A stretch of DNA of 64,000 bases from Microthyrium microscopicum (lineage: Eukaryota). The position numbers and the translations under genes were made by a program. Positions 1-64,000 of this stretch are shown here, piece by piece (positions within the stretch are counted from its first letter, which is position 1; each line of letters begins with the position of its first letter). The notes below the pieces were generated by a model. The model made no database searches, was not told where the DNA came from, and saw only the letters and a program-made list of their open reading frames with translations. The stretch covers positions 507,530-571,529 of the forward strand of contig MU004238.1 of NCBI GenBank assembly GCA_010405405.1. Reading direction: 5' to 3'.

Positions 1-2065
1 CTCGCTTCACCTGACTTTCTGACATTTCCTCTGGCATCTTGTCCAGCGTCTGATTGACAGGCACTGGCTTTTGATTGAGTAAAGTTTGTCTCAACTCATT
101 GGCTTTTCGTTGAGTCTCCAATTTCGAGGGTGTTCTCATGAGTGTAGTTGTGGGTGCTAGCTGGTCAGTCTTTTCACCGCCAGGTTGAAAGACTCGGAGC
201 GTCTTATCGCGTAACTTGTCCTCATTGCCTTTGGACAGGTCATGTATTCCAACAAGAAGCGAGTAATCCATGATCTTAAGTTTTTGTAATAAAGCCACAT
301 CCTTCTGCATCTGCTCAATGAACTTGTACTTTTTAACGGGGCCCAACTCCACGTGCATATTTCGCCTGAGCCAATTGAGGTCTTTGAGGGTGGCACGAGG
401 ATTCTTATCCAAGTCTTCTTCCTTAAAGTTTCTTCCGATAGTTGAGCCCTTGAGATCGAAGGTTTGATGAATGTCTCTGTGCGGAGGAAACAAATTGTTC
501 ATGACAACAAAATGTATTTTTCGACCGTATGGAACCTTGACACGGTGGAGTCCGTAGAATTGCGATAGAAGGGTGTTTGGGTTGTCTTTGACGTGAGTAT
601 AATAATTTCGAAGAATTTTGCGAAGCACCTTGTGCTCAGCATGATGAATAGTTTTTATTATGTACTTGTAGTCGCGAGAAAAGTAGAAGAAACTTCCACT
701 TTTCCCAGGCGACCCAAGTTCAGACAGGATGTATTTGCTGGTGAGAGACATGAGGTAGTCGGCAGGGTCGATTCGGAAAATATTTCGTAAATGTCGAAAA
801 ACCCATGGAGCATAGTCTTTGAACTTAAAGTCGTATTTGGCAGATGGCGTTAGTTCATTCCCGGTGCTGTATTCATTAGTAAATCCTCAGTGCGGTTTGA
901 CTCCAACTTACATATCGAAAGAAAACTTGTGCTTAGCATCAAAATCAGCCTCTTGAAGATCTCGATCTAGCTTGGCATTCGTTCTCGACACCGTGAACCG
1001 AATTCCTGTGAGCATATTGTATGCAGTTACATAATTGACGTGATTCTGATCGACTTTGGTACCCATGACCACTCGCTCATCGTCCTCATCCTCCTTTCTT
1101 CTCCTTTTGCTTGCTCTTTTCTGTCTGATCATCTCCGTCCATCGATCCGCATCCTCATCCGGGGGTATTTCGTCAATGTGTAGATCAGAGTTTCCAGTTC
1201 TTGTCACTTTGCGAGCAATAGATAAAGAGCCTCTCCTACGAGTCGGAGTTTGAGGTATGGGGGAAAATCGACCAGATGTGTAACTTTCATCTGCGGTGCG
1301 TGTAGTTTCACGAGAAGCGCGATTAGAGGGTCTCGGAACTTCAAGGGTATGTCGTTGCTGTAGCTTTCCGGGTACTGGAGCGGCAAGATTGGACGCCGAT
1401 GCACCTTGCATGGCTGGTGGAGATGATATGCGATGGGGATTATGCGACTCTTGCATCGACGATCTGGAAACTGTACTAGAGTTGCGTGGCAAGGCTGGCA
1501 TCGTTCGTTCTGAGATTGAAGAAGCTGCATCGAACCTTCTCGATGAGGGCTCTGGTACGTTGGCAGTGGGCGTCAGTCCATCCTCCATCATACTAGCATC
1601 TAGCACAACATGCGTTGTCGAAGCTCCCATGAAGGACGATCTCTCTTCATGAGATATTTCGGTAAAGTATCCATCGTCGCGAGTCGCGAGACGATGAGGT
1701 TTTCTGTCGGTGTTTTCACTCTGGTCACTATCCACGATAGTACTTGGTCTTGAGAGGTTTGCCAAGCTGGTCCTTCTTGAATCTCGCTTTTCTTCCCTTT
1801 CATTTGTTCCATCTTCTTGCGATACACCATGGAAAAGATGCTCTTTTACTGTACCGACTATACCATTCTGCCATATTGACCCGTTGTTCTTGGTATTATG
1901 AGAAGTATCATGTCCGTTCGTTTTAAGATTTGTAGAATCGGTGGAACGTCTCGAGGATCGGTCTTGCGAGTATCGTTTATCTGCAGAGGAGCGTTTACTA
2001 GTACCTTCGGCAGACATGGAGCCATTTCGGGTGGTAGTGACCTCCTCTACCATCGACGGGGACAT
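1..2065 (-). CDS. MSS4: Phosphatidylinositol-4-phosphate 5-kinase (Mss4/Its3); 3' part lies outside the window
   Basis: Exon 1 carries [13 protein letters not shown] and KFSFD. Intron 911-868 (GTAAGT..CTAAT..CAG) joins a frame reading [51 protein letters not shown] and [11 protein letters not shown], open to base 1. First in-frame ATG is 2065; the start is uncertain. Confidence 0.95.
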
Positions 2066-3490
2066 GTCGGTCGAATGAAGAACTCGTACACCATGAACCC
2101 GCAGATTGGAAGAATTCTTGGCCACGCCAGTGTCCGGAGAGACGGAGCGGGGCGTGTTGCCCGGAAAGGCTTCTATTGGAGCAGCCAGCGCTAGATTATG
2201 AAGTGATGTCCGGGGTAAAGGTATTTATCAGGCTTGTGGCAGGTCGATCGACAGGCCGGATCGGAGTTGAGCTTGGGTGATTGTCGAGACGGGGCGAGTA
2301 GACGTTTCTAAGGCGATTGAGCAACAGAATTCATGTCGCTTGACCACGAAAGCCGGTGAGGGGGTTGTCCTGAAGGTGGGAGTGAAAATGACGAGGGAGA
2401 TGGGAGAAGTTGACGTGGTTGGAAATGACGAAGGTGATTGGGTCTCAGACACACGGGCGAGGGCAGAAGACGGGAGGGAAGCAAAGCTGAGACAATTGGC
2501 GAGTATAGAGGGAGGAGTTTAAGGGATAGGAGAGGATTTCAGAGATGTACGTTGAGATAGACAAGATCGGTGGTTGCAATACAAGTTGTAGATGTTTAAG
2601 ATGTTGTATGGAGTAAGAGGTTTAGGACTGGCAAGTGCAGTGCAGGTGTTGGCTTGACTGGGAAGCGACCACTGACGACAGCCGCCCAAAGCGGAAGGCT
2701 CGTTCAAGCCACATCAAGTTGACAGCGCCTGCCATTCCAACCAAGAGGGCTGGGTCGCTCTTTCCTTGTCAACAATAATCAACTCGGACACTGCCTTGAC
2801 TGCCGTCTCAAGACTATTGAAATCGGATGAAGCTTAACTTTCGATCAATTATAAATCTGAATATCAATCTCTACTCCGTAGCCTCCAGCTTTGGCCAAGC
2901 CTACCACAAACCAAGAGTTATCGACAAGCGCGCGTCTCAAAAAGTCGAAAGTTTGGTCGACGTGCCTTAATATCTTCTCGGCAGATCCAATAATAACTCT
3001 CCGGAATTAGTACAAGCTTGCTTTTTCACCATGTATTTCTTTCCGGTGCTTCTTACCATCGACTCCTACACTTCTACTGTGTGTAGGTTCCATTCTCAAG
3101 TTCTGCACCCAGCTTGTACATGAACCTCGATTTTCAAGCATCCAATCGAAGGAGGAGTCTCCCCATAAACTCTTGGCCAGCCCTCTTTCTACAATTGTTG
3201 CTGACAGCTTTGAAAACTCAAATACAATAAACGTGTACCGCTAAGCCAGGTACGCTTAGCTACCCTAGAACATTCAAAGTACCTATCTAAACTTTAGTAC
3301 CCGGATGTCCTCGGATTCCTAAGCAAGGTAAGCTTGCCCGATCATACTGTACAATATGACGATGAATCTAGAATATGACCTCTCGCATCTTTGAAGATTC
3401 AATCCTGACGCTATGGAACTGTACAATATTGCCACCAGTATTGGTGAAATATCTGTGCTAGTTGACTACCCCGAGCACAAGTTTGATAAT

Positions 3491-3744
3491 TTATCTTACG
3501 TTCTCATTACGCCGTTCGAGACACTGTTATAACTCCAGTACTTCTTGCTAACGAAGGACTGCACCCCATGACACATCGAGTGGTTATAAATGGCAATGTG
3601 GCAACAAGTCAGCGATTTCAAGAAGTTGTGCGTGAAGCACTCGGGAAGCTTTTACCCAATGGGCCTCCAATTACCGATGCGAATCCCACATTTGTTGCAG
3701 CCAGAGGAGCTGCGGAGATGGCGAAGAGAGTATTTCAAATATAA
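3491..3744 (+). pseudogene. 3' fragment of a fungal hypothetical-protein gene (..FVAARGAAEMAKR.. family)
   Basis: Open frame ..AVRDTVITP..RVVINGNVATSQRFQEVVREAL..DANPTFVAARGAAEMAKRVFQI* with an upstream stop and no credible start. The motif is recalled from fungal hypothetical proteins, not searched. Confidence 0.45.
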
Positions 3745-4368
3745 TAGTACGAAATCAGATTGACTGCGAAGTACTATACACTGTACCAGTGTTCTTCAAT
3801 TTCTTTGAGGCTAATTGAATTGTGATCATAATAAAGAATTCAAGCAGTAGCGGCTCAATTGGCGAGCAACGCCTAATAAAGGCACTATAGAGTAGTATCC
3901 ATTTATGGTTCATGCATGATGTTTATTGCCAAAAGTCATGTTACGAACAGTTGCTTGTTACATTGTGAAAGTTTGGCTTTGATATACAGCTTATTTCCAC
4001 AAGTAATTAGAGTAAGTAAGAAATAGTATGAGACATGGACAACCAATATTCCAACCTGGTTATACTCTAAATTGATCCCACCATGAAAGTGATCTTTGCA
4101 AGGTCGATTCAATAAGGCTGAAACGAAAAAATAACGCCACAGCACCAGCCTCATTTGATACAACTCCAACCGACTCCTTTTGCAATATCTAGCACCCCAC
4201 CACGACATCAAAACCCCAATCGCCCCATTACCCTCTTCATACACCAAGCGCTGTTTAATCTTGTTCATACACACAGCTCCTGGTTAATTCCATATCGCAA
4301 ACTTGTGGCTATACCCCTGAGCCTAAAGCCATACCACACCGCCATCTGTCTCTATCACCAACATCAGC

Positions 4369-5133
4369 ATGGCCAGCCCAGCAAGCACACCGTCCGTCCC
4401 ATCCCAAGCCCTCCGTATTGCGCCCTCAGGCCTCCGCTATCCCACCAACAAAAAGACAATCTATGACCGTAACCTGAATCGCACCCGGAATGCCGAGCTC
4501 TCGCGCGCGGCCTTTGCGTTCCTCTTCATTGAGATGATCAATTATGCTCAACGGCAGGTCAAGGGTATCACGGATTTGGAGAAACGGTACTTATAGCTAT
4601 ACTTGGACTATAACCTGTGGCATTCGCTAACGCTCGCTTCTAGATTAAACAACCAAGGCTACCCCCTAGGTCTCAAACTCCTAGATCTCCTCCTCTCCCG
4701 CTCCTCAACCCCGGGCCAACCACCCACCACGCGTCCCACACGCCTCCTATCCCTTTTGCAGTTCATAACAACCACTCTCTGGAAAGCGCTCTTTGGGCGA
4801 CCTGCAGATGCACTCGAACGTTCGGCGGCGAGTCCGGCGGAATACATGATATCCGATAATGAGCCGCTAGTGAATACCTTTGTGAGCGTGCCGCGAGAGA
4901 TGAGCCAATTGAATTGTGCAGCGTACGTGGCAGGCGTGGTAGAGGGAGTTTGTGATGGCGCGGGCTTTAGGACTGTGAGTGTGTCGGCGCATTGGACTGG
5001 TAATGAGGACGGTGGGAGTGGAGCAGCTGGTGGTGGGAGGGAGAAGGTTATGTGGCCCGGGAAGACGGTGTTTCTGATAAGATTTGCGAAAGAGGTTTTG
5101 GAGAGAGAGGAGATGCTTGGCAAGGCTTTGTGA
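4369..5133 (+). CDS. TRS31: TRAPP complex subunit Trs31 (TRAPPC5)
   Basis: Exons 4369-4586 and 4644-5133 (GTAC..GCTAAC..TAG intron). Motifs KTIYDRNLNR, FAFLFIEMI, LNCAAYVAGVVEGVCDG and WPGKTVFLIRF. Confidence 0.95.
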
Positions 5134-5329
5134 GTGCGCTGGGAATGAGTTCGCTTTATATCAAGAATGGATATCTTACAGAGGCTATATATAGCCATGA
5201 AGACTAGCACAACGAAAAAAACATAATCATCCACTTCATCTCATTTCTCTATCATATGCATCCATATCCGATGCAGTAAAAAATTGGGGTATCTCAAATG
5301 AAAAACAATTCCCTCCGCGCCAGCAGGCC

Positions 5330-7818
5330 CTACCGTCCACCATAACCACCGCTAAATCCTCCATAACCTCCACCACCACCCATCCCCATCATCCCCAATC
5401 TAGTCCGTCTCTTCATCGGCCTCCCCGTGCCATCTCCTCCACCATTTCCTCCATTGACCCCATACGCACCATTTCCATTCACACGCTCAAAAGCATGTCG
5501 TCGACACATCTGCCGCCCATCAACCTCCCAATACTCCTGTCCCAGCACCTCATCACACCTTACACAGCTGAAGCACTCTGTATGCCATTTTGACCGGCCA
5601 TCCGTGTCCACGTACTGTCCCTCAATGCCATCACTGCACCTCACACAACAACTTCCATTGCGTAAATGATAGTCTCGTTTGCACAGTGGTGTGTCGTTGA
5701 GGACGTAAAATTCTCCAGACGGGAATGGGGCTGAACAGTCAACGCATGTGAAACATGCTCGATGATACCGACCGCTTAGTCGACCTGAGCGGTCACGTAG
5801 ACTGGGTCCGGTAATAGGTTGCAGACAGCCGCGGCAGGGCGGGCGAGGTGTTGTGTTTGGTTGGGATGGTTTTGGGAAAGAGTCTGCGCGGCGGAGATTG
5901 TTGGAGAGGAGTGGTGGTGGGGGAGCAAATGTTGTTGTGTATACATCCTTTGGGAGATTGCTGGATGGGGAGTAGTTGTTATTGGCGTATGTGTTGGTTG
6001 GTGGGTTGCTGGTATAGGGGGGATTGTTGATGTTGGTGTTGTTATAGGGGTTATATGACACCTGTGGATATGGCTGTGGATTCTCTGGACTCGCAGTGGG
6101 TGCTTGTTGTGCTTGCTGCTGTGCTTGTATGAGACGTTTGGAGTTACGCATGTCTTGCGAGGGATTTGAGCGGGCGCGACGGTGGGAGGGCTCCGGCTCG
6201 TCTATTCCCATTTGGACTGCTGGGTCGACGGTTAGAAAGCCGCCGGCCCGGGGAATGTTGGAATCTTGGGCTGGCGGCATGTTGTTGGGCATACCGAAGG
6301 GCTTCGCTGGTGAGTAGTCCGTCGTTGTCGCTGGTGGATAGGTATTGCCTTGAGGATTTCGCACAGGCGAGTACGAGTTTACTGCCATCTCGACGTTCCT
6401 CACGGGTGGATAGGTATTGTTTCGCGGCGTATATCCGTTCATTGGCGGAAGAGCTTTTGGTGGCGGAGACTCTGTTATTGAAGATTGCTGAATTTGAGGA
6501 GGTGGTTGATCTCGTTGATATGTATTATCCATTGACCGATAGTCGTTCTTTGGGGGCAGTGGCCGGGTTGCCTCCCTTGGTTGCAAACGCGATGGTGAAT
6601 CCCTTGCCATCGTTCGTGGCGGAGACTCCCTTGGTGTCATTCGTGGCGGAGATTCATATATTAGTTCAGAAGTATAATTACGTTGAGAGTAAGGCGCGCT
6701 GTCCGTCGCGGGTGTTCTAGGAGGTGTCACAGGCCTTCGCTGGGCTGGACTTTGAAATGGCTCTCCGTTTCGATTCGGTATATTTGGATTCGGTAAAGGT
6801 TTTCGACTTGTGTTACTCGCATCAGGAAGAGGTTTAGACACATTTGATGGCGGCGTGACATTTCCCATCTGTCTCGGGGAAGGTTGTGCCTGATCCATCT
6901 CCTCCAGAAACCTATCCATAGAATTCTTCTGTGGCTCTTGCCGTTGTGGCCGTTGGGGCTCTTGTGCTGCTCTATACACCTCCCGCATTGGACTAGGTGA
7001 TCTCGTTTGTTTTCGAAGTTGATCACGACCTGCCGCATTTCTGAATTTAGGCGCTTCAGCTGGTTTAGGCTGAGTTTGGTTTGGTCTAAGGCGCATAGGA
7101 CTATTGGGGAGAGCTTTGGATTCAAAACCACCATATCCGAATGGCCCTGATGCGCCCATGTTCATTCTTTGCATGAAGCCACCGCCCTGAGTATTCTTGA
7201 GTGGTTCTCTATCTGCTATTATTGTAGTTGGTTCTTGAGTTCCATACATTGGTGATGGTGGTGTTGGGACTCTCATTTGCTTTGGTGGGCCACCTCTTGA
7301 CCATTCCGAGCCTGGCGATGTGATTTGAGTTGATGGTGTCCTAGGCGATATACTCGACGCATCCCTAGAGTAATCTGAGTAGTCGCTACCAGTCAGCTGT
7401 GGAATTGGATCGAGCTTGTCATCTACAAATACTAATTAGAACACATTCTTGAACTTGTCTTGCGCAAGATGAACCTACTTGCGACGCTAGGGTCGATTTT
7501 CGGTGGTGGTGGAGGTTTTCCCCAGCGTAAGAAACCAGGAGCTGGTAGTAAGGGAAGCTTTTTCAAAGGAGATGTTGAGCTCCCTTGCTGGACAGCTGGA
7601 TCAGAGGGTGTCGATTGTTTTTTCGAGTCTTTGGATGGAACTGGCGGCCCTTGTAGAGTTTAGCGAAATGATGTATGAAATCAACTGCGCGCAAACTTAC
7701 TCGGTATCGCCTCGCAGACATGACTGGTTAATTCCATGATATCAATGGCATTTCCACATCCTGCGCATTTTATAGAGTTCATGACGCTCAGCAGCTTATT
7801 CCCGCCTCTTGAACCCAT
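5330..7818 (-). CDS. Pro-rich protein with two C-terminal LIM domains (paxillin/Pxl1-like)
   Basis: Exons 7818-7701, 7649-7479 and 7422-5330 splice in frame. N-terminal IKCAGC..HVC zinc motif. C-terminal CRGC..H..CFTCVDC..C..Y and CVRC..H..CFSCVRC..CRRH LIM pair. Confidence 0.88.
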
Positions 7819-8259
7819 GATGGGCAATATTTCTATGCGACCTCTAGCTGTATCACCAAGACACTTCCTCCACTCTAAATCCTATTCATGGCAAAGCCAG
7901 TTCGAGTTGTTGACAAAATGTGTAGCAAGGTCGTCCCGTGGGTAGATTTGGTGTAATTTAGATGTATAGCCAAAGGCCTAGCAGAAAATCGGGTTCGGTG
8001 TAATCCGGTACCTTGTGATGCTGTCAATTCAGGATAAATGGCTTGGTAGGCATTTGGTAGGATATCAGTGGTCAATGGTTAAATGCGGAGCAAGGCTGGC
8101 GCGTAGTGAGGAAGTATTGGTTAGAGACGAGACAGGTTACTTAGAACAGTGAACCGTGACCACATGTAAAAGAGGGCGCAGATGATGTCTGTCGCAGAAT
8201 GACAAAGAGAGGGAAATGTATCGTCAGATTTGTAAAAGTGATAATACTGTAACCCTTCA

Positions 8260-9350
8260 AGGGAAAAAGAAGAGCCCTCGGTTGACGATGTAGGAGAGAC
8301 TAAGGGAGAACGAGCTTTTCGCCTTGACCAACTCTCTCCCTAGCGACGACAGCAAGATGGCATGAAGCTTCGACCTGAGAGATGACAGTGCCTCTGCAGA
8401 AAGGATCAAGAATATGGAGGCTGCCTTGGCAAAGTGAACAGAGCGTGAGAGGCTCACCAAGAAGGTGTGGAACCCGTACGGTAAAAGGCATGTTGGCTGT
8501 GCTATCATTCGTGGGTTTGTCCATCAAGTGTGGTGTCAGAAGAGTCTGGCGTGCCTGGATGCCAAAGCTTCAACTCTTTTCTGCAGCGGGAGCGGCTCGT
8601 GGACTTCAATGCGCCGCCATTCAGGAACAATGCATAACAAAATAGCCAATACGAAGGATGGACTGACGCCACTTGAACGCCTATCCAGCATTTTGCTACG
8701 CTACGACCACCAAGGGTTGAGCGTTACTGATTTCTTGCTCCTGTCTGAGACACTGTTCGTTGGGGATTCCCCCGTGCATCTCATGCTTGCGAACCTAATT
8801 GACAAAAAGAATGACGACTCTGGTGCTGAGGAAAGAAACAATTCTTTCGCATTAAGGACATGTACCGAAATGTTCTGCAGCTGAAGGGGGTTTTGTCGGT
8901 CTTTATCAGAGTCACATTTCACAATCAGAATCTTCAGATCTTCCGACATCTTCCACTTCGTCAGTCAGCCCACAGCTGCACAGACTCAAAGGCGTGCCGA
9001 TGTGGCATCAAAGGCTTGCCGAGCTTCAGAACGGGCTGGATGATTTATTTGTTTTTCCGTGTCTGAGACTCTGAAATCCCGAATCTGGGGAAGGGCGTTG
9101 AAGAGTTGATTTCTTGGATCCGTCTCATTGGATCCCTCAGACGCGGCGTGCGCATGTCCGCGAGCAAAGCTGCAAGCGAACTCGTTTTTCCCTGTCCACT
9201 GTCCAGGATGAAGATCATCATCAGGATCATCAATTCTCCAACCAACAGGATCTCGTTAAGGCCAAGTACTTGTACATCTATCCAAGATCGTCGTTACATT
9301 CGGATATGACCGTATCTTTGAGAGGTCTGAAGCTTTGTGAATGTCAATAA
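8260..9350 (+). pseudogene. Possible decayed gene of unknown family
   Basis: One frame reads as protein-like text (..ERLRENELFALTN..LTPLERLSSILLRYD..) broken by isolated TAG/TGA stops. No family recognised. Confidence 0.25.
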
Positions 9351-9990
9351 GACTATGTACCTTTCTCGCAACTGAAGGCACCATAGCATTTTATCCACTT
9401 TTTTGATCTCGCCGAATTCAGATCTTAGTACGACTACGAAAAATCGTAGTATTTCAACAATGGCTGGTTCTATTGGTTGGATAGAGCGACAAGTTAGAAG
9501 CAGAGTGATGCGATGAAACTTGTTCACCTTCAACTCAAAAGATAGGGCTGTTGAGCAACGACAATAGTCGCTTCACAAATTGAAGCTAGAACGAGATACT
9601 GCTTTTGCTTCTCGCACTACAACCCTGGAACTAGTTGTATAACGCAAAGATTGACGCTATAGCCTATATTTGTGCAGTCGCTGGAAAGAGATACATCCAA
9701 AGAATTCCTAGCCTCTGTTGATATGATCTGTATCACTTTCCGGGATCCTAACAAAACGTTTAGCTGTGTTGCTTTGGTTCAATAACGGAGTAGGCGTTTG
9801 AGAAGAGTCCGTCGAATACTGTGCGCAGATATGGATGTCAAAGTCGAATTGAACATACTAGTACAAAGTGTAGAATATTAACCTCATCAGTCAATTGATA
9901 AGAAGTCTAGATTTTAAACATGAACCAACCTCTTCCTCATCCTATGCCAGACTAGTCCTATTGCAGGTTTAATGGATTTCCAGCCCAGAT

Positions 9991-10017
9991 TCGCGACGCG
10001 ACTCGCGACCATCGCGT
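9991..10017 (+). promoter_or_regulatory. Cluster of four CGCG (MCB/SCB-like) cores
   Basis: TCGCGACGCGACTCGCGACCATCGCGT about 150-180 bp upstream of the ATG at 10170, followed by a CT-rich tract. Confidence 0.35.
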
Positions 10018-10169
10018 CTCAGCTCTGCTTGCTCCGCAGCTGAGGTCCTGAGGACCTCGACATCCAACCTCTTCCATCAATTGACCTCTCTTCCTCTCTT
10101 CTCCTACATCACAATTCATCACAATCAAATCAATCATACATAGAGATTTCATTACATCAAACTATCATC

Positions 10170-10538
10170 ATGGATCAGTACAACTTTTCATCTTACCAAC
10201 CACAAGCCTCCAGCCACTCAAAACGAAAGCGCGACTCCATTGGCTTCGCACCCATCGATGCGAAAAGAACGAAAACACCCCAAGATTTTATGATGATTGA
10301 CTCCGACTACTTCTCAATCACACCAGCCCATACAAACTCCACGCCAACGTACTCTGCACAAGGATCGTCGGGGTCATCATCACCAATGGACCAATCACCG
10401 ATGGATCAATCACCAATGGAACAAACAATGCAACAGCATACACAATCGACACCATGGGCTCAACCAACACAAAAGGTTCAACCACTGGCCGGCAATTTTA
10501 AGAGCTATTGTGGGATTACTGTCTGGCAGGCGGCATAA
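10170..10538 (+). CDS. Small hypothetical protein (122 aa), basic NLS-like motif, S/T-P rich
   Basis: Good start context (CATCATG) after a CT/CA-rich leader. KRKR..KRTK motif. 3 x 15-bp repeat at 10380-10424 encoding SPMDQ SPMDQ SPMEQ. Confidence 0.65.
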   Translation: MDQYNFSSYQPQASSHSKRKRDSIGFAPIDAKRTKTPQDFMMIDSDYFSITPAHTNSTPTYSAQGSSGSSSPMDQSPMDQSPMEQTMQQHTQSTPWAQPTQKVQPLAGNFKSYCGITVWQAA

Positions 10539-11233
10539 ATTACGGTATATATGGGTGTTATTGAATGGTGCATTTTGGGGAATATGGGTTAAAAGTCATA
10601 CATAGACGCGAGAAGGTTTCATGGATGGTAGCATATGGGCAATTGTACAAATATAATGGAATGGTTCGAATATCATGGTTTCTATTCTATCATTCTAACC
10701 CTCCAATACACAACCATGTGCACATGATGGTGATGATGGCGAGTACGGCAGCAAGACACCCCTGGCACGAGGAGTTATACACTGGTCTCGTATGGTCGAC
10801 GGGTTCTGACGTAGACGGGCCTATGGTTAAGACAATCTTTTCTGATGCGGTGGCGAGCCGTGACCCAAAAACAAAGTCAAGCAAGGTAAGTCTGCTCTTC
10901 ATATCATGGTACGTGCCATTGTAGAGCAGTCTGAATTCACTCTGAGTAGGCAAGCAAGAGAAGCAGCAATTGATGGCGATGGTGTTGTCCTATATTTTGA
11001 TGCAGCGATTTCACTCGGGAGTTGGAGACGTTCGTAGCACTATGAATCAGGCAGTGTAAAGTCGCATGAAATTAAACTAAATGAGTTGTTATCAATCCAT
11101 GCGGTACGACTCAAGAATGAAAAGACAAAACGGTGGTTATCGAAGGATGCTCATCAAGGCCCATGATTGCGTATCTGTTTCTTTCTCCTCCAAAGCTCTC
11201 AAGTCACAACCTCCATCATCGTTCGATCCTTGT

Positions 11234-11842
11234 TTAGGGCTCTCCCAAGAGATATTCAGTGAGGCTAGGTATAGTCAGCGGAAAGCTCAAGAAACTATCA
11301 GATGCCATTCCACATACATTGGTGCCATTTCGAATCTCCTCATTATACCCCCAATGACGGAAGTTTTCATCAAAAAACGCACGAAGTTCAGGTGCAGGTG
11401 AAAGAGCTGATACCATAGCCTGACGCAGCCGTATAAGCTGCAAAAGCTGAGCATTGCTATACGGCCACATGACCTCCTCGTCCCGAATGTATACCTGCAT
11501 GGCTCTCATGGCATCATAAAAGTCATCGTAGGGTTTGTGATCGTTTTTTTTGGAATAAGCGTTCTAAAGAGCACCAGCATCAGCGTCATATCGGAACGCT
11601 ACCAGGCTACTTGAAACAAGAAGCACTGAGATCAAAAAACTTACACCAACTCTGCCAAGGAATTGAGCAAACCTCCTTGCAAATCGATGTCGTTGGAGCC
11701 TTTGTTCTCTTGTCTGCTCAAGCAGTCGCCCCTTGGGTGTGAGGAGTTGGGCTAGTGTAAGCGGTGTGATCGCGCCCAGGCCCTCAGGCCGGGCCAGTTC
11801 GCTAGCCTGGCGAGGAGTCATATTTGCGGGAATTTGGCTCAT
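11234..11842 (-). CDS. Hypothetical protein, two exons, 175 aa
   Basis: Exons 11842-11645 and 11563-11234 are joined in frame by a GTAAGT..GCTGAT..TAG intron, which removes the stop separating the two listed ORFs. Confidence 0.7.
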
Positions 11843-12492
11843 TTTCGATAGTTGATGCGGCGACTTTGAGTCTCATTGATAGTTGGTAGAGATATAAGTT
11901 ATCGGATGAGTGAGTTGGTGATGATGAAAAGACTCTGAGAGTCTGTCATTGAGATGTAAACACTTTCGCCAAAACTGTAGCTGCCTCTATTGCCAGAGGG
12001 AAGGCAAGCTCGTACATCACTTCAATCTGCCACTGGCAGCGAGCACCACTCTCGAAGTAGGAGCGAGCAATGTCGGCGCAAGTAAAGAGTTTCATCGTGG
12101 GTGATTGGTAGTCTAGTTAATTTCGCTCCCTAATTTGGGCCATGGCATCAGCGAGTCGATAAGTGTAGTTGCTTTCATGGAATTGGATTACCGCTGAAGA
12201 TTCCATAACAATGGAGGCCTCGGTTTCTTTCGCGTGCTTTCATCTCTTGCAATGCTCGGGGAAGCAGCAAGACATAACAAGCCAGGCTCATTCGTGAGAT
12301 ACTTGTCAAAGATAAACGCTCGTCAAAGGAAGCGAACACATCAACAATTTGAGGAAATCGTGCTCTGACATGGATATGTGGTTCTGCACGATGCCATGGT
12401 GGTTCTTGCTGAGATCCTGACCATTCCGGTGTGGACTAGGTAGCTGCAGTCGTCACTGCCTCCGAATTCATCGAGAGAAAGACGAATGAAGC

Positions 12493-14259
12493 TCAATTCA
12501 ACTCTTTCTTATAAAGCCTCCACCTGGAGCTTGTGTCTTCTAACTCCACAGCCAACGGCTCGCTCTCCATCTCTGCCACTTCTGCACCCGGCAACTCCAC
12601 CGCCATCTTTTCATCGCCTCCCTGCGCTTCGAAGATCTCGTTGCCCTTCGCTTCATGGATCTTATCACCGTCTCCTTCTGCTTCGAATATCTCAGTATTG
12701 GGCGCCTCGCTAGCACCGCTGTGGAGTTTGGCCAGTTTCTCTGCAGGAGATAGGGGCGAATCGCCCTTGAGTTCCGGCTTTTCATGGATATCGGGCTTGC
12801 TAGCTTCCTCCTTGCGTTTGGCTAGCGCTTGACGACGACGACGTCTTCGTAGGATCAAGAATGCGCAAAGCGCGAGGAGACCAGCGGCCACGATAACACC
12901 CACGGCAATACCAGCCTTTGCGCCAGCGCTCAATCCATGAGATGCAGACGTTGAAGTAGGTGCACGTATAGCACCAGGAACGCCAGCAATACCGCTATTT
13001 ATCTGCGCTATTTTGGAGCTCGTAACATTGGACAGGGACGGTGCGATTGAGAGTTCGGCGTTGGCTAGGTCAAGAACCATGTATATGCTCTTCAACACCG
13101 ATAAACCGAGGGTATATGGATACGCAAGATCTACAGCGTCGGCGTTTTGTATGCCGAAGATACACTCTGAGCTATTTGTAGGGTTGACGGCGACTAGTTC
13201 GGACATTTGGACTGTCCACTGCGGCCAGCTTGTGGTCAACTGGAGAAGCGTGTTGTTTGTAGACTGTGAGCAGAAGATTCTAGTGACACCATCAGAGGGG
13301 GTGTAGAGACCGGAGACTAGTGGGAAGAGCACATTGGTGAGGTTGCTTGGTAGCCAGGTTTGCGTGAAGCCTAGATCGACTACTACAGACATGTTCCACC
13401 CGCCATTCATGACGGGAGTGTTGCCAAAGCGGAGATCTGTCAAGGGAATGGTGACTGATTGTCGAGAGGCAGTGATCGGTAAGATGGGAATGGTGCGCAG
13501 TTCGCCAGTGTACTTGTCAGAGTCGACGCCGCCGAGTAGAAGGACAGAGCCGGTTAAGCTTCCACGGTTTAACCAGATGCTGTACGCGTTTGCATTGATG
13601 ATGCCTGAATTGGCGAGTGCTTGGGGAAAGTTGACGTATGGCTGCTCATGAAGCTGGACAACTTGCATCTCCTCGATCGAGAACCCAAGCCCAAGGAGTG
13701 AAAAGGGGTACGTCGAGTTATATGATACGCCGAATTGAAGACCGCGAATAGTGTCGTTTCCAATCCACGCTGTGTCCGTGGCGTAGTCTCCAATGGCCCA
13801 CTGTGAGAACGCGGTAAGGTTGAAGTCGCTGCTGAGTCTAGAATATGTTGTTGAGGCATTCGGCGAGAATGTGCCATAGCCAGCGCAGCCTCCGTTCTGG
13901 GCGAGGCACGACGGTGAATTGCTTGGGTTCAAAACAGTATCTCCTTGGTTCATCATTACCGCGAAGGATATGTTCTGTGGTGGAGTTCCGAAAGAAAGAT
14001 CCGTAACATATTGTTGATATCTTTTGTCCCAGACAAGATCCAGTTGAACAGTCCCAGAGCCTGTGATAAGATCACGGCTATTATATCTTTTCTGTTGTCG
14101 GCTTTTGAAAAGCTGTCGTTGGGTTTTACGGCCAGGCTGAATTGCCGAGAAACCTCGAGGAGATTGAACGTCGAGATTGGCGACTCCAAGTGCTCTCCTC
14201 TGCTCTGCTGCTACTACAATATCGCAACTGAGCAATAGTGATAGTAGTGACCAGAACAT
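12493..14259 (-). CDS. Pepsin-family (A1, yapsin-like) homologue, type I membrane protein, catalytic motif degenerate
   Basis: Signal peptide; GTPPQ, GDYATD, GGVDSDKYTG and YMVLDLANAELSIA pepsin-fold motifs; TM helix GAKAGIAVGVIVAAGLLALCAFLIL followed by R6 and an acidic tail. Confidence 0.9.
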   Translation of the reverse strand: MFWSLLSLLLSCDIVVAAEQRRALGVANLDVQSPRGFSAIQPGRKTQRQLFKSRQQKRYNSRDLITGSGTVQLDLVWDKRYQQYVTDLSFGTPPQNISFAVMMNQGDTVLNPSNSPSCLAQNGGCAGYGTFSPNASTTYSRLSSDFNLTAFSQWAIGDYATDTAWIGNDTIRGLQFGVSYNSTYPFSLLGLGFSIEEMQVVQLHEQPYVNFPQALANSGIINANAYSIWLNRGSLTGSVLLLGGVDSDKYTGELRTIPILPITASRQSVTIPLTDLRFGNTPVMNGGWNMSVVVDLGFTQTWLPSNLTNVLFPLVSGLYTPSDGVTRIFCSQSTNNTLLQLTTSWPQWTVQMSELVAVNPTNSSECIFGIQNADAVDLAYPYTLGLSVLKSIYMVLDLANAELSIAPSLSNVTSSKIAQINSGIAGVPGAIRAPTSTSASHGLSAGAKAGIAVGVIVAAGLLALCAFLILRRRRRRQALAKRKEEASKPDIHEKPELKGDSPLSPAEKLAKLHSGASEAPNTEIFEAEGDGDKIHEAKGNEIFEAQGGDEKMAVELPGAEVAEMESEPLAVELEDTSSRWRLYKKELN

Positions 14260-15148
14260 GGTGGGTGCACCTCGTTGGTCAAGGAGGGTGAGTATTCATT
14301 CCACAGAAAAGATTGACAGCGAAGTCTTCCATCTTCGGATGTTTTGCGACGGCTGAGCACTAACCATCATTTTGGTCTAGAGGCGAATGTCGTGCAATGC
14401 ACATGGTTAGTCAGCTTGTTGCGTTGTTGGCTGCAGCCATATCAAGCCTTATGCAGTACTAGTAGATAGAGGGGAGGATGGCTGAAATGGGCTTGATTTC
14501 TTCACAAAGAATGAAAACTGTACAAAAGTAGGCAATTCCATGCTCTAGAGTCAAAAGCCTAGCATACCTGATAGCCCGAATCAGAGCCACCAAGAGTACT
14601 GCTTCAGATGAGTGGGATGTTTGAGGGCCAATTTAAATCATTCCGATGACATATCTGAAGAAGCGTGATCTTGACCTCCTTCAAGCTATTCCCGTTTGTT
14701 CGATATTCCGGACAAACTCAAGGCGTTGTGTACCGATTGTGACCCGATATAAAACGCTGATACGACGCCTGAGAGTCCAAAAGCATGCCTTGCTCTTCCT
14801 TGTTGGCCCCATCTTCACATCCAGCCTGCGCCACGTTCATTGATACCCGGTGAAAGGATCGCTCCAGGATTGATATGGATAGTCTAGCTTCTCCAGCTGT
14901 TCAAGGTATTCCTCTTGCATATACCCATGTCTTGACCGTTGCAAGGTGGTTGATAGCGGGGCTGTCATCCGTGGCTGTGCAAACCCCTTTCCTATTTCGG
15001 CTATATCCACGACCATCGCTAAATCCTAATCCCAGGCAACCGCTCACATTTAAGCTGACCTGCTTCCTGCTTCAATTGGAACTCGCTGACATCCTCTACT
15101 TCCCTATACTGAACACCAACCCCCTTTGTCCGAAATCCTACCACAAAC

Positions 15149-16138
15149 ATGACGCAGAATCAACCATACAACCAAGGCGGCCAAGGTCAAGGCCAGTACA
15201 ACCAGAGCCAACAACCACCATACAACCAACAACAATACCAAAATCAACCCCCCTACGGCCAACAACCATACCAACAAGGCCAACAACCATACGGCCAGTC
15301 CCAATACAACAACCAATCCCCACAACCCCACTACAACCACCCCAACCAACAATACAACCAATATACGCCCCCACCAGGCCAATACACACCCCAACCAAAC
15401 CAACAATCCCAATACACCAACCAATCCCCCTACCCACCACCCCAACCATCCCCCTACGAACAAGGCCAAGCAGCAAGCTACTACAACCCCTCCTCCAACC
15501 GCCCAAACCCACCCGCCCTCTCCCCCTCAGCCCTCGCCAACAAACCCACCAACCCCACCGATGAAGAACGCGGCCTAATGGGCGCCCTCGCCGGCGGCGC
15601 AGCAGGCGGATACGCAGGCCATAAAATGCACCACGGAATCATCGGGACCGTCGGTGGCGCCTACGCAGGCCATAAACTCGAAGACGCATACAAGAACCAC
15701 AATAAACCTACACCGCCATCACCAAATAATCCGGCTACGCCACAGCAGCCGTATGGTGGAGCACCGCCTGCTTATGACGGGCATAATCAGCATCATGGGA
15801 TGCCTGCGAATATGCAGGGGAACTTTAGTGGGAGTGCAGAGGGTGTGAATTTGGATCGGGATTTCGATTTGATTGCGAATTGTAGAGCTGTGGATGGGAG
15901 TATGCGTATGAGTGCGATATCACTTAATAAGGTGGTTGGGAATGATAATGGGCGGTTCAATTGGGTACGGGAGGGCGGGAACTTTGGTGCTAGTGCGAGA
16001 AATGTGAGATTGGTGGAAAATGGGAGGATTTTGGAGGGGGAGTTGAGGGATGTGGAGGGACGGTGGGTTTGGTCAAGGCTGTGGTTGGATGAGAGGATTG
16101 GGAATAATGATGGGGAGTTGTGTGTTGTTGGGCTTTAA
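15149..16138 (+). CDS. CVNH (cyanovirin-N homologue) domain protein with Q/P/Y/N-rich N-terminus and glycine zipper
   Basis: C-terminal duplicated NFSGSA..LNKVVGNDNGRF / NFGASA..LDERIGNNDGEL repeats; central GALAGGAAGGYAGHK..GTVGGAYAGHKLED. Confidence 0.9.
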   Translation: MTQNQPYNQGGQGQGQYNQSQQPPYNQQQYQNQPPYGQQPYQQGQQPYGQSQYNNQSPQPHYNHPNQQYNQYTPPPGQYTPQPNQQSQYTNQSPYPPPQPSPYEQGQAASYYNPSSNRPNPPALSPSALANKPTNPTDEERGLMGALAGGAAGGYAGHKMHHGIIGTVGGAYAGHKLEDAYKNHNKPTPPSPNNPATPQQPYGGAPPAYDGHNQHHGMPANMQGNFSGSAEGVNLDRDFDLIANCRAVDGSMRMSAISLNKVVGNDNGRFNWVREGGNFGASARNVRLVENGRILEGELRDVEGRWVWSRLWLDERIGNNDGELCVVGL

Positions 16139-16333
16139 GGGCATCTAGGATTGTGGGAGATGGTTGGGGGAATGTATGTATGAAATGTATGAAATGATTT
16201 CAATTTGATTTATCTGATTGTTTATGAGACTGTAAGGACTGTGAGTGGTCGTCTGTTGCGAGAGACCAATGTGCATGTGCTGCAATCTGTGATGTTAGTA
16301 TCAAGAAGGGCACCGTTCAGTTATCAGGGACAT

Positions 16334-18019
16334 CTAGAACAATTTGTGCTCAAGAGTCATGTCAGACTCTGGCTCCAGACCGACACAAGCACGGAAGACG
16401 TTGGTCAACGCAGCACGCTGTTTAGCAAGCGAGTTGACAACAGGAGTTCCTGGTGGAGTAAGGGGAGCCTTGAGCATGTAGCTGAGAACGCTGAGAACGC
16501 TGTGGAAGTTGTTGTACTCCTTGACCTCCGCCTGGTTCTCCGTGGCCTCGGCATGCTCACGCCATTGGACACGAGTCATCATTTCAGTGACAAGAACCAA
16601 GTCGATGATGAGTGGGGAAGCCAAAAGGGAGTCCTCGCAGACATTGAAGATGCTGATGGTTTGGTGGCCACCCATGAAGATCTCTGCATAGTACTCGTCC
16701 AAGGCACGCTTGTTGTCTCCAACAGCGGGCATGTACTTGATGACGACGCAGTGGTCTGGGTGCTCACCCTCCTTGTAAAGCTGGGTGTTGGCAGCAACCA
16801 TATCATCGACGACGTTGGACTTTGAGATTTCCTTGGAGCGGAATTGGCGTTGAGAGCTCAAGTTCTTGCCGTCATTGTTGCCGAGATGGTTGTAGCTGGC
16901 GATGGAGGTGAGCTTGATACCGGCGTTGATGAGAAAGTCGACGAGGGCGGACTTCATCTTGGTTTGGCCAGACTTGAAGTCATCACCGCCGATGTAGGCT
17001 TTGTGCTGATCGGCTAGCTCAATTGCACCGGGAACGAAGGTGTTCTGGGGAGATCCGTTGATGAAGGGGGCACCTTCCAAGATGGATGCAACAGCAAAGA
17101 CGGTTGAAGGAGAGACCTCTTCGTGGCCGTTCTTGATAGCCTGGAGCAGGTTGGCTGCAGTGTCGTTGACGCCTTCAATGATGTCGGCGAACCGCTCGGT
17201 ATTGGCAGTCCAGAGCACAATGACTTTGTCAAGACCGTTCACTGACTTGAAGTTGCTGGATATTGTTAGCTCTGTGATTCGGTATAGCAAGATCCATTGC
17301 ACTTACCGGATGTCAGTACGGATCTGTTCGACGTGGGCATCGCAAGCCTTGTCACCAGCGAGCAAATTGTCGGCACGATCAGTCTGGTTGGCTGCAATGA
17401 AATCTGGGTAGTAGATTGATGGCAACGGTTTCATGTTAGCCATCTCCTTACGAACCTGGTTCTTCAATGTTGGCTCAAGAACCTGGGCACGATCCATGGA
17501 TTCAGCCATGTTCAAACCACTGATGTCCCAACCACCAAGGACAAAATCATTGGGATGGGCCATAGGAAGCAACTGATGGAAAGGGATGTTAATCTCATTT
17601 CCAGTCTTGGAGTCGATTCCCAACTTGACAGTAGAAGCCATCATCAAGGAACCATAGTAGTTGGATTCATGTTCACCCTCACGAGTATCCCACTTCAAAC
17701 CACGACGGTTTGCCAAAATACCAGCAGTCACAGTGCTGCCATTGTTACCACCCCATCCAACCAGCATGACGCCCACCTTTGGAACCTTGCGTTCAACCTT
17801 GAAGTCATACAAGGTTTGGCGAGGTGTGGCGACCAGCTTGCCATCGTCACTCTTTGTGATATCCGTGGTACGATAAGTGTACTTGCTCAGGATCTCATTG
17901 TCCGTGTAGGCCACATTGGGAGAATTGACAGTGAATAACTCAGCCTGGGCAGGGGCAGGTGCAAAGAATGCAGTGGTGCCGTTGCTTGCAGGCTGAGGAG
18001 ATTCCGCGTGTGGAGCCAT
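16334..18019 (-). CDS. INO1: myo-Inositol-1-phosphate synthase
   Basis: Exons 18019-17307 and 17255-16334. Signatures [29 protein letters not shown] and [10 protein letters not shown]. Confidence 0.98.
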
Positions 18020-19299
18020 TGGATTGATTGATATAGAAGATTGATTTGTTTTTTGGTTCACTGAGCAATTATCTCACGAAGAGTGCTAAAGCCGGTCCGC
18101 CGGAAGGTGAGCAGCGTTGGCCGGCGAAGGGGTGGTGCGTACTATTCTTTATTAGACTTGTTGCCTATCAATGGTGTTGTGATAACTTACGAGTTCAGAA
18201 GATTGGCGAAAATCTTGATATCAAGGCTATGGCCCGATGGTCAGATAATCTGGAGTTGAGTTGAAGTTGTTTGGGGACGTGTTGAGGGTGAAGGAGAAGA
18301 GACAGTGGAATTGGGCTGGTGGAGGGTCTTTATAGTCCGGCAATTGACGAGAAGACGTCTTGGGCAATCAAGCGCTAGCAAGGGAAGGATCTTATGGTTT
18401 TCTAGACCACGACGATGCCAGTTGCCAGTTGCCAGCGGAACCGGTTGCCCTTCCTTAATCAGGAATCGTTCGTGGTTGACGATATCAAAGTACCCCGCAC
18501 AATCCCGCAGACGCGAAGATGCAATTTGGTTGTATCTTTTGGCGGTGAGCAGCTCGAAATAATCTTTGTCAATCTTCGCTTCTCATTGCAACGATTATGG
18601 AGTTCTCTAGCGCTTTCAATCTGCTGGTGTCGTTATCAACTAACTCCTTCCCCTGTACCTTAGTCCATGTCTGATCAAATCGGAGTCAATCGGTCCCTCT
18701 TCGCCTGCAGCAAATTATACTTTAAACCAATTACCTTCGTCCACATGGGATCAAGTTCCAAGACCCTGTGGACCTTTTCGAAGCATTGCGCCAATCTAGC
18801 GTTGATTCTGGGACGGGACGGCAATCCTCGGCAGAAGAACCTGTGAGCCACGATACCAAGGGTTCTAGAGTAAATGGGCTCTACTACTGTAGATGATCTG
18901 TCGGAGCTGTTCCGCAGTAGCTAAACGCTGATCTTCATAAAGTACCTACTTTACTGCTGCTACTCTGTCTGCTAGACGTCAGAAAGCATTTGATAGCGAA
19001 TTCATCGTATCCTTTTTCTTCACTAATTCAAGCTCATTGTCACGAGTATTGCTATCGAGACTGGATAGTTGTAATCTTATCTTGATAATGTAAGATATCC
19101 CAAATCCGGTGTCACAACGCGTGGCGTAAGGCTGGCACATCTCATGAATTCGTGAGCTGGGCAACATGAGGCCGCTATGGACCAACTCCATCCATCACTC
19201 TGCATATACCGCTTCGAATACTATCAGCTCTTTCAACATCTTCTCCTCGCACACTGTGAACATCTGACTGCTTGAACTCTGAACAAAATCTCCAATGCC

Positions 19300-20171
19300 T
19301 CCTCGCAATTCGGAGGATACACCTCTGCTCCCCGGAAACCATTCTAACAGTGACAGTGGCCTCCTGTTCACAGGTCACGACCTATGTATACGACTATTCA
19401 GCAAAATTCCAGAATATCTAATTCTAGCTCTGGATATTATCGGGTTCGCCCCATGTTATCCGACTACACTCATCTTGTATTGGCTTGAGGAAAAGATCTT
19501 TTATGAGAGACTTGATATTGGGGATTCCAGACACAAGTGAGATCAAAGAGGATTGGATACCAAGTCCTGGAGGCAGCCTGGGTGGAATTAGAGCGCGCGG
19601 AGCTATCGTAAACAAGGTTCGAGAGCTTGGTCCTACATATGCAGAATATCTCAAATATCCATATGCGAATGCTCAGTGGAGCGCAAGGCTATCGCGACTT
19701 TATCCTCTTGAGACAGACCAGAGACGGGCTCGAGGTCTCAACGCGAGACTTTCGGCGCTGCTGGGATCTGCAGCCGACTATAGACTTGCAGATGTAATTG
19801 ATCTGCCACGCAAGCAACCGGCGAGCCTACACGAAACAGGTGGCGAGTCGGCCGGGCCACGACTCTTCCTTGGTGGTGACGATATTATCATGGGTCTGCT
19901 ACCGCCAAATGCGCGGGTTGGCGACGTGTTGTGCCAGTTCTGGAATTCTTCAGCCATTGCCATTCTCCGTAGGCGAGAGAGCAGCGATGGCTAGAGCATT
20001 GTTGGAAGGGGTGCTATGTTACAGCACGGGGAGGCTATTGACTGGGACGTTCCCATTAATAAGACTATGTTTTCGCACATGTCTTTGGCTAGCGTTGAGC
20101 TTGATCTTAACCTCGTTATGCTGAACTCTCTGTCCTTTAATACTGTTAATCTGCTAGGATCAGAGGATTAG
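19300..20171 (+). pseudogene. Remnant 3' part of a HET-domain-type gene
   Basis: MGLLPPNARVGDVLCQFWNSSAIAILRR..*SIVGRG resembles the conserved C-terminal block of fungal HET-6-like proteins. In-frame TAG at 19992-19994 followed by 58 more sense codons; the 5' part is broken by stops. The HET domain itself is not visible. Confidence 0.55.
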
Positions 20172-20723
20172 TACGAGGTACCTTAGCTTATAAGTAATCG
20201 TAGGGTAGGAGAGTAGCGTAATGCCGTTCATTTTTTTTATTAATTGCTAGCAGCTCAACACCAAAAAATCTACACGAGCTCTTGCTATAGAGCTTTAGCA
20301 ACAGCATCTTCCTCTTAGGACTCATAAGAATTACTAGTGATTTGCTATGCAATAAGAATAGAGACGGACTAAACGTATTCAAAAATGGCCTCTGCCTATC
20401 GAGCCCAAAAAAATACCCCAATAAAAAAAAACACAACTCCACCAGACAAAAAGTTTAGGCCCATCTCCTGAAGAAGATAGGCAATGGGCCCTATGAAAAC
20501 CCCTTGGAAGGGATTTTGCTCCGGTCTATTCATGTTAGCAGTACCAAGCTTCAACTCTTGCGTCCTTCCGGTGCGTTACCCCAACCATTAAGGGAATACA
20601 GCCAGAAAGGCGAGATCAGGATCGCTTCACGCTTTGTAGACTAGTGTAGTTGCTCAATAGATTGCTGCTGGTGATCGGCCGGCTTTCTAAGGAGATAGTC
20701 ACTAGACTACAGTGTTCATACTG

Positions 20724-20794
20724 TACTCACTAGTGTGCTAAGACAGGTGTAGAGTACTGCTGTATTTTACTCACTAGTGCGCTTTGGCAGGTGT
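20724..20794 (+). repeat. Imperfect 27-bp direct repeat pair
   Basis: TACTCACTAGTGTGCTAAGACAGGTGT (20724-20750) versus TACTCACTAGTGCGCTTTGGCAGGTGT (20768-20794), 23/27 identical. Confidence 0.7.
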
Positions 20795-20859
20795 GAGAAA
20801 CAGCATATGAAATGTTGTCACTTGGCAATTTTGATTGCGGAGGAAATTGCGGTCTTGGT

Positions 20860-21138
20860 GCATATATACTGGAAGATGTGCCTGAAAAATCGTAACTTCT
20901 GGCCGCGGCGAGTTTATGCGCTGAAATAAAGTTCGTTGGAATCGGTAGGCTCCGGGCTATCCAATGAAGCTAGTTTTGTTTTGATGTTCCTACAATTGGC
21001 GTGGTGGTAGCCATTTGAGTTCTCTGTGGTTCCGCAATAATTCTGGGAAGCCGCTGAACTTTGGAGCTCCCAGGCTCGGGCAAGGCAGGGACTGAGGAAT
21101 TTCAGGCTCCGGGAGCGTTCTGAGGCCGGGAACCCTTG
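20860..21138. mobile_element. Probable terminal or MITE-like fragment of a DNA transposon
   Basis: Spaced palindrome TTCGTTGGA (20932-20940) / TCCAATGAA (20960-20968) and three AGGCTC(C)GGG copies (20947, 21072, 21104). No matching TIR or TSD found. Confidence 0.3.
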
Positions 21139-21180
21139 GAGCTAGTTGTAAGAGCCCTCCAAAATAAGCTTATGACGCCA

Positions 21181-21248
21181 CATCGTGAGCTCTTGGTCAA
21201 GCAATCCAAAGGTCACCAGTTCGACTCCCAGCGGAGTAATAGTCTTTT
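21181..21248 (+). pseudogene. tRNA-derived relic
   Basis: D-loop-like AGCTCTTGGTCAAGC, then AATCCAAAGGTCACCAGTTCGACTC (variable loop plus B-box), CGGAGTA and a TTTT run. The anticodon arm is missing and the T-stem does not pair. Confidence 0.35.
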
Positions 21249-22268
21249 CTCCTTTAGCAGTAAGTCGATATTGGTCAACACGCCAGCGGTAAGTCATAAC
21301 AGTATCCTAGGAACATCCAGATCACCAGATAATGAAAATAATCAAAGAAACTAGAGTCAAGAGCGTACCCCTGGCAGCAGGCAGGCACAACGAGAACCAG
21401 AAAGACATGTTCCAGGGAAGTATTTGAGTCCAAATTCATTGAGAGAGTTCATAGTAAAAGACACCAGTATGCCAGGTAAAATATCCTCGGCCACGTTCCT
21501 GTATGAAGACATTGAGTATTGAATTTTGTCACTAAGATCCGACACGGAGTGCTTGCTTTGGATCTACAAAATCGGGGTCCTCGGTGGTAACAGAAGCCCA
21601 GTCCAATAAAAGCGTATATTTCGGGCGATAGAAAGCCTGAAGGCATATTTCAGGCGACAAATAGCACAATGCTCCAGGTAGGCACAGCCAACATGCGTTT
21701 TTGAAATTCCTATCTCCAGAATCGCACACTTAACCTCTTGGGTAGTTTCATCAGCCCAGCTTTTACTCCATGCGTCCAGGGCCAGAATAGTGAAGAGGAA
21801 TTCAATTCGATACAAATCACGTTGATACTGATGGACAGGCTGACCTTCTGAAAAAGTGAGAAGATGGTGAAGGAGCACAGTGAAGTTGAAAATGGGAGAG
21901 GTGTAGTTAACTTGAGTCAGGCCCAGACTTGGTAGCCACCATCACCATTGGATAGGAGATCCCGGCAAGCCCAATCCTCTGTGCTCAATTGACTTACCAG
22001 AAAGGGAACAAAGCCACCTCAGCATCAAGCAATCCATTCCACATATCCCCATCTTATTTCTTGCTACACTCAATTTCTGTCTTCTTCTTCTCTAACCAAG
22101 CGACATCTTCTCGCTGCCTAACATATCCAGTCGTTTCTTATAATCTTGGGCCTTCATCTTCCAGATCCGACCTCTTATGTCGTTCGCGACACCCTCCTGA
22201 CCGCGACTTCATACAAGTACATATTCAAGCCCTGCATCTTTGTTTCGCCAAACTCTTTCTTGCCCACC

Positions 22269-23881
22269 ATGATACTCCCTCTCAAATCCCTCGCCTTGGG
22301 TGCGGCTCTTTTCTCGTCCTCTGTCGTCTTTGCGAGCGAACCAATTCCCAGCGACCTGCCAGTAGCACAACTCCTCTCGTCTGCCACCCGCCACCTGGCT
22401 GAAGGACGATCTCAAGACGCTCTCTCATTCTACGATGCCGCAATCGCTCGCGATCCTTCCAATTATCTCACCGTCTTCAAACGCGGGGCAGCATATCTCT
22501 CGCTGGGGCGCAGTGCCCAAGCACAGCGCGACTTTGACACCGTGTTGAAGCTCAAGCCAGGCTTCGAGGGTGCGCTCGTTCAACGAGCAAAACTACGAAC
22601 GCGGAATGGTGATTGGGCACTAGCCAAAGAAGATTGGACAGCAGCGGGCAAGCAAGGTGACTCGCAAGAAATTACCGAGCTCGCAGAAGGCGAGGCTGCA
22701 GTGGCATTAGCCGAAGACGCAGATAAACAAGGCCAGTGGGATGAATGTATCGCACAAGCTGGAATCGCTATCAGAGTAGCACCCGCTCTACTTAGACTAC
22801 GGAATCTGAGAAGCAAATGTCGATTCGAAAAGGGCGACGTGGCATCAGCCGTAAGCGATCTACAACATGTGCTGCAACTGAACTCCGGGGCCACAGAACC
22901 ACATTTACAAATATCTGCGCTCACATTCTTTGCTTTGGCAGAGCTGGATAAGGGTCTAGGACAGATTCGGAAGTGTCTGCAGTCTGATCCTGATAACAAG
23001 GCGTGTCGGGCACTATTTCGACGGGAGAAGGCTTTTGACAAGAAGATGAAGAAGTTAAATCAGCTATGGGAGAAGAAATCGTTTGCGACTGCCACGAGAA
23101 TGCTCATCAAGTCCACAGAAGAACAAGGTCTAATTCACGATGCCAAGGAAGACTTTGAAGAATTGAAGAAAGATGGTATAATACACGAAAAGGCGCCCAA
23201 TGGTCTATACGAGCAACTAGTCGAGCGAACATGCGAAGCCTATGTCGAGGTACGTAACCACCTCACCCCCTGATCAGACCAATGCTAACTCCCGTGCAGA
23301 CCAAAAAGTTCGCCAAAGGCAAACCCTTCTGTGAAGAAACCCTCCAAACAAACCCAACTTCCGAATACGGCCTCCTGTCCAAGGCCAAACTCCAAATCGA
23401 AGCCGAAGAATACGAAGCCGCGGTCCGCACACTGAAAGAGGCCGAAGAACACCACTCCGCCTCCAACGCCGTCCGCCAAATGTCTCAAGAAGCCCAAACC
23501 GCCCTCCGCATCTCTAAGCAAAAAGACTATTACAAAGTCCTCGGAGTATCCCGCGACGCCGACGAGCGCGATATCAAGCGCGCCTACCGGAAACTCACCA
23601 AAGAATTCCATCCAGATAAAGTACGATCTAAGGGTGTTAGTAAGGAGGAGGCGGAGAAGAAGATGGCGAGTATTAATGAGGCGTATGAGACGTTGAGTGA
23701 TCCGGAACTCAAGGCAAGAGTGGATCGAGGGGAGGATCCGAATGATCCAACGCAGCAGCAGGGTGGACATCCGTTCCAGGGAAGTCCCTTTGGGGGTCAG
23801 CAGTTTATGTTTAGGTCTGGTGGGAGTCCGTTTGGTGGTGATGGGGGACAGTTTCAATTTCAGTTTCCGGGTGGTTTCTGA
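22269..23881 (+). CDS. ER DnaJ/TPR co-chaperone (DNAJC3/P58IPK, Jem1-like)
   Basis: Exons 22269-23249 and 23300-23881. Signal peptide, TPR repeats, J-domain [23 protein letters not shown] and a G/F-rich tail. Confidence 0.95.
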
Positions 23882-24170
23882 GGTGCTTGATGGTTTGGTT
23901 TTAGCATTGCGAATGGCGTTAATTATGCATGTGTGTAGAATGTCAATATCCTTTCTTTTGGCTGACTCTGTGGCATGGAGTTGCTCTAATCCGATTTCAA
24001 GACACATGTATCAAAGATCATTCACAAAGCAGCCGACATGATCCGCTCAGCGTCTCTCGCAAAACACTACCATTGTACCACCAATTGGTCATCACAGAGG
24101 TCATCATCATTATAACATATCAACCGCCCGCTCGCTAAAATTACAGCACATCCATGATCCAACCGGTCAA

Positions 24171-25375
24171 TCAACAAGCAGTGATATTCCCAAAATACCA
24201 CTTATGCGCCCCAATGCTCGGCAACAACGTCCCCGTATTCCCTCCAAAGTTAACCTCCCCACTCAACTCATCAATATCTTTCACCGTGACCACTACATCA
24301 TTCCCTGTCTTGATATGGTACTCCGGACTAATATGTACGTACGCAAAACCTGCGAAGCCGGTATGTACGTCCAAGTTCGGGAAGACGAGGGGTGGGAGAT
24401 TGGGGACTATGTCGTTGGCGTGGGTTAGGCGGTAGTTGGAGCCTTGGGCGGTTATGAAGGTTGAGAGGTGCGTGTCCCCTAGGCGTGGGGATCCGAATGT
24501 ATACTGGGGGAGCTGTTAGAGACGAGGAGGATCTGAGGAGGTTTGCAAGGGGAATAAGTGATGAAGGAGATAGGGTCGGGGGATGTTCGCAGTACTTACG
24601 AGAGAGGCTTTCATTCCCCCTTTTCGAATCTCTGCAGCGCAAAGAGTTGCAATTGCGCCGCCTAGACTGTGACCTGTGACGATGACTTCGTATGTCGGGT
24701 TGGACTTTTTGGTATCATTGAGGGATGCCGTGATGTTGTCTCGGGCCTCGATCCATGATTCCCAGAATCCTTGGTGTACGAGACAGTTTGGACAGAGATC
24801 GGCGTTGACTCTTGTGAGATTTGTATCTGTGATTATGTTTTGGTCGGAGTCGGTTCCTCGAAAGGAAATTACGACGAGTTTATTTGTGTTGTCAACTGCT
24901 ACGAAGCCAGTGACATCTGTGTTTAGGGAACTACACCTGTCAATTGGAAGCGTATGTGGGAATAGAGGATGACTTACTGTTGGAATTCCATTACTGATTG
25001 TGTGTCTGCTTGCTCGACAAGCGGACAGTTGCCTGCTGTACATCTTATCTTTGAGCCAGTAGAGTTGCCGTTATTCACCGAACAGTATGATGCCGCAGCA
25101 TATTGTTCATATAAGTTGAATCTGCCCAGTAAATCTGTGCTCACACCACTGATGGTTTTACCATTGTCTCCTCTCTTGTTTATGATTATTTCGAAAATTA
25201 AATGGCCAATGTACATGAGTAGCACAATGGCTGCCAAACCGCCGAGAATGCTGGAGATCCATATACATGCTATGCAGCATTTCGAGCGCCGTTTCTTTGG
25301 TTTTATTATGGCGCGTTGATTTGGTAACAGTAGATTCGTGTCATCGTGTTCGAGCTTTTCTCTGCGCCCAGGCAT
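24171..25375 (-). CDS. Class 3 lipase (filamentous-fungal type) with N-terminal membrane anchor
   Basis: Exons 25375-24978, about 24936-24600 and 24503-24171. YAAASYC, SFRGT, VHQGF, GHSLGGA nucleophile elbow, YTFGSPR, DIVP and AHKWYF. Confidence 0.93.
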
Positions 25376-27223
25376 GTTGTCCGCTAAGTATAAGGAAGTT
25401 GATATAAGAGAACGGATAAAGCCATGATTATTCCCAGGTGGAAGAGGTGTTGTCGTTATTATCCTCTTTCTTCACGCAGCCAAAAGTTCTAGACTTGTGT
25501 ACTAAGATTTATTAGGCTAGAGATTTCATGCAAAGCCAGCCTCGCCAACTCAGCCCTCTCGGTTACAGAACTTTCGAAAGGGACAAAGTGTGCATTCTGC
25601 TATCGTGACTATGCTCTTTTAGGCTTGGCATGGTGGTCGGGTATTTCAGCCTCACAGATACAGTCTTTGAATGGTGGTGGAGTTGCCGCAGGTGTGGTAA
25701 GCACAGCCCGGATCTATCTAGAATTTTCAGCCCTACAGCAATTGTTCATCGTATAAATAGGCCAAATCAGCTTGAGTAAAAGTAAACAACAATACTGATG
25801 AGGAGAGTGGACGTGTAGTGTGTTGACTGCTGGTAAAATAGAGTATGGAAGGTAGAGTATTGTGTGTGGCGTTACTCTGTATGCTTGCTTTTTGTATTCT
25901 TAGCCGATGACTGTTTCCGACAAGCTTGATAACAGTGTAGAGTCTTTAGGGAGATCATGCGGCCAATACTTACACGCTTCGTGAAAGACATGAGCATGAG
26001 ATAAACAATGGGAGTAAATTCGCTGTATTGTGTATGAACTCGATTCGGAAGCGAAATATATTCGTTTTCGATGCTGCTGCTGCTGCTCAATGCTTGCTGC
26101 GTAGAATTTCGCAATGAAAGGAGCCCCTCAGCGATGGAGATTTCATACACTCGAGTTCCATAGAGTGGGTAGGTACCTAGTAGAGATTTGACGACTCAGA
26201 GAGCCAGAGTAACTTATCATTCGCGCTTACAGATTTTAAGAGCATTTATGGATATTGTTTCGATCCAAGACTCATTCAGTAACAACTGCAGTCGAAATGA
26301 AACTGGTTGGTGAATTAAAGAAAGTATTGTGGCACTTGACTAGTACTGTGCACATCTAATGCTGGCGAAGTGAACATTTCGTCCGGTAACTTTTAGATTG
26401 CAGAGGCCTATATCAGCACTCTAGTAGATCTATAGGAGATTTTTGAGATCTCGATCATTTCCCCGCACCTTATGATAGATTAATTGCAAAGGACAGATGT
26501 AATTGTGAAGGTAAGAAACGTCTTTAGTAAAATCGAGATTCAAGGGATGAATATGAGCGACTGCTATATGCTAAGTAACAAGTAATCCTATAAGAATTGA
26601 AGAACCTCAAAAATTTGTGAAGATGCAAAGGGATGGATCAGAATCAAGTGTGTAACCCAGCATAAGGCTGAGACATTTTGATATCAATGAGGCTGATAGA
26701 AATTGCTGGTGGAGATTTGGTTGGTTTAACGGTAATTGATTTTAGCTCGAGAAAGACAGGGGTCAAATTTAAGGTGAACCAGTCACAAAAACCCAATGGA
26801 CCTGCCAAGCCAATCCCGATCCCTGATTTGTTGTAGCTCAAGTCCTTTTCCATCATGGTGCATCAGAATCTCCATCCGTTTCCTAGAATCCCCTCCCATC
26901 TCTCCCCCCATGATTCTCCTAATTCCTATTCTATATTCCTATAATAATCCTATACGAGCCTTCGTTGTTAATCTTCAGTCTTCACTTGTCGAAACTCAAT
27001 ATTTCACCCTTTGAGCACGCTTACGACCTTTGATCGCATACCAACCAACCCGGCTGAGACTGTTGATAACCCGTAAACGGCCCAAACAAACACAAACCTC
27101 CGATTCATATGAAACACTTAGCTATCCTCTATCTGAAGCTATATGTTTGAAAACTCCAAATCTCAAGTACCATCTATACATTCGGCGCCGACGTATCATG
27201 TACATGACCGAAATCTCGACTCA

Positions 27224-30200
27224 ATGGCGGCTGCAGACAATCAAGCACATGCAGGTACGTTTTTCCAAGCCATTACATGGACCACCCTGCCCTAAGGGGA
27301 GATGCCATGGAAAATAAAGTTACTGATCACGATCGCATTGTCCAGACCAGTCAAATAGGCTGCCAATTTCCCAAGATGCGCAATCTGACGCCCCTGAGAA
27401 ACAGGAAGCGAGTGGTTTGCCTGACGATGTCAGCTCGTCCCAGGTGACCGGACAGAACGGACGGGTAAGTTCCAACAATCCTCTGAGAAATGGTGTAAAT
27501 GATAGTTGTGCTAATATTCATTTCTTGTCGCAGGTACAAGAAGAACTAATACCAAACGCTTCCTCTTCAAGTCCTTCCGTATCACGAACCAATTCTACCC
27601 TTCCCGAGGCGTCACAATCACAAAATACACCCGTGGTTGGGAATCAGACTACAACTGGAGGAGTTAAGGAAAAGAAGTAAGACATGATCCCTATGTTTAC
27701 ATTTCAAGACACTATTTTGTGCCTTCTGCAAAGAATCATGGACCGGATGTGCCGGTTTCTCGTATTCGCTGGTTTCCGCCAACATCCGGTACCAATCAAC
27801 CATGATGTGAACAACTTCAATCACGTTCAACCACGTTTTCTGGTCAGCCTCAAAGCTACTAGCTTGTCTGCGGTTCGATGGTTGTACCGTCGGAATGGTG
27901 GTTGAAACTACCCAATAATGCAGCCTTGCATTTCCGCTTGCTGTTAAGAAAATGCTAACATATCTTCTTTTCCAACAGGAAAGCAGTCTCCTTTCTCACC
28001 AGATTCCTCAACACGAATAAGAAGCGTACATCGACGTTCCCAAACCCCAGCGATCGAACCTCTATAGATAATGACCGTTCTACCTTGTCCTCCTCTAGGC
28101 CGGATGATATGGATTCGTCGATGCTCAAGCAAGATATCGATAACATCGAATTCTCGCCGAGAGTATTGCAGCCCACTGGATACGTGAAGGTTCGATCGAA
28201 GAATAAACAGGAGCGAGAATTTGATAAGCTCTTTCTCGCGCAAGAATTGAAAGTGGATAATAGTAATGGTTCCGTAAATGGTGCTCAAACAAAGGGACCG
28301 AAGGAAAAGGGCGAGCCACCTGATCAGAATGCCATATGGGCAACTGCTTTTAGCCGCGATGGCAAATATCTTGCAGTTGGTGGACAGAACCGCCTCGTTA
28401 CCGTTTGGAGTGTGCTGGGCTCAGTAGACGAAAGAGAGGCTCAAGATGCTGAAGACGAGGGACAAAATCCAACTCAAGGGCGTATACAACTGAGGGCGTC
28501 GGTCTTTAGAAGTACTCCTGTTCGAACTTTTACGGACCACGAAGGCCCGGTCAACGATCTTAGCTGGAGCAAGGTAAAACAAACGCCGTCTGAATTATGA
28601 CTAACGCTAACATTGAACTAGAACAACTTTCTTCTCACGACATCACAAGATCGAACGGTTCGTCTCTATCATCCTTCGCGATCAGAATGTCTCTGCACGT
28701 TTAAACATGCAATGCCTGTTCATGCTATAGCATTTCATCCGAATGACGATAGATTCTTCCTTGCTGGATCCAAGGATTCGAAGCTTCGGCTATGGAGTAT
28801 ACCAGACAAACGAGTAGAATTTTGGGCCAATGTCGGAGATATGATCACGGCAGTCGCCTTTTCTCCAGACGGCAAGACCGCAATGGCAGGAACTGTCGGA
28901 GCAAGTATTAGTATTTATACCACGGAAGGCTTGAAGTTCTCCTCCAGTTTTCAAGTTCGAAGCAAGAAGAAGAGCCGCATAACAGGACTTGAAACAAGTC
29001 TTGTTCACGGCTCTCCAGATGCTGTCAAGATACTAGTCACATGTGCCGATTCTAGAGTCTTGCTCTATAATTTCCGAGATAAAGGATTAGAGCTCAAGCT
29101 CAAAGGGCATAAAAACGACGAGTTGACCATGAAAGCTTCAATCAATGACGATGGTCGCTATGTTATCTGCGGAAGCGAAGACAAGTCGATTTACATCTGG
29201 AGCTTAACAGACACCAACGAGCTCCCAGCCCCAGACAAGAATAAGGATAAAACAATTCAGCGACCCATGGAATTCTTTGAGGCAAATACAGCAAAAACCA
29301 CTTGCGCCATCATGGCCCCCCGCGAGACCAGAGTCATCCTTAACGCTTCCGGCTGCCCCATCTACGACATCTGCAATCCACCGCCTGTACGACTAGTCGA
29401 GCGCGAAGGCAGTATCGCCTCATCAAAACTTAATGACTCAAAAGCAAGTAGCATCAATATCGCCCCACGAACACCAATTCATGCGAAAACATTCCCTTTA
29501 TCACCTGCAACTGACGATACCACAACGCCAAAAACAACTTCCTTCTCTGACGATCTGTTCAAAACAAACCCTTCCTATCACGCCCGCGCCACACACCCGG
29601 ACGGGCACATCCTCATCACAACGTCTATCACTGGTCTAATACGCGTATACCGCCAAGACTGCGCCGTGACCAAACGTCAACGCGTGCTTGACGCCAACGA
29701 CCCACTTAGCAATCGCCGCAGTCTTCTACGGAAAGCCTTTCCTACACCTTCATCGCGCTCCTCCCTTTCAAACGGCGTACCTCCTGCAAGATCTGGCAGT
29801 ATCCGCAGTTTCAAAAACCCAGCCACTCCATCCGTGCGGTCCCTTGCCATCAATGGCAACGGCGAGAACAGGCTGAGCATGTCCCTAGGCGGTGCCGGCG
29901 AACTCGTCGCGCGCTCAAGACGCGCAGAAAGCGGCGCCAGCGGTGCAAGTAGCCAAGTCCCCGCCCGCGACAGGATTGAGCGCTGGCGGGAAGATACCTG
30001 GGCCGGTGAAGGCGTGGATAGGACAAACAGTGTCGCCAGTCTAAGGCGCGCAGATAGTGCCGCTAGTGCGGCGACGAGTGGGAGTTTGGGCACAAGTGCC
30101 TTCCAGTCTGTCCTAGGCGCGAACGAATCGCCTATACGGAGTGGGAGTGGGAAACCTAGCATAACTCTCGATGGAGGCAGCGCAACAAGCACGACGGACG

Positions 30201-30586
30201 ATGGAACGGAGAATGGGCTAGAGATGGCCAGACGGACAAGCAGTATTGCGAATCCATTACGTCTACAGGGTGGCCAGAGTTTTATGTTTTGGAATGTTAG
30301 TCAGTATGGTCCTAAGAAAGAGACGAGTCTTCTTAGGCCGGATGCTAGACAGCGGCCGAGTGAGGCTACTGTCGCGAGCCGCTTGACTAGCGAAGAGTCC
30401 TCGCATGAAGAGTCTATGGAGGAGGAACCTAAGGAAGATGAAGACATTAGTCCGGCTATGATGCGTAAATGTCCGAGATGTGGAGGTATGGAGTTTAGTG
30501 TCAAGGAGTCTAGGAGTTGGACTTTGGGAAAGGTAAAGAGTGTTGTTTGTGAGGGTTGCGGGTTGGAGAGGAAGGATAGTCTGTGA
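27224..30586 (+). CDS. WD40-repeat protein of the WDR44/Rab11BP family
   Basis: Exons 27224-27254, 27346-27464, 27534-27676, 27979-28572 and 28622-30586 splice in frame. REFDKLFLAQEL, DLSWSKNNFLLT, FHPNDDRFFLAGS; C-terminal CPRC..CEGC zinc ribbon. Confidence 0.9.
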
Positions 30587-31294
30587 TCTATGGGACGGGG
30601 TTTTGGGGTACATGGTGCATGTTTGGGTGATGTCTGGTCGATACGAATACGCATATTGGGTTTTGTGGTTAGCGAATGCATATATGGGCAAGATGGGTTA
30701 CATTGGGATATGTGGGTTGAAAGTATCAAGCAGGTGTATCTGCGATGTTTGTCGTGGTTCTTACTATAAGAATGTTGGAACAATCAAAAGCAAAGATCTA
30801 TTAGTATGGTCAAGCTAGTTGGCAACATTATCAAAGTGCTTCCTAACAAGCTAAATCATCGTAATAGCTGTTGGTGATACTGCACAAACAAGTGGAAAAG
30901 GTATAACGTAAAGGGGTGTCTGAATGCTGGGACTTTTCATTCTTACGCTCAAGTTTGACTTTGACACTCGAATGGTCAGATGTTCTGTCAGTCTTCTAAG
31001 TTTCAACCTATCATAATCAAAAAAGTCCATCAGTCAAAGGCAATTAGTTTGACGGTTTACCTTACTTCTTTTGCCACTGGCAGCTCATACTCCAACGGGA
31101 CTGGCGTAGAACTATCCAAAGCTTCACTAAGACTGGGGAATCGGAATGGATGAAACCTCGGCGAGTCTTGATTGAGAACATGCCGTAACGGGATGTCGTC
31201 CTGTACACGTCGCGCAAACTTATAGAGAGAAGATTAGCTCACATCGCGCACGTTTCCTGCTTTGAGATTTTTTCATTGTGTTCATGTGATTCTT

Positions 31295-32880
31295 CTATAC
31301 ACTGATTGTTTTGAATACGCTGTACACACGTTAGTTTATACCCTACATATGTGTGATTTGTGAGAACATACCCAAAGCCATTTGCGCCCGTAGCGACCAC
31401 GACGCCAGGAATTTGTTTATGCCAATGTCCTTCTTTTACATCCTCCATGTAATGCACAAATAGTAGTTGAGGAGGCACATCTCTTACGCCTGCCGTATCT
31501 CTACTCTCCTCGTCGTCCAATTCGACTGCTAGATCCCATAGTGTCATTGTTGAGTCGCCGGCGCCTACTAGCACTATGCTGTCATCTGTTGGATGAAATT
31601 CGAGGCAGGTTATTTGTTCTTTGTGAAATGTGAAGGATGCTACGGGCTCTGGTGTTTGTGTTGCTGCCCCCTTCCAATTCCGTAGATCCCATACACTCCA
31701 TCGTCCATCGTCATGCCCAGAGGCGAGCAGATGTGGTGTGAGATGGGACCACGAAAGCACGTTGACGTCTGTGGTTGATGCTTGGACGGAAATGGCATGT
31801 TGGCGCTTTTTACTGCGCGTGTCCCAGATCTTTACGGTGCCGTCGGTGCTGCCGGATGCGAAGACTGTGCGCTCTTGCGGACTCCAGATGAGTTCTTCGA
31901 CGCTACCGCTGTGGCCCGTGTAAGGCGTCGTATCAGTCACAAAACCGCCGCCGGCAGTCCGTGTGGTTAGGAAGATGGAGCCGGAGTGGTCGCCAGTTAC
32001 TAGACGTCCGTCGTTATGTAGAGGTGACCAGTCAAGTGCGAAACCTTCGTTAGACTTGTGAGCGCGGATGGTGCTTATTGGCTTGTATTGCTGCGGCGTG
32101 ATGACAGTGCCTGGTGTATCAAAAGATGTTAGATGCGGTGTGATATCGTGGATGAGGACTTGGCCCGATTCCATCATCGAGGCCGTGAGAGTTGTGGGAG
32201 GATTTGAGGAAGATGCTTGCGCGTTTTGGTGGGCGCGTATACGATTGGTGCCGCATGTTAACGGGATTGATTTCGTTTCGAGAATAGGGTCTGATTCTTC
32301 GTCGTCAGAATCTTCTTCGTCGGAGGAGGATTCTTGGCCACGGTCCATTTTGCCCAGGCCACTTAATTTCATAACCATGAGCTCGTTCTCCCTCTCTTTG
32401 CCCTTGTCGGCTTGTGTCCCGCCAACGGCGTATATGGTCATGGGGTATGATTTGCGATCTGAGCCAAGATTATCGGGGACGATGTCTATGCTTAAACACG
32501 GCCATGTTGAGCCGAGTGTATGTAATGTTTCGTAAGTTGTGGGATCGGGTGCTAAAACCTCGCCGGCGGAGAGTTTATGTCGTCCAGGTATGAATGTGTC
32601 TTGATCTACGTCCATAGCATCTGGAGCTTGTTAGCAATTTATCAAGTAGCAGATATTGATATCAGACACCCTCGTCAGCTTCTCTCTCTTCATCCGGTCT
32701 TCCATCCACTCCTGCCTCGAATATCTCCTCGTCACTTTCAAATTCATCTTCGAATTCGTCCTCAAACTCTCCAGCGTCCAGCCCTTCTGCGCTTGTGGGT
32801 CTAGGCCGATCTCCAGATTTTAGAGGATTTGATTCCTGATGGCCATTTTCAGGCGTTCTTGGTCGTTTAAGGTTTGACAT
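31295..32880 (-). CDS. RRB1: Ribosome assembly protein Rrb1 (GRWD1)
   Basis: Exons 32880-32670, 32620-31372 and 31319-31295. Acidic EFEDEFEDEFESD, WPCLSIDI, EGFALDWSP, PPQLLFVH and terminal GFGVFKTISV*. Confidence 0.95.
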
Positions 32881-32970
32881 TTTTGTAAGTCTGTAAGTAA
32901 TGAGAAAGACACAGTTTTGCAGTGATGTTGCTGTATCAATTGGTTTCTTTGGGCAGTGGGGCATCGATCT

Positions 32971-32983
32971 CGAAAAAAGTTTT
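32971..32983. promoter_or_regulatory. RRPE-like element upstream of RRB1
   Basis: CGAAAAAAGTTTT about 90 bp upstream of the RRB1 start resembles the TGAAAAWTTTT element of ribosome-biogenesis promoters. Confidence 0.4.
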
Positions 32984-33052
32984 GGCTAGCGTGAGAGGGG
33001 GGTGACATAATCGAAGCTAGCCTTATCGATTACGGAACTGACAGGGGTATCT

Positions 33053-33103
33053 ACGCGTTCCTTCCCAATCCGCAGCGCGCGATTTGGGGCTCTGGTGTCG
33101 CGT
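33053..33103. promoter_or_regulatory. MCB-like sites in the divergent RRB1/TEM1 promoter
   Basis: ACGCGT at 33053-33058 plus nearby CGCGCGA and TCGCGT. Confidence 0.3.
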
Positions 33104-33450
33104 GGTTTTGATTGGTTGCTGGGTCTAGCGCTTTGGTCTGCGTCTTCGTTGGTCAACACTCGATGTTCCTCCGCCTCTACAGCACTCTGCCATTGCTCCA
33201 CTGCAGTACTCCAAACCACCAACAACTCCTTCGTACTCCCGAGCGTATCACGATATATCTGCTCCTTGTACTGCCAATTTCCAGAAACAACTTCTTCCTC
33301 TACTTCTCTAGGCTCGGTACCGTCATTCTCCAAAACCCTGGCCTTCATCTAGATCCTGGGCTCAACGCCCCAATCTCTCCCATTCTCCCTTGCATTTACA
33401 CCACTCTCTCGGGCGCCAACACGCCTAGTCCCCACCTGACCCTTCTCGTT

Positions 33451-34659
33451 ATGAACCCACAGCCATCTCAAGAAGTGGACATGATGGACTCGCACGACGA
33501 AAGTATGAATACCACCATCACCCAATCCACCCTAGCGCATCACCCGGCCCCAGATCATCATCAACAACAACAGCCCCAGCAACAACAACAATCGCAAGCC
33601 TATCCCACCGAATACTCCAACAATGGTTACGCAAACGCGACTCCCGGCGCGCAAGATTCATTAAACAACAGTGCCAACGGAGGCCGCCCATCAACTTCAT
33701 ACTCGGATACTTTTGCGCGATCAGGCGGCTACCAGCAGTACTCGGAGAACGATAGTACCCCGCCTCAATATCGGAATAGCGGAATGTATCAAGGTGGACA
33801 ACAACAGCAGATGATGGGTGGTAGTAAACCGTCATCACGGCCGCCTAGTGCCATGTCTGGAACAATGCAACAGTATGGTCAACAAGCGCAGGAACAGCAA
33901 GGCGGCAAGAACCCAAGTGTGGTCATCAAGGTTGGTATGGTTGGAGATGCGCAGATTGGAAAAACGAGTTTGATGGTCAAATATGTCGAGGGAAGTTGGG
34001 ATGAGGATTATATTCAGACACTCGGTACGATCCGCTCGATACTTTACAACATCTGCATTGGTTCTTCAAAGCTAATAATAATCAGGTGTCAATTTCATGG
34101 AAAAGACCATTTCGATACGGAACACCGAAATAACCTTTTCCATCTGGGATCTCGGCGGCCAACGCGAATTCGTTAACATGTTGCCTCTCGTTTGCAACGA
34201 CGCAGTCGCAATTCTCTTCATGTTCGACCTTACGCGAAAAAGCACACTAAACTCCATCAAAGAGTGGTACCGACAAGGACGGGGTTTCAACAAGACCGCC
34301 ATACCATTCTTGGTAGGCACAAAATACGATACTTTCGTAAATTTTCCTCGGGAAGAACAGGAGGAGATATCAAACCAGGTTCGTACCCGAATGCCCAACA
34401 AATGCAATGGTCCCGAGTACTAATGTTTGTCGTACAGGCAAGACGCTTTGCAAAAGCCATGAAAGCCAGCCTCATCTTCAGCAGCACGTCGCACAGCATC
34501 AACGTGCAGAAGGTAATATAACTATGAAATTGCTGGTATGAATAAGCTAACGTATCTCAGATTTTCAAAATCGTTCTTTCAAAGGCATTCGACCTTCGAT
34601 GCACGATACCCGAAATCGAAAACATTGGAGAACCGCTCCTGCTCTATCATACAGTATAA
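33451..34659 (+). CDS. TEM1: Septation/mitotic-exit GTPase Tem1/Spg1
   Basis: Exons 33451-34024, 34086-34378, 34438-34512 and 34561-34659. [10 protein letters not shown]-loop, [35 protein letters not shown]-rich N-terminal extension. Confidence 0.96.
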
Positions 34660-35216
34660 CGCTCCGCGTTACTCGAAACATAACAACCAAATCCTCAAAA
34701 CCACTAACATGACGTGTAAAATGAAGACGATGCGGTAATGAGAAGTTGATCCTCTAATTGCATGCCTGCGACCATACAAATGCCTCCTTCAAACAAACCA
34801 CTTCCTTTCTCTGATGTGTTCCACTACAAATCAGTAAATTTGAACGAAATTTCGATTGTAATACAGCAGCCGCGAGTCTCTTCCAGAATTTTTCTCCTGG
34901 GGCCACTGGAGCAGCGGGCGAGATCTGTTCTTAGCAGACTGGATTCTATACTCAAGCTGTTTGCTGGTTCGGTGTTGGGAGAGCGTGCATTGAATAGATA
35001 CATTGGGATCGGCTCATTTTCCTTTGTCCTTGTACCGTACTAGTAGGTACTTAGCAATATCATAGCTTGCACTATGGGTTACTTTTCTGTTAAGTGGTGT
35101 GTTTTGTTTGAATCTAGGAAGCAAATCTACTTCAAAACTTTGGATAGTCGCTGGGCTTTCCATAAGAAGCTATATTGGGTTCTGGTAAGTAACGTCCTAC
35201 GATTACGACTAAGCCA

Positions 35217-36783
35217 TTAAGTAGCACGCGACCTCTGAGATAATCCAGTCCCTCCTCCGCTATCTTGCCTATTAGTGTCCTCTTCCAACTCGATACGATC
35301 AAGAAATCCAGGATTAATGATTGGACTATGCAACTCCCCAATCGTCGACATACATGCCGCCGCCGGATCACCACTCGCCTGCAACTTGCCAGCCCAGTAC
35401 TCATTTCCTGGAAACGAATCGCCATCCCAAGCATAACTGACCACCAGCAACTGCTTCCTCTTATCACCGCTCAACTTCTTGGCTGGACTTCGCCCGCTGA
35501 AGATTCCATCAACGCCTTTTTTCGCACTCCTAAGCGTGATAATCCGCTTCTGGTCCACTGTTCTCTTGCCGGGTCCTTCGCCATCCCGGAGAATATGCGC
35601 GGACTCAACCGTGCCAATAGGCCCAAGATCTTCCTGGCCAATCGCCACCCCCCAAACTTCCAAAAACCACCTCATCTGGTTATGATGCATCGCCCAAACA
35701 CCAAGTCCAAAGCCAGCGACATGGACATACGCTGACGTCTTTGCTTTCTGGGCTCGCGAGCTGGCTTCCCAGAGCAACATGTCGACTGTAATCCTCATTC
35801 TTGCCTTATACATAACCTTATCGAACCAACCACCCTTGAAATCTCCATCCGCGGTGTCTCCTCCATCTACAGCATCTTCATCCACAGTGTCCTCACTTCT
35901 CTCTCTCTTCACACGCCCAAAGAACACTTGAAGTGATTTTACCAACTCCTCATTCATAACAACACTCTTCCCCTCCTCACCATCCTGATCCAGATCCTCA
36001 TCCAAAATAAGCAAAGAATCCATCCTATCCGCTCTCTCAAACCTCGCCCCAACCAAACCCACAATGATCCCCCGTTCTTCAAACGTCCCCTCTCTCCCTC
36101 TTTTCCCCTCATTATATCCTCGCCCCTTCATTAACAAGAAAAGTCTCCCCACTAACACCGATCAAACTACCAAGCATTATCTCATCATAGCTCAGATAGT
36201 CCTCCAAACTCAGCTTACTGTGCTTATTATACCGTTCCCTCATCGTGCCCACACGATCCCATTTCTCCGTCGCCTTTTTGATCACACTACCATCCCGTAG
36301 GACAGTATAATCCGTCGCGTTCATGAATACTAAGGGCCGTTTGGCTATCAGGCGGGATATTTGTTGTTGCCAGGTCCAAGCTTCTGTGTACAAGTCCTTT
36401 TCAATAGCACTGCCGTGTTCGCGTTTATGTGTGAGGAAGGCGTCGACGAGGGCGGGATAGCGGTGATGTACGATGATACGTGTACTTTCGGCATCATATT
36501 TGATTTGCGTGGGGGAGAAGTTGGAACGGAGTTGGTGCTGATTGGAAGGTTTTATGCAGAAGTCTTTAAGGCGGAGGAAGAATGGGTTGGAGGGTGGTTT
36601 GGGAACGGGTTTCTTTGCTGGGGAAGTCTTACAGTGGATTTCTGGGTAATTGATTTTTTGGGCGGTGGGCTTTTCTGGAATGACTTTTCGTGGAGATGTT
36701 TTGTTGGAGAGGACTGTTCGGATTGATGGTGTGCTGGTTGTGGCTTTTGGAGTGGGTCCTGATTTAGGAAACACACATCCCAT
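35217..36783 (-). pseudogene. DUF4804/MavL-like macrodomain protein, split by a one-base frameshift
   Basis: ORF1 has RLIAKRPLVF and YLSYDEIMLGSLIGVSG; ORF2 has GLVGARFER, GFGLGVW and YAWDGDSFPGNEYW..SGDPAAAC. Removing one base at about 36117-36119 gives continuous NEGARYNEG. Family name from recall. Confidence 0.75.
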
Positions 36784-37451
36784 TCTCCGCGACTAATCTG
36801 CTATATTGACATTTTCACATGATGCATTGTGGGTTTTTTCTGCTCAAACAAAATATACCAATCTGTTTGTTCCTTGTGTTAAGAGTTGACTAGACTGCTT
36901 AGGAAGTAGTGTATAAGATTAGCAAACAGGTTGATGAGCCATTGTCCTTGCAAATGAACGTGTAAAGTGTGTCTTGTGAATACTGATCGATCAAGTTAAT
37001 ATGGATGTACTTGAGAAGTGTTTGAACATGAGCTCTGGATACCTTCCTAGTAACCCACATGTGGCGGCTGACGAAGTGCTTGAGAGTTTGTCACACGTTC
37101 AACCAGCTAGTAGACCAGGGCATCACGAAGCAATTGCGGTAATTGCGAAACAGGATTCTTTTCATGGAATACAATTTGCTCAAGAATCAAAGTGTTTCGA
37201 GATTCAAGGAAAGACGTTGATACCACAACACCCTTGTATCATTAGCGGCGGGCCAACCCGCCGCTAAAGTCTCATCGTGCCTGCCTATCAGAGCCTAGTC
37301 TGGTAATCTAGTGTGATGACAAGGACTCAGGAGCCGAGTCCGTTTTTCGTCCCAAGTCTGCAAGTCGCAACTCTCTCATCCATCGGATCAACGATCTGGC
37401 AAAGCACACTTCAGGAAATATACAGTCTCTCGTAATCTTACAGCAGCAGTC

Positions 37452-38199
37452 ATGAGCAGCCAGAACCTCTCCTCTCCGGATTCATACCCAGTCTTTCCCA
37501 ACGGCCCCTATGTCTGGAAATTCTACGTCCCCTTATCCCAGGACTCTGGTATCACTCATCTTGACACAGATCTGTTCAACCGCTGCTATCTTCCTGCAAA
37601 TTCGCTATCCTACGTTGATGTATCAAAACGTGCTGGAACCCAGAATCCCAACTACCAGATTAATGAGCAACCCTGTAAGCGGCAGGCGGCAATCAACTCC
37701 AACTGTTATTTGACATGGAATGGATCTTTAGCTAGTATAGATTATCAGACTGATGTGAAAACACAACAATCTTGTTTCTGTCAGAAGTACCCTTTCTTTG
37801 ACGCGGTATCTGGCTGTCAGTCTTGCTTTGAGGAGCATGGAGGCATTGAAGGTACATTGAGTTGATTACGCCACAAGAGCCGATACTAAACATCGTCTAG
37901 GATATCACTGGTTTCCCTCTAGCTATATCAATGCTGCTTCTGCTACATATTGTAGCGCGAGCTCGATATCTACAGGTTTCTATCCTTTCATTAGTTCCTG
38001 GTCTGCAACTGCAAAACCTAGTGTTCCCACAAGCACCGCAGTGGATGTTCTTGGTACTTCTACGGCTGCTAGCTTGTACTATACCGCCACTTCTCAGCCA
38101 AGTGCTGGATTTTCCAAGTCCGGAGCCTGCCTAAGTCGGAAGATATCGAAAATGAGCTTGCTTGTCTGTATGCTGGTGACTTCAATCCTGGTTCGATAG
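37452..38199 (+). CDS. Cys-rich fungal cell-surface-type protein (Mcl1-like Cys pattern) with Ser/Thr stalk and hydrophobic C-terminus
   Basis: Exons 37452-37851 and 37901-38199. PC..INSNC..QQSCFC..FF..GCQSC..HGG..YCS pattern; ends SGA..MSLLVCMLVTSILVR*. Confidence 0.75.
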
Positions 38200-38302
38200 A
38201 CGCGCTGTTGAGTCATGCATCCTTTTCTTTGCCTCAGCTACCACTCTACGAATCGTCTGGAGCCGCTTTGATTATTGTTCCACTGCCCAACAGTGACAAA
38301 AT

Positions 38303-39110
38303 TCACCTGAGCGCTGCGCTCACCCTCAAAACATATCTTGACCTCTTAAATTCGCGCGGTTTCTGGTACAGATACCTGGTCATGGCGCGAGCCTGACCAT
38401 AGAGACTGGATAGTAATTCGCGCAATCGTGCGACAGGAACTGGAGAATTACCGCCAATTCCGCTCGATTGCAGACTTTGCAGAACACGCATACCAGACCG
38501 CACATGCCCAATCGCTTGAGCCAAATGACGCTAAAGACAAGCAAAAGTAGCGAAGAGGATTGCGGCAGTCAGAACGCAGCACATCGATTCAACATCCCCC
38601 TCTTTACTTCCAAGTCCAGAGATGTGGCAAATCGATTGATTACACTGCTCTATCGCAAACCGCATATTCTCGTCGTCTTCAGATAGATGACTACCCTCTT
38701 GCCCCTCAAACTGCTGGTACGCAGCGCCAAGCGCAACAACAAGATGTCGAACCGACCGATGTGCAGTTGCGACTTGCAGCACTTGTCATGACCAGAATGG
38801 CCCATTGAAGTAACCGCCTAGGGGCTCTCCGGTTTGAGAAAGGAAGAAGTCGAAACTGCGCCTTTCTTGGTCTGATCCTAGCCATACGGACATGCCATGT
38901 TAGACATGTTGGGATGGTGTTGGTGGGGATGGCGATTTGTAGCCAGAGCAGGTTCGTCCTGTTGAAGTACATCTTCTACATTGGGGTTTTGCTTCATCAC
39001 ATTTGACTTTTCGAATTTTGGCGGTGTTTGTAAGCGTGGAGTTATGAAGTGAAGATTGCCACGTCTCACTTGCAGGTCAGGCAACCGGTTTTAATTTCTG
39101 GTAGAAATGC
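38303..39110 (-). pseudogene. Zn(II)2Cys6 transcription-factor pseudogene
   Basis: KTGCLTCK / IRKVKCDEAKPQCRRCTSTGRTCSGY binuclear cluster, then ERRSFDFF..FW..VLQ..VRHLVVALGA. In-frame stops at 38902-38900, 38788-38786 and 38533-38531; intron acceptor reads CAA instead of CAG (39020-39018); 3' end truncated. Confidence 0.9.
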
Positions 39111-39551
39111 GGTTCGAAGCATTTCAGGGGAAATGCTTCAACATTTCTTTGACATGTTGATCATCACTTATCAGAAATGATGCATGGCTTCCCTTTGTCT
39201 CTAGTGACTCGGGCGAACTTCTTTGAGCAAGAGAGTGGCCTCGGTCTCATGGAGCCAACCCGCAGCGTCGTCCTCGTCGACGAAATAGTCGCTATCTCAT
39301 GAGTTACTGCAGCATAAGTGCGCAGAAGATGACCAAAACATGTAATTTTGGTGAAACTGGAACATGAGAATTCAGAGAAGTAAGAACATACGGAGCATTA
39401 TGATACTGACTTGTTCAGTCGGCTAGCGTCGGTGATATATCCGAACCTGTTACAGATAAGGGTACCTTTGCGGTGCAGAGTGGCGTGGACGGCTTCTTAT
39501 CAATCATACTACCTGTTAGGCCTGTCTTTGTTCGGGAGGTGCAGCCAAACA

Positions 39552-41181
39552 ATGGCGATACCTTGGACTCGTCGTCTCTCAATCATACATAACACTCCGC
39601 TACCCAGGGCTCAAATAGCACGTAGGTTTAGCTCTACCAGTAGCCAATACCAAAAGCTACGAGTAAACCCAGCAAGATTGCTCTCAGACCTTCACCATAC
39701 TTGTGAGAAATTCCCACGCAAAAGCGGCGCGGTCGATGAAGACTCCAAATATGGGTCTTTATATTGACTTATTTAGGTCAATGGGGAACGGGTGCGCGAT
39801 GGGGAACGTAAGTTCTCAAATATGCTATTGAGAATGCCATCGTTGCTGACTTTCTCTACACAGAGCACCCACCGAAACTGGGATGAGTCGTCTTGCATTA
39901 TCAGATGCGGATAGAAAAGCTCGAGACTGGTTTGTTGAGACCACAAAAAGCCTTGGCTGTACCATCACTATCGATGAAATGGGGAGCATTTTTGCTGTCA
40001 GACCTGGTCGGAAGACAGGTGCTGCAACTTTTGCCGGCTCTCATCTTGACACTCAGCCATCTGGTGGGAGATATGATGGCATTCTTGGTGTCTTGGCCGG
40101 AGTAGAAATGCTCAAGGTAAGATTAATTGAACATGGCTCGAATGACATGTCCTGCATATATCGGAAGCATCACACTGACACATGGCAGGTCCTTAATGAA
40201 AACAAGGTAGAAACTGAATATCCAGTAGGCGTCATAAATTGGACTAAGTACTCGCAAATTCCTCAGCTTATATTCAAAACACTTATTGTCCATAGCGAAG
40301 AAGGAGCTCGATTTCCAATATCAATGGTAGCAAGTGGTGTCTGGGCTGACAAAACGCCTCTCCAAACCGCCCATAACCTCATGGAAATAGGCGGCAAAGC
40401 GACCCAAAAGTCCGAGCTACAGCGTATAGGTTATCTAGGCAGTACACCTGCGAGCCACAAGTCGATGCCTATAGCTGCGCATTTTGAGCTCCATATCGAG
40501 CAAGGCCCCATACTGGAACAGGAACGGCGCAAAATAGGAGTCGTTCTTGGAGCCCAATCCTATCGGTGGTATACCGTTGAAGTTACCGGCCGAGATTGCC
40601 ATACTGGCACAACACCTTTGGCTGCGAGGGCGGACGCGATGTTGGCTGCGAGCAAGATGATAGTTGAGTCGAATCGCATTGCGTCAAGCCTATCTGGTCT
40701 GGCATCTACTGGTGTGTTGACACTTACCCCTGGTAGTGTCAACACTGTTCCGGGGACTGTACGCTTTAGCCTTGATATACGGGCTCGGCAAGATGATATC
40801 GTGGACGCTATTGAGGCAGAGGTGAAGGCCAGTTTTGTTCAATTGGCACAGCCTTGTTCGGTGGAAATCCAACGAGATTTCACATCTCCGGCCATTGAAT
40901 TTGACAAGAATTGCATTTCATGTATTCATGAAGCAGCTCAAAGTTTATTTACGACCCGAACAGAGGAGTTGACAAAGGAAATGGTCAGCGGCGCTGGTCA
41001 CGATTCAGTCAATACGAATTACATCTGCCCAACTGCGATGATATTCATTCCTTGTAAGGAAGGAGTTTCTCACAACCCTAGAGAGTATTCGGAGCCAGAA
41101 GACTGTGCTATAGGCGCTGATGTTCTCTTGAACAGCATACTAAACTATGACAAGTTAAGAGCTTCGAAAGCAAGTTCTTGA
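39552..41181 (+). CDS. M20 N-carbamoyl-amino-acid amidohydrolase (beta-alanine synthase, Pyd3-like)
   Basis: Exons 39552-39702, 39777-39807, 39864-40116, 40189-40247 and 40296-41181. GSHLDTQ, GGRYDGILG, WTNEEGARF (restored by splicing), HFELHIEQGP, SGAGHDS and SHNPRE. Confidence 0.93.
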
Positions 41182-41601
41182 AGCAAATCATTTTGTACGT
41201 ATAAGCACAGTTCATGTAATCTCACGAGCTCTAGTTCGCTATACCACCTGCATCAGTACTTTACTCAAAAATATGGTGGCATGTCTAAAGCAATCTATAT
41301 CCAATAATCAAGCCACGACCAACCCTATAAGAGGTACTACTTGCGAATTTTGCTCATTTACCACACTTTACCGTGAGCAAGTTGACCAATCATTTATTGC
41401 TACAGTCTGCACGGTCAGATCTTTGCGCTAAAAGACATGTTCTATAGGACAACCACGGAAATGGAACTACTGTTACTTTTCGTATATATTTAGATGGCAA
41501 TTTGTCCAGTAGCAGTTTAGCTAAGGCTGCATATATACAATTGCTCTTCCCAATTGAAGGGATACTTGGATATTCACCCACTCCAGTCGTTCGTCAACAG
41601 A

Positions 41602-43472
<1,871 letters not shown>

Positions 43473-43811
43473 TTATTATAGAACTGTACACCAATTGAGG
43501 TGGAATGATACTCTCGAATAGGCTGTTATCGACTAACTTCATACTCACATGTAGATTATGTCTACCTGCCGTTCGCATATCCCGAGGCTGAATAGAAACC
43601 AAGGAGGCTGTGCAACTGAGTCACCAGCAATCGGTATACAGGACACTGCAACATCAGTCTTACTCATGATCTCTTCTATTATGCTAACAACTTCAAATTC
43701 GGAGATTCTATTCAGATTCCATCAACATCGAGGTGTTCTACTCACCTGAAATTGCGTCTCAGCTACTCCCGATTCAATTCCTTCCATCTATATGCAACCA
43801 AACTACACACT

Positions 43812-44849
43812 ATGTCTCAATTATCCTTCTTATCGCTGCCACCAGAGTTGCGGCTGTGCATTGAGCTTCTCGCGCTTCCAGATTCGGTCATGGTAACAGA
43901 TGCAGCCTGTCCTACGCCTGCTGCTTATAAGCTACTTCATAGCAACCGCATCATACGACAAGACATGCAATGGGTGCTGGAAAGGTACTCGCCACGCTAT
44001 CGTTTCAAAGACCCAGCCCAGCTATTTCAATTCATAAAGTCAATCGACGAAGCCCATGTCAACCGCCAAAAGCGTACAGTTGAGCACATAAGTTTTGATA
44101 TCTTCCACGACGCCAACGTTCCTACTATGCATTGGACTTGTTACTGTCAAGGACGAGAAATGCATACACACGATGAGCTAATCGAAGCATGGGCAGAGAC
44201 TATACCGAGTCTTCCTGGAAGTTTGAAATCTGTTCTCTTGGATATCACACCTGCGCCGGGGTGGATGCGAAAAGATCGCGCTTCATGGGTGCCAGGCTTC
44301 ATTGATGAACGTCTAATTGCCAGGAAATTCGTATCAGAACACGAAACTGTTATCCTGCAGCTTATTCAAAAGATACACAAGCGTTTTGGTGAGGATGTCA
44401 ATGTGCTACTTGGAGGACAATTGAGCCAGAAGAGTCGCCCCAGTCTCGACAACATCCTAACTCAGAGTGCTACTGCTGGGATACCCGTTACCTTTGTAGG
44501 AGACATTTTTCCTAACCCTAGAGATCTCCCTCCACTTTCTCCAGAGGTCTGGAATGCCATGCCGAAGAGAAGAGGCCAGGAACAGGCTTGGAGACAAAAG
44601 ACAAAGAGGCTTTTGAATAGCATCAGATATCATGACGAGCACGATACAATTGCTTTGCTTGAGAACATCGCCCACTTCGCGAACGATGAAGATACGAACC
44701 GATTACACCTTTCTAAGCTTGATAGCAAGCAACGAGCTTTGGTCCACAATATGGCAAAGGACATGGAATTCAGTACGAAATCTACCGGAGACGAGCCAGA
44801 TCGCGTATTGACAATTGAAAAGATTGATGATGTTAATATCAAATTCTAG
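43812..44849 (+). CDS. Hypothetical protein with F-box-like N-terminus and C-terminal R3H domain
   Basis: FLSLPPELRLCI at the start; LSKLDSKQRALVHNMAKDMEFSTKSTGDEPDRVLTIEK (R-x3-H, S-x-G..R) at the end. Confidence 0.8.
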   Translation: MSQLSFLSLPPELRLCIELLALPDSVMVTDAACPTPAAYKLLHSNRIIRQDMQWVLERYSPRYRFKDPAQLFQFIKSIDEAHVNRQKRTVEHISFDIFHDANVPTMHWTCYCQGREMHTHDELIEAWAETIPSLPGSLKSVLLDITPAPGWMRKDRASWVPGFIDERLIARKFVSEHETVILQLIQKIHKRFGEDVNVLLGGQLSQKSRPSLDNILTQSATAGIPVTFVGDIFPNPRDLPPLSPEVWNAMPKRRGQEQAWRQKTKRLLNSIRYHDEHDTIALLENIAHFANDEDTNRLHLSKLDSKQRALVHNMAKDMEFSTKSTGDEPDRVLTIEKIDDVNIKF

Positions 44850-45037
44850 TATGGAGAACCATATCGAGAATGAGTTTGAATGAACAATTAGTATGGTTCT
44901 ATATTGTACTATAAGCGGCTGCTACTCGAAATGTGAGTAATAAATACAGGACAGCCGTTTAGACCGACATGCTTGGTGGATATCACACTCGCGCCATACC
45001 TGTAAGTATCATGTCAAGGGAGGTCCTAGTCGGCGCT

Positions 45038-46739
45038 TCATTTCTGCTCTACTGAGTAGTCGTAGAAATGGCTCGGCATGACATCCTCCATAAGCTCGTC
45101 TGTAAACTTGAGATCTTCTTCCACTGGCACGGTGTCTTTGATCTTCCAAATCATGACTGGAAGAGCTATCAACAGACTTCCAGCAAGGAGAGCCCAGCAT
45201 GCGACGAAAATGCTCATATAGGGTGCACCAAGCCCATCAGCTCGCCATATAATAGCAGCTCCTGCAGATTGGATGCCCTTGTAGAAGCCGGCGAAGTTGG
45301 CAAGTTTTCTACCATTGTTGGTGATGGCACCCATGAACCTGGTTTGAATAAGCGACCTATCCGTGAGGAAACGTGTTTAAAGTATTTACCAGTACACTGT
45401 CACTTGCCAAGCGGCATCATAGAAGCCATATGCCATGTAAAGGAACATCGGCCCAGTGTAACCAGCTGAATTCCAATCATAGCCAGGTTCTTTAGTTTCA
45501 CGGGTGAAACTGCGTTGAAAAACATATCCTCCGCCCCAGATGGCGAATGTGAGTGCGAACATAGCGATCCAAGCTGCCTTTGCTCTTGTAGTCCGCCTGA
45601 TGTTGGATAGGTCCAGTGCGAAGCCAAAGATAAGAGCGCCGATCATTTGGGCAAGCCAGTAAAGTGTGCTGTTCAGAGCTCGCGTGCGAGGATCAAACCG
45701 ATCGAAGTTGAAGTCGTTATAATGATAAGTGTAAAAGAAGTTCGAGGCGAAGAACATAGGGAATAGGAATATGATATAAGGATCGGTTGCAAGAGTTTGC
45801 CAGAGACCTAAAAGTTCTGACTTCCAGGTTGGTTGCCTCATGAGAATAACTCTAGACCCATCACGACGAACAATGTGCTTAGAGTCAAGGAATGTCCACG
45901 ATAGACAGGCTCCAGAGAAGGTCAATAGTAAGAAGGCAACATATGTCCCATCACTCACTCCTTTCCCAGCACTGTTGTTCTTAGAGTTTAGTCCAAGCTC
46001 GACCTGATTGACACCCAAGTTAGCGATATTGCCATGATGACTGAATAACTTTGTCCTACCAGACTGCCGACGACTCCGCCGAGATTGAAAATGGTCCAGA
46101 ACCAGGCAAGGAACCGGCCTTTCAGATGCTCTTGTGGATATGACATTATGATTGCTCCTTGCGCAGCCCATAGAACACCGGCACAGCAACCAAGCAACAC
46201 ACTAGCGAATTTAACGTATCCCAGGTTCTGGGTTTTGCTATAACAGAATATTGAACTTATGAATATACTGTATCCAATACTGCCAAAGCATATTGTCAGC
46301 CTGATGCCGAGAGCATTGATAGCTGCTCCAGCGAAGAAAGCGACAACGGCTAGCGCTGCATAGGTGGCACAAAATGCGATAGTACTAGCATAATCATCAT
46401 TAAGTCCAGCACCTCCAAATACGCTGAGAGCATTGAACATCCCTATGGTTGATCAACAATGTGGTGGGCAGCGGTTTGTTGCTAAGCCTTACCTGGGCAT
46501 AAGAAGCATACGAACGACACCAACAGCAATTGAGCCTCTGGTGATGCGTAGTAGGGAAGACTGACTGGTCCAATTTTGGTTCTCTTGTATCTCCATCCGG
46601 TGGGAATCTGCACATCGCCTCCTGTTTCAAAGTGCTGAGCTGCTGGTTGCTGATAGTCCCCGCGCGACATACCCATTCTTGAGTCTGCCAATGTTGGTCT
46701 TTTGTCACTCCCGGTATAGGGATGGTCATATTGCTCCAT
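45038..46739 (-). CDS. UNC-93-like (DUF895) MFS membrane protein
   Basis: Exons 46739-46493, 46442-46060, 46003-45390 and 45338-45038. YYASPEAQL..VCFLCPGMFNAL, LWAAQGAIIMSYP, FPMFFASNFFYTY and FAGFYKGIQSAG. Confidence 0.93.
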
Positions 46740-47722
46740 GTTTCCAGTTAAAAAATTGCCACTACTGGAGAATATGCTAAGCGGGATGCAAAGGTCCAAA
46801 GTGAGGAAGGTAAAAGTAACCGTGTAAGACCTCAGCATACGCAATTGATCGAGAACCATCATCTTTAAGCTAGAGAATCACAAACAACTATAAAAAGGAC
46901 AGAAGCATAGGTATTGATGCAAGCCATCGGTTCGGTCTCAAACTGGGCGCAGCAGCGAATCACATCCAGCCAGATCATACTTCTTCATAACTTCAGCCTT
47001 TCGACGAGCTTAGAATATCTTTCTGCTGATAATCAATTCCTGGCCTTTGTTCCGGCGAGATGGTATGAGCATGTCTATAGCTATGGATCTTACATGGCAT
47101 GGCGAGAATTCATAAGATAGTATCTGGCTTGTTGCAAATCATGTTTCTTCAATGAGGCGCTTTACTACGCCGCCGGAAATGGACACAACTGCATGCCGAC
47201 ATATTGATAACGCTGCAGAAAAGATGCTTTGACAATGCACAATCCTGGCTTAAGTATTGGGCAGTATCGATAAAGGCGAGAAATGAACCACTAGGCATGC
47301 ATCTTAATCGAATGCATCACGTCCAACAACGCCTGGATGAAGCGACCTATCAAAACTCAACTCGTTCATACTGATGTTGGATGATCGCCAAACCTATGAT
47401 GTTAGATATCGAAAAAATCCATCCAAATAGATCATCATTTGTCGTTCAAGTGAACGACCGATCCCTTGAATGAGGCTTTGCTTCCAGTGTCCCAATCGCA
47501 CGACGTATGTGCGCCACATGAACTTACTGTGCCGCTGAAATAGTTAGCAAGTATGCAAGAAAGATTTGCAGGTTAGTCAATATGGAGGGGTTTCAGCCTA
47601 GCCATCTCATTTCTCTCCTCTCAGAAAGTATTGGTAACACTAACGCGCATCAACATGGGTTGCGATTCTGATCTACGTTGACTGACAAGCTTGATCAGGA
47701 ACTCAATCTCACCAAAACCACA

Positions 47723-50131
47723 ATGACAACAGGGAGCTTAGTTCCGAAGACCTTCGCGGAAAGTCAGGGAGCTGCCGCTAGTACTATCGATGTTCCTCAA
47801 TGGCTTGACACGTTACATTCTTTGCGCAGAAACCAGCTACTGTTGAAGCCCGCAGATATTGACTACAACATTTCACCAATTGTTGGGGACAAGGCCCGAA
47901 ATCCAGCGGATGAACGAGCCCGCAGGCCCCCTGGAAAAAGCGTATCAGGGGATGAAGACATAACGACGGAAGTTGTCGATGATGATTTCGAAGTCGACCT
48001 GACCAAGGCAGGACTTCACAACAGTACCATCGCATTTGACATGAACAAGTGGGAAGAGGCATACATTCTTCTCCAGGACGCATTGGAAACTTTGAAGCAA
48101 CTCTCAAGTCAACAACGCATATTCTGTGACCTTCTAGCCCTGCAATACAGACTTACCGTTTGTGCTTATCATACTGAAGAGCCAAAAGTCGCTGAAGAGG
48201 CACTCATCAGCCTAGTCGAGCAGCCGACAAGTTCAGACCAGCAAGCTATATATCTCAGCAACGCATCACACCTGCTGTCATTACTCTACCTTCGGATGCA
48301 ACGGCTCGATTCTGCAAGAAGCCAATGTGAAAAGGCCTTACGAGCCAGAGGCAAGCTGCTGGGAAAGCACAGCGACGCCTCGTTGGAGTCGATAGCATTG
48401 ATGGCTCACATATGGGGTTTACTCCAAAACCCTGCTCGAGCGAAGGCTTTTCTTTCAATGATACCTGAAGCACGCAGAGATGCCATCTACAGTATTCTCA
48501 AGAGATCAGTCATTATCACGAAAACGATTGAATCGACTTCGCTCCTGACTCCGACGCTATCGGAATCGTCCATGGCAGAAAATCGCGAACTGCGAAGTCC
48601 AGCGTCCCCTATCGCCTCACCAACTGATGGTAACATCTACAAATACTTGCCTGCAAAAGATCCCGGATTCCTTATTCCCAGTGCGGCGTCACAACAATCA
48701 TATTACAATCCTAGGCTTGTACCGCAGTCCCCAGCCACTGCTTCTCGTCAACATCACCGCCAACACACATTGCCCTACCCTGCTGGCTTTAGTGATATTA
48801 AAAACAGTTCCTTTGTATTTCCTTCCTCGTCGGGGACCAGTCCAAAGAACGGAGAGAGGGCGAATTTTGCACAGTCGACGTATCTATCACAAAGTTCAGC
48901 TGCCAGCCCTCATCTGTATTACCATCAGGATTCATCCGTTCAGACTACGGACTTGCAAAAAACAAAGATCACATCGACGATATCTCCTTCGTCGGCGTCA
49001 GAGGTAGTATCCAGTTCAGTGGAAGGGGATAAAGGAAATTTGATAAGGTCGACATCCTCAGCGCAAGGTCCCGCTCCCGCTCCCGCTTTTCAGCAGTATC
49101 ACCACCGGAATATATCCTCCTCTAATGAATACCCAAACGATACAAGAATTGCTTCGATGGTGTCTTCATTATCAACAGAATTGGTGCATAGACCAAAGCA
49201 GGAAGGGAGAGCAACTTCGATACGATCGACAAACCTAGAAGCGTTTGATTCTGGAGTAACAAACTCTGGCGAAGCTCGCAACACAAGTAAAGTCGCTGCC
49301 AGCAGCACTATGTCCCGAAAGGACATTTTGAACAAGGTTGGATGCCAACCTCGAGATCCCATCGAAGAAGCTGTCTGTGTAGGGGACAACACAACTTTCA
49401 TAAAGCTTCTTAGTAAGAGGAAGGACTTCTGGAGAGCAGCGCTACGGAAACGTGGCAGTTCAGAACGAGTTTCGGCTCTGCATTTCGCGGCACTTTTTGG
49501 CGAAGTTGATATGGCTCAAAAACTGCTGGCTTCCAATTTTAGCATCAACGAAGTGCCATTCGGCTATTCTGTGGTCTTTACTCCTCTCAAATTCGCCATT
49601 GGTGCTCGTCAAATGGATATGGTTGAGTTTTTGGTAGCAAATGGAGCTAGACCGGCTGGTTTAGGAGAATCATGGTCAACTCTGGCCAGCCAACTGATGA
49701 ATCGCTCTTGGTTGATGAAAACACTATCAGAGGATGAAAAGCAGAATGCTCCAACAATAATGATCTCTATCCTCGGCATCCTACTCAGGTGTGGCTGGGA
49801 CATCAATACACCATTTGAGTCATCGGGAAAGACAATACTTCATCAGGCTGTCACATTTCGGACGGGTGCAACTTCGTGGGATGAGGGTCTCCGTACTGCC
49901 CTGACAAATTTCTTATGCGCTCGAGGGGCCAACCCGTATCAAGCTAATGGGGAAGACAAAACATCCTTCGATTTAGCCACGATATATGGTCATCAAGAGC
50001 TCTTACCAGTTCTTAGTCAAGGCTTGAGCTCTGGGATGATAGATAATTGGTCGGCTGGACCTTTTGAATTGCAAGCGAACCTCTCAGACAACGGGTCTAT
50101 GGAGCCTGTTGAGCTTCCAGCCAACAATTAG
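47723..50131 (+). CDS. TPR-like plus ankyrin-repeat protein; 5' end uncertain or eroded
   Basis: Long open frame. TPR-like helices (ARSQCEKALRARGKLLGKHS), Ser-rich linker, ankyrin motifs SALHFAALFG, TPLKFAIG, TILHQAV and TSFDLATIYG. Confidence 0.85.
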   Translation: MTTGSLVPKTFAESQGAAASTIDVPQWLDTLHSLRRNQLLLKPADIDYNISPIVGDKARNPADERARRPPGKSVSGDEDITTEVVDDDFEVDLTKAGLHNSTIAFDMNKWEEAYILLQDALETLKQLSSQQRIFCDLLALQYRLTVCAYHTEEPKVAEEALISLVEQPTSSDQQAIYLSNASHLLSLLYLRMQRLDSARSQCEKALRARGKLLGKHSDASLESIALMAHIWGLLQNPARAKAFLSMIPEARRDAIYSILKRSVIITKTIESTSLLTPTLSESSMAENRELRSPASPIASPTDGNIYKYLPAKDPGFLIPSAASQQSYYNPRLVPQSPATASRQHHRQHTLPYPAGFSDIKNSSFVFPSSSGTSPKNGERANFAQSTYLSQSSAASPHLYYHQDSSVQTTDLQKTKITSTISPSSASEVVSSSVEGDKGNLIRSTSSAQGPAPAPAFQQYHHRNISSSNEYPNDTRIASMVSSLSTELVHRPKQEGRATSIRSTNLEAFDSGVTNSGEARNTSKVAASSTMSRKDILNKVGCQPRDPIEEAVCVGDNTTFIKLLSKRKDFWRAALRKRGSSERVSALHFAALFGEVDMAQKLLASNFSINEVPFGYSVVFTPLKFAIGARQMDMVEFLVANGARPAGLGESWSTLASQLMNRSWLMKTLSEDEKQNAPTIMISILGILLRCGWDINTPFESSGKTILHQAVTFRTGATSWDEGLRTALTNFLCARGANPYQANGEDKTSFDLATIYGHQELLPVLSQGLSSGMIDNWSAGPFELQANLSDNGSMEPVELPANN

Positions 50132-50225
50132 CCTTCGATAAAGAAGTATTGTAGATCAGCTAGATCTGACAACTAAATTTGGTGTAGCATACACTCCCAC
50201 CTATCTCGGCACCCGATCCCCAGTG

Positions 50226-52847
50226 TAGTGATGCTGTAACGGTAGATCTGGTATACCGTTCTACCGCCAAGCCTTACCCCAGCCAATCAGAGTCGTAGAA
50301 TCCCGCATCCCAAAATATCAATATTTTGAAGCTTTTATAACATTGTAATTACTTAACTAAATATATACTTTTTGGTGTTGTTTTAAAGGTCTAGACCTTG
50401 TTTAGACTCCTGTGTTTCTTGTTGAGACTTTGGAATATAATCTGTAGCGTCATCTAGCATTTGCTGAGTTGATTCTTCCTCCGCGCGGATATCTTTGACT
50501 ATACCTGAATCAACTTCACTGCCGTCTATCTCTATCAAATTCGATCGCTAGCGATCGTAATGAAGCTTGTCTAAAGCGTCTTCTTTAGTATTATTAAAAC
50601 TATACCAACAGACTGGTTTGAAGAGAGAACCACTAACGTGATAGGGCCCTGATTGTACTACTAGTTGATTAAGCTTTTTGCTGTTCATATAACTAAAAAT
50701 AAGCATATTCACGCGCGGAGCTGATAAACGCGTACGGTGAGGATTTTGAACCTAATTAATTGCTGAAAATGATCTTTCTGAGGGAACTGAGTTAGCTGTA
50801 GTTTCAAATAGCCTAATTGCAACATCTGAAAGCTTTGGAACTGCTGTTCGAAGACATTCTTAGAAATGTAGTGGTTTTTGATGAGTCTACGCTTCTCCTG
50901 CTTCGTGAGATGTTGAAAACACTCCCTGTTGTCTTCTAAAAGACCTGAATTCCTTACAGATTTGATTAACCTCTTTTTGAGCTTTCTTTCGATCATCTTC
51001 AGTCGCAGAAGAACGAGCTTGGAACCGTTTTGTGAGGGCCCTGATGGAAGCTAAATAACTTCCTAGTGATAAAGGATTATTAGGATCTACGTTGGCAGGA
51101 TCTAGAGCTGAAGCTAGGCGATTATCGTTAGTAACCTGTTCGTAGAGCTTCTTATCGAGTAATCGCTACAGTTCGTCCTGAATGTGCTGAATTTGACTAA
51201 TCTTAGGATATTCTATAGTGAGATTACCCTAATCTGATCTAACTGCGTGCTATCCTTTTATTACTTTGCCTAAATGGTGTTTTAATCCCTCTAATTCCTT
51301 TTGAGTGATGTAAATAGGCTTTAGGATGTGGTAAAGAAGTCGAATATCTTGCCAGAATTGAGGGTTTTTCATAAGATCAAAAACCACCTTATTTTTAGCT
51401 TTTGCGGCTTGAGTATCTCCAGGAATAGGAATAGATCGAGTAAAAGCTTCAATAGATGTAGCACTTTTGTTTAAAGAACTAACAACGCCAAATTGGGACC
51501 CTTAGCGAGTAATAATTGATAATCCTATCCTGTAAGTGGTCCTGTAGTTATTGAGCTGAAACTCGCGGAGTTGTCCAAAATATAAGGGCCTTGTTCTGAA
51601 CCAAATAGCTACTTCAGTAATCTTTGATAATATAGCTTTTAGTGGGTTGATTCCTTCTAAAATACTACTGATCAGTAGCTGAAGACTATGAGAATCGTAG
51701 AGTACCATTGAGCACTTTTTAAATGCTTCGTTGGGGTGTTTGTTGAGGATATCTGCAATAGTACGCATAGTATTGCAAGTGTTGGAGCTGATCGAGTTAA
51801 CGCGCGCCAGATCTCCCTTGGTTTATCGTTTAAGGGCTTCTATTAAATGTATTGCTAGATTTGAAGCTGTTGAGTGTTCTCTACGTAAATCAACGGTTTC
51901 TAGGTAAAAGGAGCCTAGAGAGGGAATAATAACACAAAAATTGGCTATTTGGCGACTAGCTCTATTAGTACTTTTGTCTATAGAGAAGTTGAGAAGAGGC
52001 TGATTCCTGAGGATACTTTGAAGCTTTGAGAGATCCTGTCCGTAGATATCTTTGATAAGAGGTGGTATATCCCCTCGTTGTGGAGGATGGTATCCTGAAA
52101 GACCTGCTAATCTCGCTGAATCTACTTCATGGTTGTATGTTGTTGAATGGCATATTTTGTTGTATGTATTTAGTGGTAGAGCCTCTTGAACTACTCTCTT
52201 CGCGTAGCGACGATTCTAACTAATTCGCTTTTGAGCACGTAAAATAGCTGTATTAGATTGAACGATTGGGGCTGCTATAGTGGGAGGTAAGTGCCCTTTG
52301 AATCGAGAATGCGCTTCTTGTCGACTAATGTGTTCTGTGAGTTGATAATGGCAATAACGGCAGCTTTAGCGAGTAGAACTAAGAGGATTGTCTTTTGGTA
52401 GTAATATCTAGTGTTGTAAGATATTTGCTCGTTCTTGTGGAGTTCGATTTGGTAATCTGGAAGCCATTTTTGGCCTAGATAATGCGGTGTTTCTGGAGGT
52501 AGAAAGGAATTGCAAATATAACTCAAATTGATTGGAAACTTATACTATTGTGTAGAGCTAAACGAGAAGAATACGTACGTCTTAAAAAATTTCTTATTTG
52601 GGTGCTAAATGCTATACTATTTGTGTAGTGAAGTTAGTCTTATTTTTGGTTGATTAAAAGACGTGAGAAAGATTAGGATTGAAGGGACGCTAGTCCCTAT
52701 TAAGAAATTAAGCTGAATATATACTTACGTGTCCTCTTATTATACTAATAGATTAAGTTATACCCATCTGCAGTGGTATACCAGTAAATTACAGTGGTAT
52801 ACCGTCGTAGAAGGTATACCGCAGAAGCGAGAAATACTGCATCACTA
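50226..52847 (-). mobile_element. hAT-superfamily DNA transposon, full length (2622 bp), RIP-inactivated
   Basis: TIRs TAGTGATGCTGTA / TACTGCATCACTA (12/13). 8-bp TSD CCCCAGTG at 50218-50225 and 52848-52855. Subterminal GGTATACC copies (50250, 52775, 52796, 52813). AT- and TpA-rich interior. Confidence 0.96.
50650..52526 (-). pseudogene. hAT transposase pseudogene
   Basis: FSIDKS..GSFYLE, SISSNTCNTM, YDSHSLQLLI, ITR*GSQ and the dimerisation motif AIRLFETTANSVPSERSFSAIN*; many stops and frameshifts. Confidence 0.92.
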
Positions 52848-53756
52848 CCCCAGTGACAAATGCGGAGTGATATGGTGCCGAGCTTCATAGCATCGAGTTT
52901 GCCAATGAGTTCATTATGGATTGCCGGCCAAGTATCCCCATATTTGAATGTTGTATGTTATGAACCCCTGAAGCTAGAATATCTGCGTATTATTTACCGA
53001 CTCTGTGAGATTCCTTAGGCCCGTCATACAGAACGAAAGGCCGGCCAGTGCTGGAACAGTTGATTTCTTGTGGGACATCTCGCCTGCTTGAGTGGTGAAT
53101 CTATGTATCTGATATGCTTCACACGCTACAGCTATAGTATATGAAAGCGAAGCTTCCACCACTCAACTTCCGCACAAAAAATGAGTTGAACCACCCGTCA
53201 CATGATTATTGCTCGGTCCGTTAACTCCTCTCAACGTACAACAAGAGAACTTAAGAGTGCAAACACTGGAGAACTCGGCTGAACCCCACTATGTGGATGC
53301 GTACTCTACTCTACCCCCGCATCACGAACACTGCCCACTTTGCGACGTCATGGTGTTTTCTTTTCAGTCATCCATTGATATTCTTGCGCTAACCATGCAA
53401 GCGATGTCATTCCGCGCCAACAAGTGGATGGAAGAACAAGACAAGCACGGACAAGCTTTCACTAATGTGGATCGACTGCAAGTAACTCCTTCGGATGGTG
53501 TTGATGGAACCTGTCAACCCAGTAAGTTGGGTATCACGAGCAAGATCTTACCCTAGAATACAGCTACGCCTCGATTGGCGGCGCTTCTAGACTCCATCTG
53601 AATGCTTGCGTCGTCGAATCGTTACACCACTAGTATTGAATTGAAGATGCTGATTAGACGGACTAATGCACCCGGTCCCATTCGCTGTTTGAAGAATGTC
53701 TTCTGCCAACTTTTGAGAGTTGTAGCTTTTCCACCAGTGAGGTAGCCAACAAACGC

Positions 53757-53903
53757 TGATGGCAGGGGCGACGACGGGGGCTGTTTCAGTGGTAAACAGG
53801 TGCTATTTAACGCCAGTTGGTAACGGATCCTCCGTAGCTTCGACAACATCTTTTAGCCAATATAGATTCCATCAAAATCCTCTGCTCCGTTGAACTAACC
53901 TCA
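53757..53903 (+). repeat. 5' LTR
   Basis: TGATGGCAGG..CTAACCTCA, identical to 54459-54605. Contains TATTTAA (TATA-like) and AATATA (poly(A)-signal-like). Confidence 0.92.
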
Positions 53904-53906
53904 ATC

Positions 53907-53924
53907 TGGCGCCCAGCGTGAGGC
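53907..53924 (+). promoter_or_regulatory. Primer-binding site, tRNA-Lys type
   Basis: TGGCGCCCAGCGTGAGGC matches the canonical Lys1,2 PBS TGGCGCCCAACGTGGGGC at 16/18 positions. Confidence 0.82.
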
Positions 53925-54458
53925 GGAGCATGATTCTCTATCAATCAAAATTCCTATCAAAACGAGCCATGTCGTTGAACGGACGGACGACAACGAGATC
54001 ACCCTTTCGTTTGCTTTACCATTCTCAACTGATCATCATCATAACAAACAACAACTATGAGGCCACATTACGCTGCCATCAAATGAACTCACAACCATGT
54101 CGTTGAACCCACGGAGACTATTTTACGAAACAATTTCAGCCAAAAATTGGCTTTCTGACGACGATTGAGCACGACGAACCTGATTTGCGAATACATGGCG
54201 GCGAACACACGGATGACACGATGAGAGCATGCCGGCGGCTGTTGCGACCGTTGAATGGAAAGGACCAGCTTTGAGAAGACGTTTTTGACGGGGAAGGACT
54301 ATTCCGCAGCGAATTGTGGTTTCTGAACCTGGCGGCTTCATGTGTTTTTGACAAACGAAGAGAGGCGACGACTGGCTGTTGTTGAAGGGACGGACAATAA
54401 GCGAATTTCATCATGAAAGATCAAGGGCAAGCTTGATCTTAGTTGTCTTTGGGATGGT

Positions 54459-54605
54459 TGATGGCAGGGGCGACGACGGGGGCTGTTTCAGTGGTAAACA
54501 GGTGCTATTTAACGCCAGTTGGTAACGGATCCTCCGTAGCTTCGACAACATCTTTTAGCCAATATAGATTCCATCAAAATCCTCTGCTCCGTTGAACTAA
54601 CCTCA
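54459..54605 (+). repeat. 3' LTR
   Basis: Base-for-base copy of 53757-53903. Confidence 0.92.
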
Positions 54606-54954
54606 ACGCCATGTGGGAAAACCTCTGAGAGTGCTTCATTAGGCTAGAATGATGACATGCTTGTGCAGATGTGCATCGTGTCCATGAAGCTGGTATATCA
54701 AGCGCCACTAGCATCCAGCAAGAACCAGATCGGTGCGTGGGCGCAGTTGAGATCGGATGATTGGCGAAAGGGAGAGTTTCCGGGAGCTCATCCGGGTAGA
54801 AAAGCTGTACCAACTACCAAAGCACTACTAGTTGAGGTATTTCTTTGGTATAAAACCAGGCTGTGGACGTAAACTTGTGTCAAGCAAATCCTTAGCACAA
54901 ATACACTCCAATATATTTACTCTTCAATCCCAGTTCTTTCAGCCACATTACACC

Positions 54955-55797
54955 ATGTCTAACTTCCTTGACAAAGCCAAAGATGGTCTCAACAAGTTGA
55001 ACCAAAAGATGGACAATAAAAAGTCCGGCAACAATGACGACTCATATGGTTCATCTGGTAACAGTGGACAATATGGTTCAAACAACCAGTCCGGTAACAC
55101 TGGGTCGTATGGTTCAGGCAACCAATCCAGCAATACGTACGATAACGATTCCTCAAATACCTCGGGACTTGGAGGCCGCCAAGGTATGTTTACTGGACAA
55201 CCGAGAAGCGTCTGTCCAAGCATCTAACTCGAAGCAGGCGGAAACAACGACGACTCATACGGTAGTGGAGGAATGAGCGCCAACACTGGCGGTTTGAGCG
55301 GCGCCACTGGTGGTTTAGGAGGTGCTACTGGTGGCCATCACCACAAGAACCAGAACGATGACAGCTATGGCAGCTCTGGCAATACCGATAACTACAGCTC
55401 TGGCAACACTGGTGGTATGGGAAGCCGCACAGATGACTTTGGCTCTTCAAACACCGGCGGAATGGGCGGTAGTGGTGGACGTTCCGACAACGATTCATAT
55501 GGTCAGAGCGAAGGGCTTGGTTCCAGCGGACGCCAGCAAGGTCTATCAAGTGGTGGTCAAGACGATTATAGCTCCGGCAACACCCAGAGCTTCGGCTCCG
55601 GTGGTCGCCAGGGAGGCAATCAGGATGAGTTTGGCTCAGGTACATCAGGCCAATCCGGTTTTGGTTCAAGCGGTGGCCGTCAAGGACAAGGCGAGTACGG
55701 CTCAGGAGATACTGAAGAGTTTGGTTCATCAGGCCGCCAAGGAGGAGGAGACCAATATGGCAGCTCTGGTCGACAACAAAATGACGACTCATACTAG
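54955..55797 (+). CDS. Gly/Ser/Asn/Asp-rich hydrophilin-like repeat protein
   Basis: Exons 54955-55183 and 55238-55797 (GTATGT..CTAAC..CAG). Repeated DDSYGSSG and FGSSGRQG units; TATAAAA at about 54849. Confidence 0.85.
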
Positions 55798-56189
55798 TCT
55801 AATATCTGTATGATCATGTCTGTTCAGTAGTTGGTAATTCTGGTACCCTCGAGCAATGAAAAGTCATTTCATCCTTGAGAAGAAGAATTTGTGTACTACG
55901 CACAGATTCTATATTTGAAAGTCTTGGTGAGCGTCCGCAAGCCAGAAGAAGTTTGTTCATAGGTAAAGTGATGATAAGACAGTGGTTAAAACATGTCAGC
56001 GTCAATCGACTTGCAGCATGCTCCTACAGCATAATGTTAGATTGTATACCAATCATGTTCTTTGCTCAGTTGCTCATACCTATGCTATGCCGCGTAATAT
56101 AATGCATTGGTTAAGTTCTTTGCCATCTGGCACGCAGGTCCGTATCACAGGTCATAAAGCTCATGAAGTCGTAAATCGACACCCGTATC

Positions 56190-56633
56190 TCAACTCGCAT
56201 CAGTCTGGGTTGCCACCTCAACAGCAGCACCCTCTGCTGCCGGCTCTTCCAACCTTTCACCCTTCTCCTTCCAGACTATACTTGTTAGCTCAAAACCATA
56301 GCATTCAGTTGAGCGGAATATACCTTGTCGACACATGGGACATCGCTCCTGTGAGCTCTCTTGTCGTACCCATGCAATGATACAATGCATATGGAATGAA
56401 TGATTGCATTCTCCCATTACTAATTATATCCTTGTCAGCTATTCTACCCTTTCAAGCTCTCTCGAGCAAAATGGGAGGTGGCATGACTAACAAAGCGGAC
56501 ACTCTTCACCGGGATAGCGGCACTGTGAACAAGTGCTGTCGTACGGGTTGCGACAGATTCCACAGACGTCGTCTTCTGGCATGTCCCAGCGCCACGCGGC
56601 AACAGCTGTCCAATTCTTGATGATAACCTTCAT
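56190..56633 (-). CDS. APC11: Anaphase-promoting complex RING-H2 subunit Apc11
   Basis: Exons 56633-56492, 56419-56324 and 56275-56190. MKVIIKNWTAVAAWRWD, CGICR..CSQCRYPGEECP, CNHSFHMHCI..W..CPMCRQ. Confidence 0.96.
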
Positions 56634-57221
56634 TCTTGTGTATGCAGACTCTGGTCGCAAGCTAATAGGTGTGATTCTAGGGACGACGAAGCTGAGCGAG
56701 AGCAAAAAACAGGGTTTGTGATTCGAAATGATAGCCTATAAGGGTGTTTGTAGACGAGGAGTTAGCAAGAGCTGTAAACTGTAGTAGAAGATTGAAACGC
56801 GACTGGATCTCAAACGCGCGGCACGTTACACACGCGCTGTCACGTTCCCTAGCGCCGGCTAGCCACGCCACGTTTAGCAGGGGTTAACGCAACTCTTCTG
56901 CAACTTCAAGGTCTAAGCTGACGACGACCTCACCAAATATCTAGCATTGCTAGGCGTCAAGCAAGATTCCCTGCGTCAACACGTCAATTGTGGATGCAAT
57001 GTATGGCAAACTTTTCAATCAACAGATTTTTCTGTTCTTGGGTCACCTCACCTTCTAAATCAAGCATGGTAGAATATCGAGAACTCGGTACCCTCAAATG
57101 GCGAGACCGACTGTGCGATATGCCGAGACCGACTCTTCGACAGTATAGTGGGACTGAAGGTTAAGTATGTAGCATTCACATAGTATTGTGGTCTTATCCT
57201 TCGATAAATTTGCTTCTAAAG

Positions 57222-58964
57222 ATGGTTACTTCAGCCGCTTTTGCTCAATATATTCCCTTCCTCGTAGCGGCATGCTGTTCCACATTGGCTGTCGCCCAGA
57301 ATGCAACGACACTCACTGACTCGCCGATTGTGACGATTTCTCGATTTGGCCAAATCCAAGGGAATAGATCTCAGTATATAAATTCCGTGTATAACTTCAA
57401 GAACATCTCATACGCCTCCGCGCCCTCAGGAGCAAACCGTTGGCGTCATCCTCCACATCCCTCTCCATGGACTGGCATACGCGATGCCACTCAATTCGGT
57501 CCTGTATGTCCGCAAAAGTCCTTGGGTGCTTCGCCAGATCCCCCATATCAATCGGAGGACTGTCTCTCACTCAATATATGGACACCAGCAAATGCTTCTT
57601 TGAACAACGTCGTCAACAACACTCAGGGCGTGGGTGTTATTCCTGGATCTGGGGCTTCCAAATATCCTGTCTACGTTTGGATATACGGTGGAAGATTCAG
57701 TGGTGGCTCGGCCTCTGATGCCAGGTATGAAGGGGCCGGACTTGCTGCCAAAGGCGTGGTTGTAGTTACCATGAACTACCGTCTTGGTGCTCTTGGCTTC
57801 TTAGCACATCCGGAATTGTCCAATAGCTCCAGGAGTGGTACATCAGGCAATTATGGTCTCGTAGATCAACAAGCAGCTCTCCATTGGACGAACGAGAACA
57901 TTGCTTCCTTTGGTGGTGATCCAACCAGAATCACGATCGGAGGCCAAAGTGCAGGCGCTGCTAGCGTTATTGCAAATCTCAACTCTCCTCTCGCAAAAGG
58001 TCTCTTTACCGGAGTCATTGCCGAGTCTGGAGTACGGTATAGTTCCGATCCACTTATTGGGTCAGTCGCCCAGTCGTACCGCAATCTCAGTACAGCAGAA
58101 GAACAGGGTGTGGCCTTTCTCAAGTCGTTGAACGTCAGTACCATCGAGGAGGCTCGCGCTCTTCCTGTATCGGTTTTCCTTGCAGGAAGCAATGGGGTTG
58201 ATACCACTTTTGACAACACACCATTGGCCAACAACAGCATCTATGGGGATCCTCCGCTGTTCAGACCCGTGCTTGATGGATATGTTCTTCCACGAACGTA
58301 CAACGAAACCTTGCGTACTGGTCAACATGCAGGAGTCTCAGTCATGACTGGAAACAATAAGGACGAAAGTGGCGCCTCGCCAAACCCTGGATACAATACC
58401 ACTTCCTACACTGCTGTCAACGAAGCCACTTTTGGCTCTGTAGGGCTTGCAGATCAATTCTTCAGCCTGTATCCGGCCAGTAGTGCAAACAGTTCTCAGA
58501 ATCCCGACAACAGTAGCAACGCTTTCTATCGGGATGCTGAACGTGTCGGAACTTGGCTTTGGGCGAATGAATACTCAGCAGGCGCCGCGAGCAATCCCGT
58601 CTACAACGCTGGCCAAAACGCAAGCGGCAGTGTGTTTACTTACTACTGGACTCACGCACCTCCCGGACAGAGTCAAGGCGCATATCACATGAGTGAGATA
58701 AACTACGCGTTCAACAATTTGTATGCCACAGACTCCCCTTGGACCGCTCAGGATTATCAAATAGCCGATACCTTGTCGACATATTGGGCAAATTTCATAG
58801 CGACAGGCAATCCTAACGGACCAGGCCTTATAACCTGGCCAGAAAACAAAGCGGACAGTCCCAATACAATGGAAGTGGGTAATGCTTGGAAACCAATTCC
58901 AGTCGCGGATCAAAGCCATATCGAGTTCGTCCGAGAATGGTTTTCGAAATGGCCCACTCACTGA
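57222..58964 (+). CDS. Secreted type-B carboxylesterase (para-nitrobenzyl-esterase-like), single exon
   Basis: Signal peptide; SEDCLSLNIW, GNYGLVDQ, GQSAG, GNNKDE and AYHMSE. Confidence 0.95.
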   Translation: MVTSAAFAQYIPFLVAACCSTLAVAQNATTLTDSPIVTISRFGQIQGNRSQYINSVYNFKNISYASAPSGANRWRHPPHPSPWTGIRDATQFGPVCPQKSLGASPDPPYQSEDCLSLNIWTPANASLNNVVNNTQGVGVIPGSGASKYPVYVWIYGGRFSGGSASDARYEGAGLAAKGVVVVTMNYRLGALGFLAHPELSNSSRSGTSGNYGLVDQQAALHWTNENIASFGGDPTRITIGGQSAGAASVIANLNSPLAKGLFTGVIAESGVRYSSDPLIGSVAQSYRNLSTAEEQGVAFLKSLNVSTIEEARALPVSVFLAGSNGVDTTFDNTPLANNSIYGDPPLFRPVLDGYVLPRTYNETLRTGQHAGVSVMTGNNKDESGASPNPGYNTTSYTAVNEATFGSVGLADQFFSLYPASSANSSQNPDNSSNAFYRDAERVGTWLWANEYSAGAASNPVYNAGQNASGSVFTYYWTHAPPGQSQGAYHMSEINYAFNNLYATDSPWTAQDYQIADTLSTYWANFIATGNPNGPGLITWPENKADSPNTMEVGNAWKPIPVADQSHIEFVREWFSKWPTH

Positions 58965-59653
58965 AGCTTGATTGGATTATCATCCAATTCCCGATGATCA
59001 GCTCTCTATGTTCTAATAATGCACAATCATAGGTGCAATTTTCCTGGCATTTGCACTCAAGGCCGCGTTTCACATTCCTTGTGATTTCAACCCTGATTGT
59101 AGGCAAACTTATAGGGCTACCGGACATTACTTCCGCCAACTCAATGTCATCTTGCTTGGTTGAAATAAATTTTTTCGGGGAGTCGTCGTGCAATTCAGCT
59201 TTGGATTATTAGAAATATGAAGCGTCGTGCTCTTTATTGCGGTGCAAAAGTAGTATTTCCGGTATAAAAAATATACTTACGTGGCATGGTCCGGTCTTAG
59301 GAGTATACGTGAAAGCTTGATCTTAACCTTAATGATCTTTTGCAAGGGTCAAAATATGTGTTTTATATTGGGCTCAAATAAGAAGGTAGGTCAACCTTCG
59401 ATTAAACAAACACACCAATAGGATAATTGATCTTCCTATACTGCTAGGGAGATACACACTCAACTGGTGGATCTGCGCTTGTAGCTCCATCGCACTAGAA
59501 TTGAGATATATTCAAATGCGGAGAACAGGATCTGTGAAGGACCAGAGATCAATATTAAATACAGAGCTTGAGTAGTTTACACAAGCACTCCAAGCTTTTG
59601 CCAAACCATTACACTCCTTTTATCATCAGACCTATCAATAATCTCTAGACAAC

Positions 59654-60352
59654 ATGAAGTTCACTACCGCATTTGCCATCGCCGCTGCGGCTTTCTGGTA
59701 AGCATACTGTGTGGTCTCAGAAGCATTAAGTTTTTGGAGCTCCATTGACTACGATGTATGCCACAACACTTCTTGAATATGAAAGACTTCGATTCCTATC
59801 CAGCACGTCAATCGCAAGCGAGGTTATTGAAGCAATGACAGTTCAATCAGCCAGTGTTCAAGAAGTCTTATGGCTAACATCGCATCCGATGGGAGTATCA
59901 CCTGCATGGCTCAGCTACCTTGGCTTTAAAGACGTAAATCCTCTCCAAGTCCCGTCTCTGACTCTCGCAGTGCTACCGTCGCCGCCGCTCCCCTTCCAGG
60001 TGGACCTCACGGTGGATCGCCTGCTGCTTGCCATCTCTCCAAGGCCATGGCATACGAGAAGCAAGGCAACTCAGCCGCCGCAGCCAAGGAGAAGTCACTG
60101 GCCGCTCAAGCACGTGAAAAGCACCATCAACAAGGCAACCACAAGCGTGATAGTGGCCCAAACACCGCCATGTGCCAAGAAGCCGCTGCGGTCCAGATGC
60201 AAAACCATGGAAATGCTGCAGGAGCTGCAGCTGCTCGTGCAAAGATCAACAAGTCTGAGCTCAAGAAGGAAGCCGATGCCGCTGACAAGGCCGCTGGAGG
60301 AAAGGCTGGTGCATACGGCAAGAACAAGTCCGTCAAGTCTTCTCATCATTAG
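59654..60352 (+). CDS. Small secreted Ala/Lys-rich protein (141 aa) with an internal KR site
   Basis: Exons 59654-59697 and 59971-60352 (GTAAGC..CTGAC..CAG) give the signal peptide MKFTTAFAIAAAAFCATVAAAPL in frame with ORF 60047-60352. Confidence 0.8.
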
Positions 60353-60936
60353 ATAGGTAGACATGCGTGGCGGTTGAACAGGAGAGGATCTTGTACATAG
60401 GGGAGCACTTGGCTTATATGAGCTTTTCTGCTGTTTGCTCATTTTGTTTTTGGTGTTTGTCAATCATTATACTTTGAATAAAAACTAAACAGTCATATTA
60501 TGTCCAAAGAAGTAGATCGCTCTCTCATGTCTACTGTAATCGATAAGGTATACTGGGCTGACCCAAACTTTACTTCTAGAATGTACCATTGGCCTCACGA
60601 TGAAACCATTCAAAAGCCTTAAGAAGTGGTAAGAACATTCGTCGGTGAACATGATATTTGGTAAGGAATACGTGATCTTCATGGCAAAAAATCCCAGGAA
60701 ATCCATTGATATCATTATTAACGCCTGTGCCATGCAGGATTAAGTACATACGATGCAGCCAAGTTACCCCAAAATTCCGTGTTATGACATCTTACGATGG
60801 ATCCGGATTCCAGAGTCCCATGTATTCAGATAAAAGCTAACAGACCGTGTCGAACAACTCGGTCCAACAAGCTTCCACCGGCTCAACTGCACTGCAACAT
60901 CGAAAGCCTTCTGCGCATTATCAATCCAGTTTACGT

Positions 60937-63900
60937 TCAGAAAGCTTCCACCGCTTCACTAACCACACCCTCCAACATGCCTAATCCATACCACTTTGCC
61001 ACACTCCCCATAACATCCAACCGACTCTTGACTTCTTCGCGACTAACACTGCCAACCCATTCACCCGCACACGCACAATGTTCCATAAAGTCATTGACAC
61101 GTATACGTTTACATTTCGCACATTTGAGATCTTGCGTGCTCCAACGCACTAGATCACGCTGCACACGCGCGACTAACCGCTGCTCAATCGCCATACGGTC
61201 CAGTGCCGTCGAGCAAGACGTGCATCGCCACTGCGGTAGCAGGCTCTGCACTACCGCCAGATCAGTAGCTGTTGTGGGTGGTGGCAGGATATCTGCGTCA
61301 CGGCAGAGATCAAGGTCTCGCACGGCGCAGCATTCGTCGCACACGAGGCCTGGGATGACAAGACTGGCGGACGGGTTGGTAAATGCGGCTGCGGCGGAGA
61401 ATTCGCGGATGTCAAAGAGGGCGAGGAGAGCGGCGCGGAGCTGGCGGGCGGAGAGGTTGAGAGCGCGGTCAAGGGAAAGGATTTGCATGATTGATTTTAC
61501 GAGTTGAAGAGCTGGGTTTTCGAGACTGAGGTATGAGCCGGGAAGTTTGGGGAAGAGGTAGTCGCCGGCAAGCTCGGGGTGGAGAATTTCGTTCTGTTGG
61601 CGACGGACGAGAGTGGCCATTTGTTTTTGTAGGGCCTTGGTGAAGTCTGCTGGTAGGCAGTTTTTGGGATCGTCAGGATCAAAGTCTTCTGTGATTGATC
61701 TGAAGATTGGCATTTGGGTTGCTCTGGGCGCTGAGGAATTGGGATCGTTGGATTGCGGTCTTTTGCGCTCATGCATGATGTTGACGAACTGAACAACCCA
61801 ATCTTCGAAAGTCTGCTGCATCGAAATTGGTAAGAAAGTGGCCAGTTGCCAGTTCATGATGGTGTCGAGACTCTGTTGATCTGCTTCGATGACTTCCTTG
61901 CACCCTTTACCACCGTAGTTGAAGGAGTCATACCAAATCAGATAGTCCCAGTATTCTGTAATCTCCAAATCCAAGAACGTAAAGATGGGCTTCGCTTTGA
62001 CGGTCTTTAAAATATACTGACTGTATGCATAAGCATTGCCGACTTCCGCTTTGGTAGTCTGGAGTAGCAAACGATGTGCACTGGCATATACAATGTGTGA
62101 GCCCACACGTCTGAAGTCTGCCATAAGCTGCTGTAGAGCTTTGCGCGACATGACTTGCACATAGTAATGCAACGATCGATCATATAGGAATGATCCTTGA
62201 TTCTCGACCCAGCGCAACAAATGCTGCACTAGAATATCAGCCATATCGCCACCATTTGATGCTTCTGTCCACCAAGCCTTGACCATTTCACGTAATACCA
62301 TAATACCGGCCGTAGCGAAAGCGTTCTCGGAGTGGATAGCAGTGGAGTTCAGTTCGCCATTGTCATCTGTTGGTGGCGCAGGATTGAATGAGATGGAGTC
62401 GGTGCCTTCAGCTTCGTTAATGAGTGAGCTCGCCAGAATTGTGTTTACGGCAAGATTTCGAACGCTCAGATCAATGCAAACAGACGCATAGGTTCCAGGG
62501 GTATTGATTGCAGGCATGTCGACTTCTTCAAGAGTACTGAGAATGCTATCCTTCTCATACCCAGCATGATCTGGCTGTGGGCTGGATGACCACCATAGCA
62601 CAACCTTTTCTTTTTGCAAACGGCGTGCATATGCTACATCGATCAAGAAACGCACGTCGTGGCTCTCCAAGTTGCATAGGGGGATATTGCCATAGCGAGA
62701 CAAATCAGTCAAATGGGCAATCCAAGTACCGACGCCGAGATAATGGCCAATGACACGTTTCGCCATCGCTGTTTGCCAACCAAGTGGAGGAAGCGTACGA
62801 TCCGAGTCGTCCGTCTTGAGACTAAGAATTGGCAAGTCCTTCATGACGGGAACATCATGAGCGAGCATTTGGACCTGGTCGCTCTGTACGACTAGTGCTA
62901 GAGCCTTGTCCTTTTCTTCAGCACGGATGCGCTTGATGGTATCGCTTACTTCAATGTAGGCCTTTCGACGGGAGGTGACAATACTTGTCTTAAAGTGGAC
63001 TGTTGGGGAGTACTCGAAGTTCTCTGGCAGACTCATTCCATCAGCAATACGGCGATCGTAAAGCTCCTGGTATATCTTATCCATGTTGGGCATGCCTTGA
63101 TCATCCCGACTGCGGTTGAGGATGATGAATTGGGCTTGGCCAGAGGGTGAAAAGATGGCGAATATTTGGCGGTCAGACGTGATGATGTGGCAAACAAAGA
63201 TATAGCGCATTGTCGCTTGGTCCAGGTATGGCTCTTTCTGTTTGACTTGCCTCAAGGTTGATAGGTCGAAGCCTTGGTCAAGACCTTTGCCTAGTACACC
63301 ACCTTGCGTTTCGTCGAATGTGCACACGTTTCCAAGCTGGAGAACTGCTCGCGTATTAAGCGGCAGGTCCTGCTCGTATACGCCCTCAACTGCTGGATGG
63401 TTGACGAGGAGTCGTATCTTCTTGCTTTCTGTACGATAAACAGACTCGGGTAATGTGAGCTTGAACAGGTGAACAGAGGGATGACCGTTGGGTAGTGTGT
63501 GGCCAACGACTTTTTCCACCTGACACCCTTCGATCGTGACATCTGGTAGGTCGTCTGTCTTCAAGTTGAGATAGAGGATTCGTGGCACAACGACCTTTAG
63601 TGTATGCATCTTGTTGTTGATCAACACAAACGCTCTTACTTCACCAGGAGCTTCCGTCTCTCGCAGTTGAACAAGCTGCCAAGTACTGATGAAGACCATC
63701 TCAGCCTGATTTCTAAATATGCTGCCAATCGTATCAGACGCATCTGTTCGGCGGTCTCCAAAGAGCTGTCGTCGTCGAATGCGTGCTTGCTTCTGAAGCT
63801 TCCACTTCTGTTTCTGATATCTTAACCAACCCTTGTAATCTCCAGAGATCGGGGGCATTTTGGCAGGCAAGCTAGCGAATGGATCCGCATTCACAGGTAC

Positions 63901-64000
63901 AGTGGGCTCAGGGGCCTTTCGCTTCTGTACCATTTTTGTTGCAGAACCGTTCTTCTTGATCAACTGCATGCCAGGCTTAGCACCAAAGTCTTCCATATCA
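60937..64000 (-). CDS. POL2: DNA polymerase epsilon catalytic subunit, C-terminal half; 5' part lies outside the window
   Basis: WLRYQKQKWKLQ, LWWSSSPQPDHAG, EYWDYLIWYDSFNYGG and the C-terminal CDEC..CTSC and QDLKCAKC..CAC metal-binding motifs. Confidence 0.98.
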   Translation of the reverse strand, partial: DMEDFGAKPGMQLIKKNGSATKMVQKRKAPEPTVPVNADPFASLPAKMPPISGDYKGWLRYQKQKWKLQKQARIRRRQLFGDRRTDASDTIGSIFRNQAEMVFISTWQLVQLRETEAPGEVRAFVLINNKMHTLKVVVPRILYLNLKTDDLPDVTIEGCQVEKVVGHTLPNGHPSVHLFKLTLPESVYRTESKKIRLLVNHPAVEGVYEQDLPLNTRAVLQLGNVCTFDETQGGVLGKGLDQGFDLSTLRQVKQKEPYLDQATMRYIFVCHIITSDRQIFAIFSPSGQAQFIILNRSRDDQGMPNMDKIYQELYDRRIADGMSLPENFEYSPTVHFKTSIVTSRRKAYIEVSDTIKRIRAEEKDKALALVVQSDQVQMLAHDVPVMKDLPILSLKTDDSDRTLPPLGWQTAMAKRVIGHYLGVGTWIAHLTDLSRYGNIPLCNLESHDVRFLIDVAYARRLQKEKVVLWWSSSPQPDHAGYEKDSILSTLEEVDMPAINTPGTYASVCIDLSVRNLAVNTILASSLINEAEGTDSISFNPAPPTDDNGELNSTAIHSENAFATAGIMVLREMVKAWWTEASNGGDMADILVQHLLRWVENQGSFLYDRSLHYYVQVMSRKALQQLMADFRRVGSHIVYASAHRLLLQTTKAEVGNAYAYSQYILKTVKAKPIFTFLDLEITEYWDYLIWYDSFNYGGKGCKEVIEADQQSLDTIMNWQLATFLPISMQQTFEDWVVQFVNIMHERKRPQSNDPNSSAPRATQMPIFRSITEDFDPDDPKNCLPADFTKALQKQMATLVRRQQNEILHPELAGDYLFPKLPGSYLSLENPALQLVKSIMQILSLDRALNLSARQLRAALLALFDIREFSAAAAFTNPSASLVIPGLVCDECCAVRDLDLCRDADILPPPTTATDLAVVQSLLPQWRCTSCSTALDRMAIEQRLVARVQRDLVRWSTQDLKCAKCKRIRVNDFMEHCACAGEWVGSVSREEVKSRLDVMGSVAKWYGLGMLEGVVSEAVEAF

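Follow-up and report, generated by a model that had tools for sequence, protein, structure and literature searches.

The 64,000-nt stretch of Microthyrium microscopicum DNA that was analysed, referred to here as the window, contains at positions 53757-54605 an 849-bp sequence that is probably a TRIM-type LTR retrotransposon, non-autonomous and belonging to a small family of this ascomycete. It lies 349 nt upstream of a co-oriented ORF with a G/S-rich product. Its structure agrees with that of a TRIM, though with a weak polypurine tract and a putative primer tRNA, and gene-less LTR elements are already known in other ascomycetes; it thus adds an example and no new category. Only two of its traits are unusual, and mildly so: a Lys-like primer-binding site of the tRNA 3'-end type and a probable 4-bp target-site duplication. 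Its interest lies in being a clean, apparently young gene-less LTR element situated upstream of a gene in a gene-rich fungal region, as copies of such elements serve as insertion markers and can change the expression of neighbouring genes. Its parts are the following:

53753..53756, + strand: ACGC, the target-site duplication on the left (AACGC, starting at 53752, if the 5-bp reading is adopted)
53757..53903, + strand: 5' LTR, 147 nt, TGATGG...CCTCA (base 53904, an A, is also common to the 3' copy)
53804..53810, + strand: TATA-like motif TATTTAA in the LTR, a putative promoter element, with a second occurrence at 54506-54512
53859..53864, + strand: AATATA in the LTR, resembling a poly(A) signal and possibly acting as one, with a second occurrence at 54561-54566
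53904..53906, + strand: 3-nt spacer ATC between LTR and primer-binding site
53907..53924, + strand: primer-binding site (PBS), 18 nt, TGGCGCCCAGCGTGAGGC, 16/18 letters as in the foamy-virus tRNA-Lys site
53904..54458, + strand: non-coding interior, 555 nt
53967-87, 54095-115, 54193-213 and 54374-94, + strand: a 21-nt motif present in four scattered copies, 71-100% alike
54448..54458, + strand: weak polypurine-like tract, TTTGGGATGGT, adjoining the 3' LTR
54459..54605, + strand: 3' LTR, same sequence as the 5' LTR
54606..54609, + strand: ACGC, the target-site duplication on the right

The LTRs are the firmest part of this description. Positions 53757-53904 and 54459-54606 are direct repeats with 100% identity across 148 nt, of which 147 nt belong to the LTR if it is read from TG to CA; the LTR ends read TGATGGCAGG.. 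No further direct repeat of at least 60 nt occurs in the 64-kb window, which excludes chance as the origin of the pair, and the window holds no other copy of the element. The total length of 849 bp falls below the approximate 1000-bp threshold for TRIMs given in the consulted part of PMC10886601, and the two direct LTRs are short, identical and bounded by TG and CA. Coding capacity for gag or pol was absent as judged by Pfam and homologue searches: the longest internal ORFs comprise 62 aa on the + strand and 92 and 72 aa on the - strand, none of the five internal ORFs tested had a Pfam match at E values up to 1, and the 92-aa ORF had no homologue in a large protein collection. Repeat comparison and these searches bear out the original prediction, made from the letters of the sequence, of identical 147-bp TG..CA repeats around a 555-bp interior devoid of gag/pol-like ORFs. 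Its remark that the polypurine tract is weak also holds, with purines making up 7 of the final 15 bases before the 3' LTR and only GGGATGG resembling such a tract. The 21-nt interior motif contains GTTGAA, which occurs near the LTR end too. When the element was searched against a plasmid collection no match was found, and its LTR-end patterns gave 0 and 0 matches in viral contigs.

The primer-binding site begins 3 nt beyond the 5' LTR, exactly where it had been predicted. Compared with the tRNA-Lys site of mammalian foamy viruses printed in the accessible text of PMC4261875, it agrees at 16 of 18 positions, with mismatches at positions 10 and 15 only, and it shares 10 of 11 letters with the Drosophila Gypsy tRNA-Lys,2 site as excerpted from PMC1635307. 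We estimate the chance probability of a 16/18 match at about 2e-8. Both differences from the foamy-virus site are transitions; in the tRNA they correspond to positions 67 and 62. Complementarity ends after 18 nt, the extent expected from the methylated A58 of the tRNA, which usually stops reverse transcriptase. The tRNA itself was sought by several routes. ARAGORN found 0 tRNA genes in the 64-kb window. The 15-mer complementary to the PBS had at least 120 matches in viral contigs, with an adjoining T-loop or CCA in 0 of the 120 listed, and the 18-mer complement had a single match, without a tRNA. The pattern for a tRNA gene ending in the PBS complement gave 0 matches in viral contigs and one non-tRNA match in metagenome contigs; as it required all 18 nt to match and the T-loop to be canonical, a tRNA agreeing at fewer positions would have been missed. 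Literature searches with the PBS sequence and with its complement returned unrelated primers only. Because these searches failed to produce the actual tRNA, the Lys-type assignment, well-founded as it is on the sequence, is to be taken as inferred rather than as a demonstrated match: the claim of a tRNA-Lys primer stands as far as the resemblance to printed animal sites goes, and no fungal tRNA has been found to go with it.

Two other arrangements around the primer site were considered. The LTR contains TGCTCCG (53883-89), which is complementary to CGGAGCA located directly 3' of the primer site (53925-31). A leader stem around the LTR end and PBS (53883-53931) was rejected as not significant, with a z value of -1.66, an equal result in 10 of 200 shuffles and a 7-nt match of roughly the length that chance produces. 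Self-priming of the Tf1 type was discarded as well: the PBS zone is complementary to other parts of the element over at most 7 nt, about the chance level.

Parts of the locus are present in eight public runs, and the contigs of four were compared with it. These four seem to come from one organism or from near-identical ones, and runs X1-X4 are possibly the assembly's own data. Record 9 of run X5 and record 17 of run X6 cross the left junction without a mismatch, extending at least 31 letters to either side of it. At the other three of the four junctions the contigs enter the LTR for 29-30 letters, as against the 31 demanded by the bridging rule, and contigs built with k = 31 typically reach 29-30 letters at a repeat edge. 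Such contigs are too short to cross a 147-nt repeat, and this, together with three junctions falling one or two letters below the rule, is what could be said for an assembly artefact or a chance tandem duplication. Either appears very improbable in view of the TG..CA ends, the PBS 3 nt beyond the LTR and the flanking duplication, of the single-copy depth and lack of differences in all four junction contigs, and of the same joins in run X5, which comes from a second study. No contigs skipping the element, as expected of an empty site, were seen in the four runs compared; since the runs apparently stem from approximately the same organism, their absence is no test for empty alleles.

The same contigs indicate that the element has relatives. 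In run X3, an interior contig without differences (53875-54302, 428 nt) has depth 1029 and a diverged one of 417 nt has depth 1086; with the flanks at 860 and 1036, each looks roughly single-copy. Over 53876-54302 the diverged contig departs from the focal copy by 39 letters and 26 gap positions, and this second interior is about 9% diverged. Its 5' LTR is joined to PBS and interior (records 4 and 12) and its interior to the 3' LTR (record 13), with no difference in the PBS among those listed; from these joins, two or more loci carry the short gene-less form. Foreign flanks accompany LTR-like contigs showing 4 to 17 differences, and one such LTR copy lies mid-contig in 16.5 kb. Diverged LTRs with other flanks and a second interior together point to a small multi-copy family and not to a lone duplication, as the prediction of a TRIM-like family had anticipated. 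Copy number appears low; the summed depth of the LTR bins, 6-7 thousand, is a rough figure and not a copy number. Alternatively, an autonomous element could have suffered a single internal deletion and been spread by segmental duplication, the short form itself not retrotransposing. Run X3, with no more than about two variants of the interior, each at the depth of a single copy, is compatible with that history, as is the failure to see an autonomous partner or full-length relatives. We consider it unlikely, for the second copy, in spite of its divergence, has retained the same joins of LTR, PBS and interior and of interior and LTR, and the focal copy's own target duplication and identical LTRs are what the short form leaves when newly integrated. 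Run X5 contains extra contigs that share only the last 30-40 or so interior nucleotides and the first LTR letters and then diverge; these could be other relatives, perhaps the autonomous partner. Element-variant contigs in this run have depths from 95 to about 2800, compared with 20-40 on the flanks, which reflects strong expression or else a much higher copy number in that organism. None of the runs containing the locus is listed as RNA. That run X5 is RNA is a guess, and the depth is therefore not counted as evidence of expression.

A target-site duplication is present, with ACGC on both sides as predicted, and its length is ambiguous between 4 and 5 bp. The flanking letters, with a slash at the boundary, are AACGC/TG.. 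on the left and ..CA/ACGCC on the right, and allow three readings: ACGC, 4 bp; AACGC, 5 bp, with an LTR one base shorter; and CGC, 3 bp, with a 148-nt LTR. The original prediction preferred 4 bp and noted that 5 bp could also be read, which the flanks do permit. Four base pairs is the natural reading and the one towards which we lean slightly, without regarding it as settled. The same TRIM-like element might instead be ordinary throughout, with a 5-bp AACGC duplication, the last A of CA contributed by the target and a typical fungal Gypsy or Copia partner, a possibility to which we give some, though clearly less than even, credence. The sequence is compatible with it, and 5-bp duplications are reported for fungal LTR elements and fungal TRIMs in the literature passages available. 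It would, however, leave the LTR terminating in ..CCTC instead of CA, whereas the loose-end LTR variants in contigs of the public runs likewise terminate in CA. A possible second flank pair, ..GCCGG/TG from run X3 and ..CACA/CCGGA from run X6, fits 4 letters and never 5; the pairing is unproven, combines different runs and was one of about six compared. Searching the literature for 4-bp duplications in fungal LTR elements returned nothing relevant.

The described systems closest to the element are TRIMs, defined from plants and animals and also known in ascomycetes. The accessible portions of the respective papers tabulate nine TRIMs in Cochliobolus heterostrophus (7 Copia-related and 2 Gypsy-related; PMC4112212), 24 in Sclerotinia sclerotiorum (3 + 21), which has a Gypsy element with a 5-bp duplication (PMC5004834), and one curated TRIM family in Zymoseptoria tritici (PMC10652580); TRIMs are reported from basidiomycetes as well (Kojima 2024, PMC10886601, in part). 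The novelty assigned to the element in the original prediction was consequently overstated. Like the ascomycete TRIMs, it is shorter than 1000 bp and has two short LTRs, a putative PBS, a weak polypurine-like tract, a non-coding interior and a flanking duplication, and it would, like them, depend on a partner. Set against these TRIMs by description, it differs in its probable 4-bp duplication and in having a Lys-like PBS of the 3'-end type, neither of which is described in the passages on those TRIMs. The passages available from PMC3248453 make no mention of TSD, PBS or tRNA.

Helenus elements provide a second point of reference. Pucciniales fungi are credited with 113 Helenus families, with 5-bp duplications and apparent Copia partners (Kojima 2024, PMC10886601). 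According to the same excerpts, fungal Helenus elements occur in Pucciniales and Agaricomycetes and have PBSs that are mostly of the anticodon-loop type, and animal Helenus elements combine 3'-end primers, tRNA-Lys among them, and 4-bp duplications with Gypsy partners and a resemblance to Gypsy elements. The present element resembles Helenus and TRIMp3, so far as these are described there, in being a probable TRIM of a fungus, with a putative PBS and a weak polypurine-like tract. Unlike them, it has no tRNA-like or 5S-like sequence in its LTR as judged by ARAGORN and by Rfam, which returned nothing for the element at E values up to 10. An assignment to the Helenus/Cassandra/Ajax (TRIMp3) type, defined by small-RNA-like sequence in the LTR, was rejected on this ground.

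The PBS starts with the same nine letters as the sites of Drosophila Gypsy and of retroviruses primed by tRNA-Lys1,2, as printed in the consulted parts of PMC1635307 and PMC4261875. Those, in contrast, are autonomous animal elements, and descent from them is nowhere indicated here; the resemblance may simply reflect a conserved tRNA. Among fungal Copia elements, the literature passages at hand describe the GalEa clade as lacking a PBS and FunCo1 as priming on an internal tRNA-Lys region. The pairing of a 4-bp duplication with a Lys 3'-end PBS is represented in the sources consulted by insect and other animal elements and TRIMs of the Gypsy type, not by fungal ones.

Assuming that the element is a TRIM, its propagation can be pictured as follows. 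RNA polymerase II would start transcription in the 5' LTR, which has the TATA-like motif at LTR positions 48-54 and the poly(A)-like motif at 103-108, and the RNA would be packaged by the Gag of an autonomous element as yet unseen. On the 18-nt site, a Lys(CUU)-like tRNA would prime minus-strand DNA synthesis with its 3' end, and the partner's integrase would presumably insert the copy through a staggered cut of 4 bp or, less likely, 5 bp. Priming by a tRNA 3' end and the probable 4-bp duplication lead us to guess that the partner is of the Ty3/gypsy rather than the Ty1/copia type. No RT, integrase or gag was found in the 24 ORFs scanned out of the 25 of at least 200 aa in the window. Should further copies confirm the Lys primer and the 4-bp duplication, these traits would point towards the autonomous mover. 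The 0 differences in 147 nt correspond to an age of less than roughly 1 million years if substitutions accrue at 1e-8 per site per year, and of less than 10 million years at 1e-9; the original wording of a very recent insertion is stronger than this bound of about 1 to 10 million years warrants. With a size of about 850 bp and LTRs of 147 nt, the short form might conceivably, though this is a rather unlikely reading, escape repeat-induced point mutation.

The element is surrounded by genes of an ordinary eukaryotic kind. ORFs of the window encode, among others, a carboxylesterase, an aspartyl protease, LIM and WD40 proteins, myo-inositol-1-phosphate synthase, a CVNH protein and DnaJ. Among named relatives, the carboxylesterase comes closest to those from Helotiales, at 65-67% identity; given these relatives and the fungal character of the window genes, the ascomycete host assumed in the prediction is reasonable. 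The ORF at 54955-55797, co-oriented with the element, begins 349 nt past the 3' LTR, which places the element in the upstream region of this ORF. Its product is repetitive and G/S/N/Y-rich, matches no Pfam family and occupies two frames, probably as the result of a split by an intron.

Two further segments of the window deserve mention. Between 50200 and 52800 the GC content falls to 0.34-0.42, compared with 0.47 for the window, with a strong excess of G over C and several broken minus-strand ORFs, one of which (51826-52215, - strand) has a sub-threshold match to DUF659 (E 0.0012, 18.9 bits against a cut-off of 34.7). This segment, 1.5 kb to the left of the element, may be a decayed hAT-type transposon eroded in a RIP-like manner. 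Further away, at 35220-36792 on the - strand, two adjoining ORFs jointly match the MavL-like ADP-ribosylhydrolase family, with E values of 3e-57 and 3e-23.
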